Of a stretch of DNA of 64,000 bases, positions 1 to 64,000 are shown piece by piece. How positions within the stretch are numbered: the stretch's first letter is position 1; each line of letters begins with the position of its first letter. The stretch covers positions 1,076 through 65,075 of the forward strand of contig CANQST010000001.1 of assembly GCA_947626595.1 (NCBI GenBank), given 5' to 3'. The translations under genes and the position numbers were made by a program. This stretch comes from an uncultured Bacilli bacterium. GTDB taxonomy: Bacteria > Bacillota_I > Bacilli_A > RF39 > UBA660. Below the pieces are notes generated by a model. It searched no databases. It was not told where the DNA came from and saw only the letters and a program-made list of their open reading frames with translations.

Positions 1-114
1 AAAGTGTATAAATAATATTTATTGTGAGAAAATAGTTGCTTTAAAATATGAGAAAATTAAATTATTCAAGTAAGAAAAAATCAGTTATGTAAAGTTGTAA
101 TAACTGATTTTTTT

Positions 115-900
115 CTATCTTGTTAACTTTTTTTCAATAATAGTAATGATATAATACATTAGATAAGACATTATACCAAGAAGAAATATGGAAGAAATTA
201 CTAAATCAATATTAAATACTTGTGTTCCATACATTATTAAATAACCAAGACCTTTTTTTGATACTAGTAATTCACCCATTATACAACCTATTAAATCCAT
301 TGATATTGCTATTTTAAGGGATGAAAGTATTGTTTTATAATTGCTTGGTAAAATTACTTTCCAAAATATTTGCCATTTGCTAGCATTAAATGATTTCATT
401 AAGGTTACATAAGATTTATCAACACTTATAAAGCCATTGTAAATATTAATAATAGTGATAAAAATACTAATAAGTAGAGCCATGAAAACAATGGAATTAC
501 TACTTGTACCAATCCAAATAATTATTAATGGTCCTAAAGCAACTTTTGGTAGAGAATTGAGTATTGTTATATAAGGATCCATTATTTTAGATATTATTTC
601 AAAACGCCAAAATATTGTTGATACTAGGAAACTAATGGAAATTCCTAATATTAAACTTAATATTACTTCATAGAGTGTTATATATACATGTTTAAAAAGA
701 TTATTATCTTTAATTAAAGATATTAAAGTATTAATAATTCTATTTGGACTAGAAAATAGAAAGGTATTGACTATTTTTGCGTTAGCAAGAATTTGCCATA
801 TAATTATAAAACTAAAAATAATTAGAAGACGGCATATACATATTATAATTTTTTGTCTTTTTAATTTTTTTAAGTATTCTTTATGTTCATTACTTACCAT
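115..900 (-). CDS. ABC transporter permease, NitT/TauT (SsuC-like) family
   Basis: 261-aa polytopic membrane protein. Its start overlaps the upstream ATPase gene (translationally coupled 3-gene operon). Confidence 0.75.
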   Translation of the reverse strand: MVSNEHKEYLKKLKRQKIIICICRLLIIFSFIIIWQILANAKIVNTFLFSSPNRIINTLISLIKDNNLFKHVYITLYEVILSLILGISISFLVSTIFWRFEIISKIMDPYITILNSLPKVALGPLIIIWIGTSSNSIVFMALLISIFITIINIYNGFISVDKSYVTLMKSFNASKWQIFWKVILPSNYKTILSSLKIAISMDLIGCIMGELLVSKKGLGYLIMYGTQVFNIDLVISSIFLLGIMSYLMYYIITIIEKKLTR

Positions 901-1633
901 CTAAATCACTCCAAATCATATCATGATATTTTATAAATTCTTTTGTTTTTCTATTATTTAGTGGTGTTGATTTATTGGTTAATTTAATATTATATATCTT
1001 CTTTATTATAGCTGGTCTATTACTTAATACAATAACTCTATCAGCTATACTTATAGCTTGAGAAATATCGTGAGTTACCATGATGGCACTTTTTTCTTCA
1101 TTTTTAATAATATTATAAATATCTTCACTAACTTTAAGTCTTGATTGATAGTCAAGAGCACTAGTAGCTTCGTCTAAGAGTAATATATCTGGTTTTAAAG
1201 CTAGTGTTCTGATTAAAGCACATCTTTGTCTCATGCCTCCTGATAAACTTGATGGGTATTTATACATAAAGTCTTCTAAACCATAAGTCTTTAGTAAGTT
1301 AATAACATAATTTTTACTGTCATTAGTAAGTTTCTTTTCTACTTCTAAACCGACTAGGCAATTTTCTAGAATAGTTTTCCATGGGAAAAGACAGTCATTT
1401 TGTAGCATATAGCCAATAGATGTATCTTTCTTAAAAGAAAATGTTCCACTACTAGGTTTTTCTAGGTTCATTAAAATAGAAAGTAGAGTAGATTTACCAC
1501 AACCAGATGGTCCTACAATAGCAATTATTTCTTTTTCATTAACATCAAAAGAAATATCTGATAAGGCTACTACTTCTCCATCTTTATCATGATATATCTT
1601 TTTTAAATTATTAACTTTTAGTATTTTACTCAT
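890..1633 (-). CDS. ABC transporter ATP-binding protein (SsuB/TauB-like)
   Basis: Walker A GPSGCGKST, ABC signature LSGGMRQR, Walker B ILLLDEATSALD. Confidence 0.85.
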   Translation of the reverse strand: MSKILKVNNLKKIYHDKDGEVVALSDISFDVNEKEIIAIVGPSGCGKSTLLSILMNLEKPSSGTFSFKKDTSIGYMLQNDCLFPWKTILENCLVGLEVEKKLTNDSKNYVINLLKTYGLEDFMYKYPSSLSGGMRQRCALIRTLALKPDILLLDEATSALDYQSRLKVSEDIYNIIKNEEKSAIMVTHDISQAISIADRVIVLSNRPAIIKKIYNIKLTNKSTPLNNRKTKEFIKYHDMIWSDLDGK

Positions 1634-2609
1634 TATAAATCAACTTACTATATGGAACTTTTTTTTCTAAATCTTTGTTATCTATCATGATATCTTGTAA
1701 GTGATTGAAAGACTTTTTACTAAATTTAACTGTTTTAGGCCAAGCATCTATGTCACGATATCTTTTTATAACTTCTTCTAGGTCATCCAAGGAAGTATCG
1801 GGAAATTGTTTTATAATAGTTTTGGCTACTTGTTGGTTAGAATTATTATGGACATAGTCTAATCCTTTTTGTATGGCTTTAGTAAATTTTTCTATTAAGT
1901 CTTTATTTTCTTTGATAAAACTTTTTCTAGCTGAATAAGAAGTATAAGGAACAATACCTCCTAGTTCTCCAAGACTTGCGACGACGTAACCATATCCTTT
2001 TTTTTCTAGTTGTAAAGCATTGGGTTCAAATAAAGAAACTATATCTCCTTTACCTCCGATAAAGGCTCCACTCATAGCGGAAAAGGCAATTGAAGTGTCA
2101 ACGTATACATCTTTATCAGGATTTATTCCATTTTGTTTTAGAGCATATTTTAAGGTCATTACTGGCATACCACCAGCTCTACCACCAATTATAGTTTTTC
2201 CTTTTAAGTCTTTAACAGTAAAGTTATCTATTTTTTTTCTAGATACTAAGAAAGAACCATCTTTTTGAGTAAGTTGAGCAAAAGTTTTTAAATAATCTTT
2301 CTCACCACCATTATACACATAAATGGTTGCCTCACTTCCTGATAAACCAATATCGGCATCTTTTGATAATAAAGCTGCTGAAACTTTATCAGCTCCACTT
2401 GTTAAAATAAGTTCAACATCTAATCCTTCTTCTTTAAAATAACCTTTTTCTAAGGCAACATATTGAGGAGCATAAAAACATGTATGGGCAACTTCTGCTA
2501 GAGTTATTTTATTATTTTTATTTTCTTTATTAAAATCTAATAAAACACTTAATACTAAAAGTAATAGTAATAATCCACATCCAATAAAAATAAAAATTTG
2601 CTTCTTCAT
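1626..2609 (-). CDS. ABC transporter substrate-binding protein, NMT1/THI5-like
   Basis: N-terminal signal/lipobox-like FIGCGLLLLL. 327-aa periplasmic-binding fold. First gene of the minus-strand operon. Confidence 0.7.
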   Translation of the reverse strand: MKKQIFIFIGCGLLLLLLVLSVLLDFNKENKNNKITLAEVAHTCFYAPQYVALEKGYFKEEGLDVELILTSGADKVSAALLSKDADIGLSGSEATIYVYNGGEKDYLKTFAQLTQKDGSFLVSRKKIDNFTVKDLKGKTIIGGRAGGMPVMTLKYALKQNGINPDKDVYVDTSIAFSAMSGAFIGGKGDIVSLFEPNALQLEKKGYGYVVASLGELGGIVPYTSYSARKSFIKENKDLIEKFTKAIQKGLDYVHNNSNQQVAKTIIKQFPDTSLDDLEEVIKRYRDIDAWPKTVKFSKKSFNHLQDIMIDNKDLEKKVPYSKLIYNE

Positions 2610-2704
2610 AAATTCTCCTTTCTAACTAAAGTATTATATGAAAAAGTACAAAAAAGTGTCATTAAATTAAACTAGATAAATATATTTTACTAGGATGGTG
2701 GATT

Positions 2705-4060
2705 ATGAATAAAAGAATAGTATCTTTCTTAATAATTTTTTTATCAGTTTCTCTTGTTGTTTTAAGAAGTAGTGATTTTTTTAAAGAAAAGGAAAAAGTT
2801 CATAAGATAACGGGAATAGTTTTAAATAAGGAAAAAGATAAGGTCCTTTTTAAGACTAGTAATGGTACTTATACTTTTAAGTCTACTGATAATTTTTCTA
2901 TTGGAGATAATATTATAGTAGAATATACGGGGCTTTTAAATACTAATAGAAATATACAAGATATAAAAGTAGTTAATACTCTTCAAACTAGTGAAGAAAC
3001 TGATAGTAATAATATTCCTCTTTCTTGGTTAGATAATGGTATTTTTAAAGATTATTATGTTTTAGCTAAGAAGAAGTTAGAAGAGTTATCTTTAGAGGAA
3101 AAAATTAATCAACTTTTACTAGTAAAATATAGTTCTAAAGCTAAAGAAGATTTAGAAGAAAGAGCTTTTTCAGGTTTTGTTTTTTATGAAAATGATTTTA
3201 AAGATAAAACTAAGGAAGAAGTTATTTCTAATATGGATAGTTTAAATGAAAAATCTAAAATACCTCTTTTAATGGCAGTTGACGAAGAGGGAGGAGAAGT
3301 TGTTAGGGTAAGTAGTAATAAAAATTTGGTATCTACACCTTTTTTATCACCTAGTGAGCTTTATCAAAAGGGTGGGTTTAAGGAAATTGAAAAAGATACT
3401 ATTAATAAGAGTAATATTTTGAATAGTTTAAAGATAAATGTTAATTTAGCACCGGTAGTAGATGTTTCTAATAGTGATGAGGATTATATTTATGAGAGAA
3501 CTTTAAAAGAAGATACTTCTAAAGTTTCAGAGTTTGCGAAGACCGTTATAAAAGCTAGTAAAAATACTGGCGTATCTTATACTTTGAAACATTTTCCTGG
3601 TTATGGTAATAATGAGGATACGCATACTTCTAGTAGTACAGATATGAGATCTTTAGAATTGATTAAAGAAAGAGATATTCCACCTTTTAAAGAAGGTATT
3701 GCTGCGGGAGCAGAAGCTATTTTAGTAAGTCATAATATTGTTAATAGTATAGATAGTGAAAATCCATCTTCATTATCTGTCAAAGTCCATGAAATGTTAC
3801 GTAAAGATTTACAATTTAGTGGTATTGTTATTAGTGACGATATGGAAATGAAAGCTTTATCTGGAATAGAAGATAGTATTACGAAAGCTATAAGTAGTGG
3901 TAATGATTTAATAATAGTTGGAGATTATGCTAAAGCTTTTGAGGAAATAAAAAAATCATTAGAGGAAAAGAAGATAAGTAATAATTTAATTGATAGAGCG
4001 GTATTTAGAGTATTAGCTTGGAAATATTATAAGGGGTTATTTTTTGAAAAACATAAGTAA
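2705..4060 (+). CDS. membrane-anchored glycoside hydrolase family 3 (NagZ-like beta-N-acetylhexosaminidase)
   Basis: N-terminal TM segment, KHFPGYG motif typical of GH3/NagZ, D-rich catalytic region. Confidence 0.7.
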   Translation: MNKRIVSFLIIFLSVSLVVLRSSDFFKEKEKVHKITGIVLNKEKDKVLFKTSNGTYTFKSTDNFSIGDNIIVEYTGLLNTNRNIQDIKVVNTLQTSEETDSNNIPLSWLDNGIFKDYYVLAKKKLEELSLEEKINQLLLVKYSSKAKEDLEERAFSGFVFYENDFKDKTKEEVISNMDSLNEKSKIPLLMAVDEEGGEVVRVSSNKNLVSTPFLSPSELYQKGGFKEIEKDTINKSNILNSLKINVNLAPVVDVSNSDEDYIYERTLKEDTSKVSEFAKTVIKASKNTGVSYTLKHFPGYGNNEDTHTSSSTDMRSLELIKERDIPPFKEGIAAGAEAILVSHNIVNSIDSENPSSLSVKVHEMLRKDLQFSGIVISDDMEMKALSGIEDSITKAISSGNDLIIVGDYAKAFEEIKKSLEEKKISNNLIDRAVFRVLAWKYYKGLFFEKHK

Positions 4061-4090
4061 AAAACTTTCTTTTTCTTTATACTTATGTAG

Positions 4091-4119
4091 TTGACATGGT
4101 AAAACTTTTGTACTATAAT
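4091..4119 (+). promoter_or_regulatory. sigma-A promoter, TTGACA-17-TATAAT (perfect consensus)
   Basis: ttgacatggtaaaacttttgtactataat read directly from the sequence. Confidence 0.6.
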
Positions 4120-4141
4120 TGGTATGTAAGCAAAAAAAAGC

Positions 4142-4170
4142 TTGTCAAATAGGGCAATTTATGGTATAAT
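4142..4170 (+). promoter_or_regulatory. second sigma-A promoter, TTGTCA-17-TATAAT
   Basis: ttgtcaaatagggcaatttatggtataat, 51 bp downstream of the first promoter and ~25 bp before the RBS gaggggg. Confidence 0.6.
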
Positions 4171-4195
4171 ATGTACCAATTAAGTGAGGGGGATT

Positions 4196-5704
4196 ATGAA
4201 AATGAAATCACTAAAAAAAGTAACTAAAATACTATTAATTATGTTGCTTTCTTTAACAACTTTTGTTGAAACAGATTTTACGGCTAAAGCAGCTGAAAAA
4301 CAAATAGTTCTTGGTGAGTTGGAAGTTTTACCAAGATATATTGCCGGCGTTTTAATAGATGCCAAGAAGACAACAAGTGGACAATATGTTTACTGTGTTG
4401 ATAATAGTAAGGAGACTGCTAAGAATACAACAGCTAATCTAGTAGGAGAAGCTAATGCTGGCGTTACGGCTATTTTAAATAATGCTTATCCTGTAAAGAG
4501 TATAACTGGTGATAAGGCAAAGGATTATTACATTACTCAAGCTGCTATTTGGTGGTATTTGGATGATGTAACAGGTAGTTCTAACTTGGGTTCACAATTT
4601 AAAGAAACAGGAGCTGATCCACAAAATTTAAGAAGTTATATTAAAAATCTTGTTAATGTTGGAAAAAGTGGAAGTACAACTTATCAAACTGTTTTAACTT
4701 TGGGTACAAGTGATACTAATATGAATTTAAAAAGTGGTTATTATGTATCAAATGCTTTAAAGGCAACAAGTGTTTCTAATATTAATAGTTATACTGTTAG
4801 TTTACAAAATGCTCCAAGTGGTAGTGAAGTTTTCAATTCTAAAGGAGAAATTACTAATACTATTGCTTCTAATGATAGTTTTTATGTAAGAGTTCCTGTT
4901 AGTAAAGTAGAAAGTGCATCATTAACTATTGGTGTTACTATTACTGGTAAGAGCGCAATTAAGAAGGCTTATGTTTATCGACCTGTTAATGGTATGCAAG
5001 ATGTAACTTTATTGGAAGAAGAGACAAAATCTTCTAGTATAAATCTTACTTTAGCAACTTCTAAAGTAACAATTGTTAAAGTAGATGGTAAAACTAATAA
5101 ACCTTTAGCAGGAGCTAAATTAGTTTTAATGGACGCTAGTGGAAAAGAAATAACATCTTGGACTTCAACAGTTAATGGTCATGTTATTAGAAATTTAAAA
5201 GATGGTGAATATATTCTTAAAGAAGTATCTGCACCAAAAGGTTATAAATTAAATTCTAAACAACTTAAGTTTACTGTTGATAGTAAAAATAGAGATATTA
5301 AAATAAAAGTAGTTAATGAACCTAATGAAGTGGTTGTTAATATTACTAAGATAGATGCATCTACTAATAATCCATTAAGTGGAGCTATCTTAGTAGTAAA
5401 AGATGCTGATGGTAATATTGTTGCTCGTTTTACAAGTACTGATAAATCATATACTATTACTGATTTAGCTTATGGAACATATACTGTTGAGGAAGAAAAG
5501 GCACCTGCTGGTTATAAAGCTAGTGAGGAAAAAATAACATTTACTATTGATGAAGATCATTTATCACATCAAATAATGTTTGAAAATTATCCAGAGGTTG
5601 TTGTACCAGATACATCTTCTAGTTCATTACTATTTAGTTTATTAGGTATTAGCTTAATTGGTTTAGGAATTAGATTTGTATATAAAAATGGAAAGAAAGC
5701 TTAG
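4196..5704 (+). CDS. thioester-domain surface adhesin (TIE-protein-like) with Cna-B/SpaA isopeptide domains and C-terminal sorting signal
   Basis: Signal peptide. Cys in YVYCVD plus the TQAAIWWY thioester motif. Two prealbumin-like Cna-B repeats (GAKLVLMDASGKEI..., GAILVVKDADGNIV...). C-terminus VPDTS followed by a hydrophobic stretch and KNGKKA. Start could be 4184 (GTG), 4196 or 4202. Confidence 0.8.
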   Translation: MKMKSLKKVTKILLIMLLSLTTFVETDFTAKAAEKQIVLGELEVLPRYIAGVLIDAKKTTSGQYVYCVDNSKETAKNTTANLVGEANAGVTAILNNAYPVKSITGDKAKDYYITQAAIWWYLDDVTGSSNLGSQFKETGADPQNLRSYIKNLVNVGKSGSTTYQTVLTLGTSDTNMNLKSGYYVSNALKATSVSNINSYTVSLQNAPSGSEVFNSKGEITNTIASNDSFYVRVPVSKVESASLTIGVTITGKSAIKKAYVYRPVNGMQDVTLLEEETKSSSINLTLATSKVTIVKVDGKTNKPLAGAKLVLMDASGKEITSWTSTVNGHVIRNLKDGEYILKEVSAPKGYKLNSKQLKFTVDSKNRDIKIKVVNEPNEVVVNITKIDASTNNPLSGAILVVKDADGNIVARFTSTDKSYTITDLAYGTYTVEEEKAPAGYKASEEKITFTIDEDHLSHQIMFENYPEVVVPDTSSSSLLFSLLGISLIGLGIRFVYKNGKKA

Positions 5705-6326
5705 TTACATAAAAAAGAACTCTTCATTAGTGGCCTTAATAGGTAGCTTAATTACATTAATTGGAGGGTTCTTTCTTTCTTATAATTATATTCAGACTAA
5801 GAAAATGATAGCTTTTGATTATATGAATAATGCTATTTATGATGGTAGTGAAATAATTATAGAAACTGATAATCCTACATTAAATCTAGATAATAATTTA
5901 CCTGCTGAAGTTAGCAATGATTATATAGGATATTTGTCAATACCTAAGATAAACTTGAAGAAAGGTTTTCTTGATTTACGTTCTAGTGAAAATGATGTTG
6001 ATAAGAATATTCTTGTTGTTAAGGGTTCAACTTATCCTGATGTTGATAAGGGTAATTTGATAATAGCTGGACATTCTGGTACTGGTTGGAAAGCTTTTTT
6101 CAATGATTTATATAAACTAAATAAAAATGATTTAGTATATGTTTCTTATAAAGATAAAAAGTATACTTATAAAATTACTAATATTTATAAACAAGAAAAG
6201 ACAGGAACTGTTGCGATATATCGTGATTATGATAAAACAACACTTACTTTAATTACTTGTACGAACTTCGATACTAAGAGTCAAACAATCTATATTTCAG
6301 AATTAATTAGTGTCGAAGAAGAATAA
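5688..6326 (+). CDS. sortase (cysteine transpeptidase)
   Basis: N-terminal TM anchor, LIIAGHSG (catalytic His), TLITCT (catalytic Cys). Overlaps the end of the adhesin gene. No Arg visible in the expected position after the Cys. Confidence 0.75.
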   Translation: MERKLSYIKKNSSLVALIGSLITLIGGFFLSYNYIQTKKMIAFDYMNNAIYDGSEIIIETDNPTLNLDNNLPAEVSNDYIGYLSIPKINLKKGFLDLRSSENDVDKNILVVKGSTYPDVDKGNLIIAGHSGTGWKAFFNDLYKLNKNDLVYVSYKDKKYTYKITNIYKQEKTGTVAIYRDYDKTTLTLITCTNFDTKSQTIYISELISVEEE

Positions 6327-6350
6327 AATTAAATAAGGGGGTTAAGGGGT

Positions 6351-7232
6351 ATGGAAAAATTGTCGTTACTAGAAAAATTACAAATACTACTAAAAGTAAG
6401 TAAAAATTCTAAGTTATTTATTGTATTAATAATTTTTCTAATCTTTTTAGCTTATATATTATTTTCTACAAATAAGAAGAATAAGAAAACAACTAAGAGT
6501 ATTTTTGTCTTAATATATACCTTTATCTTCTTATTTATAGTTATAACTTATCATTCTTCTTTTGGAAAAATGTTTGATTATTTAATGAATAATTTATTTA
6601 TTATATTTTATTTTCCTAATTTAGCTATTTATCTTGTAGCGATTATAATTACTAATGTAATTGTATGGAAGAGTGTTTTTAGTGAAAAAATAGTTAAGTT
6701 TATTAAGTATCTTAATATTACTATTTTTTGTATTTTAAATTATTTACTTGCTTTGATATTAAGTGTTATTACTAGTAATAATTTAGATATATATACAGTA
6801 AGTTCTGTTTATAGTAATAAAAATGCTTTAGGTTTAATTGAATTATCAAGTACTATTTTTGTAGTTTGGGTAGTTTTCCTAATCGTTTATAAAATATATT
6901 TTACTTATCTAAATAAAGGTAAAAAGGTTTTGATGGAAAGAAAGTTACCTGATAATATAAGAGAAACTAGTATTCCTAGTAGTGTTAGATATGTTAAGAA
7001 TAAGAACTATAATATAAAAAATACATTAGAAGTAGAGAAAATAGAGAAGACTTTAACTTTAGAAGATTATAAATTATTATTAAATATGTTGAAAGAGAAA
7101 GAAAAAGTTGATTTATTTACTCACAATGATTTTTACAATGAACCTGAAATTATTGAGACTAAAAATATTGAAAGTGTTAAGGAACAGTCTATTTTTGAAG
7201 AATTAAAAGCTTTATATGATATTAATGAATAG
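6351..7232 (+). CDS. polytopic membrane protein, unknown function
   Basis: 293 aa, multiple hydrophobic helices, 24 bp downstream of the sortase gene. Confidence 0.45.
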   Translation: MEKLSLLEKLQILLKVSKNSKLFIVLIIFLIFLAYILFSTNKKNKKTTKSIFVLIYTFIFLFIVITYHSSFGKMFDYLMNNLFIIFYFPNLAIYLVAIIITNVIVWKSVFSEKIVKFIKYLNITIFCILNYLLALILSVITSNNLDIYTVSSVYSNKNALGLIELSSTIFVVWVVFLIVYKIYFTYLNKGKKVLMERKLPDNIRETSIPSSVRYVKNKNYNIKNTLEVEKIEKTLTLEDYKLLLNMLKEKEKVDLFTHNDFYNEPEIIETKNIESVKEQSIFEELKALYDINE

Positions 7233-7252
7233 GAGTAATTCCTATTTTTTTG
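7231..7252 (+). terminator. rho-independent terminator (stem tagga/tccta plus T7)
   Basis: taggagtaattcctattttttt. Confidence 0.4.
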
Positions 7253-7278
7253 GCTATAATAAATATATATAAATTTTT

Positions 7279-7305
7279 TTAGCACTTTCACTTGACAAGT
7301 GCTAA
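7279..7305 (+). promoter_or_regulatory. CIRCE (HrcA operator) inverted repeat TTAGCACTT-N9-AAGTGCTAA
   Basis: ttagcactttcacttgacaagtgctaa matches the CIRCE consensus TTAGCACTC-N9-GAGTGCTAA. It overlaps a TTGACA-17-TATATT promoter (7292-7320) directly upstream of hsp20. Confidence 0.75.
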
Positions 7306-7350
7306 AAATAGGTGTATATTATAGTTGTAATGAAAGGAAGATGATTAATT

Positions 7351-7734
7351 ATGAATTTAATCCCAAGAAATTTTTATCTAGACGATGTCTTTGATAATGC
7401 TAATGTAAACATTATGAAAAGTGATATCTATGAAAAAGGTGGTGTTTATCACATTGAAATGGAAATGCCAGGTTTTTCTAAAGAAGATATCAAGATAGAA
7501 ACAAAGGATGGGTATGTTACTATTAAAGCAACTAAGAAAGAAGTTTTAGACGAGGGTGATGAGAGTAAAAATTATCTTCGTCGTGAAAGAAGTTTTGGTG
7601 AATATGAGAGAAGTTTTTATTTAGGAGATTTTGATACTGATAAGGTTGAAGCTTCTTTCAAAGGTGGTATTCTAGAAGTAGTAGTACCTAAAAAAGAAGA
7701 ACAAGATAATAAGAAAACAATTGAAATTAAATAG
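7351..7734 (+). CDS. small heat-shock protein, Hsp20/alpha-crystallin family
   Basis: 127 aa with the alpha-crystallin domain signature (…GVYHIEMEMPGF…GILEVVVPK). Confidence 0.9.
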   Translation: MNLIPRNFYLDDVFDNANVNIMKSDIYEKGGVYHIEMEMPGFSKEDIKIETKDGYVTIKATKKEVLDEGDESKNYLRRERSFGEYERSFYLGDFDTDKVEASFKGGILEVVVPKKEEQDNKKTIEIK

Positions 7735-7794
7735 GCTTAGGTCTATTTTTTTTTAACTACTTATGGTAAAATAATAGTAATATTAAGGTAGGAG

Positions 7795-9981
7795 TTGGTT
7801 AGAGTGGTGAAGTTAGTAAATACTTATTTTGCTTTAAGTGCTTTGATTTTGAATATTATTTTAATTATCTTTTTTTATAATAAAAAGATAGATAGTAAGA
7901 AATACTTAAGATTACTACTATTTGGAATAGGAGAAGCAATATTTAATTTAGTAATAAATGTTTCTTTAATTAGAAATGGTTTTACATTGGAATTACTAAC
8001 TAAAATTAGCTATCTTTTACAAATTATTTTCTTAGACCTTTTGTTTTCCTATGTATATTCTCTTACTTCTAAGAGAAGTATACTTAAAGATATTATTTGT
8101 TATGGTGTTTCGACATTGTTTATTACTTTAATTATTGTTATGCCATTAAAAAAATCTTTAGTGGGGTTAGCAGATACTTTTTTACTTATTGGTTCTAGTT
8201 TCTTTATTGTTATGAGTTTGATTTATAGTTTAAAATATCTAATAAAAGATAAAGATAAAGCTAATTCTAGTTATTTATTATTTATTTTATTTGGATTAGT
8301 TCTTATATCTAAGTATATTAATGTTTTTTCTAATATAGGTTCTTATATGTATTCTCTTATTTTATTAGTTATTTTTATAGTTTTTGAAAATAATGATATA
8401 AAAACTATTAAGAAGTTAGAAAAGGCTAAAGAGAAAATTTCTAAAGAAAGTAAAAATAAAATGCAATTTATAACAGATTTATCTACGAGTATAAAAGAAC
8501 CTCTTGATAATATAGTTAATTTAAGTGAAGAAATTGAAAAAGAAGAAAGTTTAGATAAAGTAAAGGAAAGTACTAGGAATATAGTTAAAGAAGTAAATAC
8601 TTTAGAGGAAATAGTTAGTGGTGTTTTAGATATTTCTAGGATAAATACTGGTAATTTTGAAATTAAAAATGAACTCTATAATCCTAAGGATAAGTTTTTA
8701 GAGTTAGCTTTAAAGATGCAGGAGAAAATGAATGGTAAAGATATAGAGTTTTCATATAATATTGATCCATGTCTTCCAGAGCATTTATGTGGTGATTATT
8801 TGAATATAGAAAAAATAGTTGTTAATCTATTGAGTAATGCTTATAAGTATACAGATAGTGGTTATATTCATTTTGACGTTAGTGCGGTAGTTAATAATGG
8901 AATGTGTCGTTTGGTTATTTTTGTGGAAGATACAGGTAAGGGAATAAAGAGCGAAGATGTTGATAAATTATTTGATAAGTTAGATAATACTGATACAAAG
9001 TCTACGCCAATTAAAGGAACAGGAGTTGGATTGGCACTTACAAAAGAGTTAGTTGAAATGATGGGTGGAAAAATAATTGTTCATACTATTTATGGAGAAG
9101 GTTCAAAATTTAGTGTTGTTATTAATCAACAAGTAATAAATGAAGTAGGAAGTTCAATTAATCCTAATGGTTATAATGATATTTCTTGTTCTAATATGAG
9201 GGTAGTGGTAGTTGATGATGATGAGGTTAATTTAAAAGTAATTCAAAAACTTTTAGAGAGATTTTCTCTTACTGATGTTTTGCTTTTTAATAATACTTTG
9301 TCTTTAACATCAAAAATGAAAGAGAATTATAAATGTGATTTTATTTTACTTGATACAATAATGCCTAATGTGTCTTATGAAAAAGTTATTAAAGAATTAA
9401 GAGAAATACCGGACTTTGATATTCCAGTAGTAGCGCTAGTACCAAACTTTTCTAATGAAGAAAAGGATAAATATATAGAAAAGGGCTTTTTTGATGTACT
9501 AGGTAAACCTACTAAGAAGGAAGATTTAGTTGAGCTTCTTAATAAGATAAAGGAAAAAGCTAATAATATAGAAGATTTAGAAGTAGGAAAAAGTATTGTT
9601 GAACCACCTGCTATTGGTGATGTAGATTACTTAAAAAGTAGGGGTGTAGATATAGATAAATCTTTAGAGTTATTAGGTGATATGGAAATGTATAATGATA
9701 CTATAAAGGATTTTTTGAGTGAAGTAGAAGAAAAGTGGATGCGTATTGAGAGGTATAAATTAGAAGGTGATATGGAAAATTACGCTATTGATGTTCATTC
9801 ATTGAAGAGTGATGCTAAGTACTTGGGCTTTATGAAATTAGCTGATTTAAGTTATCAACATGAATTGTCTAGTAAGGCTAAAGATACTAACTTTATTGAT
9901 AAGAACTTTTCTATTTTAGAGGAAGAATTTAATAAAGTATTGAATATTGCTAAGGACTATGTGGAAAGATATTTAAAATAA
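7795..9981 (+). CDS. hybrid sensor histidine kinase (multi-TM sensor, HisKA-HATPase, receiver, Hpt)
   Basis: ~7 N-terminal TM helices, HATPase motifs (NLLSNAYKYT, GTGVGLAL), receiver domain (VVVVDDDEVN…LLDTIMP), C-terminal Hpt-like HSLKSDAKYLG. TTG start. Confidence 0.8.
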   Translation: MVRVVKLVNTYFALSALILNIILIIFFYNKKIDSKKYLRLLLFGIGEAIFNLVINVSLIRNGFTLELLTKISYLLQIIFLDLLFSYVYSLTSKRSILKDIICYGVSTLFITLIIVMPLKKSLVGLADTFLLIGSSFFIVMSLIYSLKYLIKDKDKANSSYLLFILFGLVLISKYINVFSNIGSYMYSLILLVIFIVFENNDIKTIKKLEKAKEKISKESKNKMQFITDLSTSIKEPLDNIVNLSEEIEKEESLDKVKESTRNIVKEVNTLEEIVSGVLDISRINTGNFEIKNELYNPKDKFLELALKMQEKMNGKDIEFSYNIDPCLPEHLCGDYLNIEKIVVNLLSNAYKYTDSGYIHFDVSAVVNNGMCRLVIFVEDTGKGIKSEDVDKLFDKLDNTDTKSTPIKGTGVGLALTKELVEMMGGKIIVHTIYGEGSKFSVVINQQVINEVGSSINPNGYNDISCSNMRVVVVDDDEVNLKVIQKLLERFSLTDVLLFNNTLSLTSKMKENYKCDFILLDTIMPNVSYEKVIKELREIPDFDIPVVALVPNFSNEEKDKYIEKGFFDVLGKPTKKEDLVELLNKIKEKANNIEDLEVGKSIVEPPAIGDVDYLKSRGVDIDKSLELLGDMEMYNDTIKDFLSEVEEKWMRIERYKLEGDMENYAIDVHSLKSDAKYLGFMKLADLSYQHELSSKAKDTNFIDKNFSILEEEFNKVLNIAKDYVERYLK

Positions 9982-10035
9982 CTTTCAAATTTTCTTTAAA
10001 TAAGTTATAATAATACTATTACAAGGAGGCAGAAG

Positions 10036-11190
10036 ATGGAAAGCGAAGTAATACTTGACGATAAAAATATTATAGTTATGAAATTATTACATTATTTTAT
10101 TACGGAAAAGAACTATAATCCCATCATTTTACAGGGTGTACAAAATGAAATTTGGTTAGAAAACTTAGACGAAGATGTTAAGGTTATTAGAATAGTTTCA
10201 GGTTATATTCATAATGATGAGCAATTTAGGTTTGATGTTTTTAAGACAAAGAGGATTTTAAAGAAGATAAAGAAGAAAACTTTTTCTTTTAATATTAATG
10301 TCTTTAGTTTCTTTTTAAATATGGGAGATAATGTTACTAATGAATTGAGTGATGGTTCTAAATTTTTAGCAGTAAATGCTCAAAATGAAGCTGCTATTAA
10401 GAAGGATCCTTTAGTTACTAAGACTTTTCCTGATTTAAAGAAAAATCTTACTTTTCATGAAAAGGGTGTTGAACTATTTATGAAAATAACTAAGGATATT
10501 AATGAACATAATATAAAAGACGCTAATAAGATGGAAAAAATATTTAGTAATAAGTATCCATTTGTTACTTATTTGCTTATTGCGATTAATGTTATATGTT
10601 TTATTGTGCCAATACTTTTTGGACAGTATGATAAGTTAATAGCGATGTTTTGTATTCATGGGCCTAGTATAAGGGCAGGGCAAATTTATCGTTTGTTGAC
10701 GGGAATTTTTCTTCATGGTGGTATTATGCATTTAGCTTTTAACTGTTATGCTTTATATGTTATAGGTAGTCAACTAGAAAGTTTAATGGGAAAATTTAAG
10801 TATATAATTATTTATTTGTTTTCTGGTATAACAGGGGCTTTATTTTCAATGACCTTTGGTGGCAGTTATGCATCAATTGGGGCCAGTGGAGCAATATTTG
10901 GATTAATGGGCTCATTACTTTATTTTGGTTATCATTATCGAGTATTTTTAGGCAATGTTGTTAAATCACAAATTCTTCCTTTAATAGTTATTAACTTAGT
11001 TTTAGGATTTATGATGAGTGGTGTTGATAATTTTGCTCATATTGGTGGTTTAATTGGAGGAGCTTTAGTTACTGTAGCTTTAGGTGTTAAAGAAAAAAGT
11101 AGTCTTTTTGAAATGATTAATGGTTGGATAGTAACAATTATTTTCTTGATATTTACTTATTATATGGCTTTTGTCTTAGCGGGAAGATAA
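10036..11190 (+). CDS. rhomboid-family intramembrane serine protease with N-terminal cytoplasmic extension
   Basis: GASGAIFGLMG (catalytic Ser), HLAFN, AHIGGLIGG (His). Confidence 0.8.
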   Translation: MESEVILDDKNIIVMKLLHYFITEKNYNPIILQGVQNEIWLENLDEDVKVIRIVSGYIHNDEQFRFDVFKTKRILKKIKKKTFSFNINVFSFFLNMGDNVTNELSDGSKFLAVNAQNEAAIKKDPLVTKTFPDLKKNLTFHEKGVELFMKITKDINEHNIKDANKMEKIFSNKYPFVTYLLIAINVICFIVPILFGQYDKLIAMFCIHGPSIRAGQIYRLLTGIFLHGGIMHLAFNCYALYVIGSQLESLMGKFKYIIIYLFSGITGALFSMTFGGSYASIGASGAIFGLMGSLLYFGYHYRVFLGNVVKSQILPLIVINLVLGFMMSGVDNFAHIGGLIGGALVTVALGVKEKSSLFEMINGWIVTIIFLIFTYYMAFVLAGR

Positions 11191-11254
11191 AAAGTTGTAT
11201 TTAGTTTTATAAAATGATAAAATAGAAGTATAAATATTATAGTGAGGTGATTTT

Positions 11255-11509
11255 ATGCAACCCGATAAAACAAGTCTATTTAGTGTTGTTGATTTAGATA
11301 CTAAAATAGTAAAAGAAGCATTAAGTGAAGTGTATAATGCATTAGAAGAAAGAGGTTATAATCCAACAAATCAAATAGTTGGTTACTTGATTAGTGGAGA
11401 CCCTGGTTATATTTCTAGTTATAAGGATGCTAGAGGGAAAATTCAAGAAGTGGACCGTGCTAAGATAGTAGAAATTCTTCTTACAGAATTTCAAAAGAAT
11501 AACAAATGA
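11255..11509 (+). CDS. IreB-family regulatory phosphoprotein (UPF0297)
   Basis: 84 aa. Conserved position immediately upstream of ruvX, as in Firmicutes. Confidence 0.65.
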   Translation: MQPDKTSLFSVVDLDTKIVKEALSEVYNALEERGYNPTNQIVGYLISGDPGYISSYKDARGKIQEVDRAKIVEILLTEFQKNNK

Positions 11510-11925
11510 GATATTTAGGACTTGATTTAGGAAGTAGGACTTTGGGTATTTCTATTAGCGACGATGGTGGAATTATTGCTCAAAGTTTAAAGATAATTAG
11601 ACATAATGAAGAGTATCAAAGATTGGTACAGGAAGTAAAAGAAATAGTTAATGACTGTAAAATAGAAAAAATTGTCTTAGGTTTTCCTAAGAATATGAAT
11701 AATACTGTGGGGCCTAAGGGAGAACTTAGTTTAGAGTTTAAGGAAATGCTAGAAAAAGAAATTAATGTTCCAGTCTTTTTACAGGACGAAAGATTAACGA
11801 CAGTAAGCGCTAATAATGTTTTGATTAGTGGTGGAGTATCACGAAAAAAGCGTAAAGGTGTTGTTGATAGTTTGGCCGCAACTATAATATTACAAACTTT
11901 TTTAGATAAGGAGAATAGAAAATGA
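11506..11925 (+). CDS. ruvX: Holliday junction resolvase-like RuvX/YqgF
   Basis: MRYLGLDLGSRTLGISISD N-terminus and RNase H-like fold signature. Confidence 0.85.
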   Translation: MRYLGLDLGSRTLGISISDDGGIIAQSLKIIRHNEEYQRLVQEVKEIVNDCKIEKIVLGFPKNMNNTVGPKGELSLEFKEMLEKEINVPVFLQDERLTTVSANNVLISGGVSRKKRKGVVDSLAATIILQTFLDKENRK

Positions 11926-12209
11926 AGAAGAATACTTTTTCCATGTTAAATGAAAATGGTGAAGAAATAGTTTATGATGTTTTATTTACTTTTGAAAGTG
12001 ATGAGACTAATAAGAATTATATTGTTTATACTGATAATTCTAAGGACCAAGAGGGTAATATCCAAGTTTATGCTTCAATTTATAATCCAGAGGATCCTAA
12101 GAGTAAATTAGAGGCAATTGAAACAGAAAAAGAATGGAAAGTAATTGAAACAATACTTAACACTTTACAAGAAGAAATTAGAAAGAAAACTGATAATGAT
12201 GAGCAATAG
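11922..12209 (+). CDS. DUF1292-family small protein
   Basis: 95-aa acidic protein at the conserved ruvX-mltG position. Confidence 0.55.
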   Translation: MKKNTFSMLNENGEEIVYDVLFTFESDETNKNYIVYTDNSKDQEGNIQVYASIYNPEDPKSKLEAIETEKEWKVIETILNTLQEEIRKKTDNDEQ

Positions 12210-12232
12210 CTCTTTATTTTTCTGGAGGTATT

Positions 12233-13312
12233 ATGGCAGTAAAAAGGGTAAAAAAGAAATTTTTAATACTTGGTATTATACTTTGTTTAATACTTGTTTT
12301 TGTACTTGGAGGAATTATTTTTCTTAAGAGTTCTTTAAGTGCTGTTGATAAGGAAGATAAGAAAGTGATTACGGTAGTTATACCAAATGGTAGTACAAGT
12401 ACAGATATAGGACATATTTTAAAGAATAAAGGTTTAATTAAGAATGAACTTGTTTTTAAGCTTTATTTGAAAGTAAAAAAAGCTAACTCTTTAAAAGCTA
12501 CTACTTATGAAATGAATAAGACAATGGATGTGGAAAAAATTGTTAAGATGCTTGAAGAGGGTAATTCTTATAATCCGGAACAAATAAAGATTACTTTTAA
12601 AGAGGGAAATAGAATAACAGATTATGCTAAAGAAATAGCTAATAAGACAAATCATTCTTATGAAGAAGTTATTGATGTTGTTAATAATAAAGATAATATT
12701 AAAAATTTTATAAATGAATATTGGTTTTTAACAGAAGAAGTGTTAAATGAAAATATTTATTATCCTTTAGAGGGGTATTTGGCTCCGGAAACTTATTATT
12801 TTGATAATAAGGATGTAGATGTTTTAAAGATAATAGATACTATGTTGAAAGAAATGGAAAATAATTTAGAGAAGTATCGTAGTAAAATAGAGGGAAATAT
12901 TGGTTATTATATAAAGATGGCTTCTATTGTTGAGTTAGAGGGTACAAATACTACTAATAGAAAAATGATAGTTGGTATTTTTCAAAATCGCCTTAACAAT
13001 AATATGAATTTAGGTAGTGATGTAACGACGTATTATGCTTTACAGAAAGATATGAAGAGTGATTTAACGACAGAAGAGTTTAATACAAGCAATCTTTATA
13101 ATACTAGAGGACCTGGTATGATAGGTAAGATGCCAATTGGAGCGATAGGAAGTTTTTCTTTATCAAGCTTAGAGGCTAGTGTAAATCCAACAAAAAATGA
13201 TTATTTATTTTTTGTTGCAGATAAAAAAGGAGAGGTTTATTATACCAAGACTAATCAAGAACATGAGGCGGTAATTGCGGAAATTAAAGAGAAAGGTGAT
13301 TGGATATGGTAG
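12233..13312 (+). CDS. mltG: endolytic murein transglycosylase MltG (YceG-like)
   Basis: N-terminal TM, YceG domain, conserved synteny. Confidence 0.85.
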   Translation: MAVKRVKKKFLILGIILCLILVFVLGGIIFLKSSLSAVDKEDKKVITVVIPNGSTSTDIGHILKNKGLIKNELVFKLYLKVKKANSLKATTYEMNKTMDVEKIVKMLEEGNSYNPEQIKITFKEGNRITDYAKEIANKTNHSYEEVIDVVNNKDNIKNFINEYWFLTEEVLNENIYYPLEGYLAPETYYFDNKDVDVLKIIDTMLKEMENNLEKYRSKIEGNIGYYIKMASIVELEGTNTTNRKMIVGIFQNRLNNNMNLGSDVTTYYALQKDMKSDLTTEEFNTSNLYNTRGPGMIGKMPIGAIGSFSLSSLEASVNPTKNDYLFFVADKKGEVYYTKTNQEHEAVIAEIKEKGDWIW

Positions 13313-13899
13313 ATAGTTTTAGTGTTATTAAAAGCATGAAGGAATATGCCGATAGAGAAAATGTTCCTATTATGAGGGAAGATGGTATTAATTATTTAGC
13401 TAAATATATTGAAAAAAATAAAGTAAAAAAAGTTTTAGAAATAGGAACGGCTATTGGTTATTCAGCTATTTTAATGGCTTTAGTTAATGATAGTGTGGAA
13501 ATTACTTCTATAGAAAGAGACGAAAAAAGATATTTAGAGGCTGTTAAAAATGTTAAAAAAATGGGGTTAGAAAAAAGAATTAATTTAATTTATAAAGATG
13601 CTATGGATGTTGTTTTAAAAGAAAAATTTGATTTAATTTTTATTGATGCTGCTAAAGCACAAAATATAAGATTTTTTGAGAAATTTGAAAAAAATCTAGA
13701 GCATGATGGTACAATTATTACTGATAATTTGAGTTTTCATGGTTTGGTTGATAAGAAAGAAGAAGAGATTGCTAGTAAGAATTTGCGTGCTTTGATTAGG
13801 AAAATTAAAAATTATATAACTTTTCTAAAGACAAATAAGAATTTTCAAACAGATTTTATTGATGTGGGAGATGGCTTAGCAGTTAGTAAAAGAAAATAA
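13300..13899 (+). CDS. SAM-dependent O-methyltransferase (YrrM-like, class I)
   Basis: VLEIGTAIGYSA SAM-binding motif. Same synteny as B. subtilis yrrL-yrrM. Confidence 0.8.
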   Translation: MDMVDSFSVIKSMKEYADRENVPIMREDGINYLAKYIEKNKVKKVLEIGTAIGYSAILMALVNDSVEITSIERDEKRYLEAVKNVKKMGLEKRINLIYKDAMDVVLKEKFDLIFIDAAKAQNIRFFEKFEKNLEHDGTIITDNLSFHGLVDKKEEEIASKNLRALIRKIKNYITFLKTNKNFQTDFIDVGDGLAVSKRK

Positions 13900-13911
13900 G
13901 GAAGAGATAAT

Positions 13912-14847
13912 ATGAGATATGCCCAAATACTAGAATGTAGTTCAACTTTAGGCAATTGTTGCAATGACTATGGATTAATTACTATTATTGATATAACTAG
14001 AAAAGTATTTGAATTAATTCAATTAATTGTACCGATACTACTTATGTTAATGATTACGGTACAGTTAGTTAAGATGGTTACTAATCCAGAAGATAAGAAA
14101 GATCCTAAAAAATTGGTTAATAAGATAATTGCGACTTTTGTATGTTTCTTTTTGCCAGTTATTGCGGATGTTGTAGTGGGACTTTTACCTAATAGTTTTA
14201 GTCTTTCTTCTTGTTGGAAAAATGCTAAGATTTCTAGAGAAATTTCAGCTAATAGTCCACTTGTTTATATTAAGGTAACAGATAGGGATCCTTATGCGAT
14301 AGTTACTGATGGTAGTGGGTATGATCCAGGTAATGAAAGACAACCAGGTTCGAGTGGCTCTTCTTCACCAACTGGTTCTGGTGCTCAGCGGTTGATTAGT
14401 GTGGCAGCTGGAGAAATTGGCAACCATGAGAGTAATGGTAGTCACAGTAAGTATGAAAGTTATAATGGTTTGGACTCTTCGCAACCATGGTGTGCGGCTT
14501 TTGTTTCTTGGTGTGCTGGGCAAGCGGGTTTTTTACAGTCAGGTATAATGCCAAAATTTACTCTTTGTTCAGCAGGGGCTGCTTGGTTTCAAAATAAAGG
14601 ACAATTTCATACAGAGGGAAGTGGCTATACTCCACAACCAGGAGATATTGTCTTTTATGGTGCAGGTGGTTCACAACACACAGGAATTGTGGAAAAAGTT
14701 GACGAAAACAATATTTATACAATAGAAGGAAATACTAGTTGCGAGGGAGAAGCACAAAGCAAATGTGGTGGAAGTGATGGTGTCTCTAGAAAAACACGTA
14801 ATAGGCATACTGGTTATGTTTATGGTTATGGAACTCCGGCTTATTAG
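13912..14847 (+). CDS. membrane-associated CHAP-domain peptidoglycan hydrolase/amidase
   Basis: N-terminal Cys-rich segment plus TM helices. C-terminal CHAP domain (QPWCAAFVSWCAG …HTGIV). The 3' half is visibly more GC-rich than its surroundings. Confidence 0.65.
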   Translation: MRYAQILECSSTLGNCCNDYGLITIIDITRKVFELIQLIVPILLMLMITVQLVKMVTNPEDKKDPKKLVNKIIATFVCFFLPVIADVVVGLLPNSFSLSSCWKNAKISREISANSPLVYIKVTDRDPYAIVTDGSGYDPGNERQPGSSGSSSPTGSGAQRLISVAAGEIGNHESNGSHSKYESYNGLDSSQPWCAAFVSWCAGQAGFLQSGIMPKFTLCSAGAAWFQNKGQFHTEGSGYTPQPGDIVFYGAGGSQHTGIVEKVDENNIYTIEGNTSCEGEAQSKCGGSDGVSRKTRNRHTGYVYGYGTPAY

Positions 14848-14860
14848 AAAGTGAGGTTAT

Positions 14861-15574
14861 ATGAAAAAGATATTTAAAAACAAAAATTTAACAGTACCTT
14901 TAATAGTTATTATAACTTTTCTTTTGGTTGTTTTTAATGTCTATTTTTATATAAACAGGAGTACTATTAATACTGATTATTATAGTATAAAAGAGACTAA
15001 TAATTTGATAGTTTACACAAGATATACTAAAACATATAAAGAAATTACAACGACAGTGCCTTATATTAATTTAAAAAAAGATATTATTGGGAATTTAAAT
15101 GAAGATATAAGGGAGATGGCTAATAATTATTTAAAAAATAATGAAAATGTTATTACTTATGATTATAAAATTAGTGGTGATATTTTATCGGTTGTTATGC
15201 AGATAAACTGTTATGACGAAGCTTTACCACAAGTTATCTTTAGAACTTATAATATTAATTTAAAGGAAGAAAGAATGCTTAGTGATAGTGATATTTTAGA
15301 TTTATATGGAATAGAGGAGAGCTTTGTTTCTGATAAGATAAAAGAAAGATTTGAAGATTTCTTTAAGGATGAGCGTGATAAAAAGATATTTGACGAAGAG
15401 TGTGATTATAAGTGTTTTCTTTATATGAGAGGAATAGATAATTATACTGATAATATTTATTATTATATTGAAGATGCTAAGTTATATGTTTATAAAGAAT
15501 TTAATATTTATTCTATTTATAATGAAGAAAAGTATTATCAAAATACTGATTTTAAAATAAAAATAACAGAATAG
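14861..15574 (+). CDS. hypothetical N-terminally anchored protein
   Basis: 237 aa, single N-terminal TM, no recognisable motif. Confidence 0.45.
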   Translation: MKKIFKNKNLTVPLIVIITFLLVVFNVYFYINRSTINTDYYSIKETNNLIVYTRYTKTYKEITTTVPYINLKKDIIGNLNEDIREMANNYLKNNENVITYDYKISGDILSVVMQINCYDEALPQVIFRTYNINLKEERMLSDSDILDLYGIEESFVSDKIKERFEDFFKDERDKKIFDEECDYKCFLYMRGIDNYTDNIYYYIEDAKLYVYKEFNIYSIYNEEKYYQNTDFKIKITE

Positions 15575-15636
15575 TTTAATTATTGTCATAGATAACTTCT
15601 TTTATTCATAGAATTAATTGAAATGGAGGAAGTCGT

Positions 15637-16146
15637 ATGATTAATAAACAAAACTTATGGTTTTTAACGTTATTTGCATTAATATTAGTTTTAAGTGTTT
15701 ATTATATTACTATGCCTAATGATTTATTAGTAGAGGCTTTAAAGAAAGAACCTACAGTTAAGGAAGAGAAGACAGAAGATAAAGAGGTAGTAGAGGAAGT
15801 ATCTAGTCTTGTTGCGATGAGGGTAAGTTTGGAAGAGGAAAGACAAACAGTTATGGACGAATTACAGGCGACTTTAACTAATGATAAGACAACTAGTGAA
15901 GAAAAGAATAATGCTTATGAACAATTAAAATATTTAAATGAAGTACAAGGTAAGGAAGAAGAGATAGAAAAGAAAATAAAGAAGAATTATGATATAGATT
16001 GCTTTGTTAAGATAGATAATAGTAATGCTAACTGTGTTTGTGTATCTGATAAACATGATAATACTCTTGCGAATAATATCATGCGTCTTATACAGGAAAA
16101 TTATAAAAATAAAATGTATACGACTGTTAAATTTCAAAAATCTTAG
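15637..16146 (+). CDS. spoIIIAH: stage III sporulation protein AH-like (SpoIIIAH)
   Basis: N-terminus MINKQNLWFLTLFALILVLSVYYITMP closely matches B. subtilis SpoIIIAH (…WLLTMLSLVVVLSVYYIMSP). Acidic linker and C-terminal YscJ-like region. Confidence 0.65.
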   Translation: MINKQNLWFLTLFALILVLSVYYITMPNDLLVEALKKEPTVKEEKTEDKEVVEEVSSLVAMRVSLEEERQTVMDELQATLTNDKTTSEEKNNAYEQLKYLNEVQGKEEEIEKKIKKNYDIDCFVKIDNSNANCVCVSDKHDNTLANNIMRLIQENYKNKMYTTVKFQKS

Positions 16147-16205
16147 TAGGTAAAAACAGACAACTAATTTTTGTTTTATCATAAAATACTTTAGGTGATA
16201 AGTTA

Positions 16206-16412
16206 ATGGCAAGTAATATATTAACGCCCCGTGAAAGAAGTATCTTTGAGCTTTTAATAGAAAATAAAAATACTAAAGAAATAGCTTTAGAGTTAGGTAT
16301 AAGTGAAAAAACAGTTCGTAATCATATATCAAATGTGATGCAAAAGCTTGGAGTAAGTGGTAGAGCTGGGGCAGTTGTCGAATTATTAAAACTTAAAGAA
16401 TTATCAATTTAA
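16206..16412 (+). CDS. gerE: LuxR-type sporulation transcription factor GerE
   Basis: 68 aa. LTPRERSIFELL…KEIALELGISEKTVRNHISNVMQKLGVSGRAGAVVELL is near-identical in pattern to B. subtilis GerE. Confidence 0.8.
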   Translation: MASNILTPRERSIFELLIENKNTKEIALELGISEKTVRNHISNVMQKLGVSGRAGAVVELLKLKELSI

Positions 16413-16440
16413 GCGTACTATAAGAGTACGTTTTTTCATA
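16413..16440 (+). terminator. rho-independent terminator
   Basis: agcgtactataagagtacgttttttc, with a perfect 6-bp stem (cgtact/agtacg) and a T-run. Confidence 0.6.
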
Positions 16441-16456
16441 TACTTTTTTAGGTGAT

Positions 16457-17404
16457 ATGATGCTTAGAACTAGAGCTATAAGGAAAATATTTATAACTAC
16501 TCTTTCTATGTTTATTATTTTAGCGGTTTTTTCATTGCCTACTTTTAAGAAGGAAGAAGTTTTAAAGGTAAATTTAGAAGTAGAAGAGAATAATACTTTA
16601 AAGACAAGTAGTATTTATCTTTTGAATGACGATAATTATTTGGTTAAGTCTAAGGCATTTATTGATGGAGGAAAACTAGAAGATAAAATTAGACAAATAC
16701 TTAGTAATTTAATTGTAAAGAAAAGTAGTACATTACCAACTGGATTAAGGGCTACTATTCCTAAGAATACAGCGATAAAGGAAATTATTATTAATAAAGG
16801 AATAGTGAGCATAAATTTTTCTAAGGAGATACTAAATGTTTCAGAAAAGACTGAGAAGCAAATGGTTACATCAATTGTTTATAGCCTTTTGGAGTTAAAA
16901 GAGTTAGAGGGCGTTATTGTTTTAGTTGAAGGTAATTCTTTATTAGAGTATCCTAATTCAAAGGAAAGGCTGCCAGCTGTTTTAGATAAAAAACTTGGTA
17001 TAAATAATAATTATTTACTTACTTCGAGAAAAGATATCTCTAAGGTAGTAGTTTATTATTTGGAAGATATTAATAATACTTTATACTATGTACCTGTTAC
17101 TAAATATGTAAATGATAGTAAAGAGAGAATAGAGATAATTATTGACGAATTAACAACTAGTTATATTTATGATGCTAATCTAATGAGCTTTTTAGATAGT
17201 AAGGTGGAGTTACTTAATTATTATGAAGAAAATGATGTTTTGTTTTTAAATTTTAATGATTATTTATATAATAGTAGTGATAAAGTTTTAGAAGAAGTTA
17301 TTTATAGTATAGCTTATTCTGTTTTTGATAATTATAATGTTAATATGGTAATGTTTGAAGTAAATGAAAAGCAAGTTAAGTATATATCAAGAGAAGATTT
17401 ATAA
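16457..17404 (+). CDS. gerM: GerM-domain sporulation/germination protein
   Basis: VVYYLEDINNTLYYVPVTKYVNDSKE matches the GerM motif VYYLAENEDSEYYVPVTKRIDNSEKD. N-terminal membrane anchor. Confidence 0.7.
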   Translation: MMLRTRAIRKIFITTLSMFIILAVFSLPTFKKEEVLKVNLEVEENNTLKTSSIYLLNDDNYLVKSKAFIDGGKLEDKIRQILSNLIVKKSSTLPTGLRATIPKNTAIKEIIINKGIVSINFSKEILNVSEKTEKQMVTSIVYSLLELKELEGVIVLVEGNSLLEYPNSKERLPAVLDKKLGINNNYLLTSRKDISKVVVYYLEDINNTLYYVPVTKYVNDSKERIEIIIDELTTSYIYDANLMSFLDSKVELLNYYEENDVLFLNFNDYLYNSSDKVLEEVIYSIAYSVFDNYNVNMVMFEVNEKQVKYISREDL

Positions 17405-17411
17405 AAGGAAA

Positions 17412-17438
17412 AAATCACTTTAAAACAAGTGATTTTTA
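17412..17438. terminator. bidirectional hairpin terminator (9-bp stem aaatcactt/aagtgattt)
   Basis: aaatcactttaaaacaagtgattttt lies between gerM (+) and the 3' end of tRNA-Arg (-). Confidence 0.5.
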
Positions 17439-17445
17439 ATACATA

Positions 17446-17522
17446 TGGTGTCCGCGAGGCGACTCGAACGCCTGACCGATCGCTTAGAAGGCGATTGCTC
17501 TATCCAGCTGAGCTACGCAGAC
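17446..17522 (-). tRNA. tRNA-Arg (anticodon TCT)
   Basis: The reverse complement gives GTCTGCGTAGCTCAGCTGGATAGAGCAATCGCCTTCTAAGCGATCGGTCAGGCGTTCGAGTCGCCTCGCGGACACCA. It has a 7-bp acceptor stem, a D-arm, the anticodon loop CTTCTAA (UCU), GTTCGAGTC T-arm, and an encoded CCA. Confidence 0.85.
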
Positions 17523-17633
17523 GGATATATTTCTTCGTTGCAGTAATACTATACCACATTTTTTTAATTTAGGGAATAGCTTTTTACATTTTATTTAAAA
17601 AAAATAAGCTCTAAATAGTTAGAACTTATCTAA

Positions 17634-18596
17634 TTATAGCGAAAATATATAAATATAGGCAATGGAGTTAGTAAAACAATAGAAATGATTATTATCTTTA
17701 TAATAAATAATATTTAAGTGGTTTTGTAAGGCAACATCTAGTAAATCTTTAAAGTTTTCTAGGAAGAAAGTTTGATAATTATTAAGATTAGGAATATTTT
17801 TAACATAGACGATTAATTCTTTATAATCTTTAAGAAAATTATTAAGTCTTTTTAAAGTATTTTTCTTTTGTTTATTATATATCTTAATTAGAGTAGTAGT
17901 ACTTATAATAAGGAGAATACTACCAAGAGAAAGAAGAATAAAGGAAATATTTTTAGATGTAGAAATAGTTCTTTTATAAGTTTTTTTAGTAGATTTAGTT
18001 TTTGTAACTTCTACTATTTTGTCTTTTAGGGGAATTATAAATTCTATTTCATCTTTTATTTTTTTATTAAGAGAATTAATTTTGTATGTTATAGAAAGTT
18101 CTAATTTTACATAGGCATTAGTAGATATATTATATGTATCTTCATAACTTTTTACTAGATTTTTATAGTAGTCATAGTCAATGCAGATATTTTTATTTAT
18201 TAAGTATTTCTTCTTAGTTATAGTTTTATTATTTTTATTAACAAAATTTTTCTTTTTCCAGATTTCTTTTTCTGTACCATTTTGATTAGTAAAGGTAGTA
18301 ATAAGTTCTTCTTTATAAATAGTAGTGTAAGAAATTTTTTCTTTGATATCATTATTTAATTGATAGAGAAAATTAATATTAAATGATTTGATGGCATTAC
18401 TTGGGAAAATACCTTTAGTAGTATTTTGATAAAAAGGGTTAGGTTTCAAATTAATAGTATAATTACTAATTTTATTTATTTCTATTTTATGGACTTTGAT
18501 ATTTTTATTAGATATAAAGATACTTAATGAAATAAGAAATATAGATATTAAAAGTAGAAAAATAGAAATATATTTTCGCATATTTTTCTTAAACAT
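17634..18596 (-). CDS. bitopic membrane protein (N-terminal TM, Asn/Lys-rich extracellular domain, second TM), last gene of the sipW operon
   Basis: 320 aa. Starts 5 bp after the sipW-like gene. Confidence 0.45.
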   Translation of the reverse strand: MFKKNMRKYISIFLLLISIFLISLSIFISNKNIKVHKIEINKISNYTINLKPNPFYQNTTKGIFPSNAIKSFNINFLYQLNNDIKEKISYTTIYKEELITTFTNQNGTEKEIWKKKNFVNKNNKTITKKKYLINKNICIDYDYYKNLVKSYEDTYNISTNAYVKLELSITYKINSLNKKIKDEIEFIIPLKDKIVEVTKTKSTKKTYKRTISTSKNISFILLSLGSILLIISTTTLIKIYNKQKKNTLKRLNNFLKDYKELIVYVKNIPNLNNYQTFFLENFKDLLDVALQNHLNIIYYKDNNHFYCFTNSIAYIYIFSL

Positions 18597-18600
18597 ATAA

Positions 18601-19683
18601 TCACCTTTTTAAAATTTCATGGAACCAAATAGATGGGTAACCTAGATATTTAAAACGAATTAGATATGTACCTTTAATTTGATTAACTTTTACTTTTTTG
18701 TAATCAGCGGTTTTATTATTATCACCTTTTGTTTGATATAAATTATTATTAATTTTTTTAATAATACGATGCGCAATTAACTGTTTATCTAATTCATAAA
18801 CAATAATAGTGTTTTCTTTAAGAGTTTCTTTTTCTTCTTTAGATAGTTTTTTTAAGATAATAATATCTCCTCTTTGATATGTTGGATACATACTATTAGA
18901 AAGGACTGCGACGGGGAAATATTTTAAAAAACCTAACATAAAACTTGAAAAAATAGTCGCAAAACCTAGTACAAATGCATATGGTAAAAGTGTAGAAGAT
19001 TTTTTCTTATCTATAAAGTAACTTTCTTCTTTTAATAAATAATATTTAATAGTAATGTATATTAATAATGATTTTATAATACTAATAGAGCCAGATATAA
19101 ACCAATTTATTTTAGGAAGAATAGGGAAAAGTAAGGGTGCAAATCTTTCTAAAATTAAGAAAATAATAGAAGTATAGTAACTGGTTTTATAACTTAGAAA
19201 TGTAGCGGTAATATGGGTTATAATAAGGGGAATAATTGTCTCTATAAAGTATTTAAATATAACTTCTTTATTACTTAGAGTAGGAAATGAACAATAGGGA
19301 AATGTAATAATAATTAGAAAAATGGTAATAAAAACGGGATTATTTCTTTTAAAAAGTAAAATACTTCGTAAATATTCTATGGAAAGAATAGGTATTCCTA
19401 CTAGAAAGATACTTTTTATAATATTAAGAAAGTTATATTTATATGGTGATGGTTTAAAACCACTTAGAAAACCAATACTAAAATATATAAGATAAGTAAA
19501 AATTTCTAATACAAAAATGATAATAAAATATTTTTTATTTTTGGGATAAGTAATGAGATGTTCTTTTTGATAATGAAGGGAAAATGAGAGTATAGATAGT
19601 CCTAAAAATATTTGGATAATATGATAAATATAGAGTTTTTTAAAGAAAAGTAGGATTAAAAATATTATTTTATTCTTGGACAT
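18601..19683 (-). CDS. SipW-type (archaeal/ER-type) signal peptidase I fused to an N-terminal ~230-aa polytopic membrane domain
   Basis: C-terminal S26B module with catalytic Ser in VLSNSMYPTYQRGD and His in LIAHRII. N-terminal ~7 predicted TM helices. 14-bp overlap with the upstream TasA-like gene. Confidence 0.65.
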   Translation of the reverse strand: MSKNKIIFLILLFFKKLYIYHIIQIFLGLSILSFSLHYQKEHLITYPKNKKYFIIIFVLEIFTYLIYFSIGFLSGFKPSPYKYNFLNIIKSIFLVGIPILSIEYLRSILLFKRNNPVFITIFLIIITFPYCSFPTLSNKEVIFKYFIETIIPLIITHITATFLSYKTSYYTSIIFLILERFAPLLFPILPKINWFISGSISIIKSLLIYITIKYYLLKEESYFIDKKKSSTLLPYAFVLGFATIFSSFMLGFLKYFPVAVLSNSMYPTYQRGDIIILKKLSKEEKETLKENTIIVYELDKQLIAHRIIKKINNNLYQTKGDNNKTADYKKVKVNQIKGTYLIRFKYLGYPSIWFHEILKR

Positions 19684-20170
19684 ATTCGATTATTCCTGTT
19701 ATAGTTTTAGTTTTACTATCATTTGGTTCTAAGTTTATATCTTTATCATAAGTAACTGTAATATTAAAAGATGTTTTATCGCCTGATTTTAAAATATTAC
19801 TAAGGGCAGTTGTTTCATAGGAAATAGCTTTAGAGCCATTAATTTCATCAGTTTGAAATAAGACATTTTTTAGTTTGGCATTTATTGTTCCTAGATTTTC
19901 AATGGTAACACGATAGGTAATAGTATCACCAGGATTTATTAATTTAGCATTAAAAGTAACTGTGGTATTGGTAAAATTAGGGTTTCCTGGATTTGTACCA
20001 TTAGTGGCATTTATTACTTCAACATTAGTAATACGAACATCCCAAGAGCTTATGATTTCAGCATTTCCTTTGAAATGAAACTCTGTTGCGAAAGAGGCAT
20101 ATCCAACGGCCATAATTAAAAGTAAGAGTAGGATAATACCTATTATTATATTTCTTTTTATTTGACGCAT
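19670..20170 (-). CDS. TasA/camelysin-like secreted protein with SipW-cognate signal peptide
   Basis: MRQIKRNIIIGIILLLLLIMAVGYASFATEF resembles the SipW-cognate signal class (…GGTYAYFSDTE). N/T-rich beta-rich body. RBS aaaggag 8 nt upstream of the ATG at 20170 (the ORF-track start at 20188 lies inside the RBS). Confidence 0.55.
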   Translation of the reverse strand: MRQIKRNIIIGIILLLLLIMAVGYASFATEFHFKGNAEIISSWDVRITNVEVINATNGTNPGNPNFTNTTVTFNAKLINPGDTITYRVTIENLGTINAKLKNVLFQTDEINGSKAISYETTALSNILKSGDKTSFNITVTYDKDINLEPNDSKTKTITGIIEYVQE

Positions 20171-20295
20171 AATTTCAACTCCTTTCATAAATTAAACTAT
20201 GAAAGGTTATTTAAAAATAGCAGTCCTCTTTAGTATTATATGTATTAATTTATTTTGTGATATAATTATATTAATAAAGAGAGGTAGTATTTTAA

Positions 20296-21015
20296 ATGAT
20301 TGATAAGTTACAAGAAATGATTAATGAAAGTAGTAATATTGTTTTCTTTGGAGGAGCTGGTGTCTCTACTGATAGTGGTATTAAAGATTTTCGTAGTAAA
20401 GATGGCCTTTATAGTATAAAAACAAAGTATAGAGCTGAAGATATGTTAAGTAGAGAAATGTTTTTTAGAAAGACAGCTTTGTTTTATGATTTTTATAAGG
20501 AAAACTTAAATTCTTTAGAAGTAGAGCCTAATATTACGCATAAGTTTTTAAAAGAGTTAGAAGATTGTTCTAAACTAAAGGCTATAATTACACAAAATAT
20601 TGATGGCTTACATACTAAGGCAGGGTGCAAAAATGTTTTAGAGCTTCATGGTAGTATTTATAGAAATCATTGTTTAGATTGTCATAAAAGTTTTTCGGCA
20701 GAATATGTTTTTTCTTCTAAAGGTATACCAATATGTAATCAGTGTGGAGGAATAATAAAACCTGATGTAGTTTTATATGGTGAGATGTTACCAAGTTGTT
20801 TTAATGATGCAATAGATTATATTAGAAAAGCTGATATGTTAATAGTAGCGGGAACTTCTTTAACTGTAGAACCTGCGAGTAGTCTAGTTAGGTTATTTAA
20901 AGGCAAATACTTAGTCATATTAAATAAGACTAAAACACCATATGATAGTTATGCTAATCTAGTCATAAATGCTTCCTTGAAGGATATATTTTCACAATTA
21001 AAAACCTCTAAGTAG
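20296..21015 (+). CDS. cobB: NAD-dependent protein deacylase, Sir2 family (CobB)
   Basis: GAGVSTDSGIKDFRS, Zn-binding CxxC…CxxC, GTSLTVEPA. Confidence 0.85.
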   Translation: MIDKLQEMINESSNIVFFGGAGVSTDSGIKDFRSKDGLYSIKTKYRAEDMLSREMFFRKTALFYDFYKENLNSLEVEPNITHKFLKELEDCSKLKAIITQNIDGLHTKAGCKNVLELHGSIYRNHCLDCHKSFSAEYVFSSKGIPICNQCGGIIKPDVVLYGEMLPSCFNDAIDYIRKADMLIVAGTSLTVEPASSLVRLFKGKYLVILNKTKTPYDSYANLVINASLKDIFSQLKTSK

Positions 21016-21018
21016 AGG

Positions 21019-21381
21019 TTATATGATAGTTGGCGCTAAGAATTTAAAGAAAGGAATATTTCTTAGTATACCATAGATAATAAATATGCCTATTAGAAAA
21101 TACCAAATAAAGGGTTCTAATTTCTTAGTTATTTTTTTATCTAATAATAAATAAATTAAATACATTATTAAACTAATAAATAATAAAGGATTAAAACGAA
21201 AAGCTTGGTAAAAATTTCCATGAAGTAGACTTCTAAACATTCTAGTAGAGCCACATCCAGGACAATATAAGTGAAAAATTAATCTAATAGGGCATTTTAA
21301 AAAGATATTAAAGTGTTCTCCAACTATTAAATAAATAACTAGGATAACTAGAAATATTCCAATATTTCTAATTTTTTTCAT
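21019..21381 (-). CDS. small membrane protein (DUF-like, 3-4 TM)
   Basis: 120 aa, hydrophobic. Confidence 0.4.
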   Translation of the reverse strand: MKKIRNIGIFLVILVIYLIVGEHFNIFLKCPIRLIFHLYCPGCGSTRMFRSLLHGNFYQAFRFNPLLFISLIMYLIYLLLDKKITKKLEPFIWYFLIGIFIIYGILRNIPFFKFLAPTII

Positions 21382-21382
21382 A

Positions 21383-21742
21383 TTAAATTACATTAGCATT
21401 CTTATCACTGATATTATTTAAATCATTTTGAATTAAACAGTAATTGACAATACCTAAACCAAATAATTGTAAAATGATATAAAGAATGGAATTATCGTCT
21501 GCTGGAAGATTGCATTTACTTTTAGCTTGAACAAGAGCTTTTCCCATTAGATAAGCCCAGTAGTAACCATAAATACCACAAGTAATTAAAGTGAAAAGAA
21601 AACATTTTCCACCAGAAAGTCTATCGTCTCCACTTACAATTCTTGCATCATCAGTGATGCTAATAAACCAAATAATGCCATAAATGCCACAAGTTACAAT
21701 TGTTAAAATAATGTTAGTTACAATATCTCTTTTCTTTATCAT
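21383..21742 (-). CDS. small membrane protein
   Basis: 119 aa, two hydrophobic hairpins, CGIYG repeats. Confidence 0.4.
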   Translation of the reverse strand: MIKKRDIVTNIILTIVTCGIYGIIWFISITDDARIVSGDDRLSGGKCFLFTLITCGIYGYYWAYLMGKALVQAKSKCNLPADDNSILYIILQLFGLGIVNYCLIQNDLNNISDKNANVI

Positions 21743-21837
21743 AAAACTTCCTCCTTATGAAAATAATATACCATATTCTTTAAAAAATGTATAGAAAAAG
21801 AAAAAAATTTAATACTAAGAATAGGAGGAATAATATT

Positions 21838-22275
21838 ATGAATGAAAATATAGAACTTTATAAGCATATTAATAAGGATTGTGATATGGCTATTTTTACA
21901 ATGGAAAAATTACTTAAAGAAATTAAAGAAAAAGATAATAAGATTAAAAACTTAATTGAAGATATTTTAAAAGAGTATAAAAAGTTTTATGAAGATAGTA
22001 AAAAGTATTTAAAGAAATGTAAAGTATGTGAAGAAGAAAATAGTACTTCTAGTAAGATGGGTGCTGGTATGGGAATTAAAAAAGAAGTACAAAAAGATAA
22101 TAGTGATGCGGCTATTGCGAGTATGATGATTGAAGGTATTTCTATGGGAACAATTGAAATGGAAAAGAAAATTATTAATTATAAAGATATTGTTTCTCAT
22201 AAAGAACTTAATATGGCGAAGGAATTTTTAAAGTTTCAAGAAAGGTCTATTTCTAAATTAAAAGAGTTTTTCTAA
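21838..22275 (+). CDS. hypothetical cytoplasmic protein
   Basis: Probable start at MNENIELYK, with RBS aggagg upstream. Confidence 0.45.
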   Translation: MNENIELYKHINKDCDMAIFTMEKLLKEIKEKDNKIKNLIEDILKEYKKFYEDSKKYLKKCKVCEEENSTSSKMGAGMGIKKEVQKDNSDAAIASMMIEGISMGTIEMEKKIINYKDIVSHKELNMAKEFLKFQERSISKLKEFF

Positions 22276-22330
22276 AATAAGTGTAGGAATACATTTATTT
22301 TTTTGGTAAAATTGACTTAGAGGTAAGTAT

Positions 22331-22831
22331 ATGTATAAAACTTTTTATGATAGTCCTATTGGTAAACTTATAATTTTAAGTGATGGGAAAAGTATTACTA
22401 ATTTATATATGGAAAAGCAAAAGTATATTAATCTAGAAAAGATAAGAGAAAGTATCGAAGATAATTCTTTAGAAGTATTTATAAGAGTAAAGGAATGTTT
22501 AGATAATTATTTTAATGGTAAAAAAGTTTCTTTTAGAGAAATACCTTTAAATTTAGAAGTAAGTGATTATAGGAAAAAAGTTTATGAGATATTACTAAAT
22601 ATTCCTTATGGTAAAATGAGAACTTATGGGGATATTGCTTTAGAAGTAGCTTCTTTAAATGGTAAAAATAAATGTAGTCAAGCGATAGGAAATGCAATAG
22701 GTCATAATCCTATTTCAATAATTATTCCATGTCATAGAGTAGTAGGTAAGAGTAATATAGGTGGTTATGCTGGAGGAGTTTCTAAAAAGAAAAAATTATT
22801 AGAAATAGAGGGAAATGTTAATTATAGTTGA
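22331..22831 (+). CDS. ogt: methylated-DNA--protein-cysteine methyltransferase (Ogt/MGMT)
   Basis: IPCHRVV active-site motif. Confidence 0.85.
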   Translation: MYKTFYDSPIGKLIILSDGKSITNLYMEKQKYINLEKIRESIEDNSLEVFIRVKECLDNYFNGKKVSFREIPLNLEVSDYRKKVYEILLNIPYGKMRTYGDIALEVASLNGKNKCSQAIGNAIGHNPISIIIPCHRVVGKSNIGGYAGGVSKKKKLLEIEGNVNYS

Positions 22832-22855
22832 CAAAGTTCCACTTCAAATAGGTAG

Positions 22856-23518
22856 ATGTCAACTGAAAGATACGATATACTTTTAAGCGAGGTGAGGAAA
22901 GTGGACTTAGGAAATAAGTTATTAGAATTAAGAAAGAAAAAGAATTTATCACAAGAGGAGGCAGCTTTTGAATTAAATGTTACAAGACAAACAATTTCAA
23001 AGTGGGAAACTAATCAAAGTGTACCTGATTTTAGTAAGCTTGTAGCCTTATGTGAGTTATATGAAATTACTCCTAATGATTTATTACTGGAAAAAGATAT
23101 TACCTTCAAAGAAAATTCTACTATCGAAGATAATTCTAAAGGTAAGAAAGCTAAAATGATAGGAGTGGGAATACTTCTATATTTTGTAGCGTGTGTTTTA
23201 GTTTTAATATCAATACCAGTAATGAAATTTAATCCTGTTATTTCGGTTAGTATATTTTTACTTATTTGTGGTATAGGTACATACATGATAATAGTTGCCT
23301 GCATAACATATTCAAAAAAGGAAGTAAATACTAAAGAAATAAAACTACGTAAGGAAATTTCTAGTATTATAGCTATAATGACAACAGTTATTTATTTACT
23401 AGTTAGTTTTATAACAGGTGCTTGGCATATTACTTGGATTATCTGGTTACTTTATGCAATACTAGAAGAAATAATTAAATTAATTTTTATACTTAAAGGA
23501 GATAATTATGAAGAATAG
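22856..23518 (+). CDS. XRE-family HTH regulator fused to a 4-TM membrane domain
   Basis: LSQEEAAFELNVTRQTISKWE helix-turn-helix, followed by hydrophobic helices. Start uncertain. Confidence 0.65.
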   Translation: MSTERYDILLSEVRKVDLGNKLLELRKKKNLSQEEAAFELNVTRQTISKWETNQSVPDFSKLVALCELYEITPNDLLLEKDITFKENSTIEDNSKGKKAKMIGVGILLYFVACVLVLISIPVMKFNPVISVSIFLLICGIGTYMIIVACITYSKKEVNTKEIKLRKEISSIIAIMTTVIYLLVSFITGAWHITWIIWLLYAILEEIIKLIFILKGDNYEE

Positions 23519-24383
23519 AAAACCAATTATTACATTAATTATTATTTTAGGAATAATTTTTGTTGTGGGATGTATTTTCTTCATAAAAATTATTAGTAGT
23601 AATAAACCTTTTATTTTTAACTATAAAGAAGAAAAGAAACTTGTTTTAGATAAGGAATATGATAATAATTTTGATAGTATTAATATTAATAGTAAAGCTT
23701 CTTCAATTAATGTTTTAGAGGGAAGAGAAGATAAAATACTTCTTAAAATTTATGGTAATAAAGATTATGTTAATGTAAATACTTCTAATATTTTAGATAT
23801 AAAAATTGAACAGGAAGATTGTCATTTCTTTTGTTTAGAAAAAACTATTTCGAGAATAGATATTTATTTACCATCTTCTTTTTCTAAAGAAATTAATATT
23901 ACTAATAATTATGGTGATACTAAGTTAGAAAATTTTGATAACATAGTTAGTAATATTTATAATGATTGTGGTGATATTATTATTGGAAGTATTAGAGATG
24001 GAAAGATTGAAAATGATTATGGTGATATTAAGATAGGTAAAGTAGATAGTGTTGATGTAAAGAATGATTGTGGCGATATTGATATAGGAGAAGTTAATAG
24101 TATAAAAGCACATAATTCTTATGGAGATATTTCTATTAAAAAGATAAATAATTATCTTAATATAGAAGACGACTGTGGAGATATAGAATTAAATAATATA
24201 AATTTAACTAAAAAGTCAACTATTAAGAATGATTATGGAGATATTGATATAGGAATGACCAATGATATTTATATTGATGCATCTGTTGATCTTGGAGATA
24301 TCTCTATTAACAATAATAATCATAAGAGTGATATAGTTTTAAAAATAGAAAATGATTGTGGCGATATAATAGTTGCTAATTAG
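23508..24383 (+). CDS. DUF4097 beta-helical 'putative adhesin' repeat protein (LiaG-like)
   Basis: N-terminal TM, then ≥8 repeats of N-D-[CY]-G-D-I-x-I-G. Overlaps the upstream XRE-TM gene (operon). Confidence 0.7.
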   Translation: MKNRKPIITLIIILGIIFVVGCIFFIKIISSNKPFIFNYKEEKKLVLDKEYDNNFDSININSKASSINVLEGREDKILLKIYGNKDYVNVNTSNILDIKIEQEDCHFFCLEKTISRIDIYLPSSFSKEINITNNYGDTKLENFDNIVSNIYNDCGDIIIGSIRDGKIENDYGDIKIGKVDSVDVKNDCGDIDIGEVNSIKAHNSYGDISIKKINNYLNIEDDCGDIELNNINLTKKSTIKNDYGDIDIGMTNDIYIDASVDLGDISINNNNHKSDIVLKIENDCGDIIVAN

Positions 24384-24454
24384 TATGTAAACTTAGAATA
24401 TTTTCTATTTAATTTTTTCAACTTTTACATTATAATTTTCTTAGAGGTTATATT

Positions 24455-25210
24455 ATGAGAAAAATATTTAAAATTTTTAAGTGCCTGATCTTTATTTTTA
24501 TAGCTATGTTACTAGGAGGAGCTTTGTCTTTATTTATTATTAATTATAAAGAAAAAGATTTACTAGAAAAAGAAATATTAGCTTTTCAAGATAAAGATTT
24601 AAGTAGGGATGACTTTACTGTTAAAGTTAAGACTAAAAAGAGTTATGCTTATATAGAAGAAACAATAAAAAAATATTATAAAGACTTATCAGATAATATA
24701 AAATCTATTAATTATTATTTAAGTAATAATAATTTTATAGAGATACTTTCAATAGAACAGTTAAAGAAAGATAGACCTAATTATACTTTTAGTCATGTTA
24801 CAGTTAAAAGTACTAAATCTAAAATAAATAAGGCTTTAGAGAATATTGATAATTTATGTAGTGAAGAAAATATTAAGAATTTGATTGATAAGAAGAAGTT
24901 TCATGATTATGATAGAAAATATTTTTCTGATTTATTTTTAGATACTATTTATTCTAATGGAGAAGCTATAAAGTTAGATAATACTAAAGAAGAGATGGAT
25001 AGGTTGTCTAAAGATTTAAATACTTTCTTGGATAAGATTGATAAAGTATTAACTTTTCTACATGATAATGATGATGACTTAGAGTTATCTAGTACTAAGG
25101 GAATTATTTTTGAGGACGAAGATATTAGTAATAGTTATAAGAAGTTATATAATGAACTTCAGGAAATAGCTGGTAATTTTGAAAAAGCAAGTGAAGAAGA
25201 TACTCTTTAA
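24455..25210 (+). CDS. hypothetical N-terminally anchored protein
   Basis: 251 aa, single TM. Confidence 0.45.
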   Translation: MRKIFKIFKCLIFIFIAMLLGGALSLFIINYKEKDLLEKEILAFQDKDLSRDDFTVKVKTKKSYAYIEETIKKYYKDLSDNIKSINYYLSNNNFIEILSIEQLKKDRPNYTFSHVTVKSTKSKINKALENIDNLCSEENIKNLIDKKKFHDYDRKYFSDLFLDTIYSNGEAIKLDNTKEEMDRLSKDLNTFLDKIDKVLTFLHDNDDDLELSSTKGIIFEDEDISNSYKKLYNELQEIAGNFEKASEEDTL

Positions 25211-25339
25211 TTAGAATATCTTTTTTATGTATTAGGAATTTGCTTGGTAAAGTAAATGAATTTATCTCTTAAGGTATGGTTTTAATAAGGTATTCGATTG
25301 ACGATTAAAGAAATTTGTTTTGTAATGTAATTGTCAGGA

Positions 25340-25640
25340 TGAATAAAATATGGTTATTAATAAAGCTTATAAGTTTAGACTTTATCCAGTTAAGAACAAA
25401 TAGTACTTATTAATAAATTTATTGGTAGTAGTCGCTTTGTTTATAATTACTATTTGAATAAAAAAGAAGAATTGTATAAAAGTTCTAAACAAAACTTATC
25501 TTTAAAAGATATGAAAAAAGATCTATTATCATTAGCTGTAGAATATCCTTGGTTAAAAGAAAAGAAGTGTTAGTGACTAACGGAAACTGGTCTCTAGAGG
25601 ATAGAAATATCTTATAAAAGAGAAAAAGACAAACCGTGAG
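25340..25640 (+). pseudogene. decayed N-terminal fragment of an IS200/IS605-family TnpB (OrfB)
   Basis: MVINKAYKFRLYPVKNK* matches the TnpB N-terminal consensus (M..KAYKFRLYP.KEQ). A later frame gives …LAVEYPWLKEKK (TnpB …EYPWLKEV… motif). Broken by multiple stops. Flanked by inverted 12-mers tttgtaatgtaa (25309-25320) / ttacattacaaa (25649-25660). Confidence 0.5.
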
Positions 25641-25725
25641 GTTTTGTTTTACATTACAAAATTGTAAGGTTAAATGAAATTTATTGTTATATAATAGATA
25701 TTAGGTGATATACGTGGAAAAAATA

Positions 25726-26379
25726 ATGATAATTGAAGACGATATTCAAATAAGAGAAAATTTAAAAGATTTATTAGAGAAAAATTCTTATCAAGTAGTG
25801 GTATTAGAAGACTTTAAAAATGCTTTAGAAAAAATATTATTAGAAAAGGCTAATTTATTATTACTAGATATAAATATTCCTTATATTAGTGGAGAAATAC
25901 TAATTCAAGATATTAGGAAAAAATCTAATATACCTATTATAATGGTTACTAGTTATAATAATGAAACAGACGAAGCTTTATCTATTTCTTATGGAGCAGA
26001 CGATTATATTACTAAGCCTTATAATCCTAATATTTTACTTTTAAGAATAAAAAATATTTTAAGAAGAGTAAATAAATATTATAATGATAAGATAATTTAT
26101 AAAGATTTAATTTTTGATATTTCTAAAGGAACAATTAAAAATAATAATAAAGAGATAATTCTTACTAAGAATGAAACTATTATTTTTTCTTATCTTCTTT
26201 CTCATAAAGAAGAAATTGTATCAAGAGATGAGCTTATGACTATTCTTTGGGATAATACTGAATTTATAAATGATAATACTTTAACAGTTAATATTAGTAG
26301 GCTTAGAAAAAAACTAGAAGAATTAGAAACAACTATTCATATAGATACTAGAAAGTCTAGGGGGTATATTCTATTATGA
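25726..26379 (+). CDS. OmpR-family response regulator (BceR-like)
   Basis: Receiver domain (MIIEDD…LLLLDINIPY…) and winged-helix output domain. Start at 25705 (GTG) or 25726 (ATG). Confidence 0.85.
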   Translation: MIIEDDIQIRENLKDLLEKNSYQVVVLEDFKNALEKILLEKANLLLLDINIPYISGEILIQDIRKKSNIPIIMVTSYNNETDEALSISYGADDYITKPYNPNILLLRIKNILRRVNKYYNDKIIYKDLIFDISKGTIKNNNKEIILTKNETIIFSYLLSHKEEIVSRDELMTILWDNTEFINDNTLTVNISRLRKKLEELETTIHIDTRKSRGYILL

Positions 26380-27377
26380 GATTAAAATATTATTTAATAG
26401 ATAAAATATATTTTATAATTATTTTTCTTAGTAGTTATCTTTTAATAACATTAATTCTTTTAGCGTTTAAACAAGAAGTGTTAATTATACCAATTAGTAT
26501 AATTTTACTTGTAAGTTTAATTTCTCTTCTTCTTATCGATTATTTTAGAAAAAGAAAATTTTATACTGATTTATTAGAAAATATTAATTATTTAGATAAA
26601 GCTTATATCGTTTTAGAGACTCTTAATAGACCAAGTTTTTATGAGGGAAAATTATTATATGATGCTTTTTATAAGATAAATAAATCAATGAATGAAAATA
26701 TAAAAGTAAAGGAAGAACAATTTGTTAATACTAAAGAGTATATTGAAATGTGGATACATGAAGTTAAAAAACCTATCGCTACACTTTCTTTAGTTCTTAA
26801 TAAAGCTCCACGTAAGACTAAGAATATTATTAAGAATTTAGAAGATTATGTTGATCAAGTTTTATATTATACGAGGAGTGAAAATGCTGAGAAAGATTAT
26901 TTTATTAAAGAAGTAGATTTATCAAGCGTTATAAAAAATGTTGGTGTTAGGAATATGGACGATTTACTTTTAAATAAAATTGATTTTAAAGTAGATAAGA
27001 TAACTTCTTTAGTGTATACTGATATGAAATGGTTAGAGTTTATTATAAATCAAATTATAAATAATTGTATTAAGTATAAGAAAAAAGAAAATTCTTATAT
27101 AAAGATATATGTATTAGAAGATAGTAATAAGACTGATTTAGTTATTGAAGATAATGGTATAGGTATTCCAGATATTGATATAAAAAGAGTTTTTGATAAG
27201 ACTTTTACAGGCTCTAATGGTATAAATAGAAGAACTTCAACAGGAATGGGTTTATATATTGCGAAGAATTTATGTCAAAGATTAGGACATAATATTAGTA
27301 TTATATCTGAAGAAAATTTATATACTAAGGTAATTATATCTTTTGGGAAGAGTAAGTACTTTGAAGTTTTAAAATGA
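26376..27377 (+). CDS. intramembrane-sensing histidine kinase (BceS-like)
   Basis: Two N-terminal TM helices with a minimal loop, H-box EMWIHEVKKPIA, HATPase (EDNGIGIP, GMGLYIAKNL). 4-bp overlap with the response-regulator gene. Confidence 0.8.
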   Translation: MRLKYYLIDKIYFIIIFLSSYLLITLILLAFKQEVLIIPISIILLVSLISLLLIDYFRKRKFYTDLLENINYLDKAYIVLETLNRPSFYEGKLLYDAFYKINKSMNENIKVKEEQFVNTKEYIEMWIHEVKKPIATLSLVLNKAPRKTKNIIKNLEDYVDQVLYYTRSENAEKDYFIKEVDLSSVIKNVGVRNMDDLLLNKIDFKVDKITSLVYTDMKWLEFIINQIINNCIKYKKKENSYIKIYVLEDSNKTDLVIEDNGIGIPDIDIKRVFDKTFTGSNGINRRTSTGMGLYIAKNLCQRLGHNISIISEENLYTKVIISFGKSKYFEVLK

Positions 27378-27460
27378 CAAAATTGTTAGGTTTTTGTAAT
27401 ATTTAATGTGCGACAAATAAATGGATTTAATTTAAAATGTTAGTTGTAAGGAGGGAATAT

Positions 27461-28225
27461 ATGAGTATTTTAAAAGTAGAAAAAATAGAAAAATACTATG
27501 GAAGTCGTTCTTCACTAACAAAAGCAATTGATAATATTTCTTTTGAAGTAGAAAAGGGAGAATTTGTTTGTTTTATGGGCGCTAGTGGGTCAGGTAAGAC
27601 GACGTTACTTAATTGTATTTCAACTATTGATAATGTAACTAGTGGTCATATTTTTTTAGGAGGTTACGATATTACTAAATTAAAAGGAAATGAACTAAAT
27701 AGATATCGTAGAGAGGAACTTGGTTTTATCTTTCAAGACTTTAATTTACTTGATACTTTAACAGCTTATGAAAATATTGCTTTAGCTTTATCTATTCAAA
27801 ATAGTAGAAATTTGGAAATTGATAGAAAAGTTAAAGCAATTGCGAGTGAGCTTGACATTAAAAATATTTTGGATAAGTATCCATATCAAATGAGTGGTGG
27901 TGAAAAGCAACGTGTTGCGAGTGCAAGAGCGGTTATTACTGATGCAAAATTAATCTTGGCGGATGAACCGACAGGGGCCTTGGACTCAAAATCTTCGAAG
28001 ATGCTTTTAGAAAAGTTTAATCATTTAAATAAGGTAATGGGTTCAACTATTTTGATGGTTACTCATGATGCTTTTAGTGCTAGTTATGCTAGTAGGGTAA
28101 TCTTTATTAAGGATGGTAAAATCTTTAAAGAAATAAATAGAGGAGAAACTTCTCGTAAAGATTTTTTTAATAAGATTATTGATGTAGTTACTTTACTAGG
28201 TGGAGATTTAAATGATGCTTTATAA
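27461..28225 (+). CDS. ABC transporter ATP-binding protein (BceA-like)
   Basis: RBS aaggaggg. Walker A GASGSGKTT, signature MSGGEKQRV, Walker B LILADEPTGALD. Confidence 0.85.
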   Translation: MSILKVEKIEKYYGSRSSLTKAIDNISFEVEKGEFVCFMGASGSGKTTLLNCISTIDNVTSGHIFLGGYDITKLKGNELNRYRREELGFIFQDFNLLDTLTAYENIALALSIQNSRNLEIDRKVKAIASELDIKNILDKYPYQMSGGEKQRVASARAVITDAKLILADEPTGALDSKSSKMLLEKFNHLNKVMGSTILMVTHDAFSASYASRVIFIKDGKIFKEINRGETSRKDFFNKIIDVVTLLGGDLNDAL

Positions 28226-30287
28226 ATTATCTTTAAAAAATATCAAGAGAAGTATTAAAGATTATGCCATCTATTTTTTTACTCTTATTCTTGGTGTTGC
28301 GATATTTTATGTTTTTAATGCTTTAGATAGTCAAACAGTAATGATGCAGGTTTCTTCTTCAACAGTTGAGTTAATTGAACTTATGATGCAGCTTCTTTCA
28401 GGTGTTAGCGTCTTTGTTTCTTTTATATTAGGTTTCTTAATTATCTATGCATCACGTTTTTTAATAAAAAGACGAAATAAAGAGTTTGCGATTTACTTAA
28501 CACTAGGTATGAGTAAAAGAAAAATATCATTAATTTTATTTTTTGAAACACTCTTTATTGGTATTATTTCTCTTATAGTTGGCATAGCTTTAGGTACAAT
28601 ATTATCACAATTTATGAGTTTGATAGTTGCGAATATGTTTGAAGCTGATTTAACTAAATTTGCTTTTATCTTTTCTTCTAAGGCATGTCTTAAAACTATT
28701 TTGTATTTTAGTATTATGTATTTACTAGTAATGATATTTAATATAATAAGTGTTAGTAAATGTAAATTAATTGACTTATTAAATAATTCAAAGAAAAGTG
28801 AAAAAATCAAATTAAAAAATCCATATCTATGTATAATAATCTTTATAGTTTCAAGTATTATATTAGGAAAAGCTTATTATATGGTAACTCATGATTTTCT
28901 TACTTTACAAGATTTTAGTGACGCAATGATACCTATTATAATGGGAGCAGTATCTACTTTCTTTATATTTTGGTCTTTATCTGGCTTAATTTTACGAATT
29001 TGTATGGAAAGGAAAAAGTTTTATTATAAAGGGTTAAATAGTTTTACGTTAAGAGAATTTTCTAGTAAGATAAATACAACTGTTTTTTCCACAACTATTA
29101 TTTGTTTAATGTTATTTGTAACTATTTGTTTAATATCAGCTTGCTTTACAGTTAAAAACTCTATGAACGCTAATATTAAAAAACTTGCTCCTGTTGATTT
29201 TGATTTTTCAACTTATATTAATATGGAAAATAGATATGACGAATTTAGAAAATATGGTTTTAATGATGCTCAGATAAGAAATTCTTCTTATAATGTTATA
29301 GAAAAATTTAAATTATTTGATTTTGATATTACTAAGTACTTAAAAAATTATATTGAGATAAATACTTACGCTACTAGGGAATTAACATTTGGTGATACTT
29401 TAGGAAGAAAGTTTGAAGAAGTAAGTAAAATGTTTCCATTTTTGGATTGTACTGAGGAAGAACTTATTATGAAGATTAGTGATTATAATAAAGTTGCGAA
29501 GCTTTATAAAATGAAAGAATATTCTTTAGATAATAATCAATATATGATTATTGCGGATTTCAAATCAATGATTGAAGTTAGAAATATGGCTTTAAAAGAA
29601 AAAGAAGAAATTACAGTATTTGGTAAGACTTTAAAACCAAAATATACTTCTTGTCAAGATGGTTTTTTAGAGATGTCTAGTCAACATATTAATACTGGAA
29701 TAATACTAGTTCCTGATAATGTTGTTAAGGAGGAATACGTATATGATAATCATTTAATAGGTAATTATAATTTAACTAGTAAAGAAGAAATAAGTAATTT
29801 AGAAGATAAAATTAATTCTTTAGGCAATCTTCCTAAAGTAGAAGAATATTTATTACCAGCTGGGTCTACTAAATTAGCTATTATGGAAGCAACTATTGGA
29901 TTATCTGCTATGGTAACATTTATTGGTCTATACTTAGGTATTATCTTCTTAATTAGTAGTGCCGCTATTTTAGGACTAAAAGAATTATCGGAAAGTAGTG
30001 ATAATAAGAATAAATATCTTATATTAAGAAAGATTGGAGCAGACGAAAAATTAATTAATAGAGCCTTATTTAAACAAATATTAATTACTTTTATATTGCC
30101 TTTAATATTAGCTTTAATTCACTCTATCTTTGGTATAATGTTTGCGATTAAAGTTTTAGAAGTATTTGGTAATGAACAGTTAATTCCATCTATTATTATG
30201 ACAGCTTTCATTTTAGTTATTATTTATGGTGGATATTTCTTAATAACTTATTATTGTAGTAAAAATATTATTAAAGAGAGAATTTAA
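28212..30287 (+). CDS. FtsX-family ABC permease with large extracellular loop (BceB-like)
   Basis: 691 aa, 10 predicted TM helices in a 4+6 arrangement with a ~220-aa loop. Overlaps the ATPase gene. Confidence 0.8.
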   Translation: MMLYKLSLKNIKRSIKDYAIYFFTLILGVAIFYVFNALDSQTVMMQVSSSTVELIELMMQLLSGVSVFVSFILGFLIIYASRFLIKRRNKEFAIYLTLGMSKRKISLILFFETLFIGIISLIVGIALGTILSQFMSLIVANMFEADLTKFAFIFSSKACLKTILYFSIMYLLVMIFNIISVSKCKLIDLLNNSKKSEKIKLKNPYLCIIIFIVSSIILGKAYYMVTHDFLTLQDFSDAMIPIIMGAVSTFFIFWSLSGLILRICMERKKFYYKGLNSFTLREFSSKINTTVFSTTIICLMLFVTICLISACFTVKNSMNANIKKLAPVDFDFSTYINMENRYDEFRKYGFNDAQIRNSSYNVIEKFKLFDFDITKYLKNYIEINTYATRELTFGDTLGRKFEEVSKMFPFLDCTEEELIMKISDYNKVAKLYKMKEYSLDNNQYMIIADFKSMIEVRNMALKEKEEITVFGKTLKPKYTSCQDGFLEMSSQHINTGIILVPDNVVKEEYVYDNHLIGNYNLTSKEEISNLEDKINSLGNLPKVEEYLLPAGSTKLAIMEATIGLSAMVTFIGLYLGIIFLISSAAILGLKELSESSDNKNKYLILRKIGADEKLINRALFKQILITFILPLILALIHSIFGIMFAIKVLEVFGNEQLIPSIIMTAFILVIIYGGYFLITYYCSKNIIKERI

Positions 30288-30288
30288 A

Positions 30289-30612
30289 ATGAAAAAGATA
30301 CCTATTGTAATGATAATAATATTATTTATATTAATTATTATATGTATTTATGATTGTTTGTTTAGTAAAAGTAAAATGTATTATACAAAGGTTACTAATA
30401 AAGAAGTAGAAGTAAGTAATAATAAGTATGAGTATAATTTATTAATGTATGATAAGAATGGTATGGGAAAGAGAATAGCTTTTAAGAGTAGTAGGTTACT
30501 TAAGGAAAATGCTTATTTAAAAATAAAGTATTATAGTATTAGTAGGGTTAACATTTGGGAAGAAATAGATTTTAGTAAATTACCTAGTAAAGTTAAAGAG
30601 AAATATAGTTAA
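30289..30612 (+). CDS. small N-terminally anchored protein
   Basis: 107 aa. Starts 2 bp after the BceB-like gene. Confidence 0.45.
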   Translation: MKKIPIVMIIILFILIIICIYDCLFSKSKMYYTKVTNKEVEVSNNKYEYNLLMYDKNGMGKRIAFKSSRLLKENAYLKIKYYSISRVNIWEEIDFSKLPSKVKEKYS

Positions 30613-30620
30613 AGTTATAA

Positions 30621-30644
30621 AGGAATTCTTGAGTTCCTTTTTTC
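30621..30644 (+). terminator. rho-independent terminator
   Basis: aggaattcttgagttcctttttt. Confidence 0.45.
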
Positions 30645-30708
30645 TTTACAATGTAAGGAATAGTGGTGTAAAATATAAGTATATAGTAGGGGATATTTGG
30701 AGGTATTT

Positions 30709-33207
30709 ATGAGGTCAAAAAGAGGTTTTACTTTAGTTGAGTTAATTGTCGCAGTATCTATTATGTCAATAATAGTAATTTTAGCTATTCCCTCAATTGG
30801 AGCAATTCAAAAAAGAAATGCTTTAAAGAGGTATGAAAATTATGGAGAGACAGTTCTTACTAGTGGAAAGCTTTATACTGATAGTAATGAAATAGATATG
30901 TTTGGTTATGATAGTGATGGTTGCTATGACATAAGTTTTGAGAAAATGTTTTATAAAAAATTACTAAAAGATATAGACTATAAAGATGTAACTTGTGCCG
31001 ATAATGAAACTAAAAAGACTTTTGTAAGAGTTAAAAAGCTAGATGGTAATATAAGATATCAACTTTCTATTAGATGTATTGATGGAAGTAATAAGGAAGT
31101 TTATTATGAACCTATAAAAAATCCAATATGTGCTGGAGAAAAATCTCATGAAGGACCTAAGGTAGTAGTAAGTCCTAAGAATACTAGTGGAGTATATAAA
31201 AGTGAAAATGAAAGTTATAAAGTAAGTATAACAGTAAAAGATGATGATGGATTACTTGAAAATAATGAGTTACAGTATTCATGGTGTAAGACAGCTAACT
31301 GTAGTGATGTTACAAGTTATACTACTTTAAGATTTGAAAATAAAAGAGATGTAAAGTCAGCTAGTAAGAAAATAAAAAGACCTAAGGGTGATGGAGTATA
31401 TTATTTAAAGATACATCCAACAGTGGTAGTAGATGTCTTTAATAACGCTACTCATGATGATGCGATATATGGACCATATAATTTTGATACAACACCTCCT
31501 ATTGTAATAGTAAATGCTTATGTAAATGGAACTCAAACTAAGGTTACAGCTGCTGTTATTAGTAGTAGAAAGGTTAAAGGAAAAGAAGATAACCTGATAG
31601 CTTATCAAACGGGAAATATAAATTATAATGATTATCAGAAATTATATAGTAATAAATGGGCTAATAAAGCTAACTTTCCAAGTGGAATATATTATGAGGT
31701 TACTTATAAAGATGATGATGCTTATAAGTTAGGAGTTAAAGGCTCAGGAATAAAAAGCATTGTTTGGAAAGAAAATGAAAGTGATAAAACAACTGGTGGC
31801 GAAGTAAAAGGAAATACGAAATTACCTATTAATGCTAATGGAAAAAGTGGAGCGGCACTAAATAAAGATGGGCATAGAAAAGGTCAAATAACAGTTACTG
31901 ATAATGCTGGAAATTATGTTGTAGTGAATGTTGAAGCATACATTGATTTAACGCTTCCAGGATGTAAAAGTAGTGGTGGAAAAGACGAGTGGATTAATGC
32001 TGCAAGTAATCCAGGATATCGCACAGTAACAGGAACGTGTAGTGATGCTATGAGTGGCTGTGTAGATAAAACTGTTAAATATGATTATAAAGACGATATC
32101 AATACAACGACGGCTGGACCACAAAAAAATGTAAAGGATTATGCTGGTAATGAAAATTCTTGTCCTAATGACCAGATAGTTAAAATAGATAAGACTGCTC
32201 CTACATGTACATCAAATGCTAATTATACTAGTAAGAGCGCAAAAGGATGGTTGAATGCTAGTGATAAAAATGGAAAAGTAACAGTATCTGCTACATGCAG
32301 TGATCCTGGCGCTTATGCAAGTGGATGTAAATCAGTACCAAATTCATTAGTATATTCAACCGATATGAATGAAAAGATAAGTCCTGGAACTGTTTATGAC
32401 AATGCTAATAATTCTACGAAATGTGGAGAAGTAGCGGTTAAAATAGATAAGACAAAACCTACAATATCTTTGACAAGACGTAAATATTCTTCTTATACTA
32501 GTGGTAGTGGTTGTTCAGGAAGAGATATGGGTGCATACCCTAATAATACTTGGACAAACGATCAGTGTGTAAAGGTAACTGCTAGTTTTGAAGATAATTT
32601 GAGTGGAATAGATACTAAAGTATATAGTAGAACTGGTTTTTCAGAAGACAAAACGAATGTGTCTGTTTCTAATCCTCACAGTGTATCTAAGCGAAAAGAA
32701 AGTTCAAGTACCATAACTTATAATATAACAGATAAGGCTGGTAATTCTGCCAGTGCAACTGCTAAAGTAAAATTGGATAGAACAAAGCCTACTTGCTCTA
32801 TATCTGATGCTAGAGCTGGTACGTATAGTGTTGCTTTTAAAGTAAATTGTTCTGATAGTGGAGGTAGCCATTTAACTAATTGCGCTGGTGCTAGTTATAG
32901 TGATAAAAAGAATTCTAAAAGTGTAAATAAGGACGAAAATAGTAGCAAAACTTTTTATGTTAATGATGCGGCAGGAAACTCTAATTCTTGTTCAGTAACA
33001 ATATATCATAATGCAAATCCAGTATGCGGTTCTTATGATTGTAGTGAAAGCTATAGCATGACTGATACTAATGGATGTCCAGAAGTTGCTTGTGCTTGTT
33101 ATGAGTGTAAGGATGGGTATAATTTGAGTTATAATTATGATAACCCAATGTGTTATATGACTTGTACAAAACCGAAGACATGTAATTATACTTGTTATCA
33201 TACATAG
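30709..33207 (+). CDS. giant modular type IV pilin-like protein (class III signal peptide, repeat domains, Cys-rich tail)
   Basis: RBS ggagg. N-terminus MRSKRGFTLVELIVAVSIMSIIVILAIP is a prepilin leader with G-1/F+1/E+5. Four ~95-aa repeats, each beginning xDxTxPT[CI]. C-terminal 60 aa contain 14 Cys. Confidence 0.7.
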   Translation: MRSKRGFTLVELIVAVSIMSIIVILAIPSIGAIQKRNALKRYENYGETVLTSGKLYTDSNEIDMFGYDSDGCYDISFEKMFYKKLLKDIDYKDVTCADNETKKTFVRVKKLDGNIRYQLSIRCIDGSNKEVYYEPIKNPICAGEKSHEGPKVVVSPKNTSGVYKSENESYKVSITVKDDDGLLENNELQYSWCKTANCSDVTSYTTLRFENKRDVKSASKKIKRPKGDGVYYLKIHPTVVVDVFNNATHDDAIYGPYNFDTTPPIVIVNAYVNGTQTKVTAAVISSRKVKGKEDNLIAYQTGNINYNDYQKLYSNKWANKANFPSGIYYEVTYKDDDAYKLGVKGSGIKSIVWKENESDKTTGGEVKGNTKLPINANGKSGAALNKDGHRKGQITVTDNAGNYVVVNVEAYIDLTLPGCKSSGGKDEWINAASNPGYRTVTGTCSDAMSGCVDKTVKYDYKDDINTTTAGPQKNVKDYAGNENSCPNDQIVKIDKTAPTCTSNANYTSKSAKGWLNASDKNGKVTVSATCSDPGAYASGCKSVPNSLVYSTDMNEKISPGTVYDNANNSTKCGEVAVKIDKTKPTISLTRRKYSSYTSGSGCSGRDMGAYPNNTWTNDQCVKVTASFEDNLSGIDTKVYSRTGFSEDKTNVSVSNPHSVSKRKESSSTITYNITDKAGNSASATAKVKLDRTKPTCSISDARAGTYSVAFKVNCSDSGGSHLTNCAGASYSDKKNSKSVNKDENSSKTFYVNDAAGNSNSCSVTIYHNANPVCGSYDCSESYSMTDTNGCPEVACACYECKDGYNLSYNYDNPMCYMTCTKPKTCNYTCYHT

Positions 33208-33236
33208 AAAAAACGTCATTAAAAGTAGGTGATAAA

Positions 33237-33920
33237 ATGCTTATTTTAGCAAGTGATTTTGACGATACTTTATTTGTAAAAGAAAAAGATGTTTTAGAAG
33301 AAAATATTAAAGCTATTAAGAAGTTTATTACTAATGGAAATATTTTCTGTATAATTACAGGAAGAAATTATTCTTATTTAAAGAAAGATTTGAATAAATA
33401 TAATATTCCTTATAGTTATTTAATTTGTTGTGATGGAGCGAAGATATTTAATAATATGGATTATTGTATAGATACATATCTTTTGAGTGAAGAAAAAATA
33501 AATAAATGTATTAAAGTTTTAGAAGAAGAAAATTGTAAGTACTATTTGGACGATGGTTATAATAGGACTTTTAATAAGAATGATACTATTAAAGTAGTGG
33601 GAATTATTGATAATACTATAGATAAAGAAAAAATAATTACTAAGTTAAATAAACTAAATCTTTATTCATATTTAAGTAGTGAACATATTAATATAGTAGA
33701 TAATTCGGTTAATAAACTTAATAGTTTGAAAAGACTAATTAATATTGAACAGTTAGATATAAATAACTTATATGTTATAGGTAATGAGGTAAATGATTTA
33801 GAAATGCTTAAATATTTTGATGGGGCTGTTATGAAAAAACATAGTAGTATACTTAATGATTTAAATAAGAAAGAATATGATTACTTATATCAGTATATAG
33901 AAGAATTGAGCAATAATTAA
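33237..33920 (+). CDS. HAD-superfamily hydrolase (Cof-like)
   Basis: MLILASDFDDTLF motif I (DxD). GDxxND motif near the C-terminus (GNEVNDLEML). Confidence 0.75.
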   Translation: MLILASDFDDTLFVKEKDVLEENIKAIKKFITNGNIFCIITGRNYSYLKKDLNKYNIPYSYLICCDGAKIFNNMDYCIDTYLLSEEKINKCIKVLEEENCKYYLDDGYNRTFNKNDTIKVVGIIDNTIDKEKIITKLNKLNLYSYLSSEHINIVDNSVNKLNSLKRLINIEQLDINNLYVIGNEVNDLEMLKYFDGAVMKKHSSILNDLNKKEYDYLYQYIEELSNN

Positions 33921-33945
33921 TTCTTCTTTTCATATACTTTTATAG

Positions 33946-34551
33946 GTGATTTTGTTGAGTAATTTTATCTTAAATTTAATAGATAATTATGGTTATTTAG
34001 GTATGTTTCTAGGTATGATTTTAGAAGCTGTTATTATAATTATTCCAAGTGAAGCTATTTTAGCAACCGGTGGAATACTTGCAAGTAGAGGAATATTTAC
34101 TTTTTGGTTTGCTTTTTTAACGGGACTTTTGGGAAGTGTTTTTTGCGCTATAGTAATTTACTTTATGGGTTATTTTGGTGGGAAAAGTTTTATAAGTAAG
34201 TATGGTAAATATTTTTTTATGAAAGAAGAAGATATTAATAAATCAGATACATGGTTTAATAAGTATGGAATGATGGGAGCATTAATAGGAAGAAATTTTC
34301 CTATTATTAGAACACTTATTTCTCTACCTATTGGTATAATGAGGTTATCTTTTATTAAATTTGTTATTTATACAATAATAGGTTCTATTCCTTGGACTTT
34401 TCTTTTTGTTTATTTAGGTTACTCATTAGGAGATAATTGGATTTTTATAAATACTTATATTTCTAAGTTAAAAATACCTATAATAATACTGTTAGTTTTT
34501 ATTGTAGGTAAATGGTTACTTAAAATGGTGAAAAAGTACTTATTTTACTAG
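33946..34551 (+). CDS. DedA/SNARE-associated family membrane protein
   Basis: Characteristic pattern of hydrophobic helices plus G-rich re-entrant loops (GYFGGK…IGRNFPIIRT). Confidence 0.75.
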   Translation: MILLSNFILNLIDNYGYLGMFLGMILEAVIIIIPSEAILATGGILASRGIFTFWFAFLTGLLGSVFCAIVIYFMGYFGGKSFISKYGKYFFMKEEDINKSDTWFNKYGMMGALIGRNFPIIRTLISLPIGIMRLSFIKFVIYTIIGSIPWTFLFVYLGYSLGDNWIFINTYISKLKIPIIILLVFIVGKWLLKMVKKYLFY

Positions 34552-34607
34552 CATTTTTAGAAAAAGTGTGTTATACTTTAGGACGTGTTGTAAAGAGGTG
34601 TAGTAAA

Positions 34608-36425
34608 ATGGAAAAAAGAAATATCGCAATAATTGCTCATGTAGATCATGGTAAAACAACTTTAGTAGATGGTATTTTAAAACATTCTGGTATGTTTCGT
34701 GATAATGAAGATATCTCTAATATATCAATGGATTCCAATGATTTGGAGAAGGAACGTGGTATCACTATTTTAGCAAAGACAACGGCTCTTGATTATAAAG
34801 GAGTACGTATTAATATTCTAGATACTCCAGGTCATGCTGACTTCGGTGGAGAAGTTGAGCGTATAATGAATATGGTAGATGGAGTGCTACTTGTTGTTGA
34901 TGCTTATGAAGGGGCTATGCCACAGACAAGATTTGTTCTTAAAAAAGCTTTTGAAGCTAAAGTTAAGCCTATTGTTGTTATTAATAAGGTTGATAAACCT
35001 AGTGCTAGATGTAAACAAGTAGTTGACGAAGTGCTTGATTTGTTTATTGAGTTAGGAGCAGATGATGAGCAACTTGATTTTAAGGTATTGTATGCATCCG
35101 CTGTTAATGGAACATGTTCTTTAAGTGATGATTTATCTACGCAAACAGAAGGTTTTACTGAGATACTTGATACTATATTGGAAGAAATTCCAGAACCTAA
35201 AGGTGATAGTAATGCCCCACTTCAATTTCAACCAGCTTTACTTGATTATAATGAATTTGTTGGTCGTATTGGAATTGGTCGTGTTCATAATGGCAAAATT
35301 AAAACAGGAGAAGTTGTTACTTGTGTTAGATTAGATGGTTCTACTAAGGAATTTAGAATTCAAAAATTATTTGGTTTTTATGGTTATAATCGTATTGAAA
35401 TAGAAGAAGCTGAAGCTGGTGATATCGTTGCGGTTGCGGGACTTAGTGATATTTCAGTAGGAGAAACTTTATGTAATAAAGATAATATTTTACCTTTACC
35501 AAAGCTTCATATTGATGAGCCAACTTTACAAATGACTTTTGGTACTAACTCTTCACCTTTTGTAGGTCGTGATGGCAAAATAGTAACGGCTCGTAAAATA
35601 GAAGAAAGACTTCTTCGTGAAACACAAAGAGATGTTAGTCTAAAAGTTGAGCCTGCTACTAATGAGTCTTTCTTAGTAAGTGGTAGAGGAGAGTTACATT
35701 TAGGAATTTTAATTGAAAATATGCGTCGTGAAGGCTTTGAGTTAGAAGTATCAAAGCCAACGGTTATTATTAAAGAAGTAAATGGGGTAAAATGTGAACC
35801 ATATGAGGAATTACAAATAGAATTACCTGAAGAAAGTGTTGGGGCTGTTATTGAACAATTAGGTATACGTGGTGGAAAGATGGAAAGTATGACTAACTTT
35901 GAAAATCAAGTAAGATTACTTTATACTATTCCATCTCGTGGTTTAATTGGTTTTTCAACAGAGTTTTTGACATTAACTAAGGGCTATGGTATTATGAACC
36001 ATACTTTCAAAGAATATCTTCCTTATGAAAATATGGTAATTGGTGAAAGAAAACTTGGTGTTTTAGTTTCTATGGAAAATGGAAGTGCTACGGCTTATTC
36101 TATCGGTAATTTAGAAGATAGAGGAGTTATGTTCATTGAACCAGGTTGTGAAGTTTATGAAGGTATGGTTATAGGTGAGTGTAATCGTGATAATGATTTA
36201 GCTGTTAATGTTGTTAAGGGTAAACAGCTTACTAATACTAGAGCCGCTGGTTCCGACCATACTGTTGTCTTGAAAAGACCAAGACCTATTTCGTTAGAGT
36301 ATGCTCTTGATTATATTAATTCTGACGAATTAGTTGAAGTAACACCAAACTTTATTCGTATTAGAAAGAAAATCTTAAATACCGAAGAAAGAAAGAAATT
36401 TGATGCTAAAAATAAAAATAGTTAG
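34608..36425 (+). CDS. typA: translational GTPase TypA/BipA
   Basis: AHVDHGKTTL (G1), DTPGHADF (G3), NKVD (G4). EF-G-like domains. Confidence 0.9.
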   Translation: MEKRNIAIIAHVDHGKTTLVDGILKHSGMFRDNEDISNISMDSNDLEKERGITILAKTTALDYKGVRINILDTPGHADFGGEVERIMNMVDGVLLVVDAYEGAMPQTRFVLKKAFEAKVKPIVVINKVDKPSARCKQVVDEVLDLFIELGADDEQLDFKVLYASAVNGTCSLSDDLSTQTEGFTEILDTILEEIPEPKGDSNAPLQFQPALLDYNEFVGRIGIGRVHNGKIKTGEVVTCVRLDGSTKEFRIQKLFGFYGYNRIEIEEAEAGDIVAVAGLSDISVGETLCNKDNILPLPKLHIDEPTLQMTFGTNSSPFVGRDGKIVTARKIEERLLRETQRDVSLKVEPATNESFLVSGRGELHLGILIENMRREGFELEVSKPTVIIKEVNGVKCEPYEELQIELPEESVGAVIEQLGIRGGKMESMTNFENQVRLLYTIPSRGLIGFSTEFLTLTKGYGIMNHTFKEYLPYENMVIGERKLGVLVSMENGSATAYSIGNLEDRGVMFIEPGCEVYEGMVIGECNRDNDLAVNVVKGKQLTNTRAAGSDHTVVLKRPRPISLEYALDYINSDELVEVTPNFIRIRKKILNTEERKKFDAKNKNS

Positions 36426-36428
36426 AAA

Positions 36429-36466
36429 ATAGCCAAAAAGGTTATTTTTTTCTTGGCTATTTTAGT
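36429..36466 (+). terminator. rho-independent terminator (10-bp stem aaatagccaa/ttggctattt)
   Basis: aaaatagccaaaaaggttatttttttcttggctatttt. Confidence 0.65.
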
Positions 36467-36506
36467 AATTGTTTGCTATAATGGTATTAAAGATAGGTGA
36501 GGTTAA

Positions 36507-37184
36507 TTGAAAGATAAGTTAGATGGCAAAAAAATGAGTGCTGAAGAATTAGCAAAAACACAGGTTCTTAACTTAAGTGATGTAGAAAGGATTGCTAGTT
36601 ATGAGAAGATGGTAAGTAAAAAGCCAGCTATTGTTATAGGAATAATTGGTTTATTTGCTTTAAGTCTAGGAATTTTTTACCCTAAAATAGTATCTTTTAT
36701 GAATAACGAAGAAGATAAAGGAGAAGTTTATAATAGAGTAGAAAAAGAAGAAGATAAAGAAATTCTTACTAATGATGTTACGACGCAATTAACCTGTACA
36801 AAAAGTTCTTTAGGAAATGCTGATGGTGTTGATTATTCTCTAACTTATAATTATACTTTCAAAAATGATGCCTTACAAAATTATACTAAATTAGCTATTT
36901 ATAATGCCAATGCTACTATTCCAACTAGTGCTAGTTCTATTGAAGGTTTATATAATGGTTTTGTTAGTTTTAGTACGACGCCAGTTACTGGTTACTTTTT
37001 ACAGGCTAGTAAAACTACTAATGGATTTACTGTTAGTTTAAATGTTGATTTGACTAAGTTTAATATTTCAACTTTACCTGATATTAATAAAACTCATTTT
37101 GTATCTAATGTTGAATTTAGTTTAAATGAAAAGAAGGATATAGTTAGTAATATTAGTATAAGTAATGGATTTACTTGTAGATAA
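36507..37184 (+). CDS. bitopic membrane protein, unknown function
   Basis: 225 aa, TTG start, one TM (IVIGIIGLFALSLGIF), S/T/N-rich ectodomain. Confidence 0.45.
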   Translation: MKDKLDGKKMSAEELAKTQVLNLSDVERIASYEKMVSKKPAIVIGIIGLFALSLGIFYPKIVSFMNNEEDKGEVYNRVEKEEDKEILTNDVTTQLTCTKSSLGNADGVDYSLTYNYTFKNDALQNYTKLAIYNANATIPTSASSIEGLYNGFVSFSTTPVTGYFLQASKTTNGFTVSLNVDLTKFNISTLPDINKTHFVSNVEFSLNEKKDIVSNISISNGFTCR

Positions 37185-37185
37185 A

Positions 37186-37216
37186 GAAAAAAATAACTGC
37201 TTTTAGGCAGTTTTTT
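37186..37216. terminator. bidirectional terminator between convergent genes
   Basis: aaaaaataactgcttttaggcagttttttc (stem actgc/gcagt) flanked by A-run and T-run. Confidence 0.5.
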
Positions 37217-37385
37217 CATTTTTCTTTAAAGTTCTTTTTTCTTTAGTTGTAATTCTAACTTTAGTACCATCACTTAATCTATGTACTTGTAAATTTAAGT
37301 TTTGTGTACTGTTAGTTGTATTTAGAGCATGAGAACGAATTCTTTTTTTCATATTTGGTTTTCTTATGCTTGCATTAATTGCCAT
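37203..37385 (-). CDS. rpmB: 50S ribosomal protein L28
   Basis: MAINASIRKPNMKKRIRSHALNTTNSTQNLNLQVHRL…KVRITTKEKRTLKKN matches the bL28 pattern (…R.SHA.N.T.R.F.PNLQ…). RBS aaggaggg directly upstream. The ORF-track entry 37203-37472 is over-extended. Confidence 0.85.
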   Translation of the reverse strand: MAINASIRKPNMKKRIRSHALNTTNSTQNLNLQVHRLSDGTKVRITTKEKRTLKKNEKTA

Positions 37386-37446
37386 ACTATCCCTCCTTTG
37401 GTGTATCTGCTTTATAACTTTATCATAAAAGGTGCGAATTGTCAAA

Positions 37447-37474
37447 TAAAAATCGCAAAATAAAAATCGCAAAA
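37447..37474. repeat. tandem 14-bp direct repeat (taaaaatcgcaaaa ×2) in the rpmB/37531 divergent intergenic region
   Basis: Read directly from the sequence. Possible operator. Confidence 0.5.
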
Positions 37475-37530
37475 AACTATTGGCAATAAAGGTTTTTTCC
37501 TGTATAGTAGTGAATTAGGGGAGATGTTAC

Positions 37531-38055
37531 ATGCAAGATAGAGAAAAGATAATAAGGCAAATAGAAAAATATCGAAATAATTCATGGTTTTATAATAGAG
37601 GAGAAATAGAAGATTTTGAAAGAAGAATTTTAGAATGTAGGAATAGTGAATATTGCTATTTCTTTGCAAGAGAAATTAGGGATGCTGATATAGAAAGTCA
37701 TGAAAAAGTAGTTTTAGAAGAAAAGATATTTAAGTATAATTATTTGTTTGCGAAAAATATAATAGGGGCAGATGTTTTAGCTCATGGAAAAGTAGTTATT
37801 GATACTTGTAATCCTAAGTTTAATTATATGTTTGCTCGTGATGTAAGAGGGGCTTTAGTTTTAGATCATGGCGATGTTGTTTTACAAAGTGGAGATCCTA
37901 AATATAATTATTTGTTTGCTAAGAATGTAGTTGGTGCTGATATAGAGAAACATATGGAAATACTTAAGAAAGATAAAAATATTGATTATGTTTATTTGCT
38001 TGATTTAGAAAAAAGTATGGAAAAAGCAAAACAATTAGTAAAAACTTACCAATAA
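37531..38055 (+). CDS. protein with 3-4 internal ~33-aa tandem repeats (YNYLFAKN.VGAD…HGKVV)
   Basis: Repeats visible in the translation: FKYNYLFAKNIIGADVLAHGKVV / PKFNYMFARDVRGALVLDHGDVV / PKYNYLFAKNVVGADIEKH. Confidence 0.5.
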   Translation: MQDREKIIRQIEKYRNNSWFYNRGEIEDFERRILECRNSEYCYFFAREIRDADIESHEKVVLEEKIFKYNYLFAKNIIGADVLAHGKVVIDTCNPKFNYMFARDVRGALVLDHGDVVLQSGDPKYNYLFAKNVVGADIEKHMEILKKDKNIDYVYLLDLEKSMEKAKQLVKTYQ

Positions 38056-38110
38056 TCTTGGTAGTTTTTCTTTTTCTATGATAAAATATTTTAGGAGAAG
38101 AGGTAGAAAA

Positions 38111-40264
38111 ATGAATGAATTAATTATAGAAGAAATTGCTAAGGATTTAAATATTACAACTAAACAGGTAAGTGTTGTTTTAACTTTACTTAGTGATGGT
38201 AATACTATTCCTTTTATTGCGAGATATCGTAAGGAAGCAACAGGTGCTTTAAGTGAAGAAGAAATTAAAGCTATTAATGAAGTATATATTTATCAAGAAA
38301 ACTTACTTAAAAGAAAAGAAGATGTTATTAGATTAATTGAAGAGAAGGGACTTCTTACGGAAGAGTTAAAAAATTCTATTTTAAATTGTAAGAAGTTAGT
38401 TGAAGTAGAAGATTTGTATAGGCCTTATAAGGAAAAGAAGAAGACAAAAGCAACTGAAGCTATAGCTTTAGGTTTAGAAGGGCTTGCTAAAATGATTATG
38501 GCTTTTCCAATGGATGGAGATATTAATGATTTAGCAAGTCGTTTTGCTAAGAATGATTTAAGTGTTTCTAAATGTATAGAGGGCGCTAAATATATTATTG
38601 CGGAGTGGATAAGTGATAATGCTAGTTATCGTAAATGGATAAGAAGTTATTTTTATAAGAATGGAGTTATTGTTACTAAAGTTAAGAAGAATAATCCTGA
38701 TAGTAAAAAAGTATATGAGATGTATTATGATTATATGGAAGCTGTTAAGAGTATAAAGCCCCATCGTATTTTAGCGATTAATCGTGCTGAAAATGAGAAA
38801 GTTATTACGGTTAATATTGATGTAAGTAAGGAAGATGTTATTAATTACTTGGAAAGAAAAATTATTAAGAATGATAAAAGTTTTGTTGTATCATATGTAA
38901 AGGATGCAATAGAAGATGCTTATAAGAGATTAATTGAGCCATCAATTGAAAGAGAAGTTAGAAGTGAATTAACTGAAGTAGGAATTGATGCTGCTATTAA
39001 GAATTTTGGAGATAATTTGGAGGCTTTACTTTTAACGCCACCTATTAAAGAGAAAGTTGTTTTGGGCTTTGATCCAGGATTTGTTAATGGATGTAAGTTA
39101 GCTGTTGTTGATAAAAATGGCAAGTATTTAAATTCATGTGTTATTAAGCCTTTTTTAAATAATATTAAAGATAGTGATGTTAAAAAGTGTAAGGAAATAG
39201 TAGTTGATTTAATAAAAAAATATAATGTCGATGTTATTGCGATAGGAAATGGTACAGCTTCACGTGAGTCAGAGAAGTTTTGTAGTGATATTATAAATGA
39301 ATATAATCTTTCTTGTAAGTATGTGATAGTTTCAGAGGCAGGAGCATCTATTTATAGTGCATCAGAAGTGGCGATAGAAGAATTTCCAGATATGGCTGTT
39401 GAAAAAAGAAGTGCAGTAAGTATTGGAAGAAGACTTCAAGACCCATTAGCTGAACTGGTTAAAATTCCACCTGAAGGAATAGGTGTTGGTCTTTATCAAC
39501 ATGATGTTCAAGGTAAGAAACTTTCACAGTCACTAGATTTTGTTGTGGAAAAGTGTGTTAATAGTGTTGGGGTTAATGTTAATACAGCTTCTGTTTCTTT
39601 ACTAAAATATGTTTCTGGTGTAACTAAAGCAGCAATTAAAAAGATAATCGATTATCGTGAAGAGCATGGGAAGATTTCTTCTAGAGAAGAGATAAGAAAG
39701 AAAAAACTTTTAACAGATAAAGCTTATGAACAAGCTATTGGCTTTTTAAGAGTAGTTGATGGAGATAATGTTTTAGATAAGACAGCTATTCACCCAGAAA
39801 GTTATGATGTTGCGTTAAAGTTATTAGAAAAAATTAATTTTAATTTAAGTGATATTGGTAGTGAAAAGCTAATTAAGGTAGTAGATACAATGGATGTTAA
39901 TAATATGGCTAAAGAGTTAGGTACAGATATTTATACTTTAGAAGATGTTATTGCATCTTTGAAAAAGCCTAATCTAGATCCAAGGGATGAGATGCCACAG
40001 CCAATTTTAAAGAGTGATGTTTTAGATATAAAAGATTTAACTATTGGAATGAAATTACAGGGAACAGTTCGCAATGTAGTTGATTTTGGAGCTTTTATTG
40101 ATATTGGACTTCACCAGGATGGTTTAGCTCATGTATCAAAACTATCTAATAAATTTATTAAGCATCCTAGTGAAGTAGTGAGTGTTGGAGATATTGTTGA
40201 TTGTTATGTAGAAGATATTTCTTTGGAAAAAGAAAAAGTAGCTTTAAGTCTTATTCCTAGATAA
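38111..40264 (+). CDS. tex: transcription accessory protein Tex (S1-domain, YqgF/HhH)
   Basis: RBS aggag. N-terminal helix-turn-helix region, YqgF-like GFDPGFVNGCKLAVVD, HhH motifs, C-terminal S1 domain (GTVRNVVDFGAFIDIG). Confidence 0.85.
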   Translation: MNELIIEEIAKDLNITTKQVSVVLTLLSDGNTIPFIARYRKEATGALSEEEIKAINEVYIYQENLLKRKEDVIRLIEEKGLLTEELKNSILNCKKLVEVEDLYRPYKEKKKTKATEAIALGLEGLAKMIMAFPMDGDINDLASRFAKNDLSVSKCIEGAKYIIAEWISDNASYRKWIRSYFYKNGVIVTKVKKNNPDSKKVYEMYYDYMEAVKSIKPHRILAINRAENEKVITVNIDVSKEDVINYLERKIIKNDKSFVVSYVKDAIEDAYKRLIEPSIEREVRSELTEVGIDAAIKNFGDNLEALLLTPPIKEKVVLGFDPGFVNGCKLAVVDKNGKYLNSCVIKPFLNNIKDSDVKKCKEIVVDLIKKYNVDVIAIGNGTASRESEKFCSDIINEYNLSCKYVIVSEAGASIYSASEVAIEEFPDMAVEKRSAVSIGRRLQDPLAELVKIPPEGIGVGLYQHDVQGKKLSQSLDFVVEKCVNSVGVNVNTASVSLLKYVSGVTKAAIKKIIDYREEHGKISSREEIRKKKLLTDKAYEQAIGFLRVVDGDNVLDKTAIHPESYDVALKLLEKINFNLSDIGSEKLIKVVDTMDVNNMAKELGTDIYTLEDVIASLKKPNLDPRDEMPQPILKSDVLDIKDLTIGMKLQGTVRNVVDFGAFIDIGLHQDGLAHVSKLSNKFIKHPSEVVSVGDIVDCYVEDISLEKEKVALSLIPR

Positions 40265-40340
40265 AGCTTCTTTTTTCTTCAAAAATTCTTTTCTTTAATT
40301 ATAAAATATGTTATAGTAAAAACAAGTTGGGGGAGAAAGT

Positions 40341-42791
40341 ATGAATAATAAGAGTTTAACAAAAGAAGAAGATTTACGTGCTAAGGAAGTTTTAAAATTA
40401 CTAGAGGAAGTTTCTACTTTAGAAGAGGCTTTAAAGAGTAAGATTACTTTAAATGATATAAGGATTACTAGGACGTATATAATTAAAAGAATAAATTTAT
40501 TAAAGGGACAGAAGAAGAAATACTTCTATGATAGTGATTTTTATAATTATGAAAAGTGTAAAGAAAAGATTTCTTTTTATAAGAAGAAATTTGCTTTTTT
40601 AGGTAAGTTAAGAGAAGAGTATGCTGCTATTTCTAGTATTGTATCTAAAAATAGTTCTTCTATTGATAAGAAGATGTATGCTGTTAATAATATTTTGATG
40701 TTAGACTTTTTCTTTTCTAGTACTGATAAAGAATTATTTATGCATTTTTTAGAGGAAAAAGATACTCTTAAAAGAATAGATATATTAACAAAACTTAGAG
40801 AATTATATATAAATGCTACTTATCATTTATATAGAGCTAAGAAGACTAAGCAGGAAGAAATTTATAAGATTATTGCGAGAGAAAATGGTTTAGATGGAGG
40901 ACTTAAAAAGAATAGAAAAGAGTTTTCTTTATTACTACAACAAGAACGTTATAGGGAATTAAGAAAAGAATTACTTTTAGTTAAAGAACAATATAGTAAG
41001 AGTAAAAGATTTTTAGAAGAATTAGAAAGATTAATTAAGTATGAACAAAAAGATTGTGATAATCTAGTTCCAAAGAAATGTTTAGAGATAGACGATACTG
41101 ATTATGAAGAGATAATTGGTGATAAGTGTGGAAAGAACTTTATTAAGAGATTGGAAAATATTAGAGATGGTAAGTATATTAGAAAGTATGGTTTAGGGTT
41201 AGAAAAGTTTGTTCCTAATGAGGTATTGGAGGTATTTAATGAGTTAGAAAAGCTTGAGGATACTTCTAAGGAAGAGGCTTGTGTTTTAGCGATTGATGTC
41301 TTAAAGAATAAACTTCGTATTCTTAAGAAGGGATTAAATCCATATGATGATGTGGAAAGAAAATTTTTAAAGATGCTTATTAAGATGTTTGAAGATATGA
41401 GACCTTTAAAAATAGAAGAAGATGTTATAGATACAAGTGTTTATTATGATATTGTGGAGGCATTATGTCATAATGATAATAATTATTCATACATTGAAAG
41501 ATTAATTAGAGAAAATTCAAATATAAGAAATGCTAGAAAGAATAATTATCATATAATTATAAGTTTACTTGATAGTTATATTTTAAGTTCTAAGTTGAAA
41601 TTAGCAGAACAAGGTTTTAATTTTATAGAGCCAGATTTTTATAAGGAAATAATTAAGGCTTTTTATAAAAATAAAGTTATTCTTACCGAGGAAGAACAAG
41701 AAATTATTAATAGTAGATTAAGTGAATTTGAAGCTTATGTTAATGATGTTGGCAGAAAGAAATATGGCTTAGTTGGGGTTATTAATAAGAGTATAGAAGA
41801 TTTAAGGACGTGTGGATTTCAACAGGTAAAAAGTGATGTTGATAATGATAAGCTAGTACAAGAGATTAGTTTGTTAGATTTTAATAAGGAAAGAGTAATT
41901 AATAATTATATGCATAAATATTCTTTTTATAAAGATGGCTCTAACAGCAGAGTATTTATGATAGATGGTATTGATAATTGTTGCTTTTCTATTAATTATG
42001 AGGATTATAGGGATGTTGTTTTTGGAGTACATTTTCTAGATACTAGTAAATTAGTAGAAGAAGATAGTGAAATAGTAAAGGCTGCAATGGAAGGAAGAAA
42101 TGTACTTCCTAAGATGGAAAAGGGAATAAATCCGGTTATGAGTTTTACTTGTCATTTCTTAGATTATAAGCATTTTTCAGAGTGGAGAATAGAACCAGGA
42201 ATTGTTTATGTTGATAAAGTTTATAATAGTTTTGATATAGATAGATATAGGGAAGATGAGACTTTAAAGAATATGTATATTTTCCTAAATAATTTTAAAG
42301 ATATAGAAAATAAAGAGAGTATCTATTCAACTTCAGGTGTAAAAGATGTTGTTTTTAAAGATATATCTAATTATTTAAAAAAGAAATTTAGGGATTATAA
42401 ATTGCCATTTATTTATGAAAAAACACAAGAAGAAGCAGAAGATATAATTAGAGTAAATCATAATTCTATATGTGATAAGTTAAGTAAAATTCCTAAGAAG
42501 GAAGCTCATAGAATATTTGCGGTTATAGACGAAGAAATGGATAAGTATTATGTTCCAAGAGGAGATAGAAAAGTTGATGTTTCTTTAGATACTAGTACTT
42601 TCTTAGGTTATTATTTAATGAATATTTTAGGAAAAATTCAAAAGAATAAGTATGATATTGATAAAGAAAGTGAAAATTTAAAAAATTATTTGGAAAAATT
42701 AAATGGTAGACGAGCTTACCTACCAGTAGGAATTATTAAAAATAATGAAAAGAAAATTAGGAGAATGGTTAGAGATTATAAGAAAAAGTAG
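40341..42791 (+). CDS. large hypothetical cytoplasmic protein; C-terminal half with degenerate RNB (RNase II/R)-like motifs
   Basis: 816 aa. VFMIDGIDNCCFSIN…GVHFLDTSKLV resembles RNB motifs (TIDG..A.D.DDA.S / VHIADVSHYV) but lacks the catalytic Asp cluster. Confidence 0.5.
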   Translation: MNNKSLTKEEDLRAKEVLKLLEEVSTLEEALKSKITLNDIRITRTYIIKRINLLKGQKKKYFYDSDFYNYEKCKEKISFYKKKFAFLGKLREEYAAISSIVSKNSSSIDKKMYAVNNILMLDFFFSSTDKELFMHFLEEKDTLKRIDILTKLRELYINATYHLYRAKKTKQEEIYKIIARENGLDGGLKKNRKEFSLLLQQERYRELRKELLLVKEQYSKSKRFLEELERLIKYEQKDCDNLVPKKCLEIDDTDYEEIIGDKCGKNFIKRLENIRDGKYIRKYGLGLEKFVPNEVLEVFNELEKLEDTSKEEACVLAIDVLKNKLRILKKGLNPYDDVERKFLKMLIKMFEDMRPLKIEEDVIDTSVYYDIVEALCHNDNNYSYIERLIRENSNIRNARKNNYHIIISLLDSYILSSKLKLAEQGFNFIEPDFYKEIIKAFYKNKVILTEEEQEIINSRLSEFEAYVNDVGRKKYGLVGVINKSIEDLRTCGFQQVKSDVDNDKLVQEISLLDFNKERVINNYMHKYSFYKDGSNSRVFMIDGIDNCCFSINYEDYRDVVFGVHFLDTSKLVEEDSEIVKAAMEGRNVLPKMEKGINPVMSFTCHFLDYKHFSEWRIEPGIVYVDKVYNSFDIDRYREDETLKNMYIFLNNFKDIENKESIYSTSGVKDVVFKDISNYLKKKFRDYKLPFIYEKTQEEAEDIIRVNHNSICDKLSKIPKKEAHRIFAVIDEEMDKYYVPRGDRKVDVSLDTSTFLGYYLMNILGKIQKNKYDIDKESENLKNYLEKLNGRRAYLPVGIIKNNEKKIRRMVRDYKKK

Positions 42792-42922
42792 GTAGTAAAT
42801 AAGAGGCTATTTAGAAACTAGATTATTGGTTTCTTGATAGTTTTTTATTTTGTCAATTTACAGTAAAGTATTTTACATATAGAAGTATTTTTGCTATAAT
42901 AGTTTACTAGTTAGGAGATATT

Positions 42923-43717
42923 ATGGAAGTACTTAGTAAAATCAGTGATATTGGAAGTGTGAGGCCAACTAATGAAGATGCTTGCTTGTATTTAGTTCAC
43001 CCTAAAAATAAGAATTATAAGTTACTGGCAGTGGCAGATGGTATGGGTGGAAAGGCTTATGGTGAGGTTGCTTCTAATTATACAATAGAAAAACTTGAGA
43101 AATGGTTTTTACGAAGAGATATAAAGAGTTTTAATGATAGTAAAAAATTAGTTTTGTCAATTACTAGGCTGATTAAGAGAATAAATAATGAGTTAATTTC
43201 TTTGTATGGGGAAAATATAATGGGAACAACTTTGTCTATGGCTTTGATAACTAGGAAAAATACGCTTATATTTAATGTTGGTGACTCTAGATGTTATATT
43301 TATAAAGAAAATAAGTTATATCAAGTAACGGAAGACGATTCTGATGTTTGGATGTATTATAAGTATGGTAATGTAAACAAGGAAGATTTAAGGTACTTCG
43401 CCATGAGTAATTTGATAAATGCTTGCATTGGATTAAATAATAATTTGTGTAAAGTTAGTAGTAAAGTAATTGCGAATGATTATGAGATGGTTTTACTACT
43501 TACTGATGGGGTTACTGATTTACTTACGGATAGAAAGATTAGTAGAATTATAAGGAAGTATCCTAAGGAAGAGATATTACCAAAACTTATTAATGAAGCT
43601 ATTAATGTTGATCAAAAATTATCAGTACCTTTACGATTAAAAAGAAAATATTTGGCTAATTTTGTTGTACCTTTTAGTGGAAGAGATAATGCTAGTGGGG
43701 TAATTTATGCTAAATAG
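42923..43717 (+). CDS. PP2C-family Ser/Thr protein phosphatase
   Basis: LLAVADGMGG metal-binding motif, LLLTDGVTD motif. Confidence 0.8.
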   Translation: MEVLSKISDIGSVRPTNEDACLYLVHPKNKNYKLLAVADGMGGKAYGEVASNYTIEKLEKWFLRRDIKSFNDSKKLVLSITRLIKRINNELISLYGENIMGTTLSMALITRKNTLIFNVGDSRCYIYKENKLYQVTEDDSDVWMYYKYGNVNKEDLRYFAMSNLINACIGLNNNLCKVSSKVIANDYEMVLLLTDGVTDLLTDRKISRIIRKYPKEEILPKLINEAINVDQKLSVPLRLKRKYLANFVVPFSGRDNASGVIYAK

Positions 43718-43837
43718 TTGTGCTAAATGCACAATGAAAATGCTGCTAAACGCACAACAAAAACCGTGCTAATTGCACAACAGGTATTGCCATAATTCCT
43801 TTTTTTTTGTAAAATATACTTGAGGAGGCAGTATATT

Positions 43838-45121
43838 ATGGCTTTAACTAAGAAAAATTATCGTGAAAGATTAATTGATAGTGAGATAAGTGAATTACTT
43901 AAAATGTTTGGTGCAATAAGTATAGAAGGACCGAAATATTGTGGAAAGACTTGGACAGCTTCTAATCATGCTAATTCTTCAGTATTACTATCTAAATCTA
44001 GTAATCCTAATTCTGATTATCAGAAAGCTTTAATAAATCGAGAATTAATATATACTGATATTTTTCCACAGCTTATAGACGAATGGCAGTCTATTGCGGA
44101 AATTTGGGATGATGTTAGGACAAAGTGTGACGAAGATGGTAAAAAAGGTAAGTTTATATTGACTGGTTCTTCAGTTCCAGCTAGACCTGAAGATATTTTT
44201 CACTCAGGAGCTGGAAGAATTTATAAACTAAATATGTATACTATGTCTTTATATGAGTCTTTGGACTCTGAGGGTGTGGTATCACTTAGTGATTTATTTG
44301 AAAATAAAGATATTGCGGTTAATTTAAAAAATAAACCAACAATTGAAAAATTGGCGGATTTAATTATTCGTGGAGGTTGGCCTGCTAGTTTAGATTATGA
44401 GGCGAAAAACTATTATCGTCTACCAGAAAGTTATATTACTGATGTATTGGACCATGATATAAATTATGATAATGTTACACGTGATAAAGAAAAAATGTTA
44501 ATGTTACTTAGATCATTAGCGAGAAACGAGTCAACACTTGTTACTAATGAGAAACTTATAAATGATATTGAAGATTATACAACAGAAGAAAATTATCAAA
44601 TAAGTAGAAATACTTTGGCTGATTATTTAACTGTTTTAAAAAATATTCATTTAATACAAGACCAGTTACCCTTTTCTACTAAAATTCGTTCAAGTGTAAG
44701 AGTTGGTAAAAGTGCTAAAAGACATTTTTCTGATCCATCACTAGCTTGCTCTGTTTTGGGCTTAAGACAGGAACAATTAATAAATGATTTAGAATTGTTT
44801 GGCTTTATGTTTGAAGCGTTAGTTGTTAGAGATTTAAGAATATATATTGAGCATTTGGGTGGACATATTTATCATTTCCATGATAATAATACTGGTGAAG
44901 AGGTTGATGCTATTGTTGAACTAAGAGATGGAACTTATGGCGCTATTGAAATTAAATTGGGCGTAGGTAAGATAGAAGAAGCTGCTAATAACTTGCTAAA
45001 ATTTTCAAAAAGTTGTGAAGTACCTCCTAAATTTTTATGCGTAATAAGTGGTATGATAGATTATGCTTATAAAAGAAAAGATGGAATTTATGTTGTTCCT
45101 ATAACTGCTTTAAAACCATAA
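43838..45121 (+). CDS. AAA+ ATPase with C-terminal DUF4143-type domain
   Basis: RBS gaggagg. Walker A GPKYCGKT, Walker B-like FILTGSS. Archaeal-ATPase-like architecture. Confidence 0.7.
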   Translation: MALTKKNYRERLIDSEISELLKMFGAISIEGPKYCGKTWTASNHANSSVLLSKSSNPNSDYQKALINRELIYTDIFPQLIDEWQSIAEIWDDVRTKCDEDGKKGKFILTGSSVPARPEDIFHSGAGRIYKLNMYTMSLYESLDSEGVVSLSDLFENKDIAVNLKNKPTIEKLADLIIRGGWPASLDYEAKNYYRLPESYITDVLDHDINYDNVTRDKEKMLMLLRSLARNESTLVTNEKLINDIEDYTTEENYQISRNTLADYLTVLKNIHLIQDQLPFSTKIRSSVRVGKSAKRHFSDPSLACSVLGLRQEQLINDLELFGFMFEALVVRDLRIYIEHLGGHIYHFHDNNTGEEVDAIVELRDGTYGAIEIKLGVGKIEEAANNLLKFSKSCEVPPKFLCVISGMIDYAYKRKDGIYVVPITALKP

Positions 45122-45184
45122 AATAAAAAAATATAGTATAAATTGTTCATTTCTTCTCATTATATTAATGGGAGGAATAAAATT

Positions 45185-45829
45185 ATGAAAAAATTATTTG
45201 TAGTATTAATTGGTCTTTTAGCTTTTACAGGATGTTCTACGAATATGAATACACCTACAGCGAAAGTAGAGGAATTTTTAGGTAAGTATCAAAAGATGGA
45301 TGACGAGGTGCTAGAACAGCTAGATAATACTTTAGAGCAAGATACTAGTATGAGTGATGTGCAAAAGAAAGAGTATCGAATGCTTCTAGAAAAGCAATAT
45401 CAAAATTTATCTTATAAAATAAAAAACGAAGATATAAAAGACGATACTGCGACAGTTGATGTTGAAATAGAAGTATATGACTATGCTACTTCAATTAGAA
45501 AATCTAGAGAATATTACAAAGAACATAAAGACGAATTTGAAAAAGAAAAAGAAACTATTAATGAAGAAGGTATTTTAGACAATGATGGGTCTAATACCAC
45601 TGATAAAGAAGATAATAATGCTGATAAAGATAATACAGACGAAGCTAGTAATGGTTTAATTGATACGATTAGTGAATTTATTGATTATAAAATTGACCAA
45701 TTAAAAAATGTTACAGAAAAAGTTAAATATGAGATAACTTTTAATCTTACTAAGGAAGATAATAAGTGGAAAATTGAAGATATAAGTGATATTGATATAG
45801 AAAAAATTCATGGACTTTACGAAGAATAG
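45185..45829 (+). CDS. lipoprotein, unknown function
   Basis: RBS gggagg. Signal with lipobox LLAFTGCS. Acidic, D/E/K-rich mature protein. Confidence 0.65.
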   Translation: MKKLFVVLIGLLAFTGCSTNMNTPTAKVEEFLGKYQKMDDEVLEQLDNTLEQDTSMSDVQKKEYRMLLEKQYQNLSYKIKNEDIKDDTATVDVEIEVYDYATSIRKSREYYKEHKDEFEKEKETINEEGILDNDGSNTTDKEDNNADKDNTDEASNGLIDTISEFIDYKIDQLKNVTEKVKYEITFNLTKEDNKWKIEDISDIDIEKIHGLYEE

Positions 45830-45916
45830 TTAAAAAAGATATAAATATGGAAAAAGAAACTTTCATTTTCCATATTTTTTTGGTATACTGTAAAGTAGGA
45901 ATAGAGGGTGTTTAAA

Positions 45917-47872
45917 ATGCTAGGAACAATTAAGGAAATAATTGATAATACGGTTATTATTAAGCTTAGTATTGATATTAACGAACAGCCTAATCTTATT
46001 AATATTCATGTTGTTTTTGACGATGGTTCTCATAGAAAAGTAGTTGGAGAGATTGCGAATGTTAATCAACATGAAATGGTTGTTAATATAGTAGGAGAAA
46101 TTGATAATAATAGTTTTATACCTGGTTCTAGTTCTAAACCGTCTTTTAAATCAAATATTAGAATAATTGATGCTAGCGAGTTACAGTTATTACTTGGACC
46201 TCAAGAAGTAGGAGAGGGTAAGACTAATTTTGGAACTAGTAATGTTTATGAGGGATATAAGATAAATATTGAAGTAAATGATTTTTTTAATACGCATTTT
46301 GCTATACTAGGAAATAGTGGTGCTGGTAAAAGTTGTACGGTTGCATCTATTTTGCAAAAATTGTTTACTAGTAGTAAGACACCACCAATTAATTCTAATC
46401 TTTTCTTTTTTGATGCTTATGGTGAATATACGAATGCTTTTAGTAAATTACATGAGGTAAATCCTTTATTAAATTATAAAACTTATACTACTAATACTGT
46501 TGATCCAGAATGTGATATATTAAGAATACCACCATGGTTACTTGATGTTGACGATTTGGCTTTATTATTAGATGTTACTACACCATCACAAATTCCAATG
46601 ATTGAAAAGACCCTTAAATTAGTTCCTATTTTGACTGGTAGTAGTGAGAATGTTATTAAAAGAAAAAATGATATAATTGCTAGGGCATTACAAGATATTC
46701 TTTTATCAGGAAATGACTCCACGAAGATAAGGGACCAAGTAATAGGTGTTTTAACAAAATTTAATACACCAACTTTAAACTTAGAGACGCAAATAGTTCA
46801 ACCTGGTTATACAAGAACTTTTAAACAATGTTTATTTGTTGATAAAAGTGGTAAGATGCAAGAGATGGAATTAGTCGTAGAATTTGTTAGAGGCTATATT
46901 CTAGAAGTAACAGAAGAAATTCCACAGGATGAGTTAAATCCTTATTATACTTTGACTGATTTGGAGTCTGCTATGGAGTTTGCTTTAATTAGTGAAGGTA
47001 TTTTAAAGAGTGATAAAGTTTTTGATTATGCTAATATTATAAGCGTTAGACTACATACTTTAGCAACAGGAGATTATAAGTCATATTTTGAATATCCTAC
47101 TTTTGTTAATAGAGACCAGTATATTGAAGATTTAATGACTAATGAAAATAATCAGAAGTGTCAAATAGTTAATTTTAATATCAATTATATTGATGACCGT
47201 TTAGCTAAAGTATTTACTAAAATATTATCACGAATGCTTTTTTTGAAATCTAGTACGACTAAGCCTCGTGGTAGTAGAGCATTTCATATAATAATAGAAG
47301 AGGCCCATCGTTATGTTCAACATGATAGTGATGTAGAGATACTTGGTTATAATATCTTTGAAAGAATTACTAAAGAGGGACGTAAATATGGAACTTTCTT
47401 AGCTCTTATTACGCAAAGACCTAGTGAGTTGTCTGATACTTGTATTTCACAATGTGCTAATTTTATTGTTTTAAGAACATTACATCCAGTTGATTTAAAT
47501 TATATAAAAGAGATGGTACCTAATGTTACTTCAGAAGTTGTATTGCAATTAAAGAACTTAAAACCAGGTAACTGTATTGCCTTTGGTTCAGCTTTTAAAG
47601 TACCTATTCCAATGTATATTGATTTGCCTAATCCAAGACCTTTGAGTAATAATGTTGATTTAAATACGGTTTGGTATAGACAAATATCTTCACCGGGAGC
47701 AAGAGAAATATTACCAGGAGTTAATCCTAATTTAGCACCTAGTCCTGTTAGTCAAATGCCAGTTGCTCCTCAAGCAGCAGTACAGGGACAAGTTCAAGCT
47801 TTGCCGGTACAACAACAAATGGCATATGCTCAGGCACAAGCTCAAGCTCAGCCTGGACAAGTAGCAGCATAA
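45917..47872 (+). CDS. HerA/FtsK-superfamily ATPase with N-terminal HAS-barrel and Q/A-rich C-terminal tail
   Basis: N-terminal HAS-barrel-like region. Walker A GNSGAGKS, Walker B HIIIEEAHRYV, LITQRPSEL (HerA-type motif). C-terminus PQAAVQGQVQALPVQQQMAYAQAQAQAQPGQVAA. Confidence 0.7.
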   Translation: MLGTIKEIIDNTVIIKLSIDINEQPNLINIHVVFDDGSHRKVVGEIANVNQHEMVVNIVGEIDNNSFIPGSSSKPSFKSNIRIIDASELQLLLGPQEVGEGKTNFGTSNVYEGYKINIEVNDFFNTHFAILGNSGAGKSCTVASILQKLFTSSKTPPINSNLFFFDAYGEYTNAFSKLHEVNPLLNYKTYTTNTVDPECDILRIPPWLLDVDDLALLLDVTTPSQIPMIEKTLKLVPILTGSSENVIKRKNDIIARALQDILLSGNDSTKIRDQVIGVLTKFNTPTLNLETQIVQPGYTRTFKQCLFVDKSGKMQEMELVVEFVRGYILEVTEEIPQDELNPYYTLTDLESAMEFALISEGILKSDKVFDYANIISVRLHTLATGDYKSYFEYPTFVNRDQYIEDLMTNENNQKCQIVNFNINYIDDRLAKVFTKILSRMLFLKSSTTKPRGSRAFHIIIEEAHRYVQHDSDVEILGYNIFERITKEGRKYGTFLALITQRPSELSDTCISQCANFIVLRTLHPVDLNYIKEMVPNVTSEVVLQLKNLKPGNCIAFGSAFKVPIPMYIDLPNPRPLSNNVDLNTVWYRQISSPGAREILPGVNPNLAPSPVSQMPVAPQAAVQGQVQALPVQQQMAYAQAQAQAQPGQVAA

Positions 47873-47980
47873 ATCGATAAAAATAGTGGTTTAGAAGAGA
47901 AAAATGAAATTTAATCTTTTTCTTTTCACACTTTTATGGTAAAATTAGTTATAGTTAGAAAATAGTTTGGAGGTAAAATT

Positions 47981-48421
47981 ATGGCTTTAGATAAATTAAA
48001 AGGTTTATTTGGCGGAGAAGATAATGACGAAAAAGAAGTATCACCAGATGAAGAGTATTATACAACTTCAAGAGAAGAATTTCATACTACTAATGGAGAT
48101 GCTGAAAGCAAAATGATGCTTTTAGAGCCTCGTGCTTATTCTGAAAGTCAACAGATTGCTGATTACTTAAAGAGTCGTAGTGCAGTAGTTGTTAATTTAA
48201 AGAGAGTAACCCCTGATGTTGCGAAAAGAATAGTTGACTTTTTGTATGGTTGCATTTATGCTATAGGTGGTGATTTGCAAAAACTAGGTGGAGGCATTTT
48301 CTTATGTACGCCAAACAATGTTAATGTTGAGGGAAAAATTAGTGAAGATACAACTACCCAAGGAAAGCAAAGTCGCAACAAGAAAGAAAAAACGACAGAA
48401 GAAGAGGAAGATTTCTTTTAA
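47981..48421 (+). CDS. sepF: cell division protein SepF
   Basis: DUF552 core: …[32 protein letters not shown]…FLCTPNNV. Confidence 0.8.
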
Positions 48422-48446
48422 AATAGCCGTTTCCTGAGGTGATTAT

Positions 48447-48884
48447 ATGGAAAAATTTAGTTATGAGGCTAATGGATATAATCGAGCTCAAGTTAATCAG
48501 TTTGTAAGTGATGTAATTAAAGAGACAGAGGGTATTGTTACTAAATGTCGAGAACAAAGAAATGATATAGAGAAGTTAAAAGCTGAACTTGAACATTATA
48601 GGAATTTAGAGAGAACTCTGAATTTAGCGATTATTAAGGCAGAAGAGACAGCTGATAATATTAAAAGAGTAGCAAGAGAAGAGTCTGAAATGATAGTGAC
48701 GGATGCTAAACATAATGCTTCTCGAATTGTAAATGAGGCTCTTTTAAAGGCTGAAAAGATACAAGCCAATACTGATACCTTAGAACAGAATATGAAAATT
48801 TTTAAGAGAAAATTGAAACTTATTATAGAACAGCAACTTGCTGTAGTTGACGAAATAGAAGTTTTAGAATTAGACCCAAAATAA
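48447..48884 (+). CDS. DivIVA-domain protein (GpsB/DivIVA-like)
   Basis: N-terminal DivIVA lipid-binding domain (FSYEANGYNRAQVNQF), coiled-coil C-terminus. Confidence 0.7.
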   Translation: MEKFSYEANGYNRAQVNQFVSDVIKETEGIVTKCREQRNDIEKLKAELEHYRNLERTLNLAIIKAEETADNIKRVAREESEMIVTDAKHNASRIVNEALLKAEKIQANTDTLEQNMKIFKRKLKLIIEQQLAVVDEIEVLELDPK

Positions 48885-48889
48885 AAAGA

Positions 48890-49447
48890 CTAAATGGCAC
48901 GCATTTGGTCTTTTCCTTTGTAAGGATTTTTCTTATCAATTTTATCAGTAAAGATAATTCCATCTAAATGGTCTATTTCATGTTGAAAAGCAATAGCTAA
49001 TTCTTCACGACCACGGACATGTACTTTTCTTCCATCAATATCATATGCTTCAACAGTAACACGGGCATAGCGAGGAACTATTCCTTCAACTTCACGATTG
49101 ACACTTAAGCAGCCTTCACCATTTTCTACATAAATCTGTTCAACAGAATTACTAATAATTCTAGGATTTATTAAGACATAAGTTTCAAACTGGCCTTCTT
49201 CATATTCATTTACAACAACAAAGTATCTTTTAGCAACTCCTAATTGAATAGCGGCCATACCCATACCTGGTCTTAAATCATATTTTTCAGCTAATTCTTC
49301 AATTTGAGAATTATGTAAATACTCAGTCATTGTTTCAATTAATTTTTTATCTTCTTTAGTTAAAGGAAAACTAACTTCTTTACTGATAGTTCTTAAACGT
49401 TTATCTTTTTCGTCTAGTATATCTTTTGTTTTTAGCATATCAACCAC
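48890..49447 (-). CDS. def: peptide deformylase
   Basis: GMGMAAIQLG, EGCLSV, HEIDHLDG — the three PDF signature motifs. Confidence 0.9.
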   Translation of the reverse strand: MVDMLKTKDILDEKDKRLRTISKEVSFPLTKEDKKLIETMTEYLHNSQIEELAEKYDLRPGMGMAAIQLGVAKRYFVVVNEYEEGQFETYVLINPRIISNSVEQIYVENGEGCLSVNREVEGIVPRYARVTVEAYDIDGRKVHVRGREELAIAFQHEIDHLDGIIFTDKIDKKNPYKGKDQMRAI

Positions 49448-49458
49448 CTCAACTTCCT

Positions 49459-50370
49459 TTATTTTACTACATTTTTGTAAATTTTTAAATTGTTTTTTTG
49501 CTTTTCTTTTATTTTTATTTCAATGAGACTTATAATACTTTTAATTAATTCTTTAGAATTATTATCTTCAAATTCAAAATAATCGTCTAAAGCAATAGAT
49601 AAAGTATCAAATAAATCATTACCAAAAAGATTATTAAAATTATCTTTAATAAGAGAAATATTTCCTAGTAAAGAGTCTTCTTCAAAGATATCTCTAAATA
49701 GTTCTTCTTGCCAAAGATTATCAAAAAGACAAACAATATTTTCATAGCCATCAATACTATCTAGTTGTTTTAAATCAAGGCTTTTAAAAAATTGTAATTC
49801 TTCTTTACTAAAAAGATTATAATCTAAATTCTTAATAGTAGAACACATTTGTCTAGTTTGTAAAGTATTAATAACTTCTTCAAATATTTGATTAGTATTT
49901 TTAATAGAGCCATCTTCAAAAAATTCATTGGTAAAAATACCAGTTCTAGATGTAAAGTAATTATCAGAATAAGAATAACTTTTGAAAAAACTTTTTATTA
50001 TATGAGAAAATTCATGAATAAGACCATTAAGAATAGTAGAATTATTGTATAGAGAGCTTAATAATATTTTAGGATTTTCAATAACTACTTCATTTTTATT
50101 AAAACCAATACCATTATATGATAAGCCAACTGGTGCTACTTCGTCATTTACGTTATCTTCTTCCATATATAAATTTAATTCAGGGTGATTTAGAACCATG
50201 TTATCTAAGGGAAGAGGTTCAATATAAATATCAGTATTTGAAACAACATATTCAACAATATCTTTGGGATACTTATTTAATAAAGCAAATGTTGCGAATA
50301 AAAGATAATAATAGTTTTTTTCTTCTTTTTTAGATAAAAGTATTTGTTTAGCTTGAAAAAATTCTTCCAT
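49459..50370 (-). CDS. hypothetical acidic protein with HExxH motif
   Basis: 303 aa. GLIHEFSHII is a candidate zincin motif with no obvious third ligand. Confidence 0.45.
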   Translation of the reverse strand: MEEFFQAKQILLSKKEEKNYYYLLFATFALLNKYPKDIVEYVVSNTDIYIEPLPLDNMVLNHPELNLYMEEDNVNDEVAPVGLSYNGIGFNKNEVVIENPKILLSSLYNNSTILNGLIHEFSHIIKSFFKSYSYSDNYFTSRTGIFTNEFFEDGSIKNTNQIFEEVINTLQTRQMCSTIKNLDYNLFSKEELQFFKSLDLKQLDSIDGYENIVCLFDNLWQEELFRDIFEEDSLLGNISLIKDNFNNLFGNDLFDTLSIALDDYFEFEDNNSKELIKSIISLIEIKIKEKQKNNLKIYKNVVK

Positions 50371-50456
50371 ATTTCCCCCCTAAATGCTACTATATAATAC
50401 TATAAAATGCTTTAAAAGTAAAGAAAAATAGATATCAAAAGATATCTATAAGGACT

Positions 50457-50591
50457 TTATTTATTTCTAACTCCTAAAACTATTACCAAAAGAATAAATA
50501 ATACTAAGATAATTGGGTAACTAGAAGAAGTAGTAGTATAATTAGAAGTTGTATAGTTTCCATTACAAGAATTGGCTGTGTAGTAATACAT
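50457..50591 (-). CDS. YjcZ-family small sporulation protein (44 aa)
   Basis: Not in the ORF track (<60 aa). MYYYTANSCNGNYTTSNYTTTSSSYPIILVLFILLVIVLGVRNK has a Y/S/T/N-rich head plus the hydrophobic tail …ILVLFILLVIV typical of YjcZ. Strong RBS aaggagg 7 nt upstream. Confidence 0.5.
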   Translation of the reverse strand: MYYYTANSCNGNYTTSNYTTTSSSYPIILVLFILLVIVLGVRNK

Positions 50592-50707
50592 AAGACTATC
50601 CTCCTTTACTTAATCTATTATAAAGTATGTAAATTTACAAGATTTGTTAATAAAAGTAACCTATAAAGTTAGATAATGTGATATATTATATAGTAAGGAG
50701 TGGAAAT

Positions 50708-51832
50708 ATGAGAAGAGTACTTAAATGTATTGATAAGCCATTGTTAATATCTTGTATTATCTTATTTGCTTTAGGGCTAGTAATGATTTTTTCGGCTTCT
50801 AATGTTACGGCTTATATGTATCATAATGTAAGTACTTATTACTATTTTATAAGACAAGTAATTATTTTAGTAATTAGTGTTATAGTCTCTTGTATTCTTT
50901 TGTTTTTAAATCCTAAAAAGCATTATTATAAGACATCAATGCTTGGTATGATAATAATTATTGCGGTATTAATAGTATTGCTTATTGTTGGAGATCCACA
51001 AAATGATATGGTTGGTTGGTTTGATTTAGGTTTTTTCAATGTTCAACCTAGTGAGTTTGCGAAAGTTATTACAATTGTTTTTTTAGCTAGTTATTATAGT
51101 AAATATAAATTAGATACGTATGCTAAATGCTTGATACCAATAGTTTTATGTGTAGTAATTGCAGGACTTATCTTTTTACAACCGGACTTAGGTACAACAA
51201 TTATTTATACTTTAATAGTTGGACTTATCTTTTTAGCGGCTCCTGTTAGGAAAGATTTGAAAGTAAAAATAGTTTTTATTGTATTTAGTTTTTTAGTATT
51301 TGGAGTTATCTTTTTAGTAAGTTTTGGTAAAAACATATTAGAAGATAGACAGATTAGTCGTTTTAACTTTACTAATCCATGTGCAAGAATATTAGAGGAT
51401 GGTAATCAAGTATGTAATTGCTACATAGCGATAAATAATGGAGGTTTAACGGGAGTAGGTTTAGGTAATTCGACACAAAAGTATTTGTATTTACCAGAAC
51501 CTTATACGGACTTTATTTTTGCGATTATAGTTGAAGAGTTGGGTGTAGTTACTGGTATAGGTATAATTCTTATGTATATGTTTATTTTATATAGAATTTT
51601 AAGAATAGGTAGGAAAAGCGATACTAGAGGAGCACTTATTTGTTATGGTGTAGCTTGCTATATATTTTTACATATTGCGATTAATTTACTTGGTATATTT
51701 GGACTTATGCCTATGACAGGAGTACCTCTTCCTTTTATGAGTTATGGTGGTAGTTTTACAATATGTTTAATCGCAGCTTTAACTTTTGTACAAAGAATAA
51801 GTATTCAAAATGGTTTAAGTAAGGAAAATTAG
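50708..51832 (+). CDS. SEDS-family peptidoglycan glycosyltransferase (FtsW/RodA/SpoVE)
   Basis: RBS aaggag. 10-TM SEDS pattern, GGLTGVGLGNS, PEPYTDFIFA, LPFMSYGGS. Confidence 0.85.
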   Translation: MRRVLKCIDKPLLISCIILFALGLVMIFSASNVTAYMYHNVSTYYYFIRQVIILVISVIVSCILLFLNPKKHYYKTSMLGMIIIIAVLIVLLIVGDPQNDMVGWFDLGFFNVQPSEFAKVITIVFLASYYSKYKLDTYAKCLIPIVLCVVIAGLIFLQPDLGTTIIYTLIVGLIFLAAPVRKDLKVKIVFIVFSFLVFGVIFLVSFGKNILEDRQISRFNFTNPCARILEDGNQVCNCYIAINNGGLTGVGLGNSTQKYLYLPEPYTDFIFAIIVEELGVVTGIGIILMYMFILYRILRIGRKSDTRGALICYGVACYIFLHIAINLLGIFGLMPMTGVPLPFMSYGGSFTICLIAALTFVQRISIQNGLSKEN

Positions 51833-51834
51833 TT

Positions 51835-52326
51835 ATGATTTATTTAATTTCAGATACTCATTTTTATCATGACAATATTATTAAGTATTGTAATAGGCCA
51901 TTTAAAGATTATAAGGAAATGAATAGAGTTTTGATTGATAATTGGAATAAGGTTGTTAGTGAAAAAGATGTTGTTTATCATTTAGGGGACTTTGCTAAAG
52001 GAGAAGTTTATTTAAAAGAATTAGTTTCTAAGTTAAATGGAAAGATTTATTTATTAAGAGGTAATCATGATAAGAAAAATATAAAGTTTTATAAAGAGTG
52101 TGGATTAGAGGTAATACGTAATAAGACTAAGTTAGAAGAGTATAAGGTTATTCTTAGTCATAGTCCTCTTTTAGATGGAGAAATTCCAGAAGGGTATGTT
52201 AATATACATGGACATATTCATAATAATGATTTGGATGATTGCTATTTGAAAGATAGGCACATTAATGTATCAGTAGAAAATATTGGTTACAAGCCGGTTG
52301 AGATAGAGGAGTTACTGGCTAAGTAA
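51835..52326 (+). CDS. metallophosphoesterase (calcineurin-like)
   Basis: DTHFYHD, GDFAKG, GNHD motifs. Confidence 0.75.
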   Translation: MIYLISDTHFYHDNIIKYCNRPFKDYKEMNRVLIDNWNKVVSEKDVVYHLGDFAKGEVYLKELVSKLNGKIYLLRGNHDKKNIKFYKECGLEVIRNKTKLEEYKVILSHSPLLDGEIPEGYVNIHGHIHNNDLDDCYLKDRHINVSVENIGYKPVEIEELLAK

Positions 52327-52343
52327 ATTTAGGGGAGTTTTAA

Positions 52344-53540
52344 ATGAAACGTATACTTATGAATAAAAATGTAGAAGTTTTGGTTGTTGAATATGATACG
52401 GCAACAGGAGTTTTTAATAGTATATATGAAGTTAAAAATATTGATTATGCACCATATATTTTAAAAAGTTTTTATAAAGAAAATGATATTAATGACACTT
52501 TCTTTAGAAGTAGTTTGAGTGAATGGTTTAAAGATAGAGGTATTCCTTCATGGCGTGATAAGTTAGATTTATTATTACATAGATTAAATATAACAGCGCC
52601 TTATGAACTTTTAGATAAGGCATTTGGATTATCTTTATCAGATCAGTATTGGCTAAAGCCTTTTGATAGTGATATTAAATATAATGATATTAACTTTTTT
52701 GATAATGACTTTGATTACGCTGAATTTATGGAGGCTTCATTATCAACTAATAGTAAAATAATAACTAAAGAGGCATCTTTGAAAACACCTAATAATACTA
52801 CAGATGGAATGCTTCAAAAAGCTTGGATTATTGATAATGGGGTAAGATACTTATTAAAGGGTGGATACAAAAATGAAACTTTACAACCATTTAATGAAGT
52901 ATTAGCTAGTGAGATATGTGAAAGATTAGGATTTAATCATGTAAAATATACAATAGATACATATAAAGATAAAGTTGTTTCTAAGTGTCCATGTTTTATA
53001 ACAAAAGATACGGAGTTAGTTACATGCTACCAAATAAAAAATGATATGAACAGGCATGATAGTGTAGAAGATTATAATGAATATATTAGGAAATTAGAAG
53101 ATAATGGAATAGAAAGTGCTAGAGAAAAAGTAGAAAATATGTATATTCTAGATTTCCTTATCATGAATGAAGATAGGCATTTAAACAATTTTGGAATTAT
53201 AAGGGATGTTAATACTTTAAAATGGTTAGATGTTGCGCCTATATTTGATAATGGACAAAGTTTAAATATTGAGTATTATGACGAAGAGGAATTACATATT
53301 TCTGGAGAAGGAAGATTGTTTTATGAGATAAAGCCTTTTGACGAAATAATAAAGGTAGTTAAGAATTTAAAAAGAATTGATATAGAAGAATTAGATGGTA
53401 TAGTAGAGTGGTTTGATAATTTATTACATAAATATCAGCATTTAACTCATTATTCTGATATGAGAATTAATAGATTATGTACTTTACTTAATAGACAGAT
53501 TAACAAGTTAAAGGAATTAATAGAAAAAGAAAACACTTAA
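52344..53540 (+). CDS. HipA-like Ser/Thr kinase domain protein (orphan, no HipB partner)
   Basis: ILDFLIMNEDRHLNNFGII matches the HipA catalytic loop (…GNxDxHxKNfS…). APIFDNG matches HipA (L)APAYD. Confidence 0.6.
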   Translation: MKRILMNKNVEVLVVEYDTATGVFNSIYEVKNIDYAPYILKSFYKENDINDTFFRSSLSEWFKDRGIPSWRDKLDLLLHRLNITAPYELLDKAFGLSLSDQYWLKPFDSDIKYNDINFFDNDFDYAEFMEASLSTNSKIITKEASLKTPNNTTDGMLQKAWIIDNGVRYLLKGGYKNETLQPFNEVLASEICERLGFNHVKYTIDTYKDKVVSKCPCFITKDTELVTCYQIKNDMNRHDSVEDYNEYIRKLEDNGIESAREKVENMYILDFLIMNEDRHLNNFGIIRDVNTLKWLDVAPIFDNGQSLNIEYYDEEELHISGEGRLFYEIKPFDEIIKVVKNLKRIDIEELDGIVEWFDNLLHKYQHLTHYSDMRINRLCTLLNRQINKLKELIEKENT

Positions 53541-53623
53541 TCATGGCAAATGGTTAAGTGTTTTAACAAAGAAATTTATCATAAAATATTGAATTGTTAT
53601 AGTACAATCACTTAGTGATGACT

Positions 53624-53707
53624 ATGAGTAAAAAAGATTTTTTAATACTTTCTCAAGTACTAATAATAATTTTATTTATAGTACTATTATTATTAAACAC
53701 TATATAA
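53624..53707 (+). CDS. 27-aa hydrophobic peptide, type I toxin-like (copy 1)
   Basis: MSKKDFLILSQVLIIILFIVLLLLNTI has a charged head plus a single TM. Followed by hairpin terminators. Weak SD. Confidence 0.4.
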   Translation: MSKKDFLILSQVLIIILFIVLLLLNTI

Positions 53708-53888
53708 TTACATAGCAAAAAATAAAACAATAGCGCTCAATCAAGTAGGTTGAGTACTCTTTCAATTTCTTTGGAGGAAGTACTCACTGCTAACAAGTAT
53801 CTTCCTTTTTTATTTTATGCAAATTTCTTTGACATATTAAATATAACATATTTCAAATAAAAATGCAACAAATTTTTTACAAAAAGTG

Positions 53889-53917
53889 TTGCATAAAATA
53901 TACATCTGTTATATAAT
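53889..53917 (+). promoter_or_regulatory. sigma-A promoter TTGCAT-17-TATAAT for copy 2 of the small-peptide gene
   Basis: ttgcataaaatatacatctgttatataat. Confidence 0.55.
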
Positions 53918-53945
53918 GTAAATGGAAGATATTTGTGAGAGTGCG

Positions 53946-53963
53946 ACCTCCTAAAAAGGAGGT
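53946..53963 (+). promoter_or_regulatory. 5'-UTR hairpin sequestering the Shine-Dalgarno (acctcc-taaaaa-ggaggt)
   Basis: A perfect 6-bp stem whose 3' arm is the SD aggagg 8 nt upstream of the ATG at 53971. This is a hallmark of type I toxin mRNAs. Confidence 0.5.
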
Positions 53964-53970
53964 GGTTACT

Positions 53971-54054
53971 ATGAGTAAAAAAGATTTTTTAATACTTTTT
54001 CAAGTACTAATAATAATTTTACTTATAGTACTATTACTATTAGACGCTATATAA
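53971..54054 (+). CDS. 27-aa hydrophobic peptide, type I toxin-like (copy 2)
   Basis: MSKKDFLILFQVLIIILLIVLLLLDAI. Strong SD aaggaggtgg. Followed by a perfect 11-bp-stem hairpin and a second terminator. Confidence 0.45.
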   Translation: MSKKDFLILFQVLIIILLIVLLLLDAI

Positions 54055-54405
54055 TTACGTAGAAAAAATAAAATAATAATAGCACTCAATCAAATGGATT
54101 GAGTGCTTTAACCAATACTGGAGGAAGTACTCGATACCAAACAAGTATCTTCCTTTTTTTATTTTATGCAAATTTCTTTGACATATTAAATATAACATAT
54201 TTTTAATAAAAACGCAACAAATTTTCCACTTAATTTATACTGGCTCTCCAGCCAGTAGTTCCTAACTAAGTATTAATTGTATAATTTAATCAGAGTAAGC
54301 TAGCATCTAGCTAGCTTACATTTCTCCTCTTAGTAGCAGCATTGTAATACTATCTTAGTATTAAATCAAATTATATGTAGATAATAATTGTAGGTGATGG
54401 TCTTC

Positions 54406-54453
54406 ATGAATAAGTTAAAAAATAGGCGCAATATATATATATATATATTATAG
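54406..54453 (+). other. orphaned translation-initiation region and signal-peptide N-region (MNKLKNRRNIYIYIL*) of the downstream FGE-domain gene, out of frame
   Basis: SD aggtga 8 nt upstream of ATG 54406. The 15-codon frame ends at TAG 54451-54453. The downstream ORF's frame is open back to 54426 (…YIYIYIIAVGIVIGFGSLVYAVGSVIESKSV…) and is +2 relative to this ATG. Confidence 0.6.
54431..54448 (+). repeat. (AT)9 dinucleotide simple-sequence repeat inside the 5' coding region
   Basis: atatatatatatatatat. Loss of one AT unit (or gain of two) fuses ATG 54406 to the FGE-domain ORF. Confidence 0.85.
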
Positions 54454-54524
54454 CTGTTGGAATAGTAATAGGGTTTGGTAGTTTAGTCTACGCAGTAGGT
54501 TCAGTAATAGAAAGTAAGTCAGTT

Positions 54525-55892
54525 TTGTATAATAGAACTATAAGTGGTGGAAGTTCAGATAATGTACAGGGTTCAATAGACGAATTATATAAAATGAGTG
54601 GAGTAAGTACTACTCAATATAAGGAAGAAATTTTAAACGGAGCAGACCCAGTATTGGGTGAAGGAATGATACCAGTAACTTTAGATGGTGATGGGACAGT
54701 AAAGTACGCTAATTTAAATACACCTTGGTATAAATATGAAGAAAAGAAATGGGCAAATGCAGTAATACTTAAGAGTAATCCAAGTAAAAGTTATAAAACA
54801 GGGGATATAATCTCAGAAAACGATATTGAGAGTTATTTTGTGTGGGTTCCAAGATTTAAATACAAAATATGGAACTTAACAAGTGAAGATGGGTATCAAG
54901 ATACATTTACTAATACTGCTAATGATGCTAATTCTATAAGACAACTTACTGGAAAAGCAAGATTAATAGACATAATATTTGAAGATAAAGATGCACAACC
55001 ATCAACTACAATAGCATTAAATTTATATTATACCCATCCAGCGTTTACTGCTTTTAGAGTAAATGGTTTATGGATAGCTAAATTTGAAGCTAGTGGTACA
55101 ACAAGTGCCATAACAGTAAAACCAAATATGACTTCTTTAAGAAGTACCACAGTTGGTTCTTTTTGGCATGCATTTTATGATTATAAAAATACTAGTGGAA
55201 ATCATAATACTAATTTAGATCCACACATGATAAAGAACACTGAATGGGGAGCAGTCGCCTATCTTTCTCATTCAGTATATGGAATAGGTAAAGAAGTAAA
55301 TGTAAATAATAATTTAAGTTTTAAAACAGGTTATTCGGCGGCATCAAATACTGACCAAAGTTCATATTCTGGAACTACCGGAACTAAAGAAATTACTGAT
55401 GATGATGGACCAGCAGTAACACAACCATATAATACATCAACTGGCTATCTTGCTTCAACAACAGGAAATATCACAGGAATATATGATATGAGTGGTGGTG
55501 CTTGGGAATTTGTAGCAGGTTATCTTGACCCTTATGGACTTAGTAATAATAGTGGGGTAGCAAGTGGCTTAACGGCTACTGATTTAGCTAAAGCACAGTA
55601 CTTTGACCAATATTCTGGTGCTTTAACATGGTCTTCTTACAGTAAGAGAATTGTTGGAGACGCCACTGGAGAGTTAGGTCCTTTCTACTATTATAAAGAT
55701 AAAGATAATTCTAGTCGCACTCATAATGGATGGTATGCTGACAGCTCTAATTTTATTGAACCTATCAATACTTGGTTTGTTAGAGGTGGTTATTGTGCTG
55801 ATGGAGTACTAGCTGGTCAGTTTAATTTTGATAGGTATACTGGAGGCATGAATGTCAATCGTGGTTCTAGGTTTGTTCTTGCAGTAAAGTAA
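54525..55892 (+). CDS. secreted FGE-sulfatase/SUMF1-domain protein (paralog A), currently separated from its start and signal peptide by a frameshift
   Basis: FGE-domain motifs: HPAFTAFRVNGLWIAKFEAS, MIKNTEWGAVAYL (≈LPTEAEWEYAA), GIYDMSGGAWEFV (≈GLYDMAGNVWEW), VRGGYC (≈RGGSW), NRGSRFVLA (≈GFR). The TTG at 54525 is only the first in-frame start codon in the ORF track. Confidence 0.65.
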   Translation: MYNRTISGGSSDNVQGSIDELYKMSGVSTTQYKEEILNGADPVLGEGMIPVTLDGDGTVKYANLNTPWYKYEEKKWANAVILKSNPSKSYKTGDIISENDIESYFVWVPRFKYKIWNLTSEDGYQDTFTNTANDANSIRQLTGKARLIDIIFEDKDAQPSTTIALNLYYTHPAFTAFRVNGLWIAKFEASGTTSAITVKPNMTSLRSTTVGSFWHAFYDYKNTSGNHNTNLDPHMIKNTEWGAVAYLSHSVYGIGKEVNVNNNLSFKTGYSAASNTDQSSYSGTTGTKEITDDDGPAVTQPYNTSTGYLASTTGNITGIYDMSGGAWEFVAGYLDPYGLSNNSGVASGLTATDLAKAQYFDQYSGALTWSSYSKRIVGDATGELGPFYYYKDKDNSSRTHNGWYADSSNFIEPINTWFVRGGYCADGVLAGQFNFDRYTGGMNVNRGSRFVLAVK

Positions 55893-55917
55893 AAGGAAAA
55901 AGGATGTGATTTATATT

Positions 55918-57900
55918 ATGAATAATAGAAAACAAAAATATATAATAATTGGAGCTTTATGTTTAGTTGTAACTCTACTGTCTATAGGTTATGCTGTATT
56001 GTCTGCTACCTTAAGAATTAATGGAACAGCAAAAGTATCAGGTGAAAAATGGAGTGTTGAGTTTGTAGAAAAGCAAGCGAGGACAATACCAAAAGGTAAA
56101 GCTGCTTGTGATATTGGTACTATCGCTAATACTTCAGTAACAAACCTATTAGCTAAAGTAAAGGTACCAGGAGATAGTTGTACATTTACTATACCAGTAG
56201 AAAATACTGGAACATTGGATGCAAGTTTAGTTGATGTTACTAATAAAGCTTTGTCTTTGTCATATGATGGAAATCAAGAGGATATTGATATCATAAGTAG
56301 TTATATAACTTATGATGTTAGATATGGTAACACACAAGTAAATAATGAAACTAATTTTGATAGCATTGATATCTTAGAGCCAGGTGAAAGAGAAACTATA
56401 ACTTTAAAAGTAGAATTTAAAGAAGAAGCAACACAAATACCAAATGCAGTTGTAACAGTAACAGGATTAGATAGAACTTTTAATTTTGAAAATAAGGTTG
56501 GTTCAAGTACTACTAGTCCAACACCTAACACAACTCCAGTGTTCAATGATACAAGTGGAGCTAATCAACCTGTGCTTAGTGACAATATGATACCTGTAGT
56601 ATATGACGAAACAAGAAAAGAATGGGTAAAACAAAATTTAGATAAAAGTTATGATTATTCACAACAAGTATGGGCTAATGCTGTAACTGTAGTTGAAGAT
56701 GGAACCCAAACAAGAAGTTATTATAAGAAAGCCAAAGCTGGAACTGTTATATCAATGGAAGATATAAACACAATGTGGGTATGGATACCAAGATATAGTT
56801 ATACTATTAAGAGTGAAGATGGGGAGAACTATTATGGTAAAGCAAGTTCAGATAATCAAAGTCCAACACAAGAATTACCTGGAGAAATAGATGTTAAGTT
56901 TATACCCATAAGTGAAAATGATAGTGATGGTAGTGCTCAATACACAGAAGAAGAACCAACTGGATGGTTTACCCCACCAGGGTTTAAATTTGGAGATAAA
57001 GATTTATCAGGGGTTTGGGTAGGAAAGTTTGAGACAGGTTCAATTGATGGAACAGATCATGGAGATGTAGAAACAGATAACTTAGTGGCAATTAAGCCTA
57101 ATATAACATCTTGGAGAAATATTAGAGTATCAACCTTAGAATTAGTTTCCATGGGATTAACTAAAACTGGAAATGTTTATGGTTTTGATAATACCTATGA
57201 TAGTCATGCAATTAAGAATACCGAATGGGCACTTATGGTATACTTAACTCAAAGTAAATATGGTAAATATGGAAATGCATTATATACAGGATCTAGTAAA
57301 GAAGTTTACATTAACAATTACAATAAGTATGTTACTGGCTGTTCGGGTGGAGCCGGTGCTGCAGATATTTCTTCAGAATGTTCTTATCATTATGATAATT
57401 TAACGACAAAAGGACAAGGGACTGGATATGCTGGAGCTGGTGCTTCAACAACTGGAAATGTTTATGGAATATATGATACTAATGGTGGCGCTTGGGAGTA
57501 TGTAATGGGAAGTTATTCAGCTGGAGGACAAAAATATTCTGGAACAGCAGTGTCAAACAATTCTGGATATGTAGGTAAAATTAATAGTGGAACTGCCGAT
57601 TTTAGTGAAAATGCTAGAGAATGGCAAGCTGATAAATATTATGACTTTTATACCAGCGGAGATACATTAACAGCATGTAATGGTAACCCATGTAAAGGTC
57701 ATGCTTTAAATGAGTTTTCACAATGGTATAATGATGGAATGTTTTTTATATTGAGTTCTTACCCATGGCTATATAGAGGTCATGATTATGGCTATAATGC
57801 AACAAGTGGAATTTTTGGATTTTCACGTAGTGGTGGTCATGCGTATGGTGGTGCAAGAGGAAATGATAGTTTCCGTATAGTCCTAACCCCTAACAATTAA
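55918..57900 (+). CDS. secreted protein with SipW-cognate signal, TasA/camelysin-like N-domain and C-terminal FGE-sulfatase/SUMF1 domain (paralog B)
   Basis: MNNRKQKYIIIGALCLVVTLLSIGYAVLSATL signal. Residues ~30-210 parallel the 172-aa TasA-like protein (PGDSCTFTIPVENTGTLDASL vs PGDTITYRVTIENLGTINAKL). The C-terminal half is collinear with paralog A (IKNTEWALMVYL, GIYDTNGGAWEYV, GFSRSGG…SFRIVLTP). Confidence 0.75.
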   Translation: MNNRKQKYIIIGALCLVVTLLSIGYAVLSATLRINGTAKVSGEKWSVEFVEKQARTIPKGKAACDIGTIANTSVTNLLAKVKVPGDSCTFTIPVENTGTLDASLVDVTNKALSLSYDGNQEDIDIISSYITYDVRYGNTQVNNETNFDSIDILEPGERETITLKVEFKEEATQIPNAVVTVTGLDRTFNFENKVGSSTTSPTPNTTPVFNDTSGANQPVLSDNMIPVVYDETRKEWVKQNLDKSYDYSQQVWANAVTVVEDGTQTRSYYKKAKAGTVISMEDINTMWVWIPRYSYTIKSEDGENYYGKASSDNQSPTQELPGEIDVKFIPISENDSDGSAQYTEEEPTGWFTPPGFKFGDKDLSGVWVGKFETGSIDGTDHGDVETDNLVAIKPNITSWRNIRVSTLELVSMGLTKTGNVYGFDNTYDSHAIKNTEWALMVYLTQSKYGKYGNALYTGSSKEVYINNYNKYVTGCSGGAGAADISSECSYHYDNLTTKGQGTGYAGAGASTTGNVYGIYDTNGGAWEYVMGSYSAGGQKYSGTAVSNNSGYVGKINSGTADFSENAREWQADKYYDFYTSGDTLTACNGNPCKGHALNEFSQWYNDGMFFILSSYPWLYRGHDYGYNATSGIFGFSRSGGHAYGGARGNDSFRIVLTPNN

Positions 57901-57902
57901 AC

Positions 57903-57935
57903 ATAAAAAAGACTTGGCTAATCGTCAAGTTTTTC
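57903..57935. terminator. bidirectional terminator between convergent genes
   Basis: aaaaaagacttggctaatcgtcaagtttttc (stem gacttg/caagt). Confidence 0.45.
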
Positions 57936-58241
57936 TTTTAAATTATCATAAATTTTATAAAGTCTTTGAACATTGTTTTCTAAGAAGTAATAATGAAATA
58001 TATATGGAATAAATAGTATTATCATAAGAATAAATAAGATAAATAATAAAACATTTTCTAAGGCTAAAAAGCCTAGTAAAAATAAACAAGCAACTATTCC
58101 AACAAAGACTGTTACAATTAAATGTATTAGTCTTTCATGTTGAAAAAATTTAATCTTTATAAGGACTTGTTCTAATTCTTCTTTAGATAAGTTCTTTTTC
58201 TTTTCTAATTCTTTTATATAGTTTTCTAAGTATTCTTTCAT
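57918..58241 (-). CDS. small membrane protein
   Basis: 107 aa, two TM helices. Overlaps the gmk start by 4 bp. Confidence 0.5.
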   Translation of the reverse strand: MKEYLENYIKELEKKKNLSKEELEQVLIKIKFFQHERLIHLIVTVFVGIVACLFLLGFLALENVLLFILFILMIILFIPYIFHYYFLENNVQRLYKIYDNLKEKLDD

Positions 58242-58933
58242 TGTATCTTCTCCGCTAAATTAATATTTTCAAATTTTTCGTCCATTAATAATTCATGTAT
58301 TTCTTCTTCTTTAGTATCAAGGAAAACTTCTTCTATTCTATCGACACGACATTTTTCAGCTTTAAGAATAGCTTCAACTTTATTAATGGCATCTTCTAAT
58401 ATATCATTAACTACAACGTAGTTATATTTAGATACTTCATTTATTTCTTTATAGGCTTTATTAAATCTTTCAATTATTTTATCATTAGTATCAGTATTTC
58501 TTAATTTTAGTCTTTGTACTAATGTTTTTAAAGATGGTGGCATTATAAAGATAAATATAGCTTCAGGTATTAGTTTTTTAATATTAGATGCTCCTTCAAT
58601 TTCTATTTCTAGGATAACATCTATTCCTTGTTCTAGTTTTTCTTTGATAAAGTTTTTTGGTGTACCATAGTAATTTCCTACATAGTTAGTGTATTCTAAG
58701 AAGTAATCTTTTTTTATTAGTTCTTCAAATTCTTCTTTAGATACAAAATTATAAGTTACTCCATCTATATCATTATCACGCATAGGACGAGAAGTTGTAG
58801 ATATAGATAGAGTTCTAGTTTTATTATCATTTTCTAATAGTCCTTTAATAATACTTCCTTTACCTCCACCACTAGGTGAAGATATAACAATTACTTGACC
58901 TGTTTTCTTTTCTTTAATCATAAATCCTCCCAT
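58238..58933 (-). CDS. gmk: guanylate kinase
   Basis: P-loop SSPSGGGKGS. GMP-binding region (…RPMRDNDIDGVTY…). Confidence 0.85.
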   Translation of the reverse strand: MGGFMIKEKKTGQVIVISSPSGGGKGSIIKGLLENDNKTRTLSISTTSRPMRDNDIDGVTYNFVSKEEFEELIKKDYFLEYTNYVGNYYGTPKNFIKEKLEQGIDVILEIEIEGASNIKKLIPEAIFIFIMPPSLKTLVQRLKLRNTDTNDKIIERFNKAYKEINEVSKYNYVVVNDILEDAINKVEAILKAEKCRVDRIEEVFLDTKEEEIHELLMDEKFENINLAEKIQ

Positions 58934-60108
58934 TTAATAGGAAATATTTTTTCCTCTAATTTTTCTTTACTTAGAATATCATAAATAGCTTGAATTTTTA
59001 ATTCTAATTCTAACATTTCGTCTTTATCTCTTTTTATTTTACTAATTATAGGAATATTTATATCTTTTTTTATGTAATTTAGATAGTTTTTTCCTTTATT
59101 ATTAAAACCTAGTATTCTAATATATTTAACTTCTTTCAATGAATTAGCTTTATCTTTAGTAAAGTTACATAGTATATGAAGTAACATTCTTTTTATTTTA
59201 TTTTCTGTAATTCTTTTTTCTTTTAGATTATTTACTAATTCTTGATAAGTATTACTTTTTAATATTTCTTTTTTTAATTTTTTTTCTAAACCAGTATCAA
59301 CTGTTTGATATTTTAATAAGTTATCTTCTGTTAATATTTTATATTTTAAGAAAGGAAAATATTCTTCAATGAAGTGTAAATCTTGGAGATAATTTAGAGT
59401 ATAACTTGGAACTTCTTCTTTTATTTCTTTTTTTTCATATAAAGCTTTTCTAATAGCGGTAGCGGATGAGTTATTATTTAATTCTAGACTATGATAATTA
59501 TTTGTTCTTTTAATTGTTTCATAGGTAATTTTATAATTATTTTTAAGTATTGTTTTTATGTAACTTATTCCTAAGAGATCATTAGGGGTATTAATTTCTT
59601 TATTAGTTAAGTCTTTTAGTGCTAATGATAAGCTAGTAGGGTAGTTGTTTCCAAATTTAGAATATATTTTAACTAATTTGTCAAAGTCAGGGTTGTTTAT
59701 TTCTGCTTTAGCAATTTCTTCTAAGTCATTTACATTATCTGTTTCACTTCCAAAGATAATTCTTTCACAATTTAAGTGTTCTAATATAGTAATGGCACCA
59801 TAACTAAAGTAATCAGCACTTTGAGTTGCGAATGGGAAAGGTAATTCTACTATTAAGTCGATACCAGCAGTAAGAGCTATTTTTACTTTTTTATCTTTAC
59901 TAATGATACTAGCTTCTCCTCTTTGAGTAAAGTTAGTACTTAATACTAGTATAATTACATGGTTTTTATATTTTTCTTTTATTTTTTGTAAATGATATAA
60001 ATGGCCATTATGAAAAGGATTATATTCTGCGATAATACCAATTGCTTTGATAAGTATTCCCCCTTTCTTTGTAAGTATTCTATCACAAAAGTTACTAAAT
60101 AAAAACAT
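58918..60108 (-). CDS. tmcAL: tRNA(Met) cytidine acetate ligase TmcAL (YlbM/UPF0348 nucleotidyltransferase)
   Basis: IGIIAEYNPFHNGHLYH (HxGH nucleotidyltransferase motif). True start uncertain, because there is no good RBS at the first ATG. Confidence 0.65.
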   Translation of the reverse strand: MFLFSNFCDRILTKKGGILIKAIGIIAEYNPFHNGHLYHLQKIKEKYKNHVIILVLSTNFTQRGEASIISKDKKVKIALTAGIDLIVELPFPFATQSADYFSYGAITILEHLNCERIIFGSETDNVNDLEEIAKAEINNPDFDKLVKIYSKFGNNYPTSLSLALKDLTNKEINTPNDLLGISYIKTILKNNYKITYETIKRTNNYHSLELNNNSSATAIRKALYEKKEIKEEVPSYTLNYLQDLHFIEEYFPFLKYKILTEDNLLKYQTVDTGLEKKLKKEILKSNTYQELVNNLKEKRITENKIKRMLLHILCNFTKDKANSLKEVKYIRILGFNNKGKNYLNYIKKDINIPIISKIKRDKDEMLELELKIQAIYDILSKEKLEEKIFPIKWEDL

Positions 60109-60198
60109 TTATTTACTGTAAAGTGCATAAAATTAAATGTAAAGTTGTAAAGAGTGGTTACAAATATGATATAATAAATTAACTAAAGGGATGATTGA

Positions 60199-61275
60199 AT
60201 GAGAGTTGTTGTGGTTGCGGGTGGTACTGGAGGACATATTTATCCAGCTATTGCGATTATTAATAAGATTAAAGAAAAGGAACCAAATAGTTCTATTTTA
60301 TATATTGGAACAACTGACCGTATGGAAAAAGATATTATTCCGAAGTTAGATATTCCTTTTATAGGAATTGAAATGAGTGGTTTAGATAGAAAGAATATTT
60401 TTTCTAATATAAGTGTTTTGAAGAAGTTTATGAAAGCCGTTAAAAAAGCTAAAGAAATTATTAAAGATTTTAGACCAGATGTGGTTGTGGGTGCGGGTGG
60501 TTATATAACGGCTCCTGTTTTATATGCCTCTTATAAATTAAATATTCCAGTATTAATTCATGAACAGAATTCTCTACCAGGTATGTCTAATAAGTTTATA
60601 TCAAAGTTTGCGAGTAAAATATGTGTATCACTTCCTAGTAGTGTTAAGTACTTTCCTGAAGAAAAGGTTGTTTATACAGGAAATCCTAGAAGTGAAGAGA
60701 TAATTTCTAAAGAAGTTTTTTTGAAGAAAAATTTGGGATTTAGTGAAGATAAAAAGTTAGTAGTTTTAGTGATGGGATCTTTGGGTTCTTTAACAATGAG
60801 TGAGAAGATAAGAGAGTTAATTCCTAAATTTAAAGATAAATTTTATCAAGTATTAGTTATTACTGGTAATAATTATTATGATTCTTATAAAGATGTAGAA
60901 ATTCCTAGTAATGTTAAAGTAGTTGCTTTTTTAGATAATTTAATTAATCTTTTAAAAGATACAGATTTACTTGTATCAAGAGCAGGGGCATCTACTATTG
61001 CGGAAATTACAGCTATTGGACTACCAGCTATTTTAGTACCATCTCCTTATGTGACTAATAACCATCAAGAGAAAAATGCGATGGCTTTAGAGGAAAAGGG
61101 GGCTTGCTTAATTATTAGGGAAGAAGAATTTTCTTCAGAAAAATTGTTAAAAGAAATCGATAATATCTTTTGTAATAGAGAAATTTATAGTAAAATGAAA
61201 GAGGCCAGTAAAAAATTAGGTGTTAATAATTCGGCAACTAGAATATATGAGGAAATTAGAAAGATTATTAGGTGA
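60199..61275 (+). CDS. murG: UDP-GlcNAc:lipid I N-acetylglucosaminyltransferase MurG
   Basis: GGTGGHIYPAIA, GAGGYITAP, and C-terminal GASTIAEI…PY…HQ..NA motifs. Confidence 0.9.
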   Translation: MRVVVVAGGTGGHIYPAIAIINKIKEKEPNSSILYIGTTDRMEKDIIPKLDIPFIGIEMSGLDRKNIFSNISVLKKFMKAVKKAKEIIKDFRPDVVVGAGGYITAPVLYASYKLNIPVLIHEQNSLPGMSNKFISKFASKICVSLPSSVKYFPEEKVVYTGNPRSEEIISKEVFLKKNLGFSEDKKLVVLVMGSLGSLTMSEKIRELIPKFKDKFYQVLVITGNNYYDSYKDVEIPSNVKVVAFLDNLINLLKDTDLLVSRAGASTIAEITAIGLPAILVPSPYVTNNHQEKNAMALEEKGACLIIREEEFSSEKLLKEIDNIFCNREIYSKMKEASKKLGVNNSATRIYEEIRKIIR

Positions 61276-61279
61276 AGAT

Positions 61280-62188
61280 ATGAGTGATTTAATTGAAAAA
61301 CTTAATTCTTTAAATATAGGTAAAGTAGAAGAGAATGTTTCTTTGAGTAAGCTAACTACTTATAAGGTAGGTGGCCGTGTTAAGGCATTAGTTTATCCTA
61401 AGGATATTTCTTCTTTAACTAGGCTATTACGTTTTTTAAGGGGAGAAAATATTCTTTTTAAGGTAATAGGTAATGGTAGTAATCTTTTATTTAGTGATAA
61501 GTTTTATGATGGGGTTATTATTAAGTTAAGTGAGTTTAATGATATTAAATTTTTAAATAGAGAAAAAATTAGAGTAGGGGCTGGATTTTCGTTAATGAAG
61601 TTAAGTTTATTAGCGGCAAGAAAGGGTCTTACTGGTTTGGAATTTGCATCTGGTATTCCAGGAAGTATTGGTGGCAGCGTTTTTATGAATGCGGGAGCTT
61701 ATAAGAGTGATATGGGCTATGTTGTTAAGGAAGTTAAAGTGTTGACACCAGATTTTAAAGTAATTACTTTAGAGAATAAGGAAATGAATTTTCATTATCG
61801 TACTTCTTTTTTGCAGAGACATCCTGATTATATTTGCTTAGAAGTTTTAATAAAATTAAAGAAGGGTAAAAGGGAAGCTATTGAAGAGGTAATTAAAGAA
61901 AGAAAAAAAAGGAGATTGGACTCTCAACCATTAGAATACCCATCAGCAGGAAGTGTTTTTCGTAATCCTCCGGGAATGTTTGCGGGTGAATTAATTGAAA
62001 ATATTGGCTTAAAGGGTAAAAGAATAGGTGGAGCTATGGTTAGTAAGAAACATGCTAATTTTATAATAAATTATCAGAAGGCAACTAGTAACGATATAAA
62101 AAAATTAATCGATTTAGTACATAGTGAAGTCTTAGAAAAATATAATGTCGATATGAAAATAGAACAAGAATTTGTAAATTGGGAGTAA
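61280..62188 (+). CDS. murB: UDP-N-acetylenolpyruvoylglucosamine reductase MurB
   Basis: Start at MSDLIEKLN. FAD-binding YKVGG…GNGSNLL, and C-terminal GSVFRNP…AGELIE. Confidence 0.9.
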   Translation: MSDLIEKLNSLNIGKVEENVSLSKLTTYKVGGRVKALVYPKDISSLTRLLRFLRGENILFKVIGNGSNLLFSDKFYDGVIIKLSEFNDIKFLNREKIRVGAGFSLMKLSLLAARKGLTGLEFASGIPGSIGGSVFMNAGAYKSDMGYVVKEVKVLTPDFKVITLENKEMNFHYRTSFLQRHPDYICLEVLIKLKKGKREAIEEVIKERKKRRLDSQPLEYPSAGSVFRNPPGMFAGELIENIGLKGKRIGGAMVSKKHANFIINYQKATSNDIKKLIDLVHSEVLEKYNVDMKIEQEFVNWE

Positions 62189-62191
62189 GAT

Positions 62192-62881
62192 ATGGCTAAA
62201 AAAATAGTTAAGAAGAGAAAATTGAAAGTATTTAATTTTTTATTAGTTCTTTTGATTTTAACAGGACTATTTTTTGGCGTTAAATTATATTTGGATGTTC
62301 CTCTTAAAAATATAATTATTAAGAATAGTACTTATTTAAATGACGATTATATTATTGATTTAGCTAAGATAAGGAATTATCCTAAGTATTATTATTTTTC
62401 TACTTATAAGATAAAGAAGAAATTAGAGAAGTCTTCTTATATTAAGTCGGTTAAGGTAAAGAGGAGTTTTTTTCATGTTTTAACTATTGAAGTAGTTGAA
62501 AGTATACCTCTTTTTTATGATAGTGTTTCTAAAAAGTATGTTTTAGATACTAAAAAAAAGGTAGATAGTGATGCGATATCTTCTTCTTTTAGGGTACCAA
62601 GAGTTATTAATGAAGTTCCAGATAATAAGTATAATAAACTTATAAAATCAATGGGTCTTATAAGTAAAGATATTTTAGGGAAAATATCAGATATTGAGTA
62701 TCAACCAAATAATTTAGATAAGGATCGTTTTTTACTTTATATGGATGATGGTAATATGGTTTATTTGACATTAACTAAGTTTAAGACAATGAACTATTAT
62801 AATAAGGTTTTAAGTCAACTAGAGGGACATAAAGGTATTCTTTATTTAGATAATGGTAATCACTTTCAAATAAAGGAGTAG
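62192..62881 (+). CDS. divIB: cell division protein DivIB/FtsQ (POTRA)
   Basis: N-terminal TM then POTRA-like domain. Conserved position after murB. Confidence 0.7.
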   Translation: MAKKIVKKRKLKVFNFLLVLLILTGLFFGVKLYLDVPLKNIIIKNSTYLNDDYIIDLAKIRNYPKYYYFSTYKIKKKLEKSSYIKSVKVKRSFFHVLTIEVVESIPLFYDSVSKKYVLDTKKKVDSDAISSSFRVPRVINEVPDNKYNKLIKSMGLISKDILGKISDIEYQPNNLDKDRFLLYMDDGNMVYLTLTKFKTMNYYNKVLSQLEGHKGILYLDNGNHFQIKE

Positions 62882-62887
62882 ATATAG

Positions 62888-64000
62888 TGAAGAAATATTT
62901 AAAGTATATATTATTATTTCTTTATTTTAGTGTATGCTTAATTATATGCTATACAGTATTTAGAAATGATACTTTTGTTAATTATGGCTTTAGCTACGCT
63001 ATTAGTAGAGGAGAAATACCATATAGAGATTTTAATTTAGTTGTACCCCCTCTTTCCCCATTAATTTATTCGATATTTTTACTTTTTAATAAATCTATTT
63101 TAACTTATTATTTGACACAAGCTTTTTTCTTAACAGTATTTTCTTATTTTATTTTTAAGTTACTTGGTAATAAGGGATATTTATTTTTACTTTTAATGAT
63201 GTTACCTTTTCCTATTGCCTTTGTTAGTTGTATGTATCCAGGATATAATTTTTTAGTATTTTTTCTTTTAATAGTTTTAATTTATTTAGAAAAAGAAAAG
63301 AAAAGTGATTTATTAATTGGGCTTATTATAGGATTTATTTTTTGTACTAAGCAAACACTAGGGGTTTTAGTATTACCTAATATTTATTTTTTATTTAAGG
63401 ATAGAAAAAAGTTTGGTAAAAGAGCATTAGGTTTTTTAATACCAGTAGGAGTAATGTTTTTATATTTATTAATTACTAAGAGTTTATATCAATTTATTGA
63501 TTTATGCTTTTTAGGTTTGTTTGATTTTAATAATAGTAATTCTTATGTTAATATTTTTTATTTAATAGTACTAATTGTATCAATAGGATTAGTTTTATTT
63601 AAAATAATTAATAATAAAAAAAATATTATTAATTATTATGTTTTGTTTTTTGTAATTATAAGTATTCCAATAATTGATTTTTATCATGTTTCTTATTTTA
63701 CTTTAGCAGTAATTTTGCTTTTTTTAATGGATTTTAAACTAAAAAGAAATATAGTAAAACAAAGTATTCTTTTTATGGTTAGTATTAGTAGTATATGGAT
63801 GTTTATACAGGTTAAGTATATTGATAACTTTACTATTTCTAGTTTACATAATTTTCCTTTCTTAGTTGCGTCAAATGATTATTTTAAATTTATTAAGGAA
63901 GTTGATGATTATACTAAGACATTAGATAAGAAAGTAATTTACTTAGTAAGAGGTACAGAAGATTATTTATTTAAAATTATGAATGATAAAGATATTACTT
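62888..64000 (+). CDS. polytopic membrane protein (glycosyltransferase-C/ArnT-like?), partial — runs off the window end
   Basis: GTG start. Frame open to position 64000 (VKKYLKYILLFLYFSVCLIICYTVF… ≥10 hydrophobic helices). Absent from the ORF track, presumably because no stop lies within the window. Confidence 0.5.

Follow-up and report, generated by a model that had tools for sequence, protein, structure and literature searches.

Tandem sense/antisense modules, probably of the type I toxin-antitoxin kind, in uncultured low-GC gut Bacilli

Tiny toxins that diverge fast make type I toxin-antitoxin systems hard to detect. To our knowledge, the known families come from cultured Proteobacteria and Bacillota, and we know of almost no experimental genetics in the uncultured low-GC gut Bacilli. 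In TxpA/RatA and BsrG/SR4, the SD lies inside a structured region and the duplex formed with the antisense RNA leads to RNase III-dependent decay. Key determinants of type I toxin mRNAs are SD/anti-SD elements, terminator stem-loops and 5′-3′ interactions, and in the Gram-positive layout the antisense RNA lies on the 3′ side (PMC8594479). Another recognized trait of type I loci is that they occur as tandem duplicates (PMC2887945).

Here we analyze two tandem units found in a 64-kb window (the whole stretch of DNA under study), together with their relatives in other genomes. Judged by sequence conservation and modeled RNA folds, each unit is probably an autonomous sense/antisense module of the type I toxin-antitoxin kind. 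We computed the conservation of the ORF, of both promoters and both terminators, of SD sequestration, of 5′-3′ pairing and of strand-specific structure, and from these we infer transcription, toxicity, the mechanism of decay and any biological role of the module. The family is apparently undescribed, and the peptide motif was not found in the literature searched. A new family leaves the concept of type I systems unchanged. What it would add is a complete and sharply conserved RNA anatomy, with both promoters, both terminators, SD sequestration and 5′-3′ closure, and, for annotators, a peptide pattern and a covariance model.

The locus shares with TxpA/RatA and BsrG/SR4 a gene for a small hydrophobic peptide and, by prediction, a convergent antisense RNA over the 3′ part of the toxin mRNA (layout in PMC8594479). 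However, those toxins have 38–59 aa whereas the peptide here has 22–30 aa, the predicted antisense RNA stops just past the stop codon and leaves the ORF uncovered, and the mRNA 5′ end is predicted to pair with the same region that the antisense RNA targets. Fst/RNAII (par of pAD1) and SprA1/SprA1as are likewise Gram-positive, with an antisense RNA on the 3′ side that does not overlap the ORF (PMC8594479), and a 5′ structure shields their mRNA and sequesters its SD. In those families the RNAs interact functionally beyond the region of overlap, through 5′ direct repeats or through pairing of the antisense 5′ domain with the SD (PMC8594479), whereas here the 3′ UTR overlap is the only extensive complementarity. 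The two RNAs here also end at separate terminators, with no shared bidirectional terminator, and the window peptide has no Pfam match to Fst. In hok/sok and AapA1/IsoA1, a long-distance 5′-3′ interaction closes the toxin mRNA and the SD is sequestered, a feature of the class (PMC8594479) that is also predicted here. Unlike our locus, these are Gram-negative systems with the antisense RNA inside the 5′ half of the mRNA and with activation via 3′ trimming; here the antisense RNA would be aimed at the 3′ side of the long-distance helix itself, and SD sequestration is predicted to be local, with no dependence on that helix. Peptides as short as these are seen in Ibs/Sib and ShoB of E. coli (19–26 aa, almost all Ile, Leu and Val), and ibs-sib loci are tandem repeats within intergenic regions (PMC2887945), but those systems belong to another phylum, Sib spans the whole ibs ORF, and no profile match was found here.

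The original prediction had likened the peptides to Fst/TxpA/BsrG-class toxins. The architecture is indeed alike, but no homology was detectable in Pfam, NCBIfam or the Rfam antitoxins. Both window peptides and five representatives of the family were run through hmmscan against Pfam-A, and no toxin family came up at E up to 1; none of the curated toxin profiles, such as Fst/Ldr, TxpA/BsrG, Hok, Ibs and TisB, claimed the peptides, although profiles have low power at 27 aa. NCBIfam gave no match for either window peptide, and PADLOC and PHROGs gave no toxin match for the window peptides and two family consensus peptides. An Rfam cmscan of 52500–55500 with E up to 10 returned chance-level, unrelated sRNAs (the best in the locus being MicA at 20 bits and CyaR at 18 bits, far below gathering scores), and did not assign the locus to RatA, SR4-type, par RNAII, Sok, Sib, Rdl, IstR or other Rfam antitoxin sRNAs. 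The evidence favors type I as a mode of operation, not as membership of Fst, TxpA or BsrG.

Tandem units and a conserved small ORF

Unit 1 (53545–53880) and unit 2 (53870–54235), each about 348 bp long, had been put at ~90% identity, and they align at 87% overall, 90% in the ORF block and 96% in the conserved tail. Two motifs, one of 26 nt in the tail and one of 28 nt at the ORF start, have exactly two occurrences each in the 64-kb window, with none expected by chance. A covariance model search of the window for extra copies returned only units 1 and 2, with sub-threshold matches at 53507–53617.

Both ORFs lie on the plus strand and begin with ATG. The unit 1 ORF (53624–53707) has 27 codons in an intact reading frame and encodes MSKKDFLILSQVLIIILFIVLLLLNTI, and the unit 2 ORF (53971–54054) encodes the 27-aa MSKKDFLILFQVLIIILLIVLLLLDAI, a putative membrane toxin. 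As had been claimed, at the same coordinates, both are 27-aa hydrophobic peptides with a charged head: a short MSKKD followed by ~20 hydrophobic residues. A 39-aa version of the ORF, extended to a GTG, corresponds to no gene on record. In size (<60–70 aa), hydrophobicity and predicted transmembrane helix, the 27-aa peptides have the properties of a type I toxin.

When a degenerate DNA pattern for M[ST..]KKDFLI[LF] was scanned over 185,579 species genomes, it matched at least 120 loci, and about 100 ORFs in 95 of these encode a 20–30-aa hydrophobic peptide. Among the matches listed, all such ORFs are in low-GC gut MAGs; roughly 20 pattern matches in other phyla come without such a hydrophobic ORF. 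The family is widespread: uncultured low-GC gut Bacilli of rabbit, goat, sheep, deer, mouse and human carry it in at least about 90 species-level genomes. The peptides begin with M[ST]KKDF and continue in an Ile/Leu run. T occupies 87% of second codon positions, where entropy is 0.45, vs. 1.25 at the first and 1.42 at the third, and substitutions at positions 1, 2 and 3 number 473, 108 and 535. About half of the codon changes are synonymous (490, vs. 485 nonsynonymous). By this codon pattern, the small ORF is a conserved coding gene.

Predicted anatomy of the mRNA and the antisense RNA

Read from the sequence, the sense promoter of unit 2 (53889–53917, plus strand) consists of TTGCAT (53889–53894), a 17-nt spacer and TATAAT (53912–53917). 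It had been called a consensus promoter, which holds for the perfect −10 and is slightly generous for the −35, with its match to consensus at just three of six positions. Of the 40 members with a scored promoter among the matches listed, 33 have a TATAAT-type −10 whose end is 7 nt upstream of the 5′ box. The 5′ box of unit 2 (53924–53952, plus strand; GGAAGATATTTGT..GAGTGCGACCTCC) has the 3′ box at 54120–54153 as its long-distance partner in the MFE fold. An anti-SD/SD hairpin (53946–53963, plus strand) is formed by ACCTCCT (53946–53952), an AAAA loop and AGGAGGT (53957–53963), and is paired in both the MFE and the centroid folds. The predicted unpaired probability of the SD is 0.17 in unit 2 and 0.20 in the family, compared with a median of 0.42 over 39 ordinary window genes, in keeping with the SD-burying 5′-UTR hairpin that had been proposed for this copy. 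At the other end, the 3′ box and terminator (54120–54160, plus strand; GGAGGAAGTACTC..ACAAGTATCTTCC) finish in T7 (54154–54160). The hairpin here, from GGAAGTACT (54123–54131) to AAGTATCTTCC (54143–54153), directly precedes this T-run; it is the second hairpin plus T-run already recognized in copy 2, and an element of the plus-strand mRNA. The whole unit 2 mRNA folds at −70.4 kcal/mol (z = −7.8), and the family mean is −69.7 kcal/mol vs. −38.6 for shuffled sequences. The predicted folds thus combine a sequestered SD with a stable, highly structured mRNA, as in type I toxins.

The original prediction saw the SD hairpin but missed the strongest RNA feature, the pairing of the mRNA 5′ end with its 3′ terminator. 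In RNAduplex, the 5′ and 3′ boxes of unit 2 pair at −37.4 kcal/mol, vs. −16.2 with non-cognate partners. Across the family, cognate duplexes average −30.7 kcal/mol, permuted ones −22.0 ± 0.5 and shuffled sequences −13.1, and the observed value was reached in none of 10,000 family-wide permutations of partners. MFE folding recovers the pairing in 77 of 83 members, at a mean of 22 pairs vs. 5.9 in shuffles. The pairing is supported by the duplex-energy permutation tests and the folds, not by per-pair covariation, and ungapped best-register pair scoring does not discriminate (cognate 9.7/11.2, non-cognate 9.0/10.3). In 72 of 83 members the plus strand gives a better duplex than the minus strand, and duplexes contain 2.5 G.U pairs each; this strand asymmetry fits selection on RNA, not on DNA.

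Energies and permutations support the 5′-3′ end pairing of hok and AapA1 here, but not the occlusion of the SD by that interaction or an activation of translation by 3′ trimming: predicted SD accessibility does not change after 3′ truncation or 3′ UTR blocking (0.20 vs. 0.20 and 0.17). The anti-SD is local. A BsrG/SR4-like switch, in which 5′-3′ pairing frees the SD and the antisense RNA sequesters it again, is not supported either, as predicted accessibility is ~0.2 in all four states.

On the minus strand, a promoter can be read in unit 2 at 54189–54217: TTGCGT (54217–54212), a 17-nt spacer and TGnTATATT, with the −10 at 54194–54189. It would give an antisense RNA, the putative antitoxin (54062–54182, minus strand), predicted to run for about 115–120 nt from 54182 to about 54066. 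Its parts are a 5′ stem-loop (54184–54166), an A-run, a central hairpin, a terminator hairpin (54107–54081) and a T-run; it folds at −36.1 kcal/mol (z = −5.6) and scores 72.9 bits against the covariance model (E = 5e-10). The perfect 11-bp inverted repeat noted earlier after the stop codon of copy 2 was recovered by a pattern scan at 54081–54107. The T-run follows it on the minus strand, and in this orientation the repeat reads as the terminator of the antisense RNA. The idea of paired terminators of one transcript was therefore not upheld, since the first hairpin would terminate the minus strand and the second the plus-strand mRNA.

The conserved tail had been suggested to carry an antisense promoter, and the genomic evidence agrees: the minus-strand promoter keeps its position in 62–73 of 89 relatives, vs. 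1.4–10.6% of background windows. Among the matches listed, 62 of the 89 score ≥10 at the fixed offset, vs. 1.4% of background windows, and the TG extension of the −10 is present in 70. The antisense hairpins are also conserved, with 97.2% of cells paired (26–40% in slid controls), and 15 of 17 pairs change on both sides, values that none of 500 shuffles reach. Because of their many U.G pairs, these hairpins are more stable on the antisense strand (−11.1 vs. −6.5 kcal/mol; 63 of 70 members), and the local hairpin of the unit 2 3′ box and terminator behaves likewise (−7.3 kcal/mol on the mRNA strand, −12.7 on the antisense strand). In these models, the RNA structure signals are strand-specific on both strands. 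Promoter, terminator and covarying hairpins together provide genomic evidence for a cis-encoded antisense RNA gene overlapping the toxin mRNA. Six features are thus conserved in the family: sense promoter, sequestered SD, codon periodicity, 5′-3′ pairing, convergent antisense promoter and antisense RNA.

Genomic context and alternative readings

Among the matches listed, tandem arrays of 2–4 units are common, some of them with decaying copies, and there are genomes that carry the module several times at varied intergenic sites. It accounts for a repeat that breaks assemblies in gut Bacilli MAGs. The modules sit in chromosomes among housekeeping genes. No blastn match was found in phage or plasmid records, all 10 matches of a pattern scan of IMG/VR were unrelated longer proteins or a chance ORF, and peptide tblastn against viral contigs gave no match with default SEG and composition statistics, under which the window's own ORFs are missed too. 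A role in stabilizing mobile elements is not supported, as the modules are absent from the phage and plasmid records searched.

This chromosomal setting, away from phages and plasmids, would also suit a non-toxic small membrane protein, for instance a modulator of a membrane complex whose level is tuned by the antisense RNA. The ORF is clearly under purifying selection, and a polar or charged C-terminal tail, as is typical of type I toxins, is missing from many peptides of the family; the 27-mers often have I, L or V as their last residue. We nevertheless consider such a protein unlikely. No partner gene or operon is conserved next to the module, and the several copies per genome and the tandem arrays with decaying members speak against it. 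So does the combination of SD sequestration, a closed mRNA and a convergent antisense gene, which is typical type I toxin architecture (PMC8594479, PMC2887945).

The multiple copies, tandem arrangement and varied intergenic sites raise another question, whether the units are MITE-type non-autonomous mobile or repeat elements whose 5′ and 3′ boxes are terminal inverted repeats, with an incidental ORF. The boxes do change together between lineages as inverted repeats, and tRNA genes adjoin 19 of 95 loci, vs. about 6% expected. However, the 5′-3′ pairing is strand-asymmetric in favor of the mRNA strand, and the antisense hairpins show the opposite asymmetry. The inverted repeats do not include the conserved tail, the ORF has codon periodicity and the excess of synonymous changes given above, and both promoters stand at fixed, conserved offsets. 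We regard this explanation as very improbable.

Least credible of all, at a probability close to nil, is a leader peptide or attenuator controlling the FGE-like ORFs of 455 aa and 664 aa that lie downstream of the small ORFs on the same strand. This alternative, named beforehand, is excluded because neighbor genes are not conserved, with 233 clusters among 281 flanking ORFs. Each unit also carries a terminator of its own and, after it, a convergent promoter, the downstream genes differ in nearly every relative, and 18 relatives have a convergent tRNA downstream instead.

Proposed working and the degenerate copy

With the sense/antisense module of the type I kind as the preferred reading, we propose the following scheme. 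A strong promoter would yield an mRNA of ~240 nt (in unit 2 from about 53924 to 54160) for the 27-aa peptide, with its MSKKD head and one Ile/Leu-rich transmembrane helix. This mRNA would be poorly translated and stable, its SD held in the local anti-SD hairpin and its ends paired, the first ~30 nt binding the 3′ terminator region to give a closed, end-to-end molecule. The convergent extended −10 promoter just past the mRNA terminator would produce the antisense RNA of ~115 nt, fully complementary to the whole 3′ UTR and ending at the hairpin just after the stop codon. It may nucleate on the single-stranded loop within the 5′-3′ pairing and on the loop of the first hairpin, and then extend into a duplex of ~100 bp that displaces the mRNA 5′ end. 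Since the 3′ box is complementary to the antisense RNA and to the 5′ box alike, the two would necessarily compete for it. RNase III cleavage of the duplex and exposure of the 5′ end would lead to decay of the mRNA, as in TxpA/RatA and BsrG/SR4; if the antisense RNA were lost, the stable mRNA would allow peptide synthesis and membrane damage. For RNA biologists, this would be a compact natural case of an antisense RNA directed against the 3′ partner of an mRNA end-to-end helix.

A more speculative extension, which we hold only tentatively and think rather doubtful, is that a single DNA stretch has two readings. In the antisense direction, the 3′ box would be a stable local hairpin; on the mRNA strand, it would form with the mRNA's own 5′ end a helix abutting the U-tract, a long-range intrinsic terminator that circularizes and protects the mRNA. 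The antisense RNA would then be a mimic of the 5′ end, and toehold-style displacement at the internal loop would open the mRNA and expose both ends to nucleases. Across the family, the local terminator hairpin is weak on the mRNA strand (the −6.5 vs. −11.1 kcal/mol given above).

By its sequence elements, unit 2 is intact and complete. Unit 1 retains a sense promoter-like site (53576–53603, plus strand; TTATCA, a 16-nt spacer and TGnTATAGT, 9/12 with the TG extension), a 3′ box and terminator (53773–53811, plus strand; GGAGGAAGTACTC..AAGTATCTTCC, then T6) and an antisense promoter (53840–53868, minus strand; TTGCAT at 53868–53863, a 17-nt spacer and TGnTATATT, with the −10 at 53845–53840). Its putative antisense RNA (53716–53833, minus strand) has an imperfect terminator hairpin at 53758–53732. 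Through deletions, visible as gaps in the alignment to unit 2, neither the 5′ box nor the SD/anti-SD hairpin is left in its mRNA; the best 5′-3′ duplex reaches −9.8 kcal/mol, and the MFE fold has no long-distance pairs. Copy 1 had been suspected of decay for its weak SD and degenerate hairpin, and the missing 5′-3′ pairing, the missing SD and the weaker antisense terminator agree. Because the 5′ box and the SD/anti-SD hairpin are lost, unit 1 looks like a decaying copy that has kept its ORF and antisense gene. The antisense RNA of unit 1 still scores 61.4 bits against the covariance model (E = 4e-8), with a fold z of just −1.5. It may still contribute to antitoxin dosage, and its predicted pairing with the 3′ UTR of unit 2 amounts to −96 kcal/mol.

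Two tandem units and their relatives

The two units lie head-to-tail at 53545-53880 and 53870-54235, with 87% identity overall, 90% over the ORF block and 96% over the 71-nt conserved tail. Both 27-aa peptides of the original prediction were recovered as products of ATG-started ORFs, at 53624-53707 in unit 1 and 53971-54054 in unit 2. Within the 64-kb window (27% GC), a 26-nt tail motif and a 28-nt ORF-start motif occur in two copies each, where none would be expected by chance. The same HipA-like gene is present on two ENA metagenome contigs, whose sequence across the locus is identical to the window. One of them, L002, stops within the unit 2 tail, at about window position 54194, as is typical of assembly breaks at repeats. 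Since the tandem repeat evidently breaks short-read assemblies, family copy numbers in MAGs are probably underestimated.

Default tblastn masks such peptides and was unable to confirm relatives, so a degenerate DNA pattern for M-[S/T..]-K-K-D-F-L-I-[L/F] was used instead. Scanning 185,579 species-representative genomes gave at least 120 loci, biased to this one N-terminal motif. About 100 ORFs of 20–30 codons, at 95 of the at least 120 listed loci, begin with M[ST]KKDFLI[FL] and continue as a run of Ile, Leu, Val and Phe. Among the matches listed, peptides of 27 aa are commonest (48 of 91 unique ORFs), followed by those of 24 aa (17) and 22 aa (8), and all positive loci are in low-GC gut MAGs from rabbit, goat, sheep, deer, mouse and human (Hadza) hosts, labeled as uncultured Bacilli, Tenericutes, Erysipelotrichaceae, Firmicutes CAG:582 or Candidatus Coprosoma. 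About 20 listed pattern matches in Bacteroidota, Spirochaetota and other phyla are without such an ORF and thus serve as an internal negative control. The family also occurs in MAGs labeled 'uncultured Muribaculaceae' (L014, L016, L045, L059, L080, L088), whose contigs have 24–32% GC, like the Bacilli and Tenericutes MAGs. The GC content of Muribaculaceae is much higher than this, and the bins or labels are probably wrong.

Judged by its pattern of variation, the small ORF is coding. Entropy at codon positions 1, 2 and 3 is 1.25, 0.45 and 1.42, with 87% T at position 2 (codons 10–20), and substitutions between related members are distributed 473/108/535 over the three positions (490 synonymous and 485 nonsynonymous codon changes). 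Nearly all members have a GGAGGTGAT-type Shine-Dalgarno sequence (SD) 5–8 nt upstream of the ATG.

A predicted closed mRNA with a buried SD

Unit 2 has the complete set of family features. Its sense promoter (53889-53917; TTGCAT, 17-nt spacer, TATAAT) precedes a 5' box, the segment at the mRNA start, beginning at 53924; in relatives 7 nt separate the end of the TATAAT-type -10 element, often TG-extended, from a conserved 5' box of the form GGAAYAYTTAAY-A-GTTGRGTG. The hairpin proposed to bury the SD of unit 2 is present in the fold as ACCTCCT/AGGAGGT. The SD is predicted to be unpaired with a mean probability of 0.20 across the family (0.17 in unit 2), compared with 0.42 in 39 ordinary genes of the window, leaving the SD region ~80% paired.

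The original prediction had missed a complementarity between the 5' box (53924-53952 in unit 2) and the terminator region in which the same mRNA ends (the 3' box, 54120-54153), covering both arms and the flank. In unit 2, GGAAGAUAUUUGU (53924-53936) pairs with ACAAGUAUCUUCC (54141-54153), and GAGUGC..CCUCC is able to pair with GGAGG..GUACUC (54120-54132). The minimum free energy (MFE) fold of 53925-54166, at -70.4 kcal/mol (z = -7.8), includes this 5'-3' closure. Across the family the cognate duplex averages -30.7 kcal/mol, compared with -22.0 ± 0.5 for permuted partners (0 of 10,000 as low) and -13.1 for shuffled 3' ends. Complementarity is kept despite differing boxes: GGAAUGUUCGGU/ACCGGACGUUCC in L036, GGAAAUAUUGUAAC/GUUACAAUGUUUCC in L043 and AGCACGUUC/GAACGUGCU in L015. 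Of 83 full-length MFE folds, 77 contain at least eight 5'-3' pairs, and the mean is 22 versus 5.9 in shuffled sequences; the support for this pairing is energetic rather than per-pair covariation. About 2.5 G.U pairs occur per duplex, and 72 of 83 members form a more stable duplex from the mRNA strand than from its complement, an asymmetry that argues for selection on RNA rather than on DNA inverted repeats.

A putative convergent antisense RNA gene

The suggestion that the tail could carry the promoter of an antisense RNA is borne out by the promoter pattern. At a fixed offset past the mRNA T-run, TTGnnA, a 17-nt spacer of variable sequence and TGnTAnnAT are found on the minus strand in nearly all relatives. 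Of 89 members, 62 reach a promoter score of 10 or more, compared with 1.4% of random 44-nt windows, and 70 have the TG extension. The minus-strand promoters read TTGCGT-17-TGTTATATT in unit 2 (54217-54189) and TTGCAT-17-TGTTATATT in unit 1 (53868-53840). From the sequence, the conserved tail consists of this promoter and the DNA for the first stem-loop of the predicted RNA. Transcription start sites are predictions from promoters, which place the 5' end of the unit 2 antisense RNA at ~54182. The arms of its 5' stem-loop covary (GCAAG/CTTGC, TGAAG/CTTCA, GAGG/CCTC, GAGT/ACTC). Next would come an A-run, a stretch complementary to the mRNA terminator, a short stem and an 11-bp inverted repeat. 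This perfect repeat (54107-54081), noted earlier behind the stop codon of the mRNA, is present, but it is the predicted end of the antisense RNA, with a T-run on the minus strand only.

The unit 2 antisense RNA folds at -36.1 kcal/mol (z = -5.6). A covariance model built on 49 members matches only the two units in the window (72.9 and 61.4 bits) and finds 81 copies in 100 loci, with arrays of 2–4 units. On the model alignment the two hairpins are 97.2% paired, and both sides vary in 15 of 17 pairs; this alignment is fitted to the model's structure, which biases pairing percentages in its favor. None of 500 shuffles reached any measure, and slid controls were 26–40% paired. RNAalifold returned the same two helices from an independent MAFFT alignment, with 10 of 17 pairs compensated. 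Many of the pairs in these hairpins are U.G in the antisense orientation, and accordingly the central hairpin is more stable on the antisense strand (-11.1 versus -6.5 kcal/mol on the mRNA strand), a difference in this direction being seen in 63 of 70 members. With the 5'-3' duplex and the hairpins biased to opposite strands, each strand carries its own structural signal, and such strand-specific structure on both strands, as modeled here, is the prediction of a sense/antisense RNA pair.

Unit 1 has an intact ORF (five nucleotide changes, four nonsynonymous), a promoter-like site found by pattern scan (53576-53603) and an intact antisense promoter. The earlier impression that it is decaying holds: the unit alignment shows its 5' box and SD/anti-SD hairpin to be deleted, its best 5'-3' duplex is only -9.8 kcal/mol, and 5'-3' pairs are absent from its MFE fold. 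Its antisense terminator hairpin has one mismatch, and the RNA folds with a z of only -1.5. Predicted pairing of the unit 1 antisense RNA with the unit 2 3' UTR is still possible, at -96 kcal/mol compared with -158 for the cognate pair.

Proposed mechanism, known systems and genomic setting

Computation shows a conserved peptide gene, an mRNA predicted to be closed with a buried SD, and a convergent antisense gene complementary to the entire 3' UTR. From sequence and predicted folds, the peptide is a putative toxin and the antisense RNA a putative antitoxin. By construction, the 3' box is contested by the putative antisense RNA and the mRNA 5' box. The antisense RNA would bind at two places, the 7–10-nt internal loop that the 5'-3' helix leaves open and the first hairpin's loop, and the two RNAs would zip into a ~100-bp duplex, releasing the mRNA 5' end. 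RNase III and 5'-end-dependent nucleases may then destroy the mRNA, as described for TxpA/RatA and BsrG/SR4. Predicted SD accessibility is unaltered by antisense binding or 3' truncation (0.20, 0.17, 0.20), so we dropped a translational switch through antisense binding and make no claim of one.

The proposed likeness to Fst, TxpA and BsrG stands for the layout and fails at the profile level for membership of any named family. An antisense RNA on the 3' side is the Gram-positive type I layout, and, as here, the antisense RNAs of Fst/RNAII and SprA1/SprA1as do not cover the ORF (PMC8594479). SD/anti-SD elements, terminator stem-loops and 5'-3' interaction are listed determinants of such systems (PMC8594479), and the family uses all three. 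Tandem duplication is shared with ibs-sib, ldr-rdl and zorO/P (PMC2887945). The two window peptides had no match in NCBIfam, nor, with five family representatives, among Pfam toxin families at E up to 1, nor, with two family consensus peptides, to toxins in PADLOC or PHROGs; profile searches have little power on such short peptides. Rfam gave only chance-level matches at E up to 10, and the peptide motif was not found in the literature searched. On sequence grounds, the family is best described as a new one of a known kind, type I.

Clustering of the 281 flanking ORFs gives 233 clusters, and even the largest, an ABC transporter, is represented at only 9 loci. This lack of conservation argues that the module is autonomous and against the alternative that the peptides are leaders of a conserved downstream operon.

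Upstream, the 398-aa HipA-like protein (52344-53540) matches only the HipA C-terminal kinase domain, barely (32.2 bits, cut-off 30.5), with no NCBIfam match, and its 90% cluster has only two members. An ORF listing of 51000-57000 has no separate small ORF directly upstream as a HipB candidate. The stop codon of this gene bears a hairpin (53530-53564, AAAACACTTAATCAT/ATGGTTAAGTGTTTT) resembling the family 3'-box hairpin CACTCAAC..ATTAAGTGTT, and 53523-53617 contains sub-threshold matches to the antisense covariance model (18.6 bits, E = 0.5). This region may be a relic of an older third unit or simply the kinase gene terminator.

Between unit 2 and the FGE-like gene, outside the repeat unit, are two perfect hairpins, CTGGCT-CTCC-AGCCAG (54241-54256) and GTAAGCTAGC-ATCTA-GCTAGCTTAC (54295-54319), the latter picked out as a terminator-like element of the plus strand. 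The 455-aa FGE-like ORF is preceded by an ATG with an (AT)9 tract behind it (54407-54460; 8064-8110 in the contig L001); in the window, this start codon and the large ORF are in different reading frames. L001 is otherwise identical, with a 3-nt TAT indel beside the tract and nearby SNPs, an in-frame difference that by itself does not demonstrate on/off phase variation.

No family member was found in IMG/VR, and phage and plasmid collections gave no relevant blastn match. In 19 of 95 loci (for example L034, L102 and L104) the module has a tRNA gene no more than 600 nt away, compared with ~6% expected at random. Of these tRNAs, 18 sit on the downstream side in convergent orientation (Leu 9, Thr 4, Arg 2 by type), and the adjacency could mark insertion hot spots or genomic-island borders.

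Follow-up and report, generated by a model that had tools for sequence, protein, structure and literature searches.

Paralogous lectin-fold surface proteins in an uncultured gut Bacilli bacterium: a candidate TasA-like fibre subunit and a candidate phase-variable copy

The tip adhesins of Bacteroides type V pili carry CLec heads, some of which are static and some of which are diversified by DGRs (bioRxiv 10.1101/2024.11.15.621889). AbpX-type loci contain a small secreted beta-sandwich subunit, a multi-TM SPase I, a DUF5305 protein, and predicted minor or tip proteins of varied fold, and an accessory role alongside the signal peptidase has been proposed for DUF5305 (bioRxiv 10.64898/2026.01.04.697558). 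Modular type IV pilins of monoderms include PilB and PilC of S. sanguinis, in which a functional module is grafted onto a filament subunit (PMC8179133, PMC9934059).

Here we analysed a 64-kb stretch of DNA (64,000 nucleotides, hereafter the window) from an uncultured Bacilli bacterium, focusing on two genes, A and B. Our main reading, to which we give a probability of roughly 0.6, is that both proteins have static lectin heads, with B being a fibre subunit and A a candidate for phase variation; their lectin heads are probably displayed on a TasA-like fibre. The resemblance to the Bacteroides type V tip adhesins lies in the pairing of an N-terminal pilin-type domain for a strand-exchange filament with a C-terminal lectin-fold head, in paralog families that mix static and DGR-diversified heads, and in the gut habitat. 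The present system differs in belonging to Bacillota and in being TasA/AbpX-like, with an archaeal-type signal peptidase and DUF5305, whereas the Bacteroides pilins are lipoproteins processed by an Rgp-type protease, and the incorporation of A and B into a fibre is something that we infer.

Genes A (54406/54525–55892) and B (55918–57900) are both encoded on the plus strand, and their start and stop codons confirmed exactly the interval given in a preliminary description of the locus, with the ATG of A at 54406 and the stop codon of B ending at 57900. A and B are paralogs, with 30% identity over 473 columns (A 42–452, B 218–656; BLASTP, E = 1e-32), and their reported collinearity thus holds across ~470 aa. 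The 5' end of A (54406–54453) includes an ATG-frame stub, MNKLKNRRNIYIYIL, followed by a stop codon. The main reading frame of A (54426–55892; listed as an ORF with a TTG start at 54525–55892) encodes the remainder of a signal peptide ending in VYA, a ~50-aa linker, and a lectin-fold head from ~54645, so that only a signal peptide and this linker precede the head. Intact orthologs of 480–530 aa cover 95–100% of the reconstructed protein. Its C-terminal stretch (55734–55892) occupies the position of the DGR variable region of relatives. B consists of a signal region (residues 1–26, ending SIGYA; 55918–55995), an N-terminal beta-sandwich domain with linker (55996–56559), and a C-terminal head (residues ~215–660; 56560–57900), and is followed by a terminator-like hairpin (57908–57934, plus strand).

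The head is an FGE subtype of the C-type-lectin fold, with three-dimensional similarity to FGE, SUMF2, EgtB, PvdO, TvpA, and TaqVP. The preliminary description had read both proteins as secreted FGE/SUMF1-domain proteins from a set of sequence motifs. The NTEW motif (KNTEWGAVAYL in A, KNTEWALMVYL in B), the next quoted motif (GIYDMSGGAWEFV in A, GIYDTNGGAWEYV in B) and the terminal motifs (RFVL and FRIVL) were indeed present, but the site aligned with the RGG motif is RGH in B. The significant match to the FGE-sulfatase profile PF03781 that this assignment called for was not obtained, as A scored 15.9 bits (E = 0.011), below the gathering threshold of 23.3 bits, and B had no match to the profile. 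Among homologs, P0278 passed with 26.6 bits, while the DGR target of locus L006 scored 22.6 bits and P0284 scored 18.8 bits.

An enzymatic role outside the cell, as FGE/SUMF1/EgtB/PvdO-type proteins that generate formylglycine or act as another oxidase, is very improbable for A and B. Such a function would fit the fold common to FGE, SUMF2, EgtB, and PvdO, and the weak PF03781 match of A, which lies at the GIYDMSGGAWEF motif. However, A has a single cysteine (residue 424) that is not conserved in orthologs, and B has none after residue 592, beyond its RG(G/H) site; both therefore lack the catalytic cysteine pair that FGE has downstream of the GGS motif, in its C-terminal segment. The best structural and sequence match of the head is a non-enzymatic DGR variable protein, and the C-terminal segment, where FGE has its active site, varies more here than any other part. 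The only nearby protein with a Pfam "Sulfatase" assignment is polytopic and lacks the C/S-x-P-x-R motif. This protein, located just past the window end in locus L001, has N-terminal hydrophobic segments and looks LtaS-like.

"FGE" is thus misleading as a label of function, given the missing catalytic cysteines and nearest relatives that are DGR variable ligand-binding proteins. The C-terminal ~50 residues of B (57730–57882), which are equivalent to the variable region (VR) of these relatives, have the highest column entropy of the C-domain (2.2–2.6 bits). We consider these hypervariable last ~50 residues a putative binding surface through which the head would bind a ligand rather than carry out catalysis. 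The FGE-type C-type-lectin fold is common to the head and the DGR variable proteins TaqVP (5vf4), TvpA (2y3c), and Mtd (1yu0). Compared with these proteins, A and B lack a nearby cognate template repeat (TR), reverse transcriptase (RT), and Avd, as well as a GC-rich variable region. The A/B head is larger than TaqVP (~430 aa, with insertions), and it is carried on signal-peptide or pilin-like modules, whereas TaqVP is a single-domain protein (PMC6328139).

A and B belong, as static members, to a very large family of surface proteins that uncultured low-GC gut Bacilli secrete. The family comprises at least 3,493 cluster representatives at 50% identity, with as many as 12 copies or more in one MAG, and has neither a family-specific Pfam model nor a name given by the sources; its size had gone unremarked in the preliminary description. 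In each member, the N-terminal module is interchangeable, and the C-terminal head of ~430 aa that it carries is conserved. In the search of the 50% clusters, the head module was mostly C-terminal, and the N-terminal parts varied widely in length and included giant multi-copy proteins. The head was found on a camelysin/TasA domain (PF12389) in P0283 (41.6 bits) and on a type IV pilin N-terminus in P0284 (PF07963 N_methyl, 31 bits), and prepilin N-termini precede the same head in P0284, P0329, and L075. These members follow the modular concept of S. sanguinis PilB and PilC. A and B themselves differ from type IV pilins in having no class III (G|FTLIE) signals, and their conserved motif comes after the hydrophobic region.

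The family is also linked to retroelements (DGRs), a connection that had escaped earlier notice. In eight related loci (L006, L035, L037, L045, L046, L049, L050, and L061), genes for Avd and a DGR-type reverse transcriptase lie behind a family member, which is intact in six of the eight. The Avd and RT genes came from phmmer searches that used the proteins of L046 as queries and covered every ORF of 60 aa or more from the window and the related loci; no RT or Avd was found in the window. Pfam confirmed RVT_1, bAvd, and a MutS_I accessory protein in L046. A TR was identified in four of the eight loci (L006, L037, L046, and L061). Of the mismatches between TR and VR, 21 of 22 in L046 and all 15 in L006 were at TR adenines, and the non-adenine identity was 1.00 in L037 and L061. 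The Avd+RT DGRs of these sister genomes are shown to hypermutate a single paralog in each cassette, at its C-terminal stretch.

No sign of DGR targeting was seen in A or B. If one or both were nevertheless diversified in trans by a TR and RT elsewhere in the genome, this would agree with the proven targets of the family in sister MAGs, including a B-type paralog in L006, with the arrays of several TR-like copies without assigned targets in some cassettes, and with the VR-equivalent stretch, which varies more than the rest of the head. We regard this as improbable, since the 64-kb window contains no TR or second copy of the 3' end of A or B, the GC content of the last 150 nt is 0.38 in A and 0.39 in B compared with 0.51–0.61 in proven targets, and the non-adenine identity of the 3' ends to known TRs is 0.38–0.46 (0.40–0.46 for A). 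Moreover, the 3' ends are the same in the window, L001, and L002 (the B region being identical in the latter two), and neither gene has the GC-rich hairpin that follows the stop codon in L046 and L006.

Gene A is currently off, because an (AT)9 dinucleotide tract (54431–54448, plus strand; 18 nt in codons 9–15) shifts its frame, and the ATG frame meets a stop after 15 codons, within the tract. With (AT)8 the gene would encode 494 aa and with (AT)11 it would encode 496 aa; the protein reconstructed by removing one AT unit is a 494-aa ORF with the N-terminus MNKLKNRRNIYIYIIAVGIVIGFGSLVYAVGSVIESKS. Slippage to (AT)8 would thus restore the protein, making A a candidate phase-variable copy. This frame switch was missing from the preliminary description. 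Simple-sequence contingency loci such as Neisseria opa, Haemophilus lic, and the variable surface proteins of Mycoplasma are similar in that a short repeat in the 5' coding region sets the frame of a surface-protein gene. They are also similar in that paralogs, here probably from the same genome, are found in different states, with (AT)9 off in A and (AT)8 on in A', a sister paralog on another contig of sample ERZ27249389 (L087) that has an identical 5' cassette, in frame and intact. The N-terminus of A is intact as well in P0224 (513 aa), a paralog on another contig of that sample. The literature searched held no description of an AT-unit repeat inside codons (IYIYI) as a contingency locus.

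Alternatively, A could be a dead gene, or its frameshift an assembly artefact at a low-complexity tract, with no phase variation. Both assemblies that span the tract (the window and L001) carry (AT)9 and are off, and they are 99.97% identical with four differences, one of which is a 3-nt indel adjoining the tract. This neighbouring indel was the only change seen there between the two strains, in contrast to contingency loci in which switching is seen, and with both copies at (AT)9 and no length change at the same locus, A could be a fixed pseudogene. In addition, the protein collection searched contains no in-frame version of the exact A locus, and assemblies break at such tracts, with L002 beginning at window position 54469 and L087 beginning inside a tract.

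We find this alternative possible though doubtful, as several observations are at odds with it. The 1.4-kb frame downstream of the tract is wholly open and retains the family signature motifs, with a C-domain HMM score of 310 bits. The same 5' cassette occurs in frame in A', and the window tract is one base from an in-frame (AT)11. The tract of A is also the sole (AT) run of at least five units in the window, and, among runs of at least seven units in 1.09 Mb (the window plus loci, with L087 copies excluded), the only other one is in the L001 ortholog. We favour A as a candidate phase-variable gene, whose active switching is predicted from the tract.

The N-terminal domain of B was said to resemble a 172-aa TasA-like protein encoded 35 kb away, and this likeness proved to be homology, covering both the domain and the signal region (BLASTP, E = 1e-8; phmmer, E = 5e-10 with B and between 1e-9 and 1e-12 with its orthologs). 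The small protein is a candidate for the major fibre subunit; it has 166 aa, or 172 aa if read from an upstream ATG (19670–20170, extending to 20188, minus strand), and its signal ends in AVGYA. It is followed on the same strand by a polytopic membrane protein with a fused signal peptidase I of archaeal/SipW type (18601–19683; TIGR02228, 76.9 bits against a cut-off of 51.85; ~8–9 hydrophobic segments in a hydropathy scan) and by a DUF5305 protein with two transmembrane segments (17634–18596; PF17231, 56 bits against a cut-off of 29), a putative accessory subunit of the peptidase. This operon is kept in relatives, with the same gene order in L083–L085, and judged by gene content and order it is an AbpX-type locus of the TasA superfamily. 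The putative mature small subunit (SFATEFHFKG) shares with AbpX-type subunits an aromatic residue at position 2, whereas its pI of 5.0, 11% Asp+Glu, and acidic residue at position 5 differ from the pI of ~4, ~15% Asp+Glu, and acidic residue at position 4 reported for them. The candidate tip genes also lie 35 kb away rather than in the locus. The fold of the small protein resembles TasA-type pilins weakly, at a level equal to many other Ig-like sandwiches, and it had no sequence match to solved TasA-family proteins.

As in B. subtilis TasA/TapA/SipW, an archaeal-type signal peptidase adjoins the fibre subunit, and accessory proteins carry the signal type of that subunit. The cleavage site of TasA is GTWA|AF, and the arrangement of a small residue, an aromatic residue, and Ala at −3, −2, and −1 recurs here as GYA|SF in the small protein and GYA|VL in B, whose putative mature N-termini (SFATEFHFKG and VLSATLRING) are both amphipathic. 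The differences are a large polytopic N-terminal extension of the peptidase, the absence of a TapA homolog, and the lack of matches to TIGR04088 and PF12389. None of reconstructed A, B, and the small protein matched the TIGR04088 signal model (cut-off of at least 19 bits) at E up to 10, contrary to what had been expected of them, while the TasA control reached 38 bits and a distant family member (L074) 12.2 bits. PF12389 (Peptidase_M73, camelysin/TasA) likewise had no match in B or the 172-aa protein, and the expected camelysin/TasA link appears only in relatives with the same head, such as P0283.

A window-wide scan for a basic N-region, a hydrophobic stretch, and G-Y-A found only B and the 172-aa protein; reconstructed A appeared with V-Y-A, along with one internal false positive. 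The signal type proposed for all three proteins is shared by B and the small protein, while that of A is also compatible with SPase I. Of 80 full-length family members, ~70 had a hydrophobic region ending in x-[Y/F]-A, and so did 99 of the 119 A-type proteins. The A-type signals terminate in V-x-A (VYA, VSA, VHA, VNA), fit the ordinary −3/−1 rule, and could also be cut by ordinary signal peptidase I. In the AF2 model of B, residues 4–31 form a helix, followed by a low-confidence stretch (32–42).

These A-type sites would suit a different arrangement, in which A and B act independently of the TasA-like fibre, either anchored by an uncleaved N-terminal helix or released by the housekeeping signal peptidase I, and in which the likeness of the B N-domain to the small subunit reflects domain shuffling only. 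The unmatched TIGR04088 model and the mostly C-terminal placement of the head behind N-terminal parts of widely varying length are in keeping with it. So is the genomic context, since no family gene occurred within 10 kb of the peptidase or DUF5305 gene in 80 related loci; the neighbour enrichment foreseen for a SipW-like processing enzyme is thus lacking, and processing by the polytopic peptidase is put forward as a prediction. Even so, we consider independence from the fibre rather unlikely. Conservation of Y25 and A26, where the hydrophobic region of B ends, is 90% or more across the family alignment. From the signal to the first strands, the N-termini of B-type proteins can be aligned with the small subunit, and relatives use genuine TasA/camelysin and type IV pilin N-termini, two kinds of module found in filament subunits.

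On the fibre-subunit reading, the homology of its N-domain and signal region to the 166-aa protein leads us to infer that B is a substrate of the same peptidase. The polytopic signal peptidase I would cleave B behind SIGYA, and donor-strand complementation would then insert B, as a minor subunit or at the tip, into the TasA/AbpX-like fibre, where it would display its lectin head; the homology suggests both the cleaving enzyme and the incorporation. Only indirect signs point to such complementation, namely the amphipathic putative mature N-termini and the low-confidence stretch in the model of B. A broader scheme, which we offer only tentatively, is that gut Bacilli build TasA/AbpX-like donor-strand fibres with exchangeable lectin-headed subunits at their tips or sides, varied in three layers: growth of the paralog family, (AT)n slippage turning single copies on and off, and hypermutation, by a DGR, of one head in each cassette. 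The polytopic SipW-like peptidase and DUF5305 would then be a dedicated processing and assembly machine.

The analysis heads off the mis-annotation of the family as extracellular sulfatase-modifying enzymes and provides candidate substrates for an unusual module of polytopic signal peptidase and DUF5305. The (AT)n switch is simple enough to be scored from read data, and the DGR cassettes of the sister MAGs L006, L037, L046, and L061 target the same family. If the proposed scheme is true, a large unnamed family would gain a concrete role, lectin-headed and retroelement-diversified pilus tips would extend from Bacteroides type V pili to TasA-superfamily fibres of Bacillota, and in these bacteria a Gram-positive matrix fibre would carry a programmable adhesin system.

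The reading frames of A and B lie on the forward strand and together occupy 54406-57900, in a window with a GC content of ~27%. The listed ORF of A spans 54525-55892 (455 aa from a TTG) and that of B spans 55918-57900 (660 aa from an ATG, or 664 aa from an upstream GTG). The two genes are probably co-transcribed because they are just 25 nt apart, and a terminator-like hairpin is located 3' of B (57908-57934). BLASTP aligned residues 42-452 of A with residues 218-656 of B at 30% identity over 473 columns (E = 1e-32), confirming that the two proteins are paralogous and collinear over ~400 aa. The formylglycine-generating enzyme (FGE)-type motifs quoted in the preliminary description, the observations of which were confirmed as a whole, were present in both proteins, except that the aligned site in B was RGH and not RGG.

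A prophage origin of the locus was rejected because the genes flanking the window have housekeeping functions; the gene table of L001, a contig of a different ENA assembly, lists FtsW, guanylate kinase, MurG, and MurB. Immediately 5' of the A/B locus were genes on the forward strand for a calcineurin-like phosphoesterase (51835-52326) and a HipA_C-like kinase (52344-53540; PF07804, 32.2 bits). Two ~262-bp direct repeats with 87% identity (53615-53876 and 53962-54225) were found upstream of A. Each repeat codes for a hydrophobic peptide of 27 aa (MSKKDFLILSQVLIIILFIVLLLLNTI in the first and MSKKDFLILFQVLIIILLIVLLLLDAI in the second), and the second repeat has a strong AGGAGG ribosome-binding site. 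Terminator-like hairpins were located near the repeats on the reverse (54081-54107) and forward (54295-54319) strands, and Rfam found nothing in the 53400-54500 intergenic region. The repeats may represent a duplicated type I toxin-antitoxin module.

The assignment of A and B to the FGE family was not borne out by Pfam, since PF03781 (FGE-sulfatase) scored 15.9 bits on A, at GIYDMSGGAWEF, which is below its cut-off of 23.3, and B had no Pfam match. Neither protein matched an NCBIfam model, and a profile search of PDB sequences with the B-family alignment gave no match. In a structural comparison of the head, the shared C-terminal lectin-fold module, the highest score was that of TaqVP, the variable protein of a diversity-generating retroelement (DGR) in Thermus aquaticus (18.8, 235 residues aligned), followed by PvdO (12.5), TvpA (12.3), CarF (11.4), Mtd (11.1), SUMF2 (10.4), and EgtB, ToxD, and PorK (about 10.3). 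According to the TaqVP study (PMC6328139), TaqVP, TvpA, and Mtd all adopt the C-type-lectin fold in its FGE subtype. A link at the sequence level was supplied by homologs: P0278, which is 48% identical to A, passed the PF03781 cut-off (26.6 bits) and matched TaqVP in the PDB (E = 1.3e-6).

The enzymatic connotation of "FGE" was not upheld, as the catalytic cysteine pair was absent from both proteins, A having a single cysteine that is unconserved in its orthologs and B having none past residue 592. A nearby formylglycine-dependent sulfatase was also rejected: the nearest protein with a Pfam "Sulfatase" match (L001:18928-20724, just past the end of the window), the sole candidate, is polytopic, contains no C/S-x-P-x-R motif, and looks LtaS-like. 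Because the cysteine pair is missing and this neighbor lacks the motif, we read the head as a putative ligand-binding module rather than an enzyme.

Proteins related to A and B were numerous. A word-indexed search returned more than 1,413 homologs of B and more than 6,096 of reconstructed A, and phmmer, run exhaustively against 1.84 billion cluster representatives, identified 3,493 family representatives at E ≤ 1e-3 and 668 at the stricter threshold of E ≤ 1e-30. The best matches to B all lacked both a source-given name and a Pfam domain specific to the family, and a cluster look-up provided no name or accession. Relatives in GTDB genomes came from uncultured gut Bacilli (rabbit and mouse MAGs), some of them labelled "Tenericutes", and from Candidatus Onthousia faecavium. 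A single MAG may carry at least 12 family copies, and many copies were placed at contig ends. The giant proteins P0334 (3713 aa), P0335 (4516 aa), and P0443 (4340 aa) each contained 6-10 matched stretches of the head module.

The first ~200 residues of B were homologous to a small protein of 166 aa (172 aa from an upstream ATG) encoded 35 kb away on the reverse strand (19670-20188; BLASTP E = 1e-8, phmmer 5e-10), in agreement with the resemblance of N-domain and signal proposed in the preliminary description. The aligned part extends from the signal region (SIGYAVLSATLRINGTAKV vs AVGYASFATEFHFKGNAEI) into a PGD-x-T-x-x-I-x-(V/I)-EN-x-G strand. The small protein gene is adjacent to genes, also on the reverse strand, for a 360-aa protein with a C-terminal archaeal-type signal peptidase I (18601-19683; TIGR02228 score 76.9 bits, cut-off 51.85), in which several hydrophobic segments (the whole protein has about 8-9) precede the peptidase part, and for a DUF5305 protein (17634-18596). 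This gene order was also found in relatives, and exactly this combination was described in a 2026 preprint for the AbpX clade of the TasA superfamily (bioRxiv 10.64898/2026.01.04.697558). Besides a multi-TM signal peptidase I, the preprint names DUF5305, for which it proposes the role of accessory subunit, as well as minor subunits and tip proteins that vary in fold. The structural model of the small protein was a confident beta-sandwich (pLDDT 89.7), and its top Foldseek match was the TasA fibre 8aur, a weak fold assignment with E = 1.8e-3 and a TM-score of 0.37. It had no PF12389 match, its alignment matched nothing in a profile search of the PDB, and the single sequence gave a chance match only. 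Directly upstream of the corresponding operon of one relative was a second small gene (L083:3415-3906, 163 aa), whose product may be a second fibre subunit; no equivalent ORF was listed at that position in the window.

TIGR04088 matched none of A, B, and the small protein, whereas a TasA control scored 38 bits. The earlier interpretation was partly supported: the tie of B to the subunit encoded beside the peptidase found support, whereas the formal SipW-cognate signal class and the enzymatic sense of FGE did not. The hydrophobic region was closed by x-[Y/F]-A in ~70 of the 80 full-length family proteins encoded in the loci and in 99 of 119 A-type proteins, often with an aromatic residue at P2' (SYA|LF, TYA|FF). 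Variants among the A-type proteins ended in VSA, VHA, VNA, or AVA, and these could be cleaved by ordinary signal peptidase I.

In other family members, the head was preceded by a camelysin/TasA domain recognised by Pfam (P0283, 41.6 bits) or by the N-terminus of a type IV prepilin (P0284, 31 bits, and also L075). The head is thus repeatedly carried on filament-subunit modules, which is the strongest indirect argument for its display on fibres. In none of the 80 related loci was a family gene located less than 10 kb from a gene for the peptidase or DUF5305, which counts against a tight functional link. In the most likely mechanism, the polytopic peptidase would cut B after SIGYA, and the amphipathic new N-terminus (VLSATLRING) would engage the 166-aa subunit by donor-strand complementation, thereby putting the ligand-binding head on the fibre. 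The monomer model of B had low confidence at residues 32-42. A, with a signal and linker only, would be switched by AT slippage; it might serve as a donor-only cap, or else as a binding protein that is either free or anchored in some other way.

The frame opened by the ATG at 54406 ends after 15 codons (MNKLKNRRNIYIYIL*), and the long reading frame of A is open from 54426, with an (AT)9 tract (54431-54448) at the junction of the two frames. Removing one AT unit yields a 494-aa protein starting with MNKLKNRRNIYIYIIAVGIVIGFGSLVYAVGSVIESKS, and adding two units yields 496 aa. The tract is the sole (AT) run of at least five units in the 64-kb window, and in 1.09 Mb of window and loci, counted without the L087 copies, runs of at least seven units were found only here and in the L001 ortholog. 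L001 was 99.967% identical to the window across 18 kb, and one of the four differences was a 3-nt indel adjoining the tract, with A likewise out of frame. A second contig of the same sample (ERZ27249389), L087, with similar coverage (9.3x vs 8.4x), carries another B-like and A-like pair, in which the A-like gene has the identical 5' cassette with (AT)8 and an intact 513-aa product (P0224, starting with MNKLKNRRNIYIYIAVG). Since unit removal opens the frame and the same cassette is in frame in P0224, the N-terminus of A reconstructed in the preliminary description was right. A scan of JGI metagenome contigs found no match to the 5' cassette with its AT tract.

The frame break of A looks like a simple-sequence switch common to paralogs in different states. 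A fixed pseudogene is a possible alternative for A, since no switching was seen at one and the same locus, the window and L001 both being out of frame. Contigs of independent assemblies started at or inside the tracts of the A-type cassette: the first bases of L087 belong to another (AT)9 tract, after which comes a decayed copy of the part encoding the signal peptide (L087:1-60), and L002, from a third assembly, starts just 3' of the tract at window position 54469. These starts suggest heterogeneity or repeat-induced assembly breaks at the tracts.

Some relatives of A and B are DGR targets. In L046, an 83-aa Asn-rich ORF matching the end of the family profile is a template repeat (TR), and the order is target gene, TR, MutS_I-domain ORF, bAvd, and reverse transcriptase (RT); phmmer revealed the same order in L006. 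The ORF between TR and Avd has a match to MutS domain I in both loci (L046:2491-2892 and L006:9527-9967; PF01624, 32.9 bits). Mismatches between TR and variable region (VR) fell at TR adenines in 21 of 22 cases in L046 and in 15 of 15 in L006. RT and Avd genes 3' of a family member were also found in L035, L037, L045, L049, L050, and L061, giving eight such loci, whereas neither gene was found in the window. Between target gene and Avd/RT, ~330-bp tandem units, each with a TR-like copy, formed 1.5-3.5-kb arrays (L037:7390-9160, L045:6770-8610, L049:12380-13940, L050:5270-8560, and L061:12400-13930). In L037 and L061, one array copy agreed with the neighboring VR at all non-adenine positions (100%), and multi-template DGRs are possible because the remaining units matched no fetched paralog.

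No TR for A or B was found in the window and 82 loci by blastn and an adenine-aware sliding comparison, and the window contained no second copy of either 3' end. Non-adenine identity of A and B to known TRs was 0.38-0.46, and their 3' ends were identical across three assemblies. The GC content of the last 150 nt was 0.38 for A and 0.39 for B, compared with 0.51-0.61 for proven targets; L046 and L006 also had a GC-rich hairpin 3' of the stop codon, a feature that A and B lack. A and B thus appear to be static paralogs in a family with some retroelement-diversified members. Family-wide, the most variable part of the head was its last ~50 residues (2.2-2.6 bits per column), which is the VR position in DGR targets.

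The closest worked-out analogue of the proposed display is the Bacteroides type V pilus, whose tip pilins carry static or DGR-diversified C-Lec heads (bioRxiv 10.1101/2024.11.15.621889), and a second is provided by the modular type IV pilins of streptococci (PMC8179133). A full-text literature search found no paper joining DGRs or FGE-sulfatase with TasA or camelysin, and tip proteins are mentioned in general terms only in the AbpX preprint (bioRxiv 10.64898/2026.01.04.697558). The link to DGRs, the large number of family members, and the candidate (AT)n switch go beyond the preliminary description. With the fibre-borne state and AT switching as the main uncertainties, we regard A and B as putative modular adhesins borne on filaments, with lectin heads of the DGR type.

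Follow-up and report, generated by a model that had tools for sequence, protein, structure and literature searches.

An AT dinucleotide repeat as a candidate switch in the signal-peptide codons of a C-type-lectin-fold protein gene from an uncultured gut Bacilli bacterium

The window analysed here is the whole of a 64,000 nucleotide stretch of DNA from an uncultured Bacilli bacterium. Within it, a ribosome-binding site, a start codon and the beginning of a signal peptide are set apart from a long open reading frame by nine AT dinucleotides, and the two frames are out of register. Is this a gene that can be switched on and off, a gene that has been lost, or an error of assembly? The repeat is the sole dinucleotide run of at least 5 units in these 64 kb of 27.2% GC DNA, where a first-order Markov model gives an expectation of 0.0003 tracts of (AT)9 or longer. 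The tract is real and non-random.

The AT tract and its reading frames

Read directly from the sequence, the Shine-Dalgarno element AGGTGA (54392-54397, + strand) is followed after an 8-nt spacer by an ATG at 54406-54408; the same aataattgtaggtga element lies ahead of the intact paralogue P0011 (L002). The frame from this ATG, MNKLKNRRNIYIYIL, runs for 15 codons and is closed by a TAG at 54451-54453. This is the present, OFF, state of the leader (54406-54453, + strand). In the ON state its first 14 codons would encode the n-region of a signal peptide and the first part of its h-region, and a leader identical to it opens the 513-aa protein P0011. The perfect (AT)9 occupies 54431-54448, 8 codons past the ATG, and is reported by TRF as an array carried on imperfectly as far as 54452. 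Taken with its flanks, the tract is A(AT)9TATA, 23 nt in length (54430-54452), bounded by GCGC and GCT. It is a simple sequence repeat to which no strand is assigned, and a candidate slippage switch.

The long frame is open from 54426, directly after a TAG at 54423-54425, to a TAA at 55890-55892. Its translation starts IAVGIVIGFGSLVYAVGSVI and contains IAVGIVIGFGSLVYAVGSVIESK. There is no ATG, GTG or TTG in this frame ahead of the TTG at 54525, so an internal start would give a product without the signal peptide. The gene body (54453-55892, + strand) has 479 codons and a stop, is out of frame with the ATG at 54406, and is predicted to complete the signal peptide (AVGIVIGFGSLVYA|VGS), which is followed by a linker and then by a globular domain of FGE/C-type-lectin fold. 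With the tract at its present length translation ends after 15 codons, and because the frames are out of register the body would not be exported. Loss of 2 nt (one AT unit) or gain of 4 nt (two units) joins the frames into a single precursor. An earlier note, made from the letters of this DNA, had described the start site, the TAG after the alternating tract, the downstream frame that carries on the hydrophobic signal core, and the repair by one unit less or two more. Direct reading and the joining of the frames by computation agree with it on each of these points and differ on the length of the precursor, which is 494 aa rather than the 485 given. Pure AT repeats hold only Ile and Tyr codons and no stop in any frame, so that in-frame length variants would be tolerated in the hydrophobic core.

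The signals upstream of the leader are modest. A TATAAT at 54280-54285 (+ strand), with TG immediately 5' and no good -35, may be a -10 hexamer; a consensus promoter scan of the + strand from 54226 to 54405 returned nothing significant and nothing better than shuffled sequence. A 10-bp GC-containing hairpin, GTAAGCTAGC-ATCTA-GCTAGCTTAC (54295-54319, + strand), was picked up as a terminator-like site, and would either terminate the small-ORF region that lies upstream or form a stem-loop in the 5' UTR of the AT-tract gene. The only Rfam match in the window is one tRNA, with none near this locus.

Further upstream, 53569-54225 holds a tandem duplication of about 348 bp with 87-96% identity (units at about 53615-53876 and 53962-54225), directly 3' of a HipA_C-like kinase gene (52344-53540). 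Each unit has a hairpin and a small ORF whose product is hydrophobic and about 30 aa long, MSKKDFLILSQVLIIILFIVLLLLNTI (53615-53707 and 53935-54054); these may be small membrane toxin-like peptides. Elsewhere in the window there is an 84-nt tandem repeat of 2.4 copies and 71% matches at 37731-37929, within the ORF at 37531-38055, and an intergenic 23-nt tandem repeat of 2.7 copies at 43721-43782, ahead of the ORF at 43820-45121.

Next to the AT-tract gene, on its downstream side, lies a divergent, B-type paralogue with no repeat tract. It is 664 aa long if read from the GTG at 55906; the ATG at 55918 is the likelier start (55918-57900, + strand). The two proteins are 30% identical over about 470 aa and their genes are probably co-transcribed. 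The A-B pairing of paralogues recurs in L002.

The encoded protein and its family

The repaired protein matched 0 families in Pfam and NCBIfam. Its own family is unannotated and very large, with more than 6,000 matches, most of them Firmicutes/Bacilli MAG proteins. Weak matches to PF03781 (FGE-sulfatase) were present in 27 of 71 aligned relatives, with a best E value of 2e-6. A confident AlphaFold model built from the family alignment (pLDDT 88, pTM 0.85) has an N-terminal helix (residues 5-22) that a linker, modelled with low confidence, joins to a globular body, and on this model the protein tests as a member of the FGE/C-type-lectin-like fold class. The 'FGE-domain' of the earlier note is sound only at the level of the fold and finds no Pfam match in the repaired protein; it is better read as an FGE/C-type-lectin fold, closest to the variable proteins of DGRs. 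No column of the 71-member alignment has 30% or more Cys, so the catalytic Cys pair of FGE is absent. With neither a Pfam match nor conserved Cys, an FGE enzyme function was rejected.

The N-termini of the family have a basic n-region, a hydrophobic core and an ending of the form SVYA|V, a pattern to which the repaired window protein conforms. A lipobox is absent, and VYA|V resembles a type I signal peptidase site. From the model and these features we infer that the repaired protein is a secreted or surface ligand-binding protein of the C-type-lectin/FGE fold.

Annotation of these genes has missed the leader. The protein P0001 (455 aa, called from the TTG at 54525) is the exact truncated window product and is found in both NCBI and ENA assemblies. 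It, P0004 and P0006 were all called from internal starts, the latter two being annotated short because their tracts are out of frame. A search with the N-terminal 135 aa alone matched four short fragments. With gene calls truncated and assemblies breaking at the tracts, such families will be systematically mis-annotated in MAG catalogues.

The likeness to DGR variable proteins can be followed into a relative. In a related MAG (L009), the last 146 nt of a family gene are repeated upstream. The two copies differ at 19 positions, and at 17 of these the upstream one has A where the gene has G, C or T. A second template-like copy is present, followed by MutS_I-domain, bAvd and reverse-transcriptase genes (RVT_1 8e-16, bAvd 1.5e-20), and the whole makes up a complete DGR (L009 142-287, 486-631, 2663-2808 and 2915-4711). 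The family gene there is preceded by a G9 promoter tract. The DGR of this relative indicates that the family is of the DGR-target type, which fits the match of the fold to TaqVP. An active DGR within the window was rejected; the 3' end of the window gene has no second copy and no template repeat there, and a motif scan of the window ORFs found no convincing reverse-transcriptase-like ORF.

The leader in paralogous genes and the alternatives to a switch

The leader ATGAATAAGTTAAAAAATAGGC(G/A)CA-(AT)n is common to several loci, representing at least 5 paralogous genes. All of the leader loci come from ENA samples of one study series, in which the related contigs have 7-9x coverage. On account of this shared origin and similar coverage, they probably belong to one population or genome. 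The tract differs in length among them. P0011 (L002) has A(AT)8A, 18 nt, which is in frame and gives the intact protein beginning MNKLKNRRNIYIYIAVGIVIGFG. The others are out of frame: A(AT)9A, 20 nt, at the window's own locus in another assembly (L001) and at the P0004 locus in three samples (L013, L014 and L015); AA(AT)8A, 19 nt, at the P0006 locus (L016); and the 23 nt of the window. One paralogue is therefore ON and the others OFF, with leader and tract shared. The comparison of tract lengths in relatives that the earlier note had proposed gave variation between paralogues, at 18, 19, 20 and 23 nt, and no variation at the P0004 locus, where the three samples are identical and possibly clonally related. 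In every copy the tract is uninterrupted despite synonymous divergence, and its purity may be kept by selection, slippage or gene conversion. Strict and loose scans of JGI metagenomes for the leader found no copy.

The OFF copies are uninterrupted ORFs of 474-479 codons in DNA of 27-30% GC, in which about 8% of random codons would be stops, and dN/dS among the three OFF paralogues is 0.20-0.25 at a dS of 0.55-0.76. Intact frames and these ratios indicate that the OFF copies have evolved as coding genes, and they appear to be under purifying selection.

A comparison of the window with L001 places the differences in the leader. Over 7,371 bp there are six differing positions, all within 54367-54448: CA/TG at 54367-8, G/T at 54400 and a 3-nt tract indel. 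These 82 bp cover the 5' UTR, the spacer between Shine-Dalgarno and ATG, and the tract. The downstream ORF is 100% identical. The indel, TAT, does not correspond to whole AT units, and it leaves the window and L001 alike in the OFF state. By this comparison the 5' leader is changing far faster than its surroundings, and the clustering suggests gene conversion or hypermutation of the leader, not only slippage by units.

The contigs L013-L016, four from three samples, have a common first base (position 1), which lies 33 nt 5' of the leader ATG, and they are alike over their first 55 nt, as might arise where a de Bruijn graph branches at a 5' cassette common to several paralogues. The leader is a repeat among paralogues and some assemblies break there, so some tract-to-locus assignments could be chimeric. 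A contig break in L021 about 20 nt past the tract was considered as a sign of heterogeneity and set aside, being explained instead by the paralogous leader repeat. At the contig end L002 1-170, a leader of (AT)9 or longer precedes what is left of an A-type gene, degenerate and shortened by internal deletion (...NHNTNLNPKVI...), and this remnant lies upstream of a B-type paralogue. From this remnant it follows that family members also decay or recombine.

A second type of repeat is associated with other members of the family. In the same population, paralogues with a MKRIVKKSKIDRK leader lie behind TTGACA-taacccta-G10 or G11-TATACT, with the G tract in the -35/-10 spacer (G10 at L017 11543-11552; G11 at L019 5949-5959), and a further contig ends inside its poly-G tract (L018 3317-3327). 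A G12 (L013 1564-1575) stands in TTGACA-taaccata-G12-TATAAT ahead of a neighbouring Gp10_C-domain gene, and two contigs break at that G tract (the ends of L014 and L015). Four other uncultured rabbit-gut Bacilli MAG species have, at five loci, G9-G10 between -35-like and -10-like hexamers, 20-50 nt 5' of family genes or operons (L004 3916-3924, L005 5527-5536, L009 856-864, L010 5529-5538 and L011 334-343). At 25-30% GC, a chance origin of G9-G12 runs is essentially impossible. Transcriptional phase variation classically has a homopolymer at this place, in the spacer of the promoter, and these tracts are, from their sequence and position, a second type of repeat switch in the same family. In the window, runs of G or C are all shorter than 7, and there is no promoter-spacer homopolymer of the Vlp/Opc type. 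Paralogues with a third type of leader, MKKY(I/V)IGFIIG, have no repeat tract (L017 7382-7735 and 9367-9726; L018 1141-1500), and an HTH_3 (Xre-type) regulator gene, transcribed divergently, lies ahead of each.

Of the explanations that these data allow, the most probable, at about 0.72, is that the tract is a slipped-strand ON/OFF switch in signal-peptide codons and one element in the combinatorial expression of a variable binding-protein family. The (AT)9 would then be a contingency locus, lying among the codons for the signal peptide of a binding protein that is secreted and has a C-type-lectin/FGE fold. Replication slippage would alter the tract by 2 nt at high frequency, and each cell would express a changing subset of surface or secreted binding proteins, a combinatorial phase variation. 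The payoff would probably be the evasion of host immunity or phage, or a changed binding specificity. Phase variation had been proposed in the earlier note, and the comparative predictions that could be checked came out in its favour, with tract-length variation seen between paralogues and not among the three samples of the P0004 locus. It is unlikely that the tract, real and mutation-prone as it is, lies instead in a fixed or recently inactivated copy, dead or dying and with no adaptive reversible switching. All recorded versions of the locus are indeed OFF (23 nt in the window, 20 nt in L001), a collection of 5.8 billion proteins holds no ON allele of the window gene, a decayed leader-plus-remnant exists at L002 1-170, and the P0004 locus is OFF in three samples. 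However, a 479-codon ORF that is intact in very AT-rich DNA and identical in two assemblies is hard to reconcile with inactivation, the dN/dS of the OFF paralogues is not expected of pseudogenes, and the tract is perfectly uninterrupted in every copy, each of which is restored by one unit change.

A sequencing or assembly artefact, in which an in-frame gene has been given a wrong tract length, extra TAT included, at a low-coverage (~8x) run in a paralogous repeat, is quite unlikely. The low coverage of the related ENA contigs, the leader common to paralogues at which some assemblies break, and the non-unit 3-nt indel between the window and L001 would all suit such an error, which the earlier note had named as its own alternative. 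Yet the identical out-of-frame (AT)9 at the P0004 locus occurs in three independent sample assemblies, the out-of-frame state is seen at four loci and in two different registers, with P0011 in frame in the same sample, and a single short read easily crosses a tract of 18 nt; independent evidence of repeat switches in the same organism comes from the poly-G promoter tracts. Programmed recoding, by which the present out-of-frame sequence would still give the full-length protein through a ribosomal frameshift, or through slippage of transcription, at the AT tract, is highly improbable. An A AAA AAT heptamer at 54417-54423 is in the correct register for a -1 shift, but the shifted frame meets the TAG at 54423-54425 at once, and for this reason -1 frameshifting there was rejected. 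A productive shift would need to fall within the AT repeat, where no slippery pattern is present, and transcriptional slippage is established for long homopolymers, not for AT dinucleotides. The fold of the leader RNA is no more stable than that of shuffled controls (z = 0.6), which also led to the rejection of an RNA-structure role for the self-complementary tract, and the intact paralogue P0011 needs no recoding. The slipped-strand switch remains the preferred reading.

Diversification of the family and known repeat switches

Repeat-driven phase variation is textbook knowledge for cultured pathogens, including Neisseria, Haemophilus, Campylobacter, Helicobacter and Mycoplasma. To our knowledge, it is hardly documented in uncultured gut commensals. 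Among Bacilli MAGs from the rabbit and human gut, one protein family combines AT-repeat switches in coding sequence with poly-G switches in promoters, and a relative adds a DGR. These three devices suggest strong and fluctuating selection on displayed or secreted proteins, for example from immunity, phage or changing ligands. It is tentatively proposed, as a possibility with a little less than even odds, that diversification in uncultured gut Bacilli is layered, with a large family of secreted DGR-type receptors of C-type-lectin fold varied by paralogue arrays, by stochastic on/off choice through (AT)n in signal-peptide codons and poly-G in promoter spacers, and by lineage-limited DGR mutagenesis. 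In some lineages the mutagenesis would strike the site at which these same proteins bind, in genes that follow a poly-G promoter. If this layered reading is true, these commensals carry a 'phasome' in the style of Mycoplasma or Helicobacter, coupled to DGR hypervariation.

The window protein, as modelled, shares its C-type-lectin fold with the DGR variable proteins TaqVP (5vf4), TvpA (2y3c) and Mtd (1yu0). It differs in the source of its diversity, which in the window would come from paralogue arrays and on/off switching and not from mutagenic retrohoming. From the formylglycine-generating enzyme/SUMF1 (PF03781) it is distinguished by having no Pfam match or Cys pair, by its predicted secretion and by its origin in a hypervariable paralogue family.

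At the level of the system, the closest analogues appear to be the Vlp, Vmm and Vmc families of Mycoplasma. The Vmm promoter repeat is a TA repeat, and Vmc of M. capricolum likewise has TA repeats in its promoter. In M. hyorhinis the variable surface proteins Vlp have a poly-A in the promoter spacer (PMC2628566, PMC11868660), and the Vmm promoter of M. mycoides contains a dinucleotide repeat (PMC2628566). As in those families, the members of one multigene family, encoding surface proteins of a low-GC organism of the Bacilli class, would each have a repeat switch of their own and so be open to combinatorial expression, with AT/TA dinucleotide and homopolymer tracts both in use, and the homopolymers of the sister genes lie exactly in the -35/-10 spacer. 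In contrast to Mycoplasma, the window tract is in a coding leader and would act as a translational switch rather than in a promoter. The family proteins are not lipoproteins, and the organism has cell-wall genes such as FtsW/RodA.

The enrichment of simple sequence repeats at N-termini is a recognised signature of phase variation (PMC3315296). For the mechanism, the closest analogue by comparison is the CT-repeat switch of H. pylori oipA, sabA and hopZ, in which CT dinucleotide repeats lie in the signal-peptide coding region (PMC10564699). In both cases a dinucleotide repeat is found a few codons past the start, within the signal-peptide codons of a surface protein, gain or loss of units would toggle between a full-length exported protein and a short peptide, and several paralogues share the device. 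Literature searches found no described coding (AT)n switch, which is weak evidence of absence. The repeat unit is AT here, giving Ile-Tyr codons, and CT in H. pylori; the host is a gut commensal of the low-GC Gram-positive lineage (Bacilli), known from MAGs only; and the cargo is a protein of C-type-lectin/FGE fold whereas that of H. pylori is an outer-membrane beta-barrel, with the switching here read from sequence. The mechanism is one that is already known, and what is new is a member of it in a little-studied organism and protein family.
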